The position numbers were made by a program, and so were the translations under genes. Under the pieces are notes generated by a model. It saw only the letters and a program-made list of their open reading frames with translations, was not told the origin of the DNA and made no database searches. A stretch of DNA of 64,000 bases from Styela clava (taxonomy: Eukaryota). This document shows, one piece after another, positions 1 through 64,000 of this stretch. The stretch is taken from positions 13,702,001-13,766,000 of the forward strand of contig NC_135264.1 in NCBI RefSeq assembly GCF_964204865.1, in the 5' to 3' direction. Position 1 is the first letter of the stretch. Each line of letters begins with the position of its first letter.

Positions 1-254
1 GGAAAATGCCATGTACTTTCATCTTCCGTCTTTTTGAAGAATATACAATCCCCCAGGAGAGATCTTTGTTAAGTTATACTGTAGTTGTACAACGTTATGA
101 AACACTTTTTCCTCGTCTCATTTTGCGAGCGCGGCGCGGTCTTGGCGTTGAATATTACGAAATTGGTGTTACAGATTAAAAAGTGGACGAATGCAAACTT
201 ATGTTAATCACGTGCAGCTGTAATAAACGCTACGGAAATTATTCGGTATAGTTG

Positions 255-270
255 TCTCTCTCTCTCTCTC
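255..270. repeat. (CT)n microsatellite
   Basis: Directly visible. Confidence 0.9.
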
Positions 271-572
271 TTTCTACTTGTTAGTATATTCCTGTCCTCT
301 GTGGCTAAATGAATATCTATTAATTTTGATTTTACATTTCTATGGGGATCTTTGTGATACGTCTTCTTACCGTGCCGTTGAATCGTTAGATGAAAGGGCT
401 TTTGGCAATTTCTGTAGGTAACTGTTATTGGTATTGTAACAATTGGTATCAATATGTATTCAATGTGCTGTCTCTGGTTGGTGCATAACCTTGTCAGCGC
501 ACCAAGTTTTGCATCAAAGCCCCACAGCCTTTTCGACAGTAAAACAACTCTCTCCTTAATGATCAACCTTGT

Positions 573-597
573 GAACCCATAGCAACGTCATAGCAAC
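573..597. promoter_or_regulatory. Tandem RFX X-box-like half sites (CATAGCAAC x2) upstream of RSRC1
   Basis: GAACCCATAGCAACGTCATAGCAAC resembles the X-box consensus GTTNCCATRGNAAC. Confidence 0.4.
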
Positions 598-1534
598 GAT
601 ATCGCGCTTATCTAGAAACCACTCGCGCTTCTGTTTTTGGTTAATTTTGAGTGTTTGGTATTTTCATTTTGTAAGTTGCATAGGTTCCAATAACATCGTT
701 TACCAATCAGGAGAAAGTTTGTGTCACTGCCGTATAGCATATCTCCACTAAATAGCCAAGAAGTTGTATTTTGCGAAATCCTACATAATTCTTACTTATT
801 TGTCACTTTTCTAGTATCCAACTTTCTCTGTTTGATCGATGGCTCAATGAAAGGGCATTCTGTCCTGACCTCTGAACTCGAAGACCGTGAGACCATCCGC
901 GTCGTACGTTTCCGTCCATCGGTCGCCGCCTTAATTTTGCGACTTTGAAAAACGGCCAAGACAACGTTATTTTTGTCCTACAGTTTATTTGTCTTATTAC
1001 CAAAGTATAATTTTACATTTCGAAACAAGCATGGTGTCAAGGGACTTCTCGTCCGAAATCTTTTATTTCATTTTGTTGAACAACTTCGCGTCATCACTGA
1101 AACGAACGTTTAATAACGTAGTTATCATTTACAGTTATCATTTTTTACATTCTGACAATTTTCAAGATTTCTGTTGTTCGCTTCACACAAGCTAGCTTTT
1201 AGAGCATTGTAAGGGATTGGAATTACTCGCAAGTACCAGAATAAACGAAATTTAAAACCTGTTTCGCGGGCCACACCATTCAAAGTTGACACTTCACCGC
1301 GGGCCGCACAATTTTCCGTGTTGTCCCGCGGGCCGCAGGTTGCATGCACGCAATAGCATACACGGAGCCTTGTTTCGAGTGGAAACGTCATATATAAACG
1401 TGGTCATTATTTTTAAAAATTAAGAACATGACAGAAAAGTAGCAAATGTAACACACAACAGATAAATTTATTATGAATATATGAAAACTGCATAACAATT
1501 TCTATTTTAACAGTTATAAATAATTATATTTATT

Positions 1535-4500
1535 ATGGCTCGATATTCATCCGATTCTGATTCAGACGGCAGGAAACGAACGAGTAAAAGACCAAAAAAG
1601 AAATCAAAATCAAGAAAACGAAGCCGAAGCACAAGTTACGAATCTAGACGGTTAGTAAAAGTTAGAGTTCTGCTACTAATATACTTTTCGTCCTATATTT
1701 CAATTTTTCTTTTTTCTACAGATCACGTGACTCTAGAAGAAAATCTCGGTCCCGATCAAGGGAACGAAGTTACAGTTCAGATAGAAGCGGGAGATCAAGG
1801 TCACGTGATGAGCGTAAACGAAGACACAGGTATTGTATATACAGGCATTATAATCGTGAAATGTGTGTATTTTTCTAAAAACTTGGAACTCTGTCCATCT
1901 AACTTCGGTCCACACTGGTTATTTTGAGTGTCTGAGTATCTCTGAATGAGAACGCGCGCCCTTACTCTGTGTGACTTTTCTTTGTAAAACCCCAGCGTTG
2001 TAAGTCTATTTTTTTGTGATTCTGATTTTAAATTTTTGTGCTTCAATTTCTTCCAAGAACATTGGTTATGGGGAATTGAATTGAATTGACCACCTCACAG
2101 GTGTCTGAGTCACTCATGAGTGAGTTCGCGTGATCTTGCGATCTTTTTTATAAGTACTCCAGGATTGTAATTCTAATTTTTGTGATTCTAAATTTTCATG
2201 CTGTAGTTTTTTCCAAGAACATTGGTTATGTGGAATTGACTACCTCACAGCTGTCTGGGTAACTCTTGAGTGAGTGCGCGCGATCTTGCTTTGGATAAAT
2301 ATCTTCAAAATACTCCAACATTGCGATTGTTAAACTTAATTTGGATAAGGCGGTTGAATTTTTTGAGGTCAGCCTTCACGCACATCTGCTTATTATTGTC
2401 TTGCAACCTGCTTCACAGATCACGAAGTGACGATTCTTACAGATCAAGAAGGTCTCGTAGAAGATCGCGGTCTAGAACAAGGTTGTATATTTTCTCCTGC
2501 TTTTGAAGATTAAAATAGACGATAATTTGTACTCCGTATCACTTAAGTGCCTAACTATAAATAACGATTTTATGTTTTGAATTCGCGCAGCGCGTCATCA
2601 TATACTGTGCTTCTTTCCCACTTCAATTATTATTAGAAGATAGTTTCGAGGAAGACAATTTTTAATCCGCTATGGAAATCTGTTTTGAGACAAAGCCCAC
2701 TCATTTGAAAATTTAATTCAGTCAGTTTATGACAACACACAATCCATTTCAGATCACCTCGTCGCAGACGGAGCAGGAGCCGAACAAACTCGCGGGAAAA
2801 GTCGGAGTGAGTAGACAATCAAGATATGCTTCACAAAAGTTTTTTTTAAGAAATCTAAAGATATTGTTTCTTTTTATATTATACTTATTGGACACAGAGT
2901 GTACACATGGATTGTTTTGTTAGAATGTTGTTAGTATTATTCTCCTTGTTGTCGTGAAAAAAATCGCTTTTCTCATTAACTACCTGACTAATTGCTTTGA
3001 AATTCCCATGGTTAAAGATTGAATTTGTTCCTGGAAGGCTGTTTCAAAAACTTTTGTGTGGTCTATGAGATTCGTGTGCGAAGACGTCATCAAAATTGAG
3101 ATGTTTCTAGCGTTTCCGTGTTCGTAGTGAACGGGCGAAATCATGAAGACTGCGGTACTGGTAGTCTACTACCCGTACTACTTCGTTTTGCACTTCAATT
3201 TCCTTATATTTGATGATGTCTTGTTTTAGGTATTCAAGAAGGAGAAGCTTGTCACGCGAAAGGTAATATATATATATATATATATATACAGGGTTAACCA
3301 ATAACTGAACCCAGGCCATTTTGAACATATTGTAGGAGAGAAAACATAACTTTTGTGCAAAGTGTCCCAAATTACTGCAACTTTTCAGTATAACGTACAA
3401 TCGTACACAAACAGAAGTTCAAGTGTTCAATAAATTTTCATCATTTTCATAAAATAGTTTTGAGTCACTCTGTAGATAGATATTAGTTTTGAGGAAAATT
3501 TCACCTGCGGAAATTCAATTCCACACAGAAATATTTTTTACAAAATATTCCACACGGACAAAATTGAACCCTATATTGATTTATTCTACTAAGAGGCTTT
3601 TCGTTTAATTGATTCTTTGTGTACTTTCATATTTTTTGGACTAGTATATCCTATGTGAAATTTTCAGGTTATTTTAAGCTTCCATTTTTAATATTCTTTC
3701 ATGTGTAGATCCAAAAAGAAGAAAAAATCGAAGAAAAATAGTCCAGAACGTTCACCACCACAAAAGAAAAAGTGAGTTTCAACTATTCATTATATTTTGG
3801 GTACTCCGGTAGTGTGTGTGTGCCAGGTTAGAGTTATTAGGCCATAATTTTATTCCGATTTTCCTTATTTTAGTTATATTAGGAGTTTGGAGACTGTCTG
3901 TGTTAGCCAAGTGAATATACTCCCTGCCCATAGGTTTCAGATCCTTTACACAACTTGATGTAAAGTAGGCGAACAAAATTAGTTACCTCCATATTGGTAC
4001 ACACACTTCTGGAGCGCCATATTTTGTTATATTTGATTTCATTTTAATATCATTCTGACGCCTCTTTTTTTCAGAGACCCATGCGAAGATATTCCTGGTT
4101 TTGCTGAAATGGTTAGTTGCCTGTACGTTACAGCAGATGCCTGTTTGGTATAAAATAACATCCTAAACATTTCTAATTGAATATGAAGACGCTATTACCT
4201 TTACAATTTTAATTTGATAAATTTCAATCTAGCAATATGGTTGAAAAATTTATAAAAGAAAGGGACACGGTATTTTGGATTCGATTTAAGTATTCTATGA
4301 ATAGTCAATTATTTTGAATTGACCATTACTAGTATGTACAAGAAAAAATTCACGAAAAAATCTCAAGTACTTAAATATTTTTAAGCCATATTGTATATAT
4401 TTTATAATTCTGCTGCTTCGAATTGGTAACAATTTCATTACTTGTTTTAGACACCTGCTCAACAAAGCCGCCTTCGCGTTCAAGCGGCATTCAATGCAGC

Positions 4501-7500
4501 TGGTAATACATTAATGTTATTAAAAATTGTAGACAAATTCTAAATGTTCCAATTTGAAATATAGGCGAATATTTTTTCTGTACGTTGTAGAGCATGTCCA
4601 GTAAAAATGTAGTGAAGTGGTCCCAACGTTTTTTTTTAAGTGACCCTGAATTTTTTAAAAAATAAATTTTGTAATAGCTCGCCCCAGGGGTTTGCTCAAA
4701 TACTAGGCGGCATGTAGTGCTTTTATGGCTGCAAAATTAACGGACTAATATAAAACAACCATTTTTACATAAAATTTATTTTCCTAGAAATTAACTCAAA
4801 GTCAGAAAGCTGCGCTTATATACCATAAGCGAGTTTTTGAAATGGAGGCGTGGCCTTACTTATGCAAAATAGATGCTGTCTAGCTGTGAAACCTCACAAA
4901 TATACAATTGCTCGCGATTCATAGTAAATTCCATAAATACTCCTTTCATATTAGTGGGATCTTGTTCGGAGAAAAACAAGTGCAAAAAGATTTTGCAAGC
5001 AGTAGAGTGTGATGACTTGCTGTCTGTTGCCCTTTTTTTTCAATATAATGAAATGATAATGCAAGTTTTAAATATCAATCCTAGCCTGTGTTAAATCAGT
5101 GTCAAGTTCATTTACAGCTCATTATGTTTGTCCTTGGGAAAGAGCCATAAAATATACGATTTCAATTTAACCAGACCGAGTTGATAAAAGATTACATTTC
5201 CCTCTTAATCCAATCCTAATTTGTTATTGATAACTTCTTTGGTAATTAGAACAGCTGAATATGTTATGAGATTATTTATGTTCCATTTCACAGTTTCCAA
5301 TAACACAAAACAAAACAAAATGGTGTTTTAATCAACGCGATGAATCAGTCATACGCTCTGTTTAGATATATTGATATATCAAGACCATTTAATATCATTT
5401 TACGTATCTGTTCCTTCATTTGTGAGGTCATAACCTCAAGCCGAATCTAATTATTCTGTTATTAATTCAATTCCATTCACACCGCCAGATAATGTCGTAC
5501 GGCCTGTGTTTATGTCTTTTGGGTACGAGTGCTTCTGTTGCTCAGACCTTTGTGACCGTCATCATGTATTTGAACTTTATTTCGTCGTTTCTAATTGCCC
5601 TATGGGTTAACCTATCTTTTATACATGGTTTTGAGTTCGTTGTGATATTTTTTGCTCAGCAGAATCATCCTTTCAAACTTGCAATGTATATTATATGAAC
5701 AACATCTTGCGTGATTTGAAATTGTTACTCCGAGGCCAGGGTGTTATTATATATTGCGACCTTGTCCTTTCCATGGGTTAATGTCCCGGTAATTATGACA
5801 TTCCAGAAGCGAGAACAAAATCAAATACAAGTTATGTTTCGCTTATTACTCCACTGGGATTCGACAAGACTTAGTTGTTGGTTATGCTTTAATTGCCACG
5901 ATGGCAGAAAATAGCTGAGTCCCCATTGATAAACGAAAGCCAATCGTTAGATCCCCGCGTCACGACGAGACGGAACATTATGACGAAACCGCTTCACAGT
6001 CCTGGGTTTAATTTAATACGTGATTATATCACCTTCCTAATTAAATGACTTAGTTGTTGACATATTTGTTCCGCTGCTTTCAAGTTATATAAAGTTACGC
6101 AAATGAAGCTATCGAGGTCTCTAAGGTAATAGTGAACTCTGGTGATATGGTACGTGCGCAATACATTATTATAATATAGTTTCGCGTGATTTTTTTTCCA
6201 TACAAATCCTACTGCCCCAAGAAGAAAACGTCACCGCTCCAAATAAGAAAATTAGTAATTACCTGGTTAAGGTGAGGGCTGGGAATTCAGATTGCACACA
6301 AATTTAAATTTTCAAATAATTCCTGGATAATTCCACCGATAAATAATTACCTATTTGTTATTTTAAAAAGGGGCGAGGGTGTTTTCCTCAAATTTTACAT
6401 TTTTGCTTTAGTGCCGGGGGCTTTGTACATTTTGTAAACGATTTTTTCGAAAGATGGTGTTTTATTTATTTATTCTATGAATAAATTCTAGAACATGGCA
6501 ATAGAATTCTTTACGGTAACGCTATATGAAAGTATTTTTTACCCTTTTTGTAACGCAACCTTTTATTCAAGATTTGGTAACGGTAACTCATTTATATTTG
6601 TCATTTTCAGAGGCTCAATCATCCGCATTTGAACCTGAAAAGGGATCACCTGCAGTCGGTAACGTATATTAATTTTAGATTATTGTAATGCTTTGGTTCT
6701 GTATATCATGGCATACTGGTACCTGAAATATGGGATTTTACGGCGCCTTTTCCTGGGTTACTTCCTTTTACAATGACCTCCGACCCGGTCACATTCTCAG
6801 CAAAACGCTCCTCAAAATGGGGATTGTTTTACTTTTGCAGCTTTATCAAGTTAATCACTGAAGCTCATGTAGACTCATTTTTAGATTTTATGAAATTTTC
6901 TCAACTTTTTAAACATTGTTTGTATACCACTCAGCCTTTTAGTTAGATTGTGGATAGATTCCTCTATTTTTAAATACAGTTTCGAAGACAAAAAATATGA
7001 AATAGGCGATGAGCACAAGTCTATATGCAATCAGATGCAAATAGACGTGAATGGAGGCGCTTGCAGAAAGGCATCCAATCCGTTATTGCCGCAAACATTC
7101 GACGATGGTCCCAGACCGAATTCGGAATTTCTAATTGCCATAGCTTTTCATAATTCCTCCCTTTGATAACAAAATCAAGCGATCCTAAATATATCTTCCA
7201 TAATTAACGAATTCCAGTCCGAGTGAACTGTACGTCTGATGAGGCATTCCCAGCTGCCGACATACATGGTCTTAGGCGGGAAAGGCCGGTCAAACTAACA
7301 CCAAGGGCTAAAAGTCTGACGTCATTGTAGGATCAAAAAGACATATGATCCCAGGTTCTCGAGGAGATATTGATGTAATTAGCATTTATATCTTCATTAT
7401 TCACATTGATAATGATTTTTCCCTGTGGAATATCAAGACCTATAAACAGAAATACAAATTTCGAATGAGTCGCGACTAGTTATCGACTGAAATTTAATTG

Positions 7501-10500
7501 CGCACTAAGAAAAATGAGTTTAAATGTTTTGATATAGAAAGCGAAAAATATCATCTCTTGAATAGAAAATTAAATTCTGGTATCCCGAATGGTAAAGTTT
7601 CTCATGAGGCTTCGACAAAATGGCAGATTTTGTACTTCCAACAAATCGACTCAATAATTCAATTCTTTAAAGTGCTCCCGCTAACGAAAGACTAATGCAA
7701 ATTTCATTTAATTTTACCGCGACAGTGTAGGAAAGATCTTTTAATTAGAAATTTCCATCGCACCTAAGTGAGGTGTTTTCCCTCTCGCGAACTCTGCCAA
7801 TGTCCATTACAAGAAACTAAATGGGGAAAAAATGGAAACGAAAATTCGGAAAACTGGCGTGTCGACACTAATCGTGTTGCTGCGCTGTTTCTAACTCAAT
7901 AATGTCTCGATTTTTATTGGCGCCCAAAACGATCGTATTAGGTAAATTAAATTGGCTGCAGTAAATGGAAATTCTTTCAATTTTGTCCGTAACTTACTAA
8001 CTAATGTAATTGTAATTTTATAAATGCTCAACTCTAAAAGGTTTCCGAGTCAAGAGAAAATCATTGTCAATATCGTCAGACAATTGAAAATCAAAACTCA
8101 CTAGAATCAAAGTAAAACGGAAACTTGAATTAATTTTTGATTGTTCTGATTTTATATACTCTCGCAATTTTGTGTCGATTTTTTATTGAGAAAAATTAAA
8201 AAAAAAAAAATTCTTTTTCATTTAAGATAATATCACGGACTTGTATGTGACAGCAAAAATAAATTGCATTCTGGCCAACCTGCAATTTTGTGTCAGGAGA
8301 CGGGTCATTTTTTTTTCATCAAAAACTCAATTAGTATCGAAAAAAATGAAAACACGTCATAATATCTCAACGAAAAGGATGCTGGAATTCGAAACGTATG
8401 TTACGCTCGTTATATAAAAACGTTCGCCCCAAAAACATGAAATATTTTCACTTTCTATAGAAGTTAAATTGACGAATAGCGTGGACGAATTGTACTAAAG
8501 GCAAGTCGGGTCGGTCTCTTTGAGTTGGGTTAGAACTACAAATTAGGGCAGAATTAAACAGATGACCATTTTACATTGTATTAAAGCTATACCATTTAAG
8601 CAATATTTGTCAGTAGTGCGTACACGTTAAATACCGTATATACATAAATAATCACACTCACAATTCTAGTGTTATTACCAACCAACGCACTCTCATATAT
8701 ATATATATTATATATATTTAGATAATCAAGTCCATGCTTCCAAAAACAAATAACTGGCTAACTAATCCCATACCCGACATGGATTGGTAACAGAACGAGA
8801 GGCCGTGGTTCGCCATACGATTGAACTGCCTTATCGGCTTTCCTCTCCCGGAATAAATATGTAAATCCTATACCATCCTATTTTTGGCCGGCGTTGTCGA
8901 ATAAATGCGCAAAAATTATCTAAAAATTAAATATGAGGCCTAAATTTGAATAGTCCACCCACCGTGTTTTAGTAACAAAATGGTGACCCCGTTTGACATT
9001 TTCATTCTCACTGAGTGACATCCAAATATTTATTATATTATTAGACATATTATGATCATAAGTCTCTCGTTATATGCTTTGATTATTTATCTCAACAACG
9101 GAAATTGCTATTGTGGTTGCAATTTACAAACACCCTTTAATTATTAACTTCCGTGTTGAAATGCGCGTCAAAATGAACTTTGCGTGACATCGCTCAGCGT
9201 AATAAATATGAAGACGTGATGACGTACAAGAATTTGACGTTGAAATACGTTAGGGATTTCATTGAAACAGGTACCGGTATATTTTTTTCCCAGTATATTT
9301 ACGAATATAGAAAGTTTATGTTTTGAATGTAATTGTGTCATCATGATACTTTTTAGATAACTCTCTAGGCCTGACATGAGCAAACTACGGCTCGCGGGCC
9401 AAATCCGGCCCGTTGGGTAATTCAATCTGGCCCGCACGATACTGCCACGACCAAACCAAAACCAAATTTTGATGTTTTAGCTAAAAAAAAACTCAAGGAA
9501 TTTGTTGAGATTGCGATTGAATTTAGTTTGGGCACGAGGTTTATTGTTTTCCACCGTTGCTTTTGTAACACTGTAAACATTGTTTATAAAATGTAACTCT
9601 CTTATGTTAAAATATGGCCACCCCACGCACGAACCACGTATATATGTCGCAAAGTCGACCGTTGATGAAAAAAATTTGCAGAATCGTCGTTATTTAATGG
9701 CTCACCAAACAAAAGTGTTTGGGTTATCGCTTCTTAAAATAATTTGTTTGCAAATTGCTATATTCCTTATGGCTTTTTCCGCTCTCATCGCTCATTGAAT
9801 TTATTACTCTTCCGCGCTATGAATTATTTTATGTTTTCCCTCAAAGCTAATCTCAGCAAAACGATCGTAAGAGAGATAATAGCAGAAAAAATCAATTTTA
9901 GCTTTTCCGACATAATAATATTTTCTGAGAAATGTACTCATTATGTTCGCGCAATAGGGTGAAATATCTTCAAATTATGAAAATATACAACACTTTAGTA
10001 TGTAATCAAGCATAAAACGTAGATAACTCATGTATATAATTGAAACTACCCCGAACTCGAATTAAAAAATTAGACAAATATCTTTACCAAATGTCGCGGC
10101 TCCATTTTTGTGTTTTTACGATCGATATAACGGGTGCTTAAGTAGGTGAAAGCGTCGGCGGTAAAAATTATTTTTGTCCACACACACATAAATTAAGTGT
10201 TCCCCTAAAATATTACATATAATAATTCTTCTGTGTAGAAATACGTTTTGTCGCTATTTGAAAAAAATGTTGGGAAATAAAGTTACGTTCAAGATAGTTA
10301 TTCGATGAATATCAATAAACTTTGTCGTAATTACAGATGTGGCCTGTCGCGCGGAGACAGGAGACCCCCCTGGATCTATGGGGTTTCTGCGGCCTTAGAA
10401 GTCTAAAATTACTGAATTAACATATGACCTTCACATATAAGACAATAGGAATAAGTCATTTTTTTACGTTTTTTAATACTTGTCTGGGAATATAATGAAA

Positions 10501-13500
10501 GGTGAAAAAAATTCTAGCGGTCTCTTCAGGCCAGCTTCGATTTTTATGGCACGTATATTTGTATTCCGTTCATGTTTAGAAGTTAAAATGTAAATTAGTA
10601 TCATTGTGTATCGATAAATTTAAATTTACAATTTAAAATGTTAAAATTAGGCGTTAGTCAGGGGTGAACAAGGTTTTTGGACCGGGGCACAAAAATTGTG
10701 GCCACCTAGACTGGCGGGCCATGTAAGCAATCTCAACAAATTCCTTGAGCTATTTTCAGCTAAAACATCAAAATTTGGTTTTAGTTCGATTGTGAAGCAT
10801 CGGGCGGGCCAGATTGAATTACCCAAAGGGCCGGGTTTGGCCCGCGGGCCCAGCTTGCCCATGTCAGCATTAGAGCATTATGTGGGTATCGATACCGATA
10901 AAATTATTGTAACATATCAGTTTTGCTCACAAATTTTTTTACATCAAGGATTAAATCAATTTCCAACCTACAATGAGCAATGTTTGAATTTAAAATTTCA
11001 ATTTAAATCAGAATATTAATCAAATTCTTTATAATCGACTTCAGTCCAAATCGTGAGAGTATGTAAACTACTAGTCAGAACACCATGGTACTTTTCAGGT
11101 ATTATTTTATTCATTCAACCATCAGTGTCATCAATTACATTTGGCGTCGTTCGGTCGTCATTTTCGGTGGCGGTCGATAATCTTTAATTAAGCGGACGTA
11201 ATGGCGTTTCATCCTAAAAATCTAGCCCCTATTCGATTTTGTTGTGTGATAAACTATTAAACATGGGCCAATATAAAACATATGTATATTATCTTCGGCC
11301 AAGTTACAAGCTCGTTACGAATCTTTAATGTGATTTTTACAAAATATCCTCGTTAGGTCACTAATTAAAATCAAAAAGTGACCGCTTTGGCACTTATGGG
11401 CAGAAGTCCATCCTCCGTATGTCCATTTTGACCATTGATTGATTCAACGTCATTAAGAGTTAAAGTTACGTCATAAAGTCATACAACGAGTTCACGTGTC
11501 TCTGTCCAAGAATCGAATGCTAATGTAATTTAGGTTTCAATTTTCAGTCGTAGTCGGTTGTTTTAATAAATGCCTGTGTGTATGCGTCCACATAACAATA
11601 ATTCATGTTAATTACGTATAAAACCACTTCAAACTTGCGTTTTTTTTACTTAATTACACTTTTTTACAATTCTATGTTATTGTAAAATCTTGCTGCACAC
11701 TAACACAACACATGTATTTCTTTTTCGCGTTTCGTCTCGCCGAAGTCCGACTCATTCAGCATATTTTGACTATCACTAGTAAAGCGATGGCATGCACGTA
11801 AATATATTAGTCATTACTTTGATGAGTTTGTTTTCAATTCAATTTCCCCAAAAAACTTTTTATATAGTTTTAATATATTTTTTGTCATAATCCCCACTTC
11901 GGAAAAATTTTAAATCACAAGTGAAAGGTTTTGGCAGGCTATCCCCTGGTATACACTTTATATATGGGTAAAGAAAGTGCCACACACTACTCCGGCCTAA
12001 TAATTTGCGGCGTAAAAATTATTTTCAATAATGTTAATGCCACTTTACCTCACTTTTCATGTCCGCAGAGGCGCTATTCCCACGGGGACCTCCCTAATTG
12101 GACTACTTGCATAAGATAAACGAGCTATGTCGACACAGCCTAAGTGCTTGTAGCGTGATATCATTATTGGATAGTTTTTCATTAAGGTTTTCTTTATTAT
12201 CAGTTTAATTTCGATGTTTGAAAATTTGGTACTCCCGTAGTGTGTGTACCAGGTTAGGGTTAGGGCATAATTTTATTTTGATTTTCCTTATTTTAGTTCT
12301 ATTACGACATTTACGAGTTCGGGAACTGTCTGTGTTAGCCAAGTGAATATACCCCCTGCCCACAGGTTTCAGTTCCTTTACACAACTTGATGTAAAATAG
12401 GCGAACAAAATTAGTTACCTCCATATTGGTACTCACACGTCTGGAGCGCCGAAAATTAAATTTTGGGCCATGTGAAACCATGCTACAAACCTAGTGTCAA
12501 ATTAAACTTGGCGTTACCCTATTTCTTAACACTAGATATTAATCGTCCGAATTATGTTTACACTAAAAACTAGAAACAATAAACATAGGATTAGATATGA
12601 GAGTGAATGAAATTATATTGGTGTTAATAACTGAATAAACATTTTTCGTCTTCTACATTCATCTACTTTCGAATTTTTTTGGACGTGGTAACATTTATTT
12701 ATCAATTCTATATTTAACCAGACTTTTTTCCCATTTTTATAAATTCAGTTCATATATTCATATATTAAAATTCAAATCACGAGTAGCTAATAAAACCTGT
12801 GTTACGTGACGTTGCCACAAGAAAAAAAAAAAATGACCAAAAACCCAATATTCATGTATTGTTATGTTCGTAATGTATTAAATATTGTAACACAGTGGTT
12901 CCCTTTCATCAAGAGACCCAAATTTTGTGGAAAATCAATTTCTAAATTCTTGCGACCCAAGGATCTGCTCAAATACTTATAGGCCATAGGAAATAAAAAC
13001 TTTTGATCACGGAAACAAAGGGAAGCCTGCAATTAAGTATAATAAATGAGGTATTTGGATATCGGAAATAGTATTCCAGTGATTTTCGTTTTTTCATGCG
13101 ACATCTGGAAACTAGGATCCCGTGTGGTCCCCCGAAATAAAGTTCATGTAAAATCGTCGATAGAAGCGCCAAAAACACACAATTTTGGCCACGAGAAATC
13201 ATAGCGAACAACCAAACAACCTTTTAGACTTCATCCTTAATTACTGTTTTTTACATTCCATGGCCTGAACAAAATCATGTCATGCGTACGTTGGACAATT
13301 CCTAGATCGCCTCAGTACCCCCAAAATTGCCTTACGTGCTGTGATTGGACAAAATAAGTCACGTGAACTGCGAAATTAAACTCGGTAGTTACTGTAGCTG
13401 TAGTGACGTAGTCAAAGCTTCTTCTTAAGTGAAAATGTGACTTTGTGAAGAAATAAACTAAGGTCTTCAAATTATCAAGATCAGGTGATAAAATATTTTA

Positions 13501-16500
13501 AGGCAGATTAGAAGTTATATAATTCCTGTACTTAATCTAAATCTAATGTAACCCTTGAAAAGTAGAAATTCACCCCAGTTTGGAAACCCTGGCTTAGATG
13601 AATGGAATTAGTGATTTTATCATTTTATTAATAGTTAATTACATGGTAAAAAATCCCCCAATGGACGAATAACTGATGTATCTTATGTAACCTTTAAACA
13701 TTGGAAATTTCGGACGTGGAAAAAAAAACTGTTTATGAAAGTTATCGGATTTTATATTCGAACTATTATTGTAAAATCGAAATATGACTAGGTCTTATCT
13801 AAACAAGAACGAGTCCAATACTATACAAAAGTGTTATTTGGATATATCGTCTATTTCGAAGCTTAAATCAATAGTGTTGTTTATTCGACAGTACACACTG
13901 TTTCGTCATAAAGGGTATTTCAGATAAAAAGACGCCGACGAATCGCTTTCACACTATTAATAGACATTATCAAATAACAAATGTGTAAATTTAATATTTT
14001 TAATTGAAAAGACTATAGTCAGGAATAAATTATTTGCAATGTATTATCATATATATATAATAGGCCATGCGTGACATTGGAATTCAATATTAGGGCGATG
14101 TTATCTAATCATATGCAATGCTTAATCTAAGATATATTCTTCAAGAAAAATTGTTCAATATTTCAAATGTTATAACCCATAAATTCTATAGAAAAATACT
14201 ATTTTTTTAATAATGACATTTCTGGCAGTACATAAATACATCTGATGATAATTATGAAAAATTGATGAACATCGTCTTATACAAAAAGACTAATTTAAAT
14301 TTTGATCATGCTTTTTCTCTATCAATAATTGGCAGTAGAATTTATTCCGCAAATATTTGGGATTATCATTCTCAATGACACATAAATTGTTACCGAAGGA
14401 ACAAACATTGAATGTCAAGACGATTTTATCTTCTTTGTCTTATTATTCAAATTCACTCCAAATAATTTAGAAATTGTTTGACATTTTATTATGTGACTAT
14501 TGTGTAACTTTAGTTAAGTTGCAACTTTGCAGATTCCCTTCTATTGTCGAAATTTTCCCTTCATATCACTGACTGTAACCGATTACTTTTCTGGACACGA
14601 CCTATGAATCGTTTTGTGATTATGTTGTTGTTCATTAACTACTGAACCAATTGCTTTGAAATTTTCAGTGGTTGAAGATTGTATTTTTCGCTAGAAGGCT
14701 ATTACTTTTATTTATTTCAAAAAAACTGTATGTGTGTTCTACTATGTATTTCGTTTCGTTTTTCATTTTAAAATTTTGTGTGATGGCCTCTTCAAAATTA
14801 TTATTTGTAGCGGATTTGCGACTTTTTTCGTGCTACTCTCTTGCTAGTGTTTTGCGGCACTGGTACTGTAAAAGGTAGGGCAGACTACTGCTTCGCTTTA
14901 GTCTTGGTGTCCATATATTTGGGCATCGCACTCTTGTTTTATATATGGTTATGTTACTGTGAGTTCTCGTCATTTACGGCTTTCGCGCTGAGCCAGGCTT
15001 CACACAAGCAGATATCGATTTGAGCAGCTACTGTTATTTGGAAGGACCGGAGGTGGGTGCATGGTTTTATTTTGAATTCGAGATGCGATGCCAACACAAT
15101 TAACGCTTCAACCACTGAACCACCGCATGTTTCCCGTTTTCACTCCCAACAAGGCAGTGAGTGTACAAGCAGTCACAGGGACGGTTCCGGTTCCAATTCT
15201 TATACCGTAAATGAGCTGTCAGTTCTAGTTTGGAGAGTGGACTGACGAGATTCTGAATTTGCTTGTATGACTGTTCTAGCACAGAGGTGGGCAAGGCTTA
15301 GACCAGGGGCCAAAAATTTTGCCCACTTAAACTGGCCCTGTGAGTGTGTCGCAAAAGGTTACATTTTATGAACAATATTTACAGTGGTATAAAATCAGAA
15401 GTCAAAAACAATAAGCCTCGTGCCAAAACTAAATTTAATAGCAATTTCAACAAGTTCCTTGAGTTATTTTTAGCTATAAACAACAAAATTTGGATTTAGT
15501 TTGATTGAGGCAGCATCAGGCGACCCAAATTGAATTACCCAACGAGCCGTAGTTCGCCCGTGTCAGTTCTAGCACCATTAACGAGCCATTGTGGGTAAGA
15601 AAATACCGAATTTTGGATTATTTTGTTCGATATTTAAATGTTTTCATTAATCGCTAATAGACATCGGTACGGCCCATGAGATTTGGTGAAATGTCCAATG
15701 ATTCCGAGTTTGTTTTGTCGTCGCCCAAGCGTTAAAACGGCGGGTTTCTCACGCTTCGTTGCACACCGATCAAAGAGACCTAATCCGACAACCACGCTGT
15801 CTCCGGATTATCCGGTAACCCTCTCGAGTACATTCTTCAAGATGGCGGCGTTGATACGTTCGGTTATGCAACTGATTAAATAAATAGGCACAACTTTTTT
15901 CTGAAATTTGTCGTCTTTTAAGGTTACAAAATAACTTACAAAATAATTACAAAATAACTGCCAATACCTTATTTCTTCCTCTTTATCCTATTTCCCCGAA
16001 TACTTTGCTCAAAAAGGTTCACTTTTAAGATAATTCAACATTTGATATAAGTGTATTTACCCATATTGTATCGAAATAATTTTTTTCTTCTAAATTTCAT
16101 TTGTTTTTGATAGTTTGATAACTGTGGAGGTTTAATTGAATATCAAAATTATCGGAAATAAATATTTTCAAATAATAGTTTTATGTTGGCACTATGTTCT
16201 ACAAAAGTGCGTCTTTGGAAAATATCTTAAAATACACAAGAGGGACTTATAAATAAAATAAAAATGTTACTTGTAAAAATATTTTTCCAACAATTTTTTA
16301 TTAAAATAGAAAGATTAACAAATAGTCTATTTTCGAAGCATGATAAAACAGATAGATTCACTTGATAGACACTTTGAAAATACTTTTATAATATTATATC
16401 CTTCACTATTTCACAATTTTGTATTTAAAATTGCTATGAGAATTTAAAATAAAAACTGACGTACGTTGTTTTGCGTCATATCAAAAAATTACGTTTTATT

Positions 16501-19360
16501 TTCTGCGTCTCATTTTGACATCTCGTCAATAATATGATTATATTTTATGATTTAGTGAAATAAAAAAAGATTTTGACGTAGATGAGTTCTGGGAAGGCCG
16601 ATCGTTTGTTAATGTATAACCCTGACAGCAGCTTGTCCTAACAGTCCAACATTCTTTTACCCGTATCGACCGAAAACGAGAACTCTCTCTTGATAAATGG
16701 CTTCTCTCGTACACGCATGGATGAACTTTTTATTCGTTTTGATTGCTCGCCCCGATGGGAGGCGCTCCGCAGTTATTAGCCCCGCTATTGAGCTAGGTGC
16801 GCATTAATTAGAATGACGTTTATTGTACGCTTAAAAATACGAGATATCATCTCCCACTGTCATCCTGTCTTCTTTAAAATGCTGTCTGAGTCAGCGCGAG
16901 GATTTATGTTACCATGGATACTTTATTTTGACCTTATATGAGTTGCATTTTTTCCCGTGTTTTTTTTTTTTTTGAAATTTGTGGAATTGCGACTATTTAC
17001 GCAATTTGAATTTTATGATCTTTTGTACAAAGACACTGTCACTATATTATAAAAATGAGAGATTTGAGGAAACACCCAACCACGTTTTTAAAAATCGAAT
17101 TTCCAGCGCAATATGCATTCCTAACCCAAACTCTAACTGGATAACTACTCATTTTCTTATTTTGATCGTTGGCAAGGATGTTTTTTTTTGGCGGGGATTT
17201 TTACAAAAGATTATTATTATTTTTTTATTTTTCAATTTTTTAAAATGAAAGGCTGTTTCGTATTAAGTGAGACTGATGGTGGGTACTATCTTGTTTTCGC
17301 CCCAACGTTCATTTTCTTATTTGAATTTTCGATTCTATTTATCTCAGGTTTTAGCCCCAACGTTGATTTTCTTATTCTTAGGTTTTTCCGGTGATTCCCA
17401 ACTTTTTTCGTTGATTTCCTCCCGTCGCCATTTTTTAATTTTGATTCCTTACAATGTATAAAAAGTACTTTATTTATTCAATCTTAAATGGTTTCTTCTC
17501 TAGTGTTATGCACAAGTCGCACTTCTGCTTCCGTGCGGTTTTGGTAGTTTATACTGTGTGCATAAATAAGAATTATGTTAATAATAAAAACCTAAGAATA
17601 TCAGTAATAGTAATATAACGGCTAATACAAAGCAAAAACGTTGTTTGTCTATGGTAGGTTGGAAAATGTGAGACAATGGCATAACGTATCTTTACTTGTC
17701 TAATTAAAAACGCTATATTTTATGGAATTATTGGCATAATCGCTAATAGTGTTATCTTCCCTGTTATATAACAATAATTCACTATCAACATCGGTCATCG
17801 TGCTTTTACTCATCGAAGTAAACACATTCTACAAATACCTATTAATTTCTATCAGTCTATTATTGCATAGTACTTCAATCATACCTGTAAAGTCGGCTGA
17901 AGTTGTCACCCGATTCTGACTCCAAACTCCGACTGGTGGACAAAAAATTTTGAATCCAACTTTTTAGGATCGAAAGAAATTTGGACACCATCTCTCCCCC
18001 AAACCCGAATGAAATAAATTTTGATCGAGCTTTCTTCAATTCTGTTCTGATTGCTTAGTCGACTTATTTAGTTTTCGTCGAAAATTTTGACATCGATCGA
18101 TTTCCCCTATTATGAGTTTGAAATTCTGAAGAATTTCTACCACCGTCCGTACTTCCCCGACTCTAATATCCAATAGATACAAGCCAAACTCTTAGTCCCC
18201 ATAGCTCTTTTTTACCTCAATTTGTGTTTCCAGCTTTGGGTTGTAAAATACCATGCGTTTTCTATATCCCATCGTATGATTCTTTTAATTTTAGTTGAGA
18301 GTGCCATTGATCAGATGGAACGCGCTCAAGTTATTGAAGATATCGAGGATTCCGACTTCATGCCAACGCACTTTTCATCATCACGCGCGAATAAAAGTAA
18401 AGAAATATCTAAGATGCCTTCTTGGCCATCGGTGGGTTTGCTTGTATGTTTTTATTATAAGGTGTACGATTTATCAGAAGAAACTCTTATCTCAGAACAT
18501 CTTCTCATAATGCGAGCATAGTTTAAGACAAAATGACGCATTAATTAAGACGACCTTTGAGAAAAAATCTTCCTATACCTTACCATTGCACAATTTTTGA
18601 TACTTGAGCGTTTAGCAGATGTTTTAAACATACTTTTATCAAAAATATATATTCTGTTTTTTTATCTGACTTCCTACAGAAGTTCCTATGTACACGTTTA
18701 AAAGAATATATAGGGGTAATTTTTTTCCCCAATTTTCAATTTTACATTTTAGAATCTGGCTGAACAAGAAGACTACCATGAAATGGCAATATTCGGAAAT
18801 AGTGCTATTCTTTCCCTTGACGAGAAAGCGAAGAAGGAAATAAGTGAAGTCAATAAACCGTTGGTTAAAAAAACAATCAAATGGGAAGACCGAGACCCGA
18901 AGACTTTGGCTCATCCAAATGTAAGAAGTAGATTCGCATGTTTCCCGAAATACTTTGTCATATTCGTGTTGTCGTACTCTAGCGAGAACATAACTTTTGT
19001 GCAAAGCGTTATAGATTAATGAAAGTTTTGAGTACAATCATACACAACAGATCTTATTAAGAAATTTATAGTTAAAGACGATTATTGTGTACGTACGTAA
19101 TTGTCACGTCACTCTAGCGAGAACATAACTTTTGTGCAAAGCGTTTTAGATTAATGAAAGTTTTGAGTACAGTCATACACAACAGATCTTATTAAGAAAG
19201 TTATAGTTAAAGACGATTATTGTGTACGTACGTAATTGTCACGTCACTATTCTACTTTCTAAATTTTCAGTTGCACATAACACACGAAGAAGCAGAGAAT
19301 AGATGGCTCGAAAAGTTGAATTCAATGAGAAGAGACAAGTTAAAATCTAGGGGAACTTGA
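1535..19360 (+). CDS. RSRC1: Arginine/serine-rich coiled-coil protein 1 (SRrp53), ~322 aa, 12 coding exons: 1535-1650, 1722-1829, 2419-2481, 2753-2806, 3230-3262, 3709-3771, 4075-4111, 4451-4502, 6611-6658, 18295-18431, 18753-18920, 19271-19360
   Basis: N-terminal RS domain is split over small GT-AG exons. Downstream motifs IPGFAEMTPAQQSRLRVQAAFNAA, ERAQVIEDIEDSDF, TLAHPNL and EEAENRWLEKLNSMRRDKL parallel vertebrate RSRC1 (LPPAEQAKARLQ..., EAIESDSF, SLAHPNLF..AEEKWFKRLIALRQERL; recalled). Exon phases join into one 969-nt frame. Exon 6611-6658 is the least certain. Confidence 0.85.
1927..2325. repeat. Degenerate ~150-175-bp tandem triplication in RSRC1 intron 2
   Basis: Recurrent blocks GTGTCTGAGT...CGCG, TTTTTGTGATTCT and TTCCAAGAACATTGGTTATG.GGAATTGAC.ACCTCACAG. 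Confidence 0.8.
3800..4018. mobile_element. Merlin-like MITE (family A)
   Basis: Imperfect TIRs GGTACTCC.GTAGTGTGTG / CACACACTTCTGGAGCGCC and exact 8-bp TSD ATATTTTG. Near-identical copies at 12228 and 32509. Confidence 0.8.
8725..8880 (+). mobile_element. SINE, 3' portion
   Basis: Shared body AACTGGCTAACTAATCCCATACCCGACATGGA.TGGTAAC...GAGAGGCCGTGGTTCGCCATA and tail ATAAATATGTAAATCCTA, seen in about ten other copies. Confidence 0.75.
9371..9600. mobile_element. hAT-type MITE, inverted copy of the same family
   Basis: Reverse complement of 10725-10867 over ~145 bp. Confidence 0.7.
10659..10867. mobile_element. hAT-type MITE (same family as 15282)
   Basis: CAGGGGTG start, GGCCCGCGGGCC subterminal motif and a shared body with 15282-15566. 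Confidence 0.7.
12228..12450. mobile_element. Merlin-like MITE (family A)
   Basis: Same element, containing GGTTAGGGTTAGGG. TSD GAAAATTT/GAAAATTA. Confidence 0.8.
15282..15566. mobile_element. hAT-type MITE
   Basis: CAG...CAG ends, exact 8-bp TSD TTCTAGCA. Related copies at 9371-9600 (inverted) and 10659-10867. Confidence 0.8.
18976..19247. repeat. Near-perfect 135-bp tandem duplication in the last RSRC1 intron
   Basis: ACTCTAGCGAGAACATAACTTTTGTGCAAAGCG...GTCACGTC occurs at 18976 and 19111 with only a few mismatches. Confidence 0.9.
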
Positions 19361-19416
19361 TCATAAATAAGTTTAATTAATACTTTTGGAACAAGACCAG
19401 AACTGAATAAAAAATT

Positions 19417-19639
19417 GGTATTCCCGAAGTATATAAACCAAGATGGCAGACAGCGGAACGTAGAATGTGTACCAGGTTAGGGTTAGACCATAATTTCAGG
19501 TAAAAATACTAAGGGTCACATGGCTAGTCCCCGAACTCGTAATAGAACTAAAATACGGAAAATTATGGCCTAACCCTGATCTGGTACACATACTACGTTC
19601 CGGTGTCCGCCATCTTGGTTCACATACTTTGGGAGCACC
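19417..19639. mobile_element. Merlin-like foldback MITE (family B) just downstream of the RSRC1 poly(A) signal
   Basis: Long TIRs GGT.TTCCCGAAGTAT...ACCAAGATGGC.GACA...GTACCAGGTTAGGGTTAG and A-rich 8-bp flanks. Confidence 0.75.
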
Positions 19640-20332
19640 AAAAAAATTTGTGTACTATTCTTTCTGAAAAATTGTGTTCAATCTCAAATTCGAATTCGCC
19701 GTTGAACAATTTATTTATATTGAATAAATGTAATCAAATACGCTGGTTTAGGTGTGTTCCGTGACATATTTTATGACAAAAATGTATAATCAATTTCACA
19801 GGGGTTCCTCCAGCTTTTTGGAATGTTTCATTGTGGTTCCAATTCACCAAAAAGGTTGAAGACCAATGTAATAGACCAATTCGCGAGCTCGATAGCTTCA
19901 CAATTAACTAGTGTATCTGGCATCATGCCAACCACACAGCACAGGGGCGTTTCTAAGAGTGGGGCAGTCGCGCAGCACGATGTGTTGCTTATAGTCCGAT
20001 GTTTTAAATAAAAATAATACAAAACATTTCACTCTCAATTACTCCTCTATATATTCCATGTATATTAACATCTATCATTTGTTCACCCCCAAATTATTTT
20101 TGAGTTCAGGTATAAGGGTCATCATTATCAGGAAGCAGAAAAGTTTAACACGCCCATGCCACCACCTCACCCAAGGATATGATCAGGAATGGAGAATCAC
20201 AATTCTGTAGCTTTGAAATATGCACGCGCGCATACTTGCAATCCATCATGTCAGTGCTTAACGAAAATTATTGTTGGTTCTTGTAACTTGCACGTTGAAT
20301 ATTTTTACAACTTTGGGTTTTTGTATATATAT

Positions 20333-21850
20333 TTATTCTCCCAAAAACACATTTGATAATTTACGAAAAAATGTTCCATCCCTACGACTCTCTTTCGGAA
20401 CACACGATACAACTTTTTCCTTCATATCTTGTATTTTCTTTTGCATCTCTTGCGTCAATGGGTGGTTTGTTCCCAACTCTATCTTATACTGCTTTAGTGT
20501 TTCCTTAAACATATAAACAAAAAAACACTTAAATATATACTTTACATCAAGTTGAAGGGACTGAAACCTGTGGACAAGGTGGTATATTCACTTGGCTAAC
20601 ACAGACAGTCCCCGAACTCGAAGTAGAACTAAAATATGGAAAAACAGAACAAATTTATGGCCTAACTTGATACATATACTACGGGAGTGCCTAAATATAT
20701 ATATATTTACTTATGCTGCGATAAATAAACTATGGTAAAAACACGATTGATTTTCACAGCGGAATGAAATATTCAGTATGGGATTTGCATCAACAATCCA
20801 CGAGATATACAACAGAGCACACGAGCTGTTCGCGTTGCCCGTATTTCTTCACCTAACAGTAGGGCTGGGCATTTACGAATACCGGATGATTTCAGAATCG
20901 AATCGAATACTTTTTTCGAATTGAATCTTGACTACGAGATATGTAATCACATGTGGCATTTTTATTGTATTTGGTCTTCTCAAAGCATGATTTACTGAAT
21001 TCGCGTTAATGCAATAAAGTGATATATATATCAATAACTCACAAGGAACAAAATAGTCATATGTCAGGATTGCGTTATAAAAGGTATCGCTTCGATAAAA
21101 AAAAAATCGGGGAATTTTCACCTCGACCTATGGTGGACAGAGAGAAGAAACAAGATGGCGGCAATTTGAGATTTTCGTCTAACTCTAAACTGATTCGAAT
21201 AATTTACTATTCGATTCGAAATGCCCAGTCCTACCTAACATATCTCTTCTCAGGATATTTAGGAATTAGCATATGCAATAAATTGTGCCGATATTCACAA
21301 TATATATATCGTTATTTACAGTGTTCGAAATTGAGTGAGTCAGATTCTAAATCTCGACTACTGGACTTAGTTTTTAACTATACGCATCACTGGCAAAATT
21401 TGAAACTCCGAACTCGTTTATACTAACTTGTAGAATTCCCAAGACTTCCTCATTTATGGAATGCTCTATAGGGGCGGGAATTTCGATTGCCGTTTGTTTA
21501 GTAACATCACGAATATAATTCAAATGGTCTTCGTCTTTAGCGAATTGTCCCAAAGATGTCATTTGGGTCCATCTTTTAATCAATGTCATGGCTTTGATTT
21601 GTCGATTTAATCTTTTTGCCACCGACTTTAGTGTTTTCTTGGGTGACTCTTCGGCTTCTGGCTCGTTTTGTGACTTGACAGCTAATTTGGCAGCCGCACC
21701 CCACATTCCCCTCTTTGGTTTTATGGAGGGGGCTGCCGCCTCGGTGCTCTTGCTTGAAGATTGCTCATTCTTTTCTTTTTGGATTGTTTTCCCATCGATA
21801 GGGTCATTTTCTTCATCGGTTTCGATATCCGATACGCTTCTTTCACTCAT
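20333..21850 (-). CDS. Two-exon 197-aa protein (exons 21850-21428, 20503-20333) with a CatSper-zeta/TEX40-like C-terminal region
   Basis: ORF 21374-21850 has a phase-0 donor CAA|GTTAGT at 21427. Acceptor TTTAAG|GAA at 20503 continues ETLKQYKIELGTNHPLTQEMQKKIQDMKEKVVSC...VFLGE*. The N-terminus is low-complexity and charged. The gene structure is well supported; the family assignment rests on recalled similarity. Confidence 0.7.
20538..20691. mobile_element. Truncated inverted copy of Merlin-like MITE family A
   Basis: Reverse complement of the family A body (TTTACATCAAGTTG...CACTTGGCTAACACAGACAGTCCCCGAACTCG...ACTACGGGAGTGCC). Confidence 0.7.
20860..21233. mobile_element. hAT-type MITE (TAGGGCTGGGC TIR, TCGAAT-rich) in the intron of the CatSper-zeta-like gene
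   Basis: TIRs TAGGGCTGGGCATT / AATGCCCAGTCCTA and TSD CCTAACAG/CCTAACAT. A partial inverted copy lies at ~41975-42110. Confidence 0.8.
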
Positions 21851-21933
21851 TTTGAATTTTGCTTTTCACACCCAAAACAACTGATTAATTTATTGCAGCG
21901 TCAGGATTTAATTGTAATTATTCCTCACGATTA

Positions 21934-21950
21934 TGACATCACATGGCAAC
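21934..21950. promoter_or_regulatory. Overlapping CRE-like (TGACATCA) and X-box half site (CATGGCAAC) ~90 bp upstream of the CatSper-zeta-like start
   Basis: Sequence TGACATCACATGGCAAC. Confidence 0.4.
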
Positions 21951-23342
21951 TTAGCTTCCAAACCAAAGCTTCAATATTAAACCAAATCACGGAAACTTTG
22001 TGCAGATCGTCGCCCTGATTGCTCTCGACGCAGTGTACAATAGGTGCAATGCAAAAATCGTTGAGTTCAATTCTTGTCATTTCGCTCCAACATAAAAATG
22101 TGAATATATATGAAAGAAGCCGCTACAAAACGCCATGAGAAAATCTTTATCGCGCTTATTTAAAACCATCGCTATATTTTACATAGCACTCATCTTCTGT
22201 GCTTATCTGAGATACCCCTTGATGTTTTTACATTATACATTCCGCACTTCGTCTTGGAAAAAACTATGCTTGAAATTGCAAACTAAAAAGTGTTGTTGGT
22301 TAACTTGTTTAAATGAATTAGGTGATTAGGTTCAATTTGTATACATGTGTGAAGAGCGGCGCCACGAGTTTGCCTTGAAACCAGATGGAATTGCGACGTT
22401 GTTTTGTACCTGGGATGCTTCACACACTTATTTGCTAATACTTGGAAGCTGTGGTGGAATTCAAATTTTTTGTCAGCTGGTTCCTTCACAAAAGTTATAT
22501 TTTTCAGCCGATTCTGTTACAAACAGAACATTGACAGTAACCAGTAATGCTAACCGGTTAGCTAATCTTAGAAAATTCCGTGAGACCGATGCAAACTGGC
22601 TGAATTCCACCACTGCTTAGAATTTTTGAGAAGTGGGTGGCATCATAATGTAAAATATATTTTAAATAATGATAAATTTCGACCCGCCGCCGGGATTCGA
22701 AGAATTTCGAGTATGCAGAAAGTTGCATCTTTCCAATAAAAACAAACATTTTAACGTTCGAACAAGAGGAAGTTTAAATAATTAAATTGTTCACACTTGC
22801 CTAATTACCCAACCCATATTAAAAGTATTTTGTTCAGGCAGAATTAGAGAAACATCTATTTTTTTTTTATTTTGCTAATAATATTGTTGCGCTGTTCATT
22901 ACCAAATATTAGTTGAGTGGTGTTGACAAAAATTATTGATTCTTGGCAATTTTGGTTTAATATTAGGTACAGTGGGTGTCTCCTCCAGCATCGATTATTT
23001 CTTACGGTTGGGTGATTGGTTTAACTTTGGGTAATCAGTCAAATATCAAAGATATCGTGACAATTAAAACACCGCTCAAGCCACTTTTTCACTCACTCAT
23101 AAATTTCCAGAGATGACAGGATGTGATGAATTTTTGAATCAAATAATTGTAAACGCTAATTACTCAAAACAAGCATCAAATAATTTATCGGGGTCATAAG
23201 GTCAAGTATTCGACCAGTCTTGTGATTTTATGTCAATCAAAAAGCAAATCGGCCTAGTGAAAACAACTTTTTGAGACATTTAGAGATCAGGACATACCGA
23301 TACCGGTACTGACATAAGTGATCACTGTACATTATTAAAGCC

Positions 23343-28196
<4,854 letters not shown>

Positions 28197-28250
28197 TTGA
28201 TGATGGGCAGTTATTTATTCCAATTCCAGTGCAATATACTTTTTTCTACT

Positions 28251-31200
28251 TCATCTTCTTGTAATGTAGCTCTTTGATACAGAGATGATCATAGCTGTGA
28301 AAAATCAGTGTTTTGTGTTATTACTGTACTTTCCATAAACTAGGTTGATATTAAGATGTCGTCAAATTTTAGAAGACTTCGGTCCAGTCCATATCGGGTA
28401 TAGGGCTAGTTCAGATGCCGTGTTAGTAAAGCCACGAATATGTTATGAGCTAGTTTGATGGATCAACCTCCCTCCAGCTCCTAGTAATCTATATTATAAT
28501 TAACCAGTACTTCAATCAAATAAATGATTTTCATACTTTTAAATTTGAAACCCGGTAGCGATCATACCCATATAATTCCCTGAACCAGAGCTGGAGAATT
28601 GGGATCTCAATCCAGCTTTTCTTTTGATAGTGATAATGTGTAAACTTGCTTACAACACGGATTTCAGAAATTACTCTGTGACACAGGTTGCACACCTCTG
28701 AAGCCTGGTGAAATTCAATAATAAACTTCCTTACCTGTAAACCACAGTGACCATAGCAAAACATGAACAGGCAACATTTCAGAATAATCTCTTATTAATC
28801 GAATCATGTCTACCACCGTGCCTCTCTCGTCTTTTTTCTTCGATTTCTGTCAAATAAATGATTCATATATATTAAAATTTTATTGTTTATTGGTGCCGTT
28901 CTATAAACGACCTTTACTCTACAAAATCAGAAGAGCGACTTGCTCATAACACACTAAGAATCTAAAGATTGAACAAAAAACAACGTTTCAAAGTAATGGT
29001 AATGAGAGTTTTTCTGTGGACGGTTGTTCGGACTTCAAAATTTTATTTTCAGTGAGGTGTTGTAGGGATTTTTGTGGATTATTTAAAGTTCAGGATCAAG
29101 AAAGGCCATCAACGATACAATCTTAACTTGGTATCAATTCATTTGGGCCGCCATAAATATATCAATAATGTGTCTAACTTCGGACAGTGTTAAAATAGAT
29201 ATTTAATACGTTCCCGCATTACAAAGCTCATTTTCTATAAATTTACCCTATTATGTGCAAATACATCTGTTTCCGATTTCAAAATGAAATTAGGGAATAT
29301 ATTCGGTTTGGTCATCCCTGATTAACAATTTTCATTTTTGCCCGAGCATTAGCTACTTGCCTTAGAATCCAGGTTGTGGAACTTTAAAAACTGTTTGAAC
29401 TGCTTGTCATTTTTATCCACCTTTGGTAAGTATGTGCGTTCTTTATTCCTTCTCCAAATCCCTTTGGGTATGTTGCCGCTTTTAGTCAAAAGGGTGAAGT
29501 GGTAATGATATAACTCTGCTTTGATGTATTTCGGAGGAGTTTCTTTGAACGGATAAGAGTCCTTATCCAGTAACTTGACCACTAAAAAATTACAGAAAAG
29601 TTGTTTTATAATTTTGTTCGTTTGTGATTGGTCACCAATAGGGCTTGGCATTTTGAATAGCCGCCATTTTGTTTTTTTCTCTCTCATATGCCAAAGTGAA
29701 TTCGTCATTTATTTACCGAATCTATATATTTATTATGCACACTGATAGAACCCATAACATAAAAAAATGAACATACAATTAATTGCCAATCTTCCAATAA
29801 TTCAAGATTCAATTTGAAAATAATATTCGATTCTGAAATCATTCGGTATTGGACAATGCCCGCCTTAGTCACAAATAATAGTAACCTACCAGTTTCCTCT
29901 CCAGATAACATTTTGTCGACAAGACTTAAAAACCACGGGTTTTGTTGATATTGTCCAAGTGCCGCAAACCACATCTGCCAGTCCAGTCTAGGTTGATGGG
30001 GAACTGAAAGTATGATTTCATAATAAATATCTTTTTTATCTGTGGAGTCGAAGGAGATCTAGATGATTGGGGTATAACAGGGACTACTAACAAAGGTCAG
30101 ATCTCGCACACCTACTTTCTTTCTGATTTTCATAAAATATTGCAATAAACAATAGTAATCGATTATAATAGAAAAAATATCCTAATGTACAACTAGAGAA
30201 ATATACACCCTATCAATGGTAGTGTAGCCTACCTTATTTGTTAAAATCCTCTCTATCTATGCATAAAACTACCTCAATCGTTCAATCTTAAGGGATTGCT
30301 TCGCTAGGTAAATGTGTGAGTCTCATTCAGGTTTTTGTACAGTTTAAGTAGTTTATACGTCCACAGCATAATTTCTCCCCAGTTGGGAAAACATTACACT
30401 ATATAAAAGGCGCAACTAAATGAAAAAAAACTCACCAATCCATGGAAGACTTCTTGAAGTATTTCCTGGCTTGTATTGGAATTCAATCTCCTATAATGAT
30501 ATGATAAAGAATTTTGAATATGAGTCTTAAATATTACCCAGTATTGGCAAAACCAAACAAAACACAAACCTGCCATGGCCCATTTTCTAGGTGACTTCCT
30601 TTTACAATGACTTCTGGGCGACCTCCGACCCCAGTCATAGAACGGAACAATCCATATGAATGTACCAATTGATATTTATTTGAAGTGTCGTGCCACCTCT
30701 GCAACACTGGCCAGGAGCCTTTGTCTGTCATTAGAGTCTTGAATGGAACCTTTATAGAAATTAGGAGTTGGATATCAATTGCCTAGTTAATAGGATTTAT
30801 TGGTGCTCACGAAGTATGCGAACCAAGATGGCGGACATCGGAGCGTAACAGGTTAGGGTTAGGCGATAATTTTTTTCCTATTTTCCTTATTTTAGTCCTA
30901 TTATCAGTTCGAAGACTAGCCAAGAGCCTCCCGTAGTATTTATACCTAAAATTATGGCCTAACCCTAACCTAGTACACATATTACATTCCGATGTCCGCC
31001 ATCTTGGTTCGCATACTTCGGGAGCCCCGATATATTATTTATTGCCGGCGGAAAGGAAAGACGATAAGACTGCTTAATCATATGACGAACCACTGCCTCT
31101 CACCCAGTCACCAGTCCAAGTCAGTTAGTTAGCCAGTTATTTGTTTCAAATACATGGAATTGATGGTGGAGGAAACTGTAATCTACCAGCAGTTACGTGA

Positions 31201-34200
31201 CCCACCCTATGAAGGCAAGGAGGCCAGCAATCATCTCACACATAATTATCCTCACAGGGTAATCAGAGGTGCGGTGGCGAGCATATTCCTGGCGATTAGC
31301 ATGATGCGTCACCATCACACCACCAAGCCAAATAACACAGACTATATTACACTTTATTAAAACAGCAATCATTAAATTAAGATTTACCATGCTTATGCAG
31401 AACATATAGACACAAACTCCCAATACTGAGATGTATTTCAGTAGATTCCATATTATTTGGAAGACATTTTTACTTCGAAGGCATCTGAAAATCATATGTG
31501 AACAGTTAGTAAATCAAGGATTGGACTTGAATAAGCAGCAAAATAACACAAAATTTTGGGGTCTAGCGAAGTGAAAGCCGTAACTGCTTAAATAACGCCA
31601 AACAAAAATGTGACGTGAAACTTTTATGTTTTCTTTAAAAAGTCTTTCATTTGGTTAAAATCAAACCTATTCAAATTTAAACTAGGCAGGTATGTCCCAC
31701 GCCAAACAGGGTATAACATTTCGCGCGCGACAGGCTTTTATTTTGAAAAAAGTTTGGGCTGTATTTTCACATTTCTTTTTTTATTGTTTGGTGATATTTG
31801 AGCAGTTACAGCATTTACTTTGACAGCCTCAAATTTCGTATACCTTGGAAGGGTAATCTATTCGAGCACATGAAAAGAAAGGTTGTGAAACAAGTTTTAA
31901 GAGTTTAAGACTATTTTGTAATTCGTCAATACGCCTATTGAATTTAAACGTATCATATTTTGCTTCTATTATATGAAATTTTGGAAACTCATCTATGAAA
32001 AAAATTGTCAAGCACTGAAATCCCATGAGTTACTGAAACTAGATCATAGATAGTTATGTTAGGCCGGCAAATGCAGATTGACGCAATACTTGAACCAAGC
32101 AGCTCAAGCCAATACAATCAAGGAAGCAGCTATGAGGTAGCCAATTTCACATACCATATCTTATGGACCATAAAGTGCTCTGTTTTACAAGATGCACTGC
32201 CAATAAATTGCTTAGATATGGTTTTTATTCATAAGGCACAACGGTTTTGAAGGCAATAAATGCACTACCTGATCCATACATTAGGCGCACCGACTTATGG
32301 TCCGTAAAATATGGTAATTTGAAGACAATCAAAGTTATATACTCACAAATATAAAGATACTATCGCTTCCCAGAGTAAATTTATTCCTCCAATCCAAATG
32401 CTTGCAATGACAGCACCATCCACCCATTCAGTAAATTGCTTTTGGGTAAATGCTGAAATCGAATTTCAGATTCAGGTAAATATATCAAACCATGCATAAA
32501 GAAAATGCCGAACTCCTGTAGTGTCTGTATCAGGTTAGGGTTAGGCCATAATTTTATTCCGATTTTCCTTATTTTAGTTCTATTACGAGTTCGGAGACTG
32601 TCTGTGTTAGCCAAGTGAATATACCCCTCGCACATAGGTTTCAGTCCCTTTACACAACTTGATGTAAAGTAAGCGGACAAAATTAGTTACCTCCATATTG
32701 GTACACACACTTCTGGGGCGCCGAAAATGCTACTTATAAACTATGCCAATAAAGATTATGATATCAAGTTATTATAATTAATTGCCGGGGATGTTCTAAG
32801 ATAGTTTGACATTGCAAATATCACAATATTTACAAGTTTCACTAGCATATATATTATTATCCACTTTTCAGTATACTGAAATAATAGTTCAAAATAGCTT
32901 TTAGTAATACTTGCCAGTTTTTGTGTAGACCGGGTCGCCATTTTTGAAAAACTGGAGACTGAAATATTGGATCGTATAATAGACGATAACGATGCAAGCC
33001 ATAAGAGTAGAGAACCATGAAAGATATTGTTGCAGTTTCTGTAAATTGGATTTCCTTTGTTGTCGTAGACTTCTACCTATTATGCATGCAAACAAACACT
33101 AGTAATGATGGTTTCAATGTCTCAAGCACAAAGTAGAACAAAGAACTTGTTGAAGAACCAAGTTGCTTGTTTCAGATTCATCGGTTCTTTGTAGGAAGTA
33201 GGAAGTCTGGTAGTATAATATTTATCCCTGGGAGGAGAGGAAAGTCGATAATATGACTTAATCAACCCTGACTTCTAGTTCAGTTACCACTGCATGATCC
33301 GGCCCACCAAAGTGTTTCACTCGACCCACTTGTATTTGCGGAAATTTTGGGTATAGTTTTTATGGTAATAAATTTACGTTGAAAATGTCGACAAAAATAA
33401 AGTCATAATGACCTCGAGTGTTACATTGTGCTTCTCATTATTATATAAATATTAGCCTAGCTGTTGTAAATAAAATGTTCGTAGTTTTTCATATAGAGTT
33501 TTGACCATACACCAGTTAGATGTATAGACTTGAAATGATTATACAAATGGTTGGAGAGAAAGAGTCTCAACATTGGTTAACAGTACCTGGTGAACGTGAC
33601 TTCCCAAGAAAAAGATTCAAATGTTTATCGTCCATGACAGCCAGACACAAAGCCAACGTCAAAAAATTAAAGAAATTGTAATTTCCGCTCAGGAGTATTG
33701 TAAACATTAGGAAGACCTGAAAATAAAATCACAATGAAAAATTGGTAAAACATGTGCAATATTGCATGTTTCGCACTATATATATTCATTTAGTTTTATC
33801 ACCCCAGGGTTTTCTCCAGCTGAGCGCTGGACTTGCACGGAGCAGTTCTCCGTGGGACTCAAGCACAGCCTACACATTGTATAATGACAACCAATACCCC
33901 AAAAAGAAAAAGTTGTACAAACTGCCTACCTGGCCATAAACCCCAATAAGGCGCAGTCTTCTCACTGGAGCAAAAAAGAGAAAAGGCAATGCTATCTCAA
34001 TCACGTATGTTCCAACAACACTCAGTTTTAAAAGCCAATTGGGGAGTTGATGAGCCCACCAGGATAATGGTGTCGGGATGCACTGAATAAAATAATATAA
34101 AGTTTATTTTAATTTCTGTATATTTTCCAGCAATTTATGGCATGTAAACTACAGTAACTATACAGACCTGAGTTTCAAAGTGATAATGCAGAGCTAGAAA

Positions 34201-37082
34201 TAGAAAGATTGATTTCATTAATAATAATGAATATTAAAAAATATGATCAGGTGCACACTTATTTACACGAAAGATACACAACACCAGTATACAGATTTAG
34301 CTGCTGTCTTTAGTTAAACACTATAGGTACCGTCGATCTACTGGCACTAGTGTACGATTGCAACATTGTTTCTGGGTAATAAATGTTATTATGATTTTAC
34401 TTCAGAGATGATGTCTAGCCTAGGGATAATTTTTTGAAAATATCTCTAATAACGCAATGGAATAGACGGGGTAAATAACGGAATAAAGGTTGAAGATTAT
34501 ACCTGTCAAACCCCACCAAGTTGGGCACATGCTTGTAAGTTTGACGACTCCCGATGCAAACATGAGTCGGAATAAAAGCCATTTTACCAGGAAGAAAGGT
34601 AAACGTTGCAAAGAACTAAAATAAGAAAAAGAAGTTTAAGTGGGACTTATATGGAAATCTTGCAACAAATTCAAGTCAATTTGAAAAGAAAAACCAGTTA
34701 TTGGCAAGTTGCTTTTGATGATAACAACTGACCACAATAACAAAATGTCCATCGGAAATTAGATGCTTGGTGGGTGACTTGGTCGTGTTAACCGTTTGGA
34801 GTGTGCTTGCTACCTCACCTCTGATTACCCTGCGCGGGTTCACAGGTCTGAATCATATGGGGGGTAATTATGTGCAAGGGGATTGCTGGACTCCTTGCCA
34901 TCGTAGAGTGGTTAATGTAGACGACCATGCATGTAAAACAAATAACTGGTCCAAACGAGACTGATAACAGAAGGAGAGGCCCTGGTTCGCTAAGCCATTT
35001 TATAGTCTTTCCACTCCCCTGGGATGAATATGAAATCTCAATGTCAAAGGTTCCATTTTATAAAGCATATTGGCATTGACCGCATATTTATTTCAACTGT
35101 TTATATAACCTAGATATGGAATGTAAAACAGAATCTATTTTTAGGAACCGTAAATACAACACATATGCCTGTTTCAAGAAGTGTATTCCCAGCAATATAG
35201 AAACGTAAGATCAAGTCAAAAATATTTATTTCGAGAATATTACCTATTACGTTGAGGTACCTACCTATTTCGATGCTCTGAACTTGGTGTTGAAGGTGAA
35301 ACAAGTATTGCTAAAAATCCCGATTCTAGTAGCAGAGTATCCCATTGAAACCATGAAAATGTCTGACCGACCTATGTTCATTTTAAAAAGCAAAATCAGC
35401 ACATAATTTCAATGACAATTAAGATGAATAGAAGCAAAAAATCAGGTAACAAGTAACGTTAAAAAGACTACATCTAATTCGAAACTCAGAATTTATTTCA
35501 AAACTTTCAGTGGGCCCTATATGTGATTGTTTTTCACTTTGAAATTTTGCGTGATGACCTCTTTAAATTGATAAAGATCATTTGTAGCCGTTCTGCGAAC
35601 TCATGCTACACGAAAATCTAAATTTTTTTTACTGTATCACACAATAGACCAGGTAAGGTACTCTATAAGGTAAAGCTTTGGAGAAATCAAGATCTTTCCG
35701 GTTTGCTCATTGTTTAGTGATGCTATTCCAAATTATTCCCCAAAATCGAGAATCTAAAAACTTAATTTATCGTATTTTACGGACCATGAGGCACACCGGG
35801 TTACAAGGCGCACTTGTAGGTGCTACATTAGGTGCGTTGGCTTATTAAAGGCGCCCAATCGATTTGTGAGAAAAAATTTTTCAAAGCATGCCTTGGTGAC
35901 CGTAAAATAAAGTAGGGTAATTCGAATATTCGTTTCGGACATGCGATGATATCTGCCATAAAATCAATTAAAAAAACTCACCTGAAATAAAGAAAAGTAC
36001 ATGAACCACAGCAATGCATAAACAGGTAAGATTCTGGCACTTCTAAAAAGTAGGCAAACAAAAGACAGAAATGTACCTGAAAAATAAGAAAAAATGTATA
36101 TTTAAATAACAAAGCAATGCTGAAACATATGGACACAAAAGCCAAAATGAAGTAGTAAAGGACTCATATCTGTCACAGTGCCGGGGGTTTGATCAGGGCA
36201 GGTAGTATGTATTTTTTAACTTTGATGTCGTCATCATACAAAATTTAAAGTGAAAAACTCCATGGAGCCCCCAAAAATTTGAAAAAAAAAAAATATATAG
36301 CCTTCTAACACCAACAACAATCTTTAATAATCACCGGAAATTTCAAAACAATCGGTCCTGTAGTTAAACGAAAGGTGATTTTTTCACAACAACAATGAGA
36401 AAAATATGAAATGACAAAACTTCGTGTCCAATAACAAAATCAAAGGAATGCATTATTACCAATTAGGCAAAGAAGTTCAAATGATGTTTGATGAGAAAAT
36501 CCATAAAAGAGAAAAAGCCACAGTAACGTCGGTAGCCTTGAGAAAAGAGATTCGATTGATAAGTTTTGTCCTGTCTGAAGAAGGTTTTTTATCGGTAGGA
36601 TACCATTGTCACCATACAAACCTGAAAAAAAAAACAATGGCCAAAACATTTACGGTACATACGGATAAACTGATTAATATTAAACAATATAGAATTATAT
36701 AGAATTGGATTATTCATTTAATTATATAAGTGGAGAGGGGAGTCGATAACATGGCGTAATTATAAGCCAAACCACAGTCTTTCGTCTGATTACCATTCTA
36801 TGTGGTTAAGGGGATATTTGATCAGGTATTTGTTTCCGATGCATGGACTTGATGGTGGAGAAAGTCTTACCTGACCAACTTCAATGTGAACCACCCTATG
36901 ACAAGGAGTCCAGCAATCCTCCAAACTTGGGCAGGGTTATCAGAGGTGTAATGGCAAGAGCATTGGAAATTTCTAAAATAAAAATTACCTGGAATTTGTA
37001 TAAACCAGGACCCAAATGCGAACATGTAAATCAATGCCATTGAATATAAAAAAACATCTCGTGTTCTATATGTACTGTCCAT
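28251..37082 (-). CDS. LMF2: Lipase maturation factor 2, ~656 aa, 17 exons: 37082-36989, 36621-36460, 36076-35982, 35371-35265, 34615-34503, 34193-34168, 34082-33930, 33716-33587, 33076-32915, 32452-32347, 31484-31388, 30749-30570, 30490-30436, 30003-29890, 29581-29361, 28846-28735, 28294-28251
   Basis: LMF motifs: [131 protein letters not shown]. The LMF2-type C-terminal TM segment ([15 protein letters not shown]) is recovered through a GC donor. The frame closes (1971 nt). The last two exons are less certain. Confidence 0.9.
30802..31028. mobile_element. Merlin-like foldback MITE (family B)
   Basis: TIRs GGTGCTC.CGAAGTATGCGAACCAAGATGGCGGACATCGG with TTAGGG/CCCTAA motifs. TSD GATTTATT/GATATATT. 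Confidence 0.8.
31040..31275 (-). mobile_element. SINE, reverse orientation
   Basis: Reverse complement of the family body (GTTAGCCAGTTATTTG...GATGGTGGAGGA...CAGCAATC...GGGTAATCAGAGG). Confidence 0.7.
32509..32722. mobile_element. Merlin-like MITE (family A)
   Basis: Same element; exact 8-bp TSD GAAAATGC. Confidence 0.8.
34770..35035 (+). mobile_element. Near full-length tRNA-derived SINE
   Basis: Head TGGTCGTGTT...CTCTGATTACCCTGCGCGGGTTCACAGGTCTGAATC, followed by the family body and tail. Confidence 0.7.
36715..36955 (-). mobile_element. SINE, reverse orientation
   Basis: Reverse complement of the family body. Other fragments lie at ~25270, 27125, 28380, 33215, 48460 and 52480. Confidence 0.65.
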
Positions 37083-38084
37083 CCTGTCTTCCAACTGGTA
37101 CTTATACAGCTAGACACAGCCTACTATCTTAATCCAACACTGTCAAAAATTAATATGCATTGAAAAATATTTTTAGATACTCAAATCTAAGACCATCTAT
37201 AAACATCCAATAGCGTGAGAAAATTTTACAATTTGAAATCCCTAAGGAAATTATGTGGATTCGGATTTTGGAGACAGAAATGTAATTTTAGGGTCTGCTG
37301 AGAGTCTCAATTTCAGACTATTAATGCTCACCATTAAAGTCAAAATTTCTAACGATAATTAAAAAAGTTCCATAAATTATTCTTGAAACAGTAATCATCT
37401 TCAAATAAAAATAATGACCAATAAATAATAACTATTTCCTTAAAAAGTCAAATAATCAAAAATATGTACGTAACTTTCATGAAAATATTGTATGAAATTT
37501 GCATAATATTGCCAGAATATGTTAATTAGGGAATATATGAGGCAATATCAGCAAGAGGTCACAGATGTCTTGAGTCAAGTCAGAATTCCAGAAAATTTTC
37601 AAGTCATAGCTGATTTCATGAATAACAGTAAAATAAGGGATTAAAAATAAATAGAATTTAGATTGACACCAAGACTACGCAAAATTATTTTTGAAGTATA
37701 GAGCCAAAGGGGGCCGCAACATCAATACAGCCTATTTTGAGGTATTGCTGCAATTCGATAGCAAATTCTTGATATAACATCAATGTATATTGTCGTTCTC
37801 GCTGATGTTCCCATTGAGTCTGACACTCAATCAGTTTGCTAGGATGAATCGAACCACTTGGAGTCTTTAAAAAAGTGGCTCATTTTAGAGTCGCTGACTT
37901 GAGTTGACAGAATGTGCATCGTGCGATATGTCGATTATATTAATGTTTCATGACCAATCATATGTTATTTATGCTGTGTCACCATTTGAAGTGATTCTTC
38001 ACAATTGCCTGCTTATTGACCAAATATGAAATCTTCTTTGATATTTCCATATAGACTACAGTCAATTATGATGGAATAATGACA

Positions 38085-39641
38085 TCATGAATTTGTAGTG
38101 TCTTTAGTATTTAGAATAGCATTCAAACCCCAATCTCGATCACTGAGTTTATGTCGCCGAAATTCAATAATTTGACATGTTTTTTGCATATGTTCGATAA
38201 AGGTATTCATACTTTCTATATTGCAATTTTTCACGATATTATGTGAATTGTCAAAAGGATTTGTAATCCATAGCTGTTTATTAGAACTAGGCCGAGCCCG
38301 AATGAGGCCATATTTAGGTTGCATCTTATATCCCATTAGACCATATCTTGCAAAATGTTCAAAAAATCCACATATTATTTGCTCTACCGAATCTGAATTA
38401 TTCATTTGCACAAATTTAGCAGGAGTGGAAAACAATTTGAACTCATCTCGGCGCACAGATCCAATTTTATGCATCGGAGGTATAATATCAATCTTCATAA
38501 GATACATTAAAATTAACATTTGAAGCATAAAAGGGGTAAAGCCATGGAAATTCATTCCATGTGAGAGTAAATTTCGATCTTCAGCCCATTTTCTTATTAT
38601 AATCATTACTTGAAGGACACGACTATCATATCTCATATACCAATTTAAAACGTTCAACATACTATTGGAATTCAATTGATTCGCAGAAATATCAACAGAT
38701 AAATTGACAAGGGAAAAATGAAATTTGACAATAGGAATCCTGGCTTGCGATATAAATTTTACATTCTTAGCCCCGGGGAGATGTTGTAATACATGTTTGA
38801 TTTCTTCCAAAACTTCAACGCTTTCTTTGAAAAGTTCCCTTCTTGTTGCGCCCTCTGTATCCATATATTGAATCGAGTTGGGCAAAGGCTTAGATATATA
38901 TTTTATGAAATCTTTAGTAAGAAGTACGACATCAAAGTCTGTTCCAGGTCTTCCAGCCCCGCTTAAACTCGAACCATAAGGTCGTACATGCACAATTCCT
39001 GTATGTTTTGCAAAGAATTTCTTTAGCACATTGAGGAAGATATAACGCACACGTATTTCAGCTGATGACATGACATTTCGTTCAGTGAATATTTTCATTT
39101 GATCCTCCATCGTCTCCTGCTGATCTAGAAGTTGATGAAGTGTGTTTGTTTTTGATTTCGGTAAACTGCCGATAATACTTGATGACGCTTGCTTTTTTGA
39201 TGTTGGTTCCGTACCAGTTTTAATCGAAACCATCTGGTTTTCGATGGCACCATTTTTACCTTGGTAGAGTATTGTATTTGCAGATTCCACATTTCGATAT
39301 TGTACAACATAACGATTCGTTGTGCCAGGTAACAGTGAAAAAAAGTCTATTTCACCAACACTTTCTAATATATTTCTCATTTGGTCAGAATTTTCACTGG
39401 ACCAATTTTTATCTCCTTCCACGACAATACTGTGTTTCGCTTGCGTCATCAGATACTGTTGTATTTTTTCATGAAATAAATGGGGATCCATCAGAACATC
39501 TCTTGCATCTCGAACATGTGGAAATAATGATGTAGTTTCCACAGTATCAGAATATTTATTCCATATTTTATGATTCCGACAGCTCGATATTAAAATGCTT
39601 CTTTTCACATAAAACACTAGTGTTTTATGCAGTACATTCAT
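38085..39641 (-). CDS. MTPAP: Mitochondrial poly(A) polymerase (PAPD1/TENT6), intronless, ~518 aa
   Basis: Nucleotidyltransferase motif RPYGSS...GTDFDV, ARIPIVKF..VDIS, PAP-associated NPFDNSHNI and C-terminal WGLNAIL. It has an N-terminal basic presequence-like segment and an RRM-like (RL) region typical of MTPAP. First ATG is at 39641. Confidence 0.85.
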   Translation of the reverse strand: MNVLHKTLVFYVKRSILISSCRNHKIWNKYSDTVETTSLFPHVRDARDVLMDPHLFHEKIQQYLMTQAKHSIVVEGDKNWSSENSDQMRNILESVGEIDFFSLLPGTTNRYVVQYRNVESANTILYQGKNGAIENQMVSIKTGTEPTSKKQASSSIIGSLPKSKTNTLHQLLDQQETMEDQMKIFTERNVMSSAEIRVRYIFLNVLKKFFAKHTGIVHVRPYGSSLSGAGRPGTDFDVVLLTKDFIKYISKPLPNSIQYMDTEGATRRELFKESVEVLEEIKHVLQHLPGAKNVKFISQARIPIVKFHFSLVNLSVDISANQLNSNSMLNVLNWYMRYDSRVLQVMIIIRKWAEDRNLLSHGMNFHGFTPFMLQMLILMYLMKIDIIPPMHKIGSVRRDEFKLFSTPAKFVQMNNSDSVEQIICGFFEHFARYGLMGYKMQPKYGLIRARPSSNKQLWITNPFDNSHNIVKNCNIESMNTFIEHMQKTCQIIEFRRHKLSDRDWGLNAILNTKDTTNS

Positions 39642-41740
39642 ATTATACACAGTTTCTAGTTATCATATCTTCTATTATGTTAAGATATAGAAAATTTAAA
39701 CAAAGATTTTTCAAAGTTTGATAACATTCTAACAAAAGCTTATTACAGTATTAGCATATGGCTGATTGCAATATAACTACTGACAGACTAATGAGACATA
39801 GAACTCAAACAATTCCCTTATAATTTAAACCAGATATCATACAATCAAAGTCATATTTTTACAAGATATGCCGAATTTGACACTTGAAAATCAGTTTTTT
39901 TTTTCAGTTATAAATTATATACGGGTATATATTTCAGTATTTAATAATCACACGTTTGCAATTGCAGCAACCCAGTAAAAAAATTCTACAACTTTATAGT
40001 CTACTCAGATATTTGTTTCAAATTGTTACTTTATTATTTCATGGTAGACTTCTTCTCTATTATTTGTACACTGTGTGTGTGCAATATAAAAACTAACAAC
40101 GCAGAAACAGCGGAAGACGAAATGCGCTATGTGATGATGTAGCGTGTCAGTAACATCGTTGATATGTCTTCATAAGTCAGACGACAGCGGTGAGTGTCGT
40201 GTCTTTTTTTATTGCCAAATTGAATTCCATTGCCAATATGGAACTATTTGATTATATTTTTTTGTTTTTGTCCAAATACATCAAGCTATATCAACGGGCG
40301 CACCCCGTTGCAAGATAATGTATGTTTCCCCGAGAATCGGTTTTCTCGTTTATGTTGGTAACAATGACCAATCAGCAAAAAGTCAACGATGACGGAACTA
40401 TTGTAATTTTTGCAGCTAATATTACCCCATTTTCGCGGTTTTGCGTATTATATGTCAGTCTTTAGTTGCGTTTCTAAAAATAGTTGTAAATCAGATAGTA
40501 ACTTAATTGTCATTATGTCTTCCGATGAGCTTTAGTTGCAATAATCAAAAACGATTCTTGGAAAAGCTTCGAATAGACTAGGCTGAAATCAGCTTATGTG
40601 TAGTCGGCAAGCGGTTGTATAATATAAATAAATAATGGTTTTCATAAATCAGTTTGTAAGGGCCAAAGCGTATATATAATATAAGCGAGGCAACGCTCAG
40701 ACAATGGACGCCTTTCTCGGCAATTTAACACGGCGCCTTATGAGAAGTTTCAACACAATTATTGAAACATACCTATTATTTTCACTAATATTTTGAGTAG
40801 AAAAATTTTGAAGGTCGCGTTTTGAAGTAGAATCTTAGCCGTACATGCTTATATCCTTTCATGTTGGCCAAATTACATTTATAGTACATTAAATTGTCTT
40901 TGAAGACAAGTATACCGGTTCCGAGTTGCTTCCGAAGTAAATTGGCCATTCAAATCGTCATAATTAACCATTTGACAATGGCGTTCCTTATGACGTCACA
41001 GATGAAAAGTTGTATTTTTTCTTCGAAATTACCGGCCAACCCAACTTTGCTTCAATGGCCGTTTCTATTTTCTGGTTGACATTTTTCGGTCGTCAATCTC
41101 CATAATGCCCTACTGCTCAGCTCAAAGCTGCGCTAGAAGAACAAATGACATTGTAGGATTGTTGCGGAGACATTTTACAGCCTCAAATTAGCGTATCACT
41201 ATAAATGGAAATATGACCAAAAATGGTTCTACGCTGTGTTTGGGGTCAAATTTAGCGCATTGGTTAGTTTTTTTTCCTAAATTTCGTTATATATTAAGAT
41301 AGCATATATCTTAAAGTTCAAAATCCACCCTTCAGTTTCATTCTATCACTTGTACCAGCGGACTTATTCGATTCGGTACAACAACACGACGAAAATTTCT
41401 CATAAGACTCCATTGTTTCGCGTTTCCCAAATATGGCACAAGATGGCGTCCATGAACTTGCTTAACATTAGGCAAGTTGGTTGCCGGCCGTTGGTAAGGG
41501 CCAACTCCCCAAAAAACACTCGCAAAAAAGCATCAAAAATTTTGCAATAGTTAAGTATGGGGAAATTTTCTAGGATCAAGGGTCGAAGGACATTCATAAC
41601 GGCTCGTTCAAAGTTGCAAATATTTCATTAATGTATCGTAACAGTTAAAAAAAAAGTTAACGTTAAAGTGTTAATATATTGTTCAGCCTGTTGTAGCTGC
41701 GCGAGTCCGCATGTGCAAGCGTAGGGAGTTTTAAAAAGGC

Positions 41741-43969
41741 CCTACTAAAATCGCGATATGTTCCTACTGAAATGGCTATGTTTATTCGCTTTCTTCATCT
41801 TCGATTCTAACTATTGTTGAAATGCTTTCTAATCATCAGTGTTATGGCATTGATAGTATACTGTACACCCAGACCTTAAATACTTTCGAATCGTTACTCT
41901 GGATCTGAAGAACGAACTACAATGTGCAGCGACAATTGGTAGCCATTGTGGGATGGATTGACCATTAGCTCTCAGTAGCGATGGTCATTCGAATCGAATA
42001 TTCGAATTGAATCAAGTAGTAAATTATTCGAATCAGTTCAGCGCAAAATTTCGAATCCCCGCCATCTTGTTTTTTTTCTTTCCGCCAATGGTCGAGGTGA
42101 ATTTCTCAATTATTAAAGAGAGACTGCCAACGAAGTCAAAAATTGTCCTTGAATACCTGCGTTGATCTTGAGGGTGCAGTACTAGAGATTTCAAATTGTC
42201 ACACTGAAGAATCTGGAAATATTACTTTCACTAGGGTTTCTGCGCGGACTGACCAAAGCACTGCGCGAGGGCTGGCATGAGCTTCCGTTCGGTAATTTTT
42301 GGGGTATTTTAGAATTGTTGGAAATGTTCAAAAACAAAACAGTGAAAATTAGCCTTAGAATACTATCGGTAGAGAAGAACAACTGTTTTTTCATAATTGA
42401 ACACACCGAAAACATACGCGGATAAGAGAAAAAAATGAAGCAAAAAATCTTCGAAGACGATTGCGGAAGATGGGAACAAATCAATCACACCACCGCTTTG
42501 TATTTAATTAAAATTGACAAGGTTAAATACATATCTATAAAAAAAGTATTTTGAATAAGATCAGGTCACGGAAAACTTTCATATTTAGCTATTGAGCAAC
42601 AGCCCAAAACAAGTGAAATAAGGAGATTAGGACATTTCTTTATGCCCGGCAACTAGCCGGCTATGAACGACGAATTACGTGAATCTTATATCGACGGTTA
42701 CATTGGTATGAATGTGGAATGCAAGGGCATATTTCCTGGCCATGCACGGCATGAAAAAAAGAACACCCGCAGAGAACATGGAAAAAATATATCTAAATGT
42801 GAAGGCGTTACTGCATAAAAACTTTATTGTATTTATGTATCATAAAAATTACGCTGACGAGATATTAGAGGTCATTAACATGGCCCAAACAAACGAATTC
42901 GTACAAAAAGTAACCCACATTAAAATGGAATCAGTGTACGTAATTTTATTCTTCAAAGAGCACTTGAATCTGAAGCGTTTTTTCCTTGCTCAAGTAGAAC
43001 TATTCTTTTGAATGATAGAAATTATATTTTGGGACGAGTCTATGTCACAGCAATGTCATTGGTCACAGTTATCAAAAATCGTTCTTCCCTGTCATGTAAA
43101 TCAGGTGATCGGCCAATATTTTTGTTCCGATATTTTCACATCACAAATCGGACACATCCACATTTACAAAATTTCTGCTTATTCATAAAATCCAAACTTG
43201 GTAAAAAGTTAGATAACTTGGCCGTTTTACCGATGACGGATCGGTCTACTGTACACAATGCGACGAACATACACAATGCGTTCACATCTTCATTCCCGTA
43301 TTCAACTGATGTACTATGCAGCATACACATTGGGGGGAAATTCAATAAGTTATTTTGATGACAAGGTTTGCACCGACGAAAATCAGTTGTTAATCAAGAT
43401 TTCGGTTTTTTTTTCATTGCCAAAATTGAAACGAATTTGATTCTAAGACTGAGAAATCGCATACAAAGGTATTGTTGTTTTCCTCAAAAACAAGGTTTCT
43501 TTTTTTGAATAAAAATAATTTGGTAAATAAAGTCGCATACAAATGGATACCTGCGGACAAATGACGACAACGAGTAGCCTATCTCGTACTGAAATGCGTT
43601 GTCAGCTGGAGACAAAGTAAGCTTTCAGATTTAATTTCATGCTTGGTGATACTATCAAGTCATCGTATGCCAATGTAAAAATGGAACTGTTGAGCTACGG
43701 CCATACACGTTGTTTATACATACCATATGCCCGATTTTGTTGTCCGTATACATATGAATGCAAAAGATGGAAGTCGAGAGAAACAAAAACTTTAACACAT
43801 TATTTTACAACATGTTCAGAATTAGGCAGGGTATTTGAAATTTAGGAGGGTTATTGGGTTATTAATCCCCTATAGGGGGTTTAAGGAAATCACTGGACAT
43901 AGCCATTGTAGAACATAGCGGACATTGCCATTTAAGTAGAAACATAGCCGATATTGCCGTTTTAGTAGG
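41741..43969 (+). mobile_element. Decayed Mutator-like (MULE) DNA transposon with fragmented transposase
   Basis: Frameshifted fragments at ~42190-43360: NYADEILEVINMAQ..FVQKV, DRNYILGRVYVT...RPIFL and TDRS...NAF...FP...VLCSIH (CxxH, typical of MULE DDE transposases). Degenerate inverted repeats at 41741-41781 (CCTACTAAAA..TTCCTACTGAAATGGCTATGT) and ~43922-43969. Confidence 0.6.
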
Positions 43970-43976
43970 ACAATAT

Positions 43977-44794
43977 CGTCACGCTAATAACCGAATTGCG
44001 TAAGTCATTTTTAGCAGTTTTGAGAAAAGCGTAAAAAACTTCCTAATGATATTGTTATGCCATTGTGAGTCAATGATTTGCCATAGTTCAATTTTTTTAT
44101 CGTAGCCGGATTTAAATTAATTTGTATGACGCAGTTAAGTGACGTCATAATGGCGCACTGTGACTTAGGCAGAAATGTGTCTATGACTTGGGGACATACG
44201 CAATTTTGCAACTTTACTATATGCACCAGTCTTAAAAACTAAACATCCCAAAAACGAATGTAATTCTCAGTATCTACAATGTATAATCCCCAAAATAGCT
44301 AATCAGTTTCAATTACATTATTTTTTATGTTTAAAAATATATATTTCATCAATATAACACGTTCTGCACACCCACCGAAATAAGACTAAGATTAAATATA
44401 AAGAATAAAACAGCAATGCCCCCATTATAAAAGCCAACCAAGATGAACTGGACTCGGACAGTGAATATCACAAGTGTACGCCTTCCTATACTGTAGTATT
44501 AATTCAAATTAATACGCGCTAAGCTAGAATCCGAGATGCAAAAACTCGAAATTGCTTCGCCGAGGTTATTTTTCCCTTGTGGCGTCACAATAGTCCCGCG
44601 GTAACAATAATAATTCCTTATGACGAAACAATTGCACAAATGTGCATGTCATACTAAATCTCCATTTTTATGGGTTTCGGAATTCTTAAAATAAAATCTG
44701 AGGTAACAGGTACGCAGCACTACATTAATACCTATTTAATAAAAAACTCAAAATCGCCAAAAATGACTTACGCAATTCGGTTATTAGCGCGACG
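43977..44794. mobile_element. Non-autonomous TIR element (~820 bp) with ~45-bp terminal inverted repeats
   Basis: CGTCACGCTAATAACCGAATTGCGTAAGTCATTTTT at 43977 and its near-perfect reverse complement ending at 44794. No clear TSD. Confidence 0.75.
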
Positions 44795-45384
44795 CAGTGT
44801 CTGGTTTGATTTCAAGTAATATCTGTCACGAAAGAATATATTTTTGAAGCGCAATCAAACGCGAGATGCGGAAAATACAACGGTAATTCTCGGGAATTAA
44901 CTTTAAAATAACTGAAGGCTTTATATATATATATCTTCTTTAAAAGAACGCCACCCATGCCACATAATAATAGTCTGATTAGAAAGGTAAATTCTCGTTG
45001 TTTATTTAATTTAAAGTAAGTAAACTCGCGATATTTCGATCACTTTTGGGTTTTCTCCGACTTTCGGCCCGCGAGACCTCCTCAAAAGTTTTTGCGGTTC
45101 TTCAACCTAGCAACCTTGAACCACCTTGAGGTAGAACACTAAGTACCGGTAAAATTTCAAACTACAGTTGTGACCTATATACTTTGGTATTTTAATTCAC
45201 GTTGAGACTGGAGGCATGAATCTTTATTTTCACACTCCCTCATAATTAGAGCTCAACTGATTTTGCGCGTTTGTCGATATATCATAGAGACAGATATTTA
45301 CCATAGGTTGTGATTATTTTTAATGGATGATCCACTTATGTGGTTTATTATTTTTATAATTAAATAACACATAAGGGGGAATCA

Positions 45385-46040
45385 AAGTGCACATTTGCAC
45401 TCGCAGGTTTTTAGCACGCGCGGACGTTTACATCAATTAATGTTTGCTCCCCAGGTACATTTTTGCAGCCACAGATATTTGCACCCACGGACATTTGCAC
45501 CCACGGGTATTTGCAAGTGCGCAGGGGCACAAATTAACAAGACTGCAAATGTGTGAAGATTCAAGTGTATGTGAGTGCGAGTGTACTTGAATGCAATTAT
45601 ACGTGGGTTCAAATGTAAGTAGATGCAAATGTACATAAGAGCAAATGTACGTGCAAATTGACGCGGCTGGGTGCGAAAGTTGAAATGTACGCCGATGCAA
45701 ATATCCGTGGGTGCAAATGTCAATGGGGGCAAATGTACTTGGGTGCGAATGAACGTGGGTGCAAATGTACGTGGGTGCAAACGTCCATGATTGCAGATGT
45801 TGGTGGCTAAATATCCTTGGGTGAAAATGTTCATGGATGCAAGCGTCCCTGGTGCAAATTACGTTTATGCAAATGTACTGTACATGGGTCCGAATGTCCG
45901 TGGGTGCCAATGTACAATGGTTGCAAATGTTCATAGATGCAAATGCACGGTACGCGGGTGCTATCCGGATGCCTAAATTTGTGGGTGAAAATGTAAGAGC
46001 ACAAATTCCGTAGATGCGAAAGTATGCAGGTGCAAATGTT
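45385..46040. repeat. Degenerate ~15-16-bp minisatellite (GGGTGCAAATGTCCGT-like) with an internal strand switch
   Basis: ACATTTGCACCCACGG units up to ~45515, then dozens of GTGCAAATGT units in the opposite orientation. Confidence 0.85.
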
Positions 46041-46351
46041 CTTGTTCGTTGGTCGGTGCTTTACGCTTGTTCAAGCAAGGTTCCGATGTTCCACACTTCC
46101 ATGAGAATGTGCGTGTTCTTCTCCTCTAGTTCAGTGCAATGCAGAACCGATAGGGAAGACAATTTTAGTAGTGACATAGCATTTTGATGAAGACATTACC
46201 ACGGGGTAAGTAAGTAAAAGTTTATTTCGATTTTCCAATACAACAAAACAATACATGGCAAAACAAACAAATGTACGGAAAATCAGGAAAGTGGGCAAAA
46301 TCTAAAAAAGATTCAAGACGTGCTGGTGCACGTGCCCACTTACCCCAAACA

Positions 46352-46500
46352 GCAAACAACACATTGAGATAAATTGAAAAAAAGGAACACGGAAGATAAT
46401 TCGGGCGTAAATACTTGGCTGAGGATGTGGCAAACAACACATTGAAGTAAATTGAAAAAAAAAGGAACACGAAAGATAATTCGGGCGTAAATACTTGGGT
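46352..46500. repeat. ~78-bp tandem duplication
   Basis: GCAAACAACACATTGA...GATAATTCGGGCGTAAATACTTGG occurs twice. Confidence 0.85.
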
Positions 46501-47907
46501 GTGGGTGTGGAGTTTTATAATGGAGCGTAATTTCTACTATATCTGTACATATAAATAACGAGAATTGTAGAACATAAACAAACAAGCAGTGCGCAATATG
46601 TGGTAATTAATTTGATTACAAACGCACTCAACTAATAGTCTACCGGACGATAAACAACAAGGATAAAAGCACCATAAAAGAAAACAACAACAAACGAAGT
46701 AAAATATGACAAGAGCATTGCCCTGGCGTTACAACTTCAGTTTTAATCAAAATTCATGTGCTTAGTGTAAGTAGTATTTTTTATGCAATCTACCTTCAAA
46801 TATTCGTTACATTTGACTGTTCATGTTTTTCCCAGCTTCGACCAGTTTTCCATGATAAACTCCACGCATGGCCCAGCATGATCTGATACGAACTGATCCA
46901 TATCGTATCAGTACTGTAACCGACAACATCGTTTTGATTTAAGTTTGTATGTATCTTCTCAGTAGGTTTTATATTCGTCTAATTTCCAAGTTTTCGTCCA
47001 AATATTTCCTACTCCAGTATTCCACCGTTGATGTTTTACGTCCGCACCCGACGGCGGTCTCAACAGATAGGGTAGGGTTTTAGAATTTTATTAGGGACAT
47101 GTCGGACGTTAAACGTCACATTTAAAGCTCTATTCGGTCACGCATGTCACAGAATGTTTTTATCTCGGGGCCTAGATACCGGTACCTAGTTTACCGGTGT
47201 AGGCCTAATTAGTTTAATATTATTAGAATTGCAATGTTGGTTTTTGATCAGCAAACATGAAAAGGCCAAGTGTATTTTATATTTCAGTATAAATATATAA
47301 ATATTCAGCAAATATGTTAAATATACAAGACAATATGTTCAGATGTTTGATCTTCTCAAATTTTCATTAACGTTATATTTACATTTAATTATTTTTCTTT
47401 TTCACGCTTTACCAAACAAATTATAAATTGATATCTTAAATTATAAGCTACAAAGTTATTTCTATTTCTGTATTTATTGAAATTCAAACTTCTTAACTTG
47501 CAACTGAAAGAACATGTCTCAGACATTGACATGGCAGTAGGAACTGATAAATGTCCATAAACCAAATAACTGCATAAGGACTGAAGGACCTAACTTACTT
47601 GACCAGGTATTATAATTCTGTTGGTTTGGTTATATTATCTTCCTTTTTTATAGGCCTGGAATTTTAGTGTTGATGGCATTTTGTTTTGGCAGTTTTTTCA
47701 TTTTTAATATTTCAGTATTTGGGTTATATGATATGTTACAAGTAATGTCTCAAAGAAGGTTTAAATTGGAAATTTAAGGGAAATAAAATTTTTAATTTTC
47801 TATAAGTGATATATTTATTAAACAACTGTTTTACAGAAGCGAATTTATTATTTTACAGAGCCGACTCATCCATCTGTCCATCAATTTCAAAATATCTGAC
47901 TTCGGGT

Positions 47908-50900
47908 ATGGAGTTACAAAGCGTCTTGCGTATCAGAATGTGCCAAAAGTTGTGGCTGCAACATAACATACAAAAATGTAGCTTTAGTACATGTGCTTCA
48001 CTTTGGCTTAGACAACCTATTAAAAGCAAACGCAGAGTTGTTTTTAGTAGCCCATTGGCAGCTAAAGCACAAAAGCCGATATATCCTCGAGATACTAAAG
48101 AAGTTTTTTTAGCACAGAGACGAAGACCACAATGGGGTTAGTTATTTCTACTTGTAGTAAAAGAATTTCATCATAATTATAATTATTGAAACACTCTATT
48201 GAAACACTATTTTCATCACATGTTTACTACAAAGTGTTCAATATTTCTTTTCTGTGTAGATTTTCCACTGGGAGATGATCAGCGTGCCAGTTGGAAACAT
48301 AAACAATGGTATGATCCATACTTCGATAAATGGGTACCAAATTTTATTCCCCCAAAAATGAAAACTTTTTCTCTTTATAAAAAAAATAAAAGAGGAATTA
48401 TTGAAGATCAAGAAACAGTGAGTGTGATATTATTTTGTTTTTTATATATTTTACATTAACTAGGACAGGATCTCCTTATTTGTCTTCGTGGAATGGGAGC
48501 CGATTAGACGACTTTTATGGTGAACCGCCACTCTTTCTGTTACCATACCATGTTGAAATATGGGAGCATTTTACTGGCGATTCAATTCAAACGCATTAAC
48601 TTGAGGGTGTAAGAAGCCGTGACCAACCAGCAGTAACATGAATCTCTAAAGGGTTTTAGGAAATCTAGCAAATACAATATTTTTGCATCATATTATCTCC
48701 AACATGATTGAAATCTGCAAGCCATTCCAGATAATTAGAAAAACTGTTATCTTTGCCACTACGCCCGAGTGTCCCTCACTTCACAACCCATTACCTTTAC
48801 AACACTTCAAGTTTATCAAACAGATGTGTTTAATCAATGGACCCACACAATGAAAATTTGGACCTCCTGAAGTATGCGCACCAAGATGGCACACAACCTG
48901 AACTCAGGTTGTGTACCAGGTTAGGGTTCAGGTTATGCGGCATCTTGGTGCGCATACTTCAGGAGTACCGAAAATTCAATTGTAACTGCACTATAAACTT
49001 ATTTTATAATACCAATTAAAATATACCACACCAATAAACTTTCTAATCTATGAGATCAAATCATGTTTGTTTCTTTGTCATGCAAACAGGACTGACTTCT
49101 TTAACATCTTACCATGCCTGACTATTTCCAAATAGAGTTTTAAATATGTCATGGTCACGTCTGCCATGCCCTAGTAAAATTTCTAAATCCCTACTTCGTG
49201 GTATTGTCATCATTAAAATTGGAAACTATTGTTTCCAACGGTTTGTTTTGCACCATGTAGAAGTAAAATAGATTTATAGTTACTTTTACTCCATTTCACA
49301 TTTTTTTACCTCACTGCCTCATTTTTTTGCAGCTGGAAAACAAATTTAAGCTTCTACTTGACCATGATCGTAAAGCAAAATATATTATTCCACCTTTGAA
49401 TATGGAATTTACAAGGAACGCATCTTATTATTATCAACATTTAACGCACACTAAGTTTGTTCATGGAATGCCATACAATATAGAGTCTATGCAACTTGAG
49501 GATTCTGTCATAGAAAATTTTGAGAGTTTCTTAACAACGGCAATACAATTGGAGACTCATTTTAGCAAGAAATCATCAGTTGAAAAGGTTGGACATAAAG
49601 CCGGCTATTCTGTTAATTTTACTAATTTTATTACTCTTCAATTTTGTTGTTACCATCACTAATCTATGGATGTTTTAAAGTGAGGATATCATTGTCTAAT
49701 TTAGTGTTTCTTAACTGATACACAATAAGAAAAATTTCATATTTGTTATATAATTTATTTATATTTTACAAAAATAATGCCATTCTCATAGTATCTTGAT
49801 ATTATCATGGTAATATGTTAATGTTTGATGAAAATATTTTCTCGTTTATTATTTATAACTTCAAACATTTAGAATAGGTAACATAGTTAATAGTGATTTG
49901 TTTGAGATGCATCGACTTGAAGTTGAAGAAAACCATAAATGACCAGCGGTTACATGAAACAAACTTATGACGGCGAGAAATTCCTCCAACAATCCTCTTG
50001 CACATTATTATCCCCCCAGAGGTTTCAATACTCTGAACATGTGCAGGGCAATCAGAGATATGATGGCAAACATATTCCCAACAATGAGCTTGTCGTTGAG
50101 TCTTAAAATTTTTATTGTTATTACAGAGTCGGAAACAAAGAGCTGACAGACTTCTTTCCAATATTGTACAATATTTAATGGATATAACTTCATCGCAACG
50201 TATTTTTGAAGGTTGTGAATTGGACCGTAACCCAGAAAATTCAATGTTCTGGCAAAAAGGCCGAGGTTTCCATAAATATACAATGAGAGATGATTTACCT
50301 ATTACATTTCAATCACACGACAACCCTTTGTATCAGGTTTGTCACATATCCTACATATGTCTTGATTTTTTTAGCTTGGTCTATTTTAGTGGAGCCTGTG
50401 GAGTGGACATGATCTTTCCCAACTGAACCCCCACTAATCGCATTTAAGACCTGCCGAAAACGTAACTGTGAAAATTAAGAATAGTAGAAATAGAATATAT
50501 TAAAAATAGAAAATAGTAATGTTTATCTCGACTATTTTGCATCACTAAATTCAATGAATTCAACAATGTAATGTTCTACCACGATTTCTTCACAGAAAAA
50601 ATGCCAGGGAAAGTAAGTTATTGTCTCCCTTATTCGATATATTTCAGTCCGAAGCTATTGATAAGCTAACTTCAGAAAATAGGCCAAACCACTCATCGAA
50701 GCCGCCCCCAAAAAATCAGACTGAAAAATTGGGACTAAAAACGACTTATTAGCTCAAAAATATGATATTTACTCTTCAATTCATTTTTTGTTAAGATTCG
50801 AACACAGAAACCACTCAACGAATTTACTCCGTGGATGGAAGAATTCATGTTGAGTGGAGAAATACCATTTCCTGATGATGACATAATTCCAAGTTGCTAT

Positions 50901-53900
50901 AGGTTATTTAAAAAACATTATAGGAACACTGTCACACCAGGTATATATCAGCTTTGAAGTGGAATCTTCTAAAAAACAATTTTTTGAGCAGACTGAGCAT
51001 CTGCAATTTTATTCAAAATGACTCTCTCGAGTTACTGATGGCTTTATTTGTAGTGAAGGTGAGGGGAGTGCATCATGGTTCTCCATCGAGGGGGCCACAG
51101 AGTAGTTGGAGAGGGCCAAAAGGGGGGGCATGAGGGCTAAAAGCCCTCGGACAGGGACCCAAAGCCATTATAAATTGGGAACCACTGGTATAAAATATTT
51201 GAAAAAATAATTTTATCTGTGAATGTAACATGTACCATATGTGAACATACATGAGTACATTTGTTTTCTGATTTTATATATAATTTTTTTTTTGCAGGAT
51301 TCCGATACCAAGCTGGTGAACTTCCATTAAATTATCAAGAAGCATTAGAAGAAAACAAACTCCTTGATCTTCCCCCGCCTATAACTGATCCATGTCAATT
51401 CGGGCATACACAGTTTATATCATTACCAGAAAGGTAGAATTGTCAAAAAATATTCTGCTATATTGTATAACAACTCGCGAACCTTCATGCTAGGGGGAAT
51501 CATTTTTGTTCAAGATAAGCAGGAACAAGCGTCTAGCACAGTGTTTCCCAACCCAAAATTGGGTCGTCTGAAAATTTTCTTGGGATGCTTCTCGCTTGTT
51601 TTATCAACAAAATCCAAAAAGTTACTGATTTTTTTTTTTAGTAAATGGTATTTGTATTCAAATGTTGCTTAATAGTATATGCGGAAAGTATCACAATGTA
51701 AAAACTTGCTTAGGAAAAGCCACACCTCGATTCCAAAAACCTGCTTATGGCAAATAAGCTAATCTTTCCTACTTTGAGTTTTGTTTTATATCAGTCATTT
51801 CATTTTGTGACCCTAAAAGTTCTACATGTCGCCTAGTATCCCTGGGTCGCGAGCATATCCTTTTATTGATACAGCTTCAATCGAGACTGGTACAAAGCCA
51901 ACTTGGAGCATTGTGACATCACAGAAGAAATAGAAGAGCATATGAAAGCCCATGGAATAATGAGCGGATGGACTTGGTCTGCTCCTGTGGCTTATTATAT
52001 GGGACATTGGATGGATAATGACATCACAAAACCAATATGCGTACAGGTATTTAGTTTGTAATGATTCGTTGTTGGAAAAAATGTCAAATACTCCTCAGTT
52101 ATTGTTTGCATAGCGATATTATTTTTGTGAACAGAGTATCTTTTTTACTCAAAATAACTATCTTTATACATGCTTGTAGCATGTCTTATTGTTAATATTT
52201 AAGTTTAGCTTTGTAATACTGCTCTTTAGTTAGCTACTATATAATAATTATTGTATAAAGTATAAAAAAGGAAAATACATCTTTTTAAAGTCATTTATTG
52301 GGTATAAAAATTTTTCCCCGTTCGTGGTAATTATTGTAGCTGACTGAAAAGGCTTAAAAATACTTACTGGGATGTAAGAATTGAGTGTTTCGGGGCTTCA
52401 TCGTAAAAAAATTTGACATTTCAATTTGAGTAAAAATGCATTTGGTTCCTTGGAGACTTGAAATGAAACTAAGTAACTAAGCCTAATCATATGGCAAACC
52501 ATGGCCTTCCATCCGGTTACCAGTCCATGTTGGGTATGGGATTAGTAAGCCAGTTAATTCTTTCGGCATTGACTTCATGGTGGAAGACGGCCGTAAGGAA
52601 ATCTTTATATTTTTCTCTTGCATATTATAGCCACTTAACCACTGAATTATTTTTAGACAGTTATTACTGATGGAGAATATATCTCATTCTTCTGTTATCA
52701 ACTCAATACTGTTGCTATTGATCCGGAAAATTTGGATGAAAAAATCCACGAGAAGAGAAATATTTGTTATGGAACACCAATGATGAGGGTAAAGTATTTT
52801 CACCAGTATTTTTGCTCTTTCTTTGTAAAATAACAGTAATTGGTGAAATCCTAATTGAAAAAGTTGACTGTTTAATTAAGGATGTCCCTATGAGTGTCTA
52901 ATTGTCAATATTGATATAATATCGATCGAAAATCCACTGGGAGAAACTAAGAGAAGTGGAGTCTGCCGGGCCATACATGCAACAATATTCTAATATTCAT
53001 TCCCTCAAAAAAGCAAATCAAATTGCACTTGTTCAAAAAAATATAAAGTCTTGCTAGTCAGTAAGGTTAATAGATAGAGATGAGATTCAAAGTTGTATTG
53101 TTGAACAGGTTCTTATTTGAATCAAACTTGCTAAAAACAGCTTCCCTTATATCAAAAACTATTCATAACTTACAGCTACATAACAATACAATAACACAAC
53201 AATATGAAAACAAATTGAACATTATATTTGCTAATGCAGTGGTTCTCAAACTTTTTGGTATTGTGACGCCCTCCAAAAATATGCACAGGTTGCGACTCCC
53301 CATAAAAAACGCCTTGATACCTTTCAATAAAAGTCATTTTTTCGCAATGAGTTTTTAGACAAATGATCAAAATATAACGATAGTCAGTGAAATCGCATTC
53401 AATGGGATGGGTGAATTTGATTCTTTTTACAAATGTCCTTAAACCTCGGTGTGAATTTTGAAAGAGCCGCACGCAATTTCCGCACAACTTGGACTCGAGA
53501 TTGATATTTCATGTAGCAGGTAGTATAAGTTCTTCAGCAATTGTATGAATTTTTTTACATTTGGCAATACGATTTGTAATTAAATAGGATTCTGATAAAG
53601 CCTTGATTCCACGCTTTTTGTTGCAACTGAGAATGCGATGTTACTAATTGCCGTTCAAACTTATTGGTTAACATGCTTTCACTAAAATCTTGCAGCTTTC
53701 CCTTGCCATTTTGTTAAACAGAAGAGAATCCAAAGTAGCTTTTATTATACTTGTGAATCTTCTTTTTGGAGTTTTCTTGTTCAGTATCATATTTACACAT
53801 GTACATTTGTGTACACTTGCACCTGATATTTCCATGTTTATAAAAGGATTAGAAATGAATTGCATGCATGGCTCAAGCTGATTCAGTCTGTGTGTTGTCA

Positions 53901-55255
53901 TAATTGGAACAGTATTGAATGAACATTACTAAGATCAAATATAAAAAAGAATGATCGTTACAATATTTAGTATATCTCCAGTTCTTACGCGTGACTCGAG
54001 CGGGAATAGCGACAATTTAGACTTTTTCTATGCACCACGTGTACAGTTCTGCAAAAGAATAATGGTTTTGCGACGCCCTAGCATTTATGAAACGACGTAC
54101 TGGGGCGTCGCGACACCCAGTTTGAGAACCACGATGCTAATGCATTTACCTCCAAGCATGCTGCATCAACACGATACACTGACTTACCACAGTGTGTGTG
54201 GTTACAACACACCTAATATTATGCTGTCAGTTGTGGTGCATGTTACTGCAGTTGTCTAACTTCTAAAACAAGAACAAGTTCGCTAATTATCACCAAATTT
54301 CTAAAAACTCTTACTTAATATTATCACTGGTGACAGCCCCAGGAAAGTAATTCTTGTGAGGAATCAGTTTTAGTAATGTGCAATTTACTACTTGGCTATT
54401 CAGAAACTATTTGTGCTACAATACTATTTTAAGCATGATGTTAATTACTATTTTTCTTTTTTGTCTTTTTCACAGCTTTATAATAAAGTTGAAGGCACCG
54501 ATGATGTTCAATTGTATCGTGATGTAACAACTTTACTTTTAAAATTCATTCATAATGGTTGTGATAATAAGGCAGCAAATATTGATGATGTTATCGAACA
54601 CAATAAGTCTTTAGAAGTTCAAGAATTTGATTTGGAGAAGTAAGATGATTTTTTTTTTATAACGTGTTCTTTTTGATAAATGAGCAGGTGGAGTCAGAGA
54701 TTGATAATAAAGAGTTGGAATTAAGATGATGGAGTCGCCTTTTGAAAATAGCAGATTCCATGTCCACCTCAACTAGTGTAATAAAATCAGCTAGGCCAGG
54801 GCTTCCCAAACTTTAAGCTTGCGACACCCAATATATTGAAATTTTTGCGACCCTTGTTAAGTCGGCATTGTTATGCAAGCGTTTTGTCCTTCAGGCATTG
54901 CCATCAAAGTCGGCATTGATATGCAAGCGCGTCGCTTCTCTGATCGAAATCTCGAAACTGAGATTTATATTTTGCACTAGTTTTAATAATTGTGCTTCGA
55001 ATGAAAAGTTCATAAAAGTATAATGGATATAGTATGAAATAGGTGTAATCTCAGTAATTTTGAAATGAAATGACAACATTAACGCTGTTTTAAGGTAATA
55101 ATATCTTTTTTTCTAGTCCGTTGATTGAGTTGCAGAAACCAAAGCATGTTCGGGAAAAGGAAGAACGGGAAGCTGTACTCCAAATAGCGAGACAGGAAGA
55201 AATTGCTCGAAATAAGAATTTGAAGGACAAAGTAATTGATTGGGTGAAAGGATGA
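47908..55255 (+). CDS. MRPS30: Mitoribosomal protein mL65 (MRPS30/PDCD9), ~579 aa, 10 exons: 47908-48136, 48260-48417, 49333-49587, 50127-50336, 50796-50940, 51298-51433, 51875-52046, 52657-52788, 54476-54639, 55117-55255
   Basis: Motifs [69 protein letters not shown] and KRNICYGT match MRPS30 ([27 protein letters not shown]; recalled). A mitochondrial presequence-like N-terminus is present and the frame closes (1740 nt). Confidence 0.88.
48860..48969. mobile_element. Short Merlin-like MITE (family B derivative, ~110 bp)
   Basis: TIRs CTCCTGAAGTATGCGCACCAAGATG / CATCTTGGTGCGCATACTTCAGGAG. TSD GAAAATTT/GAAAATTC. Confidence 0.8.
53237..54134 (-). mobile_element. hAT (Buster/Charlie-type) deletion derivative in MRPS30 intron 8
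   Basis: TIRs CAGTGGTTCTCAAAC...GTTTGAGAACCAC and 8-bp TSD TGCTAATG on both sides. Minus-strand transposase remnant KALSESYLITNRIAKCKKIHTIAEELILPA at ~53515-53605. Confidence 0.85.
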
Positions 55256-55287
55256 CGGGAGAGAATCTAGTTTGAGGAGAGTACGAG

Positions 55288-55397
55288 TCTTGTTTATCAA
55301 TCATTCGACACACTACTACCTTCGGATTTCAGTTCCAAATATGGTCTTGTTCATCAATCATTCGCTACGCAACTCCTTTGGATAACAGTTCCAAATC
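55288..55397. repeat. ~57-bp tandem duplication in the MRPS30 3' UTR
   Basis: TCTTGTT.ATCAATCATTCG...GGAT..CAGTTCCAAAT occurs twice. Confidence 0.7.
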
Positions 55398-57817
55398 GAA
55401 ATAATCTTATAGGAATGAATGAATCCTTTGAATAAATGACAATTTTATGAGCAATTGTGCTTTATTGATTAGGTCAGCTTGCCAGATCTGTGTTGTTTGG
55501 AGATATATGCTTCTAGTAGGAGTATAGCTGACCAGGCATGAATCGCATGGGAACCAAATCCACTCGTTGCTTGGTTGTATAGAGTTACTCTAGCCTTGTT
55601 AGAACCAAATGTCTTCGCAAATTAATTTTGGATTCGCCCCAGGAAGCACAATAAACGACATGTCGCACACTACACTTCGATTCTCCTCGAATGTGAGGAA
55701 TAATAAATGGTTTCAAGTGGTTGAACAGCGGCAAGGTTTACTCCCCCAGCTTGCACGAACCTTTTTTCAAATGTCATTTTCCCACTTTTAATATCGACCT
55801 AAGAATTGACTGACTGTGCACATCGTAATTGGTCAGTCCTATTTTATTGACAATTTTCATTTTTGAGAGGTAACATTTAAACAATACAACAATTTTATTT
55901 CGATACGTTATCCCCATTTCCCTTAATTTTTTCTGTCTTTTATTTGAACAAAAAAGTAATCTTTATATTTTTCAAAATAGCCGACCCCCCCCCCCCCAAA
56001 AAAAAAGCGTTCGCTTCGTCGTTAAAGAATGCAGATACACCGAACTCACGTTCCTGCGACCTCGAGCGCGTGATTTAGGTGTAATACAGGTATTACGTCA
56101 CCCGTATGCGATAAACAAGGTTTTTATCTGAAAAAATACGGTACCCTGGTTTACTAATGAAAATATGTTGATATAGTCTTATTATATTCGCCAAAACGAG
56201 TCCTCTTTTTTACCTTGAATCTTGACTGAGTTATTACTATATTTACGCAAAAGGTGGTATCGCAAACGTTTTTGTGCAACAGATAACAGCCCGACAGTAT
56301 TTCGAAATCGCACGTCTATACGTCTGCTCGTGGAAATGGATTTTTTTGACAACCTGCCTTATAATATTTGTGTGTCGGCGGTATTGAGCTAGAAGGCGTC
56401 ACCTTAGTTGGCGTAGCGTATGCTGTGTATCTGTATCCTTTGTTACGTCTGCGTTATGATTGTTTATCCGGTAATAAAATCCTATTTGTTGAGAAAAGGG
56501 ATTGATATATGATCCCAATCGCTTTTTGAATACCCGGCGCATATAATTAGGGAATAAACTTATACTTAGGGAATAAACTTATACTTATTATTATTATACA
56601 GTCATACGCTACCGTACGCCTCGTTTGAAGTTGTAGCACTTTTATTCAAGGTTCGTCCCGTGTGTCTGTGCAGTGTGTGTTGTTTTGCTTGTTGCAGTGT
56701 TGTGAAATGCTTAAATCATTATAAATTTTAATAATCCAAGTTAGTAGTAGGCAAGTAACATAGTGATAGATTTTAAATAAAAGACATTTGAAGGCACTAC
56801 CGGTATTGCTGTAAAATGATATTGCTGTAAGATGATACTGACATACCGGTCCCAGCAATAAAAATGGGAACCGGTAACAGAGCAGCGTAAAACACGAAAC
56901 ATTAGAAAACACAGAAACAGGGAATAAAATAAATGCAAAACTGCTGAACTGAGTTGATAATTGTGGAATTTAATGTACAAAGTTAATATGACTAGTAGAT
57001 TTGCATTCTAAAAAGAAAAAATGGTTTCAGAGAAAACTGAAACATGTCGAAATATAATTTGTTTTTTTTTCCAGTTTTGCACTGTCAGACTGTTCACTTC
57101 TGCTCCCGTCTATTTACTTCTGCAGTTATAGTTTGCGCAGTTTCACTCGATTTACCTTGCTTTGTAAATTTTTAGTAAATAAAATACAGAAATAGGTTGG
57201 GTAGGGCACAGTTCTTCAACTCCTAGTTGTCCCAATAATTTGTTCAATTAAACCGACACTCTCTGAAACGAGGGCATCCGGCATGACGGCAGATGCGTCA
57301 GATTGGGCCATGCCTGTCTCAATAATAATTTGAATAAATCATGATGTGCGTCGGCCGTCGCACGGCCAGAATTACGTTGTTCAGCTAAAAACCCGAATGC
57401 TGCTGTAAATAATCTTTCTTCTGTAAATTGGGTTATTTTTTCTGAGAAATCCAATGATGTCGTTTTGGGATTGTGCTTTCTTTCACCTTATTGTGCTGTG
57501 CCAGATTTTGGCGCCCTAGACTGTCTCATAACAGAGGGGTTTTCACTCACTGTTATAATTTATGTCTTTTAATGTGGGAGCTATTCTTGGAATCAGAGAA
57601 CTGTGACATACTGAGATTTGTACCTATTTCTGCCCTTTCTATCTCGCAATGAGGTAGCATGGTTGTCTAAAATAGCTATTTCATTTTGATCACAATCGGA
57701 TGTAATTCTTATATGTGATACGTTTTATCTTGTGCAGATGATTATGATAGTCCAATCTAAATCACCCATGCATGGATGACAAGTGCATAGTTGGCTGAAT
57801 GTGATGCAACAATTGTC

Positions 57818-59950
57818 ATGGAGTTTCCTATCCAATCAGAAGAATATGCGATGGATCATATAGTTGTTGAAGAAGCATCAATAGCATTAGTTCGAGAATT
57901 CTTAAATCGTAAGGGATGTAAAAATTCGCTGAGTGCTCTTGACGATGAACTACCAAGAGGTGATGCCAGTATATGCAATAGAGCGGAATTAGCACAAACA
58001 TTACACATTGCCCCCCTTATTCGTAAAAATAAAAGCTTGACGGATCCATTTCGAACTATAATTGAAATTATTGTTTGGGATGTTATTAAAAAACACAAAA
58101 AACTAACCAATGAAAATCAAAGCAAATTAACACGACCCAGTACAGCGAAAGCTAAATTGTATTCTGCTTCAACACCAACAGGGCCCGAGACGTTAGAATT
58201 AAAGGATGTCAATTTTGAAAATAATGCGGATGTATCAAAACCTATGAAGTACGGTCAATTTCAGGACTCAATGCTGAAACATAGGAGGCAACAACCTGAA
58301 TCAACTCGAAAAACTAGATCATATAATCCTTCTATTAATCCTATGATAATTTCTGGTCTCAGGGTTTCAAATTCACTCACGAAGCACAGACAAAAGAAAG
58401 CTAGCTCTGTTGCTGAAATGTTGTCGGCAAGTCCAGATAAAATAATCTCTTCTCATGATACAATTTCTCAAGAAGACGAAAAAAAGAAAACCAAAAATGT
58501 TGTAAATTCAACTGATCATACTGAAAAAAGTACGGATACAAACTCCGCAATAGTTCCTGAGAATAAAACACATCTGAGGAATTCGTCCGATCGCTATGAG
58601 CAATCGTCACCTGGAAAGAAAAAACAGGACACTGTGCTAGTAGATTTTGATGATGAAGAATGGACCGAAGATAGTAAATGTGAAAAATGGATTTCAGGAC
58701 TGGATAAACTGAGTTTTAAATATAATACAAACAAATCCAATGAAGTATACCATGCACAACCACAACAAAAGGTTTTGGAATCTAGGAATGAATCGATTTT
58801 AAATAAAAACCAAAAACCGCAAAAAATTTCTAGAAAAGTAGGGTTCAATTTGCCGCAATCTGGCATGCCGTTGGATTTCCAATCAGCAGTAAAACTTCGC
58901 AAAATTGTGTTTGGGTCTGCAAGTGTTCGGGGATTCCCAGAACAATGGATAAATCAGTCGTTTATGTTCAGAGACTGTAAAGATGAACGAACGGTACGTT
59001 TGAGATTCGGAATCATTCAGAAAAAAGGAGGGCCGTGCGGCCTTCTTGCTGCTGTACAAAGTTATGTTTTGAAACATTTATTGTTCGGAAAAGTTGGAAA
59101 TGACGGATCTGAAATCAAAAAAGCAGAACCGTCTGCACTAAATTGCAAAAACGAAATCCGCACGAGTTGTCTCGCTGAAGCGATTATTGAAATTCTCTGG
59201 CAAGCAGGAGGCGGCCGCCGAGCAGTCGTTGCGTTACTTTCAAATAGGCAAAGTTTTAGCCCCACCGGGAATTATAAAGAAGATAGTATTACTGAATTTA
59301 TTGTAACAAAAAATTGCCAATCTTTAGAGTCTTTGCATCACACAATATATAACAGTATCTCACAATTTGAATCTGGACGAGGCGCTGCGATCTTATTACT
59401 ATATTCAGCTATATTATCCAGGGGAATCGGAGAAGTAACATCAGATATGGATGATCCTGGCAACATATTAATGGGAGCACATTCCTATTGTACACAGGAG
59501 ATGGTAAACCTTCTCACATTGGGTTTTGCTATTTCCAATACTTTCAATGACACAGTGCAATTAGATGGAGGTTTGATATTAAAAGGTGCCAAAGCTCGTT
59601 CTAACATAGGTTTGTTGTCTTTGTTTGAACATTATGGTTCATGCACTGTCGGAAGTTACTTAAAAACCCCTAGGTATCCCATTTGGATTGTTTGTAGCGA
59701 GAGTCATTTCAGCGTTTTGTTTTGTTTAAATCGTGATCTTGTCAATGATTGGACGGTAGAACGTTTGTTTGATCTGTACTATTATGATGGATTAGCCAAT
59801 CAGGATGAAGAAATGAGACTTACTGTGAATACGATGCAAAAACCACAACCAAAAAAAGATAATGACTTGATTCCGCCTTTAGAACTTTGCATTCAAACAA
59901 AATGGCCTGATTCAGTTATTGATTGGAATGGTACTGATCCTTTGCTTTAA
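57818..59950 (+). CDS. MINDY4: MINDY-family deubiquitinase MINDY4 (FAM188B), intronless, ~700-710 aa
   Basis: N-terminus MDHIVVEEASIALVREFLNRKG is MINDY4-like. Catalytic Cys in GIIQKKGGPCGLLAAVQ, YCTQEMVNLL, catalytic His in PIWIVCSESHFSVLF, FDLYYYDGLANQ and C-terminal PPLELCIQTKW..IDWNGTDPLL. Start is 57818 or 57851. Confidence 0.92.
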   Translation: MEFPIQSEEYAMDHIVVEEASIALVREFLNRKGCKNSLSALDDELPRGDASICNRAELAQTLHIAPLIRKNKSLTDPFRTIIEIIVWDVIKKHKKLTNENQSKLTRPSTAKAKLYSASTPTGPETLELKDVNFENNADVSKPMKYGQFQDSMLKHRRQQPESTRKTRSYNPSINPMIISGLRVSNSLTKHRQKKASSVAEMLSASPDKIISSHDTISQEDEKKKTKNVVNSTDHTEKSTDTNSAIVPENKTHLRNSSDRYEQSSPGKKKQDTVLVDFDDEEWTEDSKCEKWISGLDKLSFKYNTNKSNEVYHAQPQQKVLESRNESILNKNQKPQKISRKVGFNLPQSGMPLDFQSAVKLRKIVFGSASVRGFPEQWINQSFMFRDCKDERTVRLRFGIIQKKGGPCGLLAAVQSYVLKHLLFGKVGNDGSEIKKAEPSALNCKNEIRTSCLAEAIIEILWQAGGGRRAVVALLSNRQSFSPTGNYKEDSITEFIVTKNCQSLESLHHTIYNSISQFESGRGAAILLLYSAILSRGIGEVTSDMDDPGNILMGAHSYCTQEMVNLLTLGFAISNTFNDTVQLDGGLILKGAKARSNIGLLSLFEHYGSCTVGSYLKTPRYPIWIVCSESHFSVLFCLNRDLVNDWTVERLFDLYYYDGLANQDEEMRLTVNTMQKPQPKKDNDLIPPLELCIQTKWPDSVIDWNGTDPLL

Positions 59951-61345
59951 AGGGCTTTAATTAATAAAATACGTAGGATTACGATATCATTGTCAAATAT
60001 AATCTATGTTTAAGTACTGTGTCATAGGTTTTACCAAAATAAGTTGATTAATTCTTTGAGGGGATGTCCGTATCAATAAAGATGTGATAACAAAATTATT
60101 TTTTTTTAATTTATTTTTTTTTAAATATTTAATAACAACATTTTTTATTGTAGTTGCTTTTTCAACATCGAATCGATAGCGCAGATCAAATATTTACATG
60201 ATATTCAGTTGCAAAAACAATCAGAATAATATCAAAACATTGCGTTTGAATATTTGGTCTTCATTCATTGCTTGGTTGAATGGTGGCCTATGTGTTAGGT
60301 TTCCCTATTATAATGACAATAAGTACTAAAGTATTACTCGAATTCATGCATTGTTTCATTCATTTTCAGTTGCTTGTTGCTATCTTATTCTGTTTGACTC
60401 ATTTTTGTCATGCTTCTTCTATTTATATGCCATTTTGATTGCCTACTTTAGTTATTAACTGAAATAACTTTTTATATATTGTATACTGATTGTTAGACAA
60501 AATTTCAAATTCTGAAAAGAAAATTCAAAGCACTTTTCTAAACAGTTGGGATTCATGTCCCATTTTCACATATTAATGTCATATATTATATATTGCGGTT
60601 CTTGGCTGAACTGAACGCAAGTTTATTGCAACTGTATTATTGGACCCTCTTGTTATATTGGTGCTTGCAATTCAATTCAATATACTCAAATATATTTTAA
60701 ATCACTTTAGTTGAACTTTAATCCATGATTACTAACATTTGCACTGTAAATTTCAAAGCAATTATTTCGTAATCTCACTGTATTTTCTGTAAATTTTGTA
60801 GTTTAATACGTAGTTATTTATTTATGCTTTTAATTGGTACTCTCTGTGTTTACCTTCTTTTAGTTTATTCCAATAATATTCTATAGAGTGGTCTTATCAT
60901 TCAGTATTTTATCTTATTGAAGTGACTTCGTTTATGAACACAACCAAATAATAAGTGCCGATTAAACTCTATTATTCAAATACATTTTTTAGCGTTGGTA
61001 GATTTTTAAATTCTATTCAAATCTGAAATTTCAAATATATTTTTATGAATACCTCTATGTAAGCTATTACTTAGAAGAGTTATTGATTCAAATTGATCGT
61101 TATTTCCATGTTTGGGCATAGTCTCACCTAATCTATTAAATAATATATTGTTTTATTTGAAAAGGTGCACATTGTGTGTATTATATGTATACTTTCGAAT
61201 GACTTTTAATTAGTTTATGTATTTAAAATTTAATCTGTCTAGATAGAAATTGTTTTTGTCCTATTCTTATTAGATTTAGTAGATAATTGGAACATGTGAA
61301 AAAAGTTATTTTTTCTTTGTGTTAAGTAAAACTTGTAATTGTCAT

Positions 61346-62341
61346 ATGCTAAATATGGCGAGCAGTTCTGTTCCTTGTGACACTTTGATGATATGTCATC
61401 CCTCGATGTCAATATTAGCGAAAAAGATTAATGATCTCGTTGCCAAGTCTCAAGGTAAAAGAATTGTATTCAAAGAGGATATACATTGGAAATTTTTTGA
61501 GGACGGATATCCAAATATCTTTATCGATAATATCGAAGAATGCTCTGGGAAACATGTTATTTATCTTGGAAGTTTTTATTCTCCGTCAGTTGTTTTTGAA
61601 CAATTATCTGTGCTTTATGCTTTGCCCAAGTATTCTGTCAGATCTCTGACTTTCGTTTTACCGTTCTTTCCAACTGGTACCATGGAACGAGTTGATACCG
61701 AAGGACAAATTGCTACTGCGAGTACAACTGCACGTTTGTTGTCAGCAACACCGTTAACTGCAATGGGGCCTACCCAGTTGTTGACATATGATATTCATGC
61801 TTTGCAAGAACGGTTTTATTTTACGGATAATATTATCCCACGTCTGATGTCTGCAGTTCCAAGATTTTTACAAGAGCTTAAAACGCTCAAAAATGCAAAT
61901 GAGAAAATTGCTATTGCTTTTCCCGATGAAGGCGCACACAAGCGATTTCATACGTATTTTAAAGATTTTCCTGTGATCCGTTGTATAAAAAGAAGACGCG
62001 GTAAAGACAGGGAGATCACGATCGTTGATGGTAATCCAGAAAACCATCACGTTATAATAGTTGACGATTTGGTCAACACTGGTGGCACAGTGCTAGAATG
62101 TATATCATGTATGAAATCTGCAAAAGCTTCAAAAGTAAGCGTCTATGTTACGCATCCAGTTTTTCCTCAAGATTCGTGGAAAAAGTTCATACATGCAGAG
62201 GAGAATTTAAATACTCCTCATATGTTTTGGATAACTGATTCATTACCGCATGCATTAGAAATTGTTAAATATAAACCATTTCAATTGATTTCTCTAGCTC
62301 CAAGTATATGTGCAGCCTTAGGAGTTGACATTCCAGAATAA
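61346..62341 (+). CDS. Class II (plant PRS3/PRS4-type) ribose-phosphate pyrophosphokinase, intronless, ~330 aa
   Basis: WKFFEDGYPNIFI, FEQLSVLYALP, VLPFFPTGTMERV..EGQIATA, DIHALQERFYF, IAFPDEGAHKRF and the PRPP-binding loop VIIVDDLVNTGGT, then VYVTHPVFP. These are class II signatures and differ from class I (PYARQD, DLHA.QIQGFF). Confidence 0.9.
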   Translation: MLNMASSSVPCDTLMICHPSMSILAKKINDLVAKSQGKRIVFKEDIHWKFFEDGYPNIFIDNIEECSGKHVIYLGSFYSPSVVFEQLSVLYALPKYSVRSLTFVLPFFPTGTMERVDTEGQIATASTTARLLSATPLTAMGPTQLLTYDIHALQERFYFTDNIIPRLMSAVPRFLQELKTLKNANEKIAIAFPDEGAHKRFHTYFKDFPVIRCIKRRRGKDREITIVDGNPENHHVIIVDDLVNTGGTVLECISCMKSAKASKVSVYVTHPVFPQDSWKKFIHAEENLNTPHMFWITDSLPHALEIVKYKPFQLISLAPSICAALGVDIPE

Positions 62342-63397
62342 ATCTCATATTTCATACCCTGTTTCAATATACGAGAACTGAAGATTTCATATATTTGTGT
62401 CTTGTTCTGATTCGTGGAAGATAAAACCTTCTTCATGTTTTAGTTTTAACAGTTTTTTTTGTAATTATATTCGGAATTTTATATAATATTTTAAATAATC
62501 GTCACTGATTTATGCAATCTGTAAGAAGTTTTTTTGTTTTCACATTTTAAAAAAAAATTAATATATTGTGAATTTTAATTTCATTTAACTGCTGTAATAC
62601 TTTATTTAATAGTCGAGTAGTAATAAAATTGTTAAAAATGCTTTTATATATAAAATAACCCTGAGTGGCTGAAATATAACGAAACGAAATATAATATGTG
62701 TTCAAATATACAATTTAAAAGTTAACATGAATCAAGAATTTGTTTTCCTATAGTAAATAAGGATCATTCAAGACCGAATTCTAGACACTATTTTCTTAGA
62801 TTCTTTATTTATTATGAGTTGAAGCAACTTTAGTTAGCCTTCGTTAAAACCTATAATTTGTATGATACCTTGCCCAAGCTACCATTATGTAAATTATTAT
62901 AACTCGTATTCACAGTTTGACTGTTATATTTGTAACATAAAATCTATATTTTATGGAACTTACCTAATTCACTGCGTTGCATGCAATGCTATATTAGCCC
63001 ATAATATGTTCCCCACCTCTGTGTAAGAGGTTCCTCATTTTTTTGGTTAAATACCACCAGATATAAAATGAACAGCAGTTTAGTCCTATTGCAGGACTTT
63101 GGGTTGTTCACATAACATTAGACAGTAATTTTCTAGCTGTGGATAATATGGTTCACCCAATCACCCATGATACTTATACGCACTCTGATTTTTTTTTTAA
63201 GATTTCTGGGTGTTATTAGCTGTGGATACTATGGCTTGCTTTACTGATAATACTGATATGCACTCTTGAGTTAATTTAAAAAATTTTTTATTTTTTTTGA
63301 AGATCTCTGAATGTGATGTGTCTGTGGTATAGATTGTTATAGCTACCACTCATTTGCTTAGTTATTCGTTGCTTACCAGTGACAATCTAAAGACAAT

Positions 63398-64000
63398 ATG
63401 ATGGAAGGTGGGGAACTAGTCTATGGTTCGGACCAGGAATATGACAACATTGCAACATCGTCTGAACCTGTTCAAGGACTCGCCACGAGCGTTTATAAAG
63501 AATTTGAGAAAATGATTGCAAATTATGATCAAGATGTCGTAAGAGACTTAATGCCTCTTGTCGTAACAATGTTAGAAACTCTTGACCAAACAATCACTGA
63601 AAGAAACGAGTCTGCCGTCGAAATAGAGCTGCTGGAAGAAGACAAAAAGCAACTGAAATCACAGTTCGAACGTGAACGCCAACAAAAAAGACTCGCAGAA
63701 CAACGACTCATCGAAAATGAAGATGTTGCTGAAGCTCTTTCTCGAGACTTGAAACAGCTGAACGAAAAGTTCGAAGTTACGTCACGACAGCTTGAAATGA
63801 AATGTAAAAGTCAGGCAGATCAAATTGAAAGATTACTCGACCGTGAAATGGAGTTGAAAAAGGAATATACAGAACTTCATCAACGACATTCTGAAATGAT
63901 TCGTTCCTATGTAGAACACATTGAAAAAACAAAAACTCTCCAACAACACCTTACTCCAGATTCTATTTCTTATTCCCCAATTCCTAAAAAGCATTTACCA
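63398..64000 (+). CDS. JNK-interacting protein 3/4 family scaffold (MAPK8IP3/SPAG9/unc-16/syd), 5' part, runs off the window
   Basis: Open frame from ATG 63398 to the window end: SEPVQGLATSVYKEFEKMIANYDQDVVRDLMPLVVTMLETLD (RH1 domain), then coiled coil ELLEEDKKQLKSQFERERQ ... EMELKKEYTELHQRHSEMIRSYVEHIEKTK. It is missing from the ORF track because it has no stop in the window. Confidence 0.9.
   Translation, partial: MMEGGELVYGSDQEYDNIATSSEPVQGLATSVYKEFEKMIANYDQDVVRDLMPLVVTMLETLDQTITERNESAVEIELLEEDKKQLKSQFERERQQKRLAEQRLIENEDVAEALSRDLKQLNEKFEVTSRQLEMKCKSQADQIERLLDREMELKKEYTELHQRHSEMIRSYVEHIEKTKTLQQHLTPDSISYSPIPKKHLP

Follow-up and report, generated by a model that had tools for sequence, protein, structure and literature searches.

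In the present analysis of a 64,000-nucleotide stretch of the genome of the tunicate Styela clava (NC_135264.1, positions 13,702,001 to 13,766,000 of the forward strand; hereafter the window), we found a gene that is most probably the single-copy Styela orthologue of CatSper-zeta (CATSPERZ/TEX40). The gene has two exons and encodes a soluble protein of 197 aa, for which a role in the CatSper channel like that of mouse zeta may be inferred. We give this reading as a whole a probability of roughly 0.82. The minus strand carries the gene, whose features are as follows (positions are those of the window).

21428..21850, minus strand: coding exon 1, residues 1-141 (from the sequence, the open reading frame and its translation; genome match E 2.6e-85)
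20504..21427, minus strand: single phase-0 intron of 924 nt, GT..AG (read from the sequence)
20333..20503, minus strand: coding exon 2, residues 142-197, and TAA stop codon (20335-20333) (genome match E 1.1e-29)
20402..21631, minus strand: domain span conserved throughout the family and split by the intron, residues about 74-175 (profile alignments)
20332..20337, minus strand: AATAAA hexamer that resembles a poly(A) signal and overlaps the stop codon (sequence read; putative function)
20859..21234, no strand assigned: MITE-like element of 376 bp within the intron (inverted repeat and genome copies)

A search with exon 1 retrieved the RefSeq 'uncharacterized protein LOC120334698' of Styela clava (P0001; 197 aa, 99% identity), and this protein, not the window copy, was used for the full-length searches. 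Against PDB, the top two matches of P0001 were mouse CatSper-zeta (9ubw_K and 7eeb_K; E 0.0023 and 0.003, respectively). Residues 122-170 of the 197 in the Styela protein aligned without gaps with residues 135-183 of the 194 in mouse zeta, and 17 of 48 positions were identical. An earlier reading made from the DNA letters alone (the sequence-only reading) had proposed that the product is CatSper-zeta-like, with a gap-free similarity to human zeta of about 46 residues and about 16 identities at the same relative position in proteins of similar length; the PDB alignment confirms the gap-free similarity for mouse zeta. When exon 1 and exon 2 were each searched alone, no match was found in Pfam or PDB, because the intron splits the motif in two.

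The similarity became much stronger when profiles were used. A profile of the Styela and Ciona proteins (A2, the tunicate profile) matched mouse zeta in PDB at E 1.2e-4, and its next match was at E 0.6. Searched against 1.84 billion representative proteins, the same profile gave 44 matches at E <= 1e-3; these include a Podarcis cluster at 2e-8 that contains 'CATSPERZ' of Podarcis muralis, CATSPERZ of Pelodiscus sinensis at 2.6e-7, and snake and kiwi proteins that also bear the name CATSPERZ in RefSeq. A profile of 12 non-mammalian vertebrate members (A3) matched mouse zeta in PDB at E 2.3e-12, with no other match below E 1, and a 33-sequence metazoan profile (A4) did so at E 3.2e-12. Aligned with each other by hhalign, A2 and A3 gave a probability of 98.5% and an E of 3e-15 over 72 columns with 33% identity. 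Furthermore, A3 had exactly one match in the six-frame translated Styela genome (E 9.8e-6), and this was at 20411-20506 of the window, that is, exon 2. A further homologue search with the family profile, the reach of which was restricted by the word index, yielded nothing new beyond Ciona savignyi and a handful of unnamed proteins. From the PDB, profile-profile and whole-genome matches, the homology of the Styela protein to CatSper-zeta, in practice orthology, is therefore well supported at the level of sequence.

The relatives found in these searches come from a wide range of animals. Among invertebrate deuterostomes, the two Ciona species, C. intestinalis (LOC100185937, 245/249 aa) and C. 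savignyi, carry full-length orthologues, and further relatives were found in Branchiostoma lanceolatum, Ptychodera flava, Asterias amurensis and Acanthaster planci. Protostomes are represented by Lingula anatina, Owenia fusiformis and Lamellibrachia satsuma, cnidarians by Nematostella vectensis and Hydractinia, and fishes by gar, a shark, sturgeon, anchovy, mudminnow and hake. Judged from these matches, the zeta family spans animals from cnidarians to vertebrates. Nearly all of the named matches are from species in which CatSper genes have been recorded, or from their close kin. CatSper is recorded in Lingula, Acanthaster, gar, kiwi, Podarcis, Pelodiscus, Nematostella, Ciona and Lamellibrachia, and also in starfish and lancelet, and it is recorded in kin of two of the fishes (Esox for mudminnow, both Esociformes, and Clupea for anchovy, both Clupeiformes). 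The list of 44 matches, which is not a formal test of absence, had none from amphibians, zebrafish, molluscs or flatworms, whose rows in the published table of CatSper subunits (PMC12638846) are empty.

Two matches are possible exceptions to this co-distribution, the hake protein P0033 (Merluccius merluccius; the row of Gadus morhua is empty) and the P0021 cluster (Hydractinia symbiolongicarpus; the row of Hydra vulgaris is empty). Either CatSper persists in those two species, or zeta can outlive the channel. Two long low-complexity proteins also contain a zeta-like domain: P0038 (1218 aa, domain at 886-977) and P0013 (424 aa), whose cluster carries no name. They may indicate that the family reaches past the animal phyla sampled here, or that the domain can be part of a fused architecture.

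In the trimmed family alignment, the conserved domain has about 95 residues. It begins with a helix ending in I-x-K-W, followed by an (F)-x-K-D-x-x-H segment, and then comes the core, which consists of hydrophobic-P-x-P, an E-E-V-L..I-L helix, Y...L-G-x-x-H-x-L-T and a last helix. Three residues never vary within the family (P125, Y147 and G152) and two hardly do (E135 and T158); mouse zeta has all five. Mouse CatSper-zeta (PDB 7EEB chain K, 9LWO, 9UBW) is likewise small (about 200 aa) and soluble, its N-terminal part is disordered, and it shares the C-terminal core with the Styela protein, namely the P-x-P, the E-E-V-L..I-L helix, the Y...L-G-x-x-H-x-L-T and the IQ-like helix. However, the Styela protein has an additional upstream conserved segment of about 50 residues (helix 74-97 and KD..H), which is common to the other non-mammals. 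In fact, the RefSeq CATSPERZ proteins of Podarcis muralis, Pelodiscus sinensis, Erythrolamprus reginae and Apteryx mantelli have the same domain of about 95 residues, upstream Trp helix included, and so do unnamed fish members (gar, shark, sturgeon and anchovy). The sequence just before the core differs between the groups, as vertebrates have W-x-M-G...H-x-R-G-Y and tunicates K-S-V-A-K-R..N-R-Q-I-K-A. Since mouse zeta can be aligned over the core alone (about 50 residues), it seems that mammals retain a shortened form. The ancestral domain would have been longer than the stretch still alignable in mouse, and would have included the upstream Trp helix and the KD..H segment.

An AF2 model built with the family alignment had a mean pLDDT of 75.8. 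Residues 1-70 were without secondary structure (pLDDT 46-61), and helices were predicted at 74-97, 107-122, 126-150 and 156-175 (pLDDT 86-98). No hydrophobic stretch that could serve as a transmembrane segment is visible in the 197-aa sequence. The protein thus has the zeta type of build, with about 200 aa, no transmembrane segment, a disordered N-terminus and a helical C-terminus, and its C-terminal helical domain of about 100 residues is, on the alignments, homologous to the EFCAB9-binding core of mouse zeta. The sequence-only reading had also pointed to two upstream basic helices as calmodulin/EF-hand-binding segments. The second of them (74-97, ..IKRW) is confidently predicted to be helical and is conserved throughout the family; the first (KRGMWG...) lies in a segment with a pLDDT below 50 and is conserved in close relatives only.

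Mouse CatSper is gated by zeta paired with EFCAB9, and this pair senses Ca2+ and pH (10.1101/459487); in mouse, ARMH2 completes a ternary cytosolic subcomplex (Zhao et al., PMC12638846). In mouse zeta, L174/Q175 of an IQ-like motif is required for EFCAB9 binding (PMC8147001). These residues align with M161/Q162 of the Styela protein, so that the pair is M-Q in Styela and L-Q in mouse, a conservative change; the pair is invariant in Ciona. Reptile members have M-E at this position, and because Glu there replaces the Q, the IQ-like pair is not a strict signature of the family and is suggestive rather than diagnostic. If it acts as zeta does in mouse (Hwang 2019; Hwang 2021; Zhao 2025), the Styela protein would be located in the flagellum of the sperm, beneath the pore of CatSper, and there, along with ARMH2, its C-terminal helices would hold the EF-hand protein EFCAB9. 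Ca2+ and pH would alter its grip on EFCAB9 and thereby the gating of the channel, and the upstream Trp helix and KD..H segment may add contacts. We infer that the Styela protein fills the zeta role in a zeta-EFCAB9-ARMH2 module.

The protein could instead be a true member of the zeta family that acts outside CatSper in tunicates, for example with another EF-hand or flagellar protein, the role in CatSper having arisen later, in vertebrates. Function, partners and expression have been proven for mouse zeta and are extrapolated to the Styela protein by homology, which leaves some room for such a role, and so do the conserved Trp helix and KD..H segment, which do not align with mouse zeta, and the hake and Hydractinia matches, as Gadus and Hydra, their kin in the published table, are listed without CatSper genes. 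However, apart from these two, the named matches are from taxa where CatSper is recorded, in the species itself or in its kin. Furthermore, for Styela clava the OrthoDB-based source data of a published figure have entries for ARMH2, EFCAB9, CatSper1-4, beta, gamma and theta, and the zeta cell is empty (PMC12638846, Fig. 3); EFCAB9 and ARMH2 are entered there as 7725_0:00171c and 7725_0:000833, respectively. Zhao et al. (2025) also obtained high-ipTM predictions of zeta-EFCAB9-ARMH2 complexes in various non-mammals, which suggested conservation beyond mammals (PMC12638846). Taken against these points, a role outside CatSper seems unlikely, and a CatSper subunit remains the reading that we prefer. 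Our own search for EFCAB9 in Styela (EF-hand_7, 148 exon-level matches) gave no plausible candidate among the eight long-frame loci inspected, which included FKBP-like, PP2A-B''-like and myosin-light-chain-like frames.

In the literature of 2017-2021, zeta was called mammalian-specific (10.1101/459487, PMC8147001), and the sequence-only reading had given this as the usual description. That description is outdated. Zhao et al. (2025) describe an HMM-based search that found non-mammalian zeta sequences missed by BLAST (PMC12638846), and RefSeq already names sauropsid zeta members (reptiles and kiwi). As for ascidians, Kijima et al. (2023) did not find zeta in the Ciona genome and stated that it 'does not appear to exist' (PMC10652287), and in the ascidian literature and the OrthoDB-based tables, Ciona and Styela are still entered as having no zeta. 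Our search of the literature found no paper that names the tunicate genes or their gene ids, and none of the database records matched gives a tunicate gene under a CATSPERZ name. Thus the Styela gene is a solid new member of the zeta family, and the family itself had already been partly shown beyond mammals; the novelty is limited because Zhao et al. (2025) and the RefSeq names came first. What is new here is the correction for ascidians and the observation of an ancestral domain longer than the mammalian core. If our reading is true, the view that Ciona has no zeta is wrong, and the Styela gene fills an empty cell in the published subunit tables.

The Ca2+ that steers sperm enters mainly through CatSper, a channel whose opening depends on alkalinisation in animals from sea urchins to humans. 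This conserved alkaline gating was difficult to reconcile with a pH/Ca2+ sensor of which one half, zeta, was supposedly mammalian, and zeta in Styela and Ciona would remove the inconsistency. On balance we lean towards the view that zeta, rather than being a late addition in vertebrates or mammals, is an ancestral CatSper subunit that dates back at least to the cnidarian-bilaterian ancestor and has followed the gains and losses of CatSper. In that case, the original domain would have had about 95 residues, with the Trp helix lost in mammals, and the zeta-EFCAB9(-ARMH2) sensor would be ancestral in external fertilisers too. The zeta-EFCAB9 module could then be tested in Ciona by CRISPR; as CatSper3 has already been knocked out there, Ciona is a tractable system for testing ancestral zeta-EFCAB9 gating.

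The similarity itself might be explained differently, by chance or by convergence on a helical LG-x-x-HP-x-T motif of a generic kind, as found in TPR_12 and kinesin light chain repeats, which have in common with the Styela protein a helix-turn-helix with an L-G-x-x-H-P-x-T turn. The stretch aligned directly with mouse is short (48 residues), the E of the single sequence is about 0.002, and the structure list of the ESM Atlas contains TPR_12 clusters, at a low TM (0.32). However, the Styela motif is a single unit and not a tandem array, and it has no sequence match to these repeats in Pfam or PDB: the Pfam scans gave no TPR family at E up to 10, and the PDB searches no TPR or kinesin light chain chain at E up to 1 or 10, whereas zeta was found at 1e-4 to 3e-12. 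The profile-profile probability given above and the unique reciprocal genome match of the vertebrate profile likewise argue against such a coincidence, which we consider very improbable. The sequence-only reading had named profile searches as the way to separate TEX40 from generic TPR/kinesin-light-chain repeats, and since these found zeta and never TPR in Pfam or PDB, the TPR and chance readings were rejected.

Searches with the predicted structure contributed little to this question. Foldseek of the AF2 model against PDB gave no match at E <= 0.001, and VIA-align (wide) gave only generic helical hairpins, the best with a Z of 8.1 (a designed protein), with zeta absent from the results. These outcomes are uninformative because the subunit is elongated and helical. 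The ESM Atlas offered no more than a lead: an unnamed chordate cluster had the top feature score (0.86), and no structure reached a TM above 0.36.

The structure of the gene could be read directly from the DNA. Exon 1 starts with the ATG at 21850 and has 141 codons, ending with ...GILQ at 21428. The intron has the donor GTTAGT from 21427 and the acceptor ...tttaAG ending at 20504, and exon 2 has 56 codons and the TAA. Joined in phase 0, the two exons give the 197-aa protein. Exon 1 encodes the disordered acidic/Ser-rich N-terminus (about 1-70), the helices 74-97 and 107-122 and the P-x-P start of the core, and exon 2 encodes the LG-x-x-H-P-L-T turn, the helix with the IQ-like pair M161-Q162 and a short tail at the C-terminus; the intron thus falls inside the zeta core motif, with ...ILQ before it and ETL... 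after it. The two-exon, 197-aa open reading frame had been claimed in the sequence-only reading with a splice at 21427/20504, and these two positions are the first and last bases of the intron as read here; with its canonical GT..AG sites, the splice gives exactly the protein that had been quoted. When P0001 was searched against the 377-Mb Styela assembly, these two exons were the sole match, and the gene is therefore taken to be single-copy. The G+C content of the window is about 35%.

The RefSeq protein P0001 runs on into exon 2 just as predicted from the splice, and the model is thus more than an artefact of open reading frames. The part encoded by exon 2 is nearly invariant in the Ciona species. 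A Logan contig of 1,054 bp (P0006) encodes an uninterrupted, full-length relative that reads across the junction. Six machine-called relatives (P0002, P0003, P0007, P0008, P0009 and P0029) stop after the equivalent of ...IL(Q) followed by Val. As this is the ending produced by reading into a phase-0 GT intron, the position of the intron appears to be shared. That the two pieces are a decaying pseudogene or a mis-joined annotation without function is hardly credible, given the intact frame, the canonical splice sites and the poly(A) signal, the same 197-aa model in RefSeq, the strong conservation of the exon 2 portion in Ciona and the uninterrupted relative in the Logan contig, and the pseudogene reading was rejected.

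The window copy differs from P0001 at two residues, having S42 for F and S131 for C (codons 42 and 131, in the region of 21727 and 21460 of the window). The differences are probably haplotype polymorphism. Residue 131 falls within the conserved core; P0001, P0002 and P0008 have Cys there, and the other relatives have Asn, Asp or a different residue.

Long open frames elsewhere in the window matched the following domains.

29349-29708, minus strand: C-terminal domain of lipase maturation factor (LMF-like; long open frame match)
38085-39650, minus strand: MTPAP-like poly(A) polymerase palm domain (long open frame match)
57791-59950, plus strand: MINDY-3/4 deubiquitinase domain (E 2e-117, a single open frame of 719 aa)
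61319-62341, plus strand: PRPP synthetase (long open frame match)

The neighbours of mammalian CATSPERZ, which we take to be KCNK4 and ESRRA, have no counterpart in the window, where the LMF-like, MTPAP-like, MINDY-3/4 and PRPP synthetase genes are found instead. This lack of synteny counts for little, because gene order in tunicates is heavily rearranged.

The MITE-like element in the intron (20859-21234) has terminal inverted repeats of 16 nt, GTAGGGCTGGGCATTT and AAATGCCCAGTCCTAC, which are 94% complementary. It plays no part in the function of the gene. The element belongs to a high-copy family: a first look at the Styela genome gave 1737 candidates, and the 40 of them that were scored are full-length copies, about 72-75% identical.
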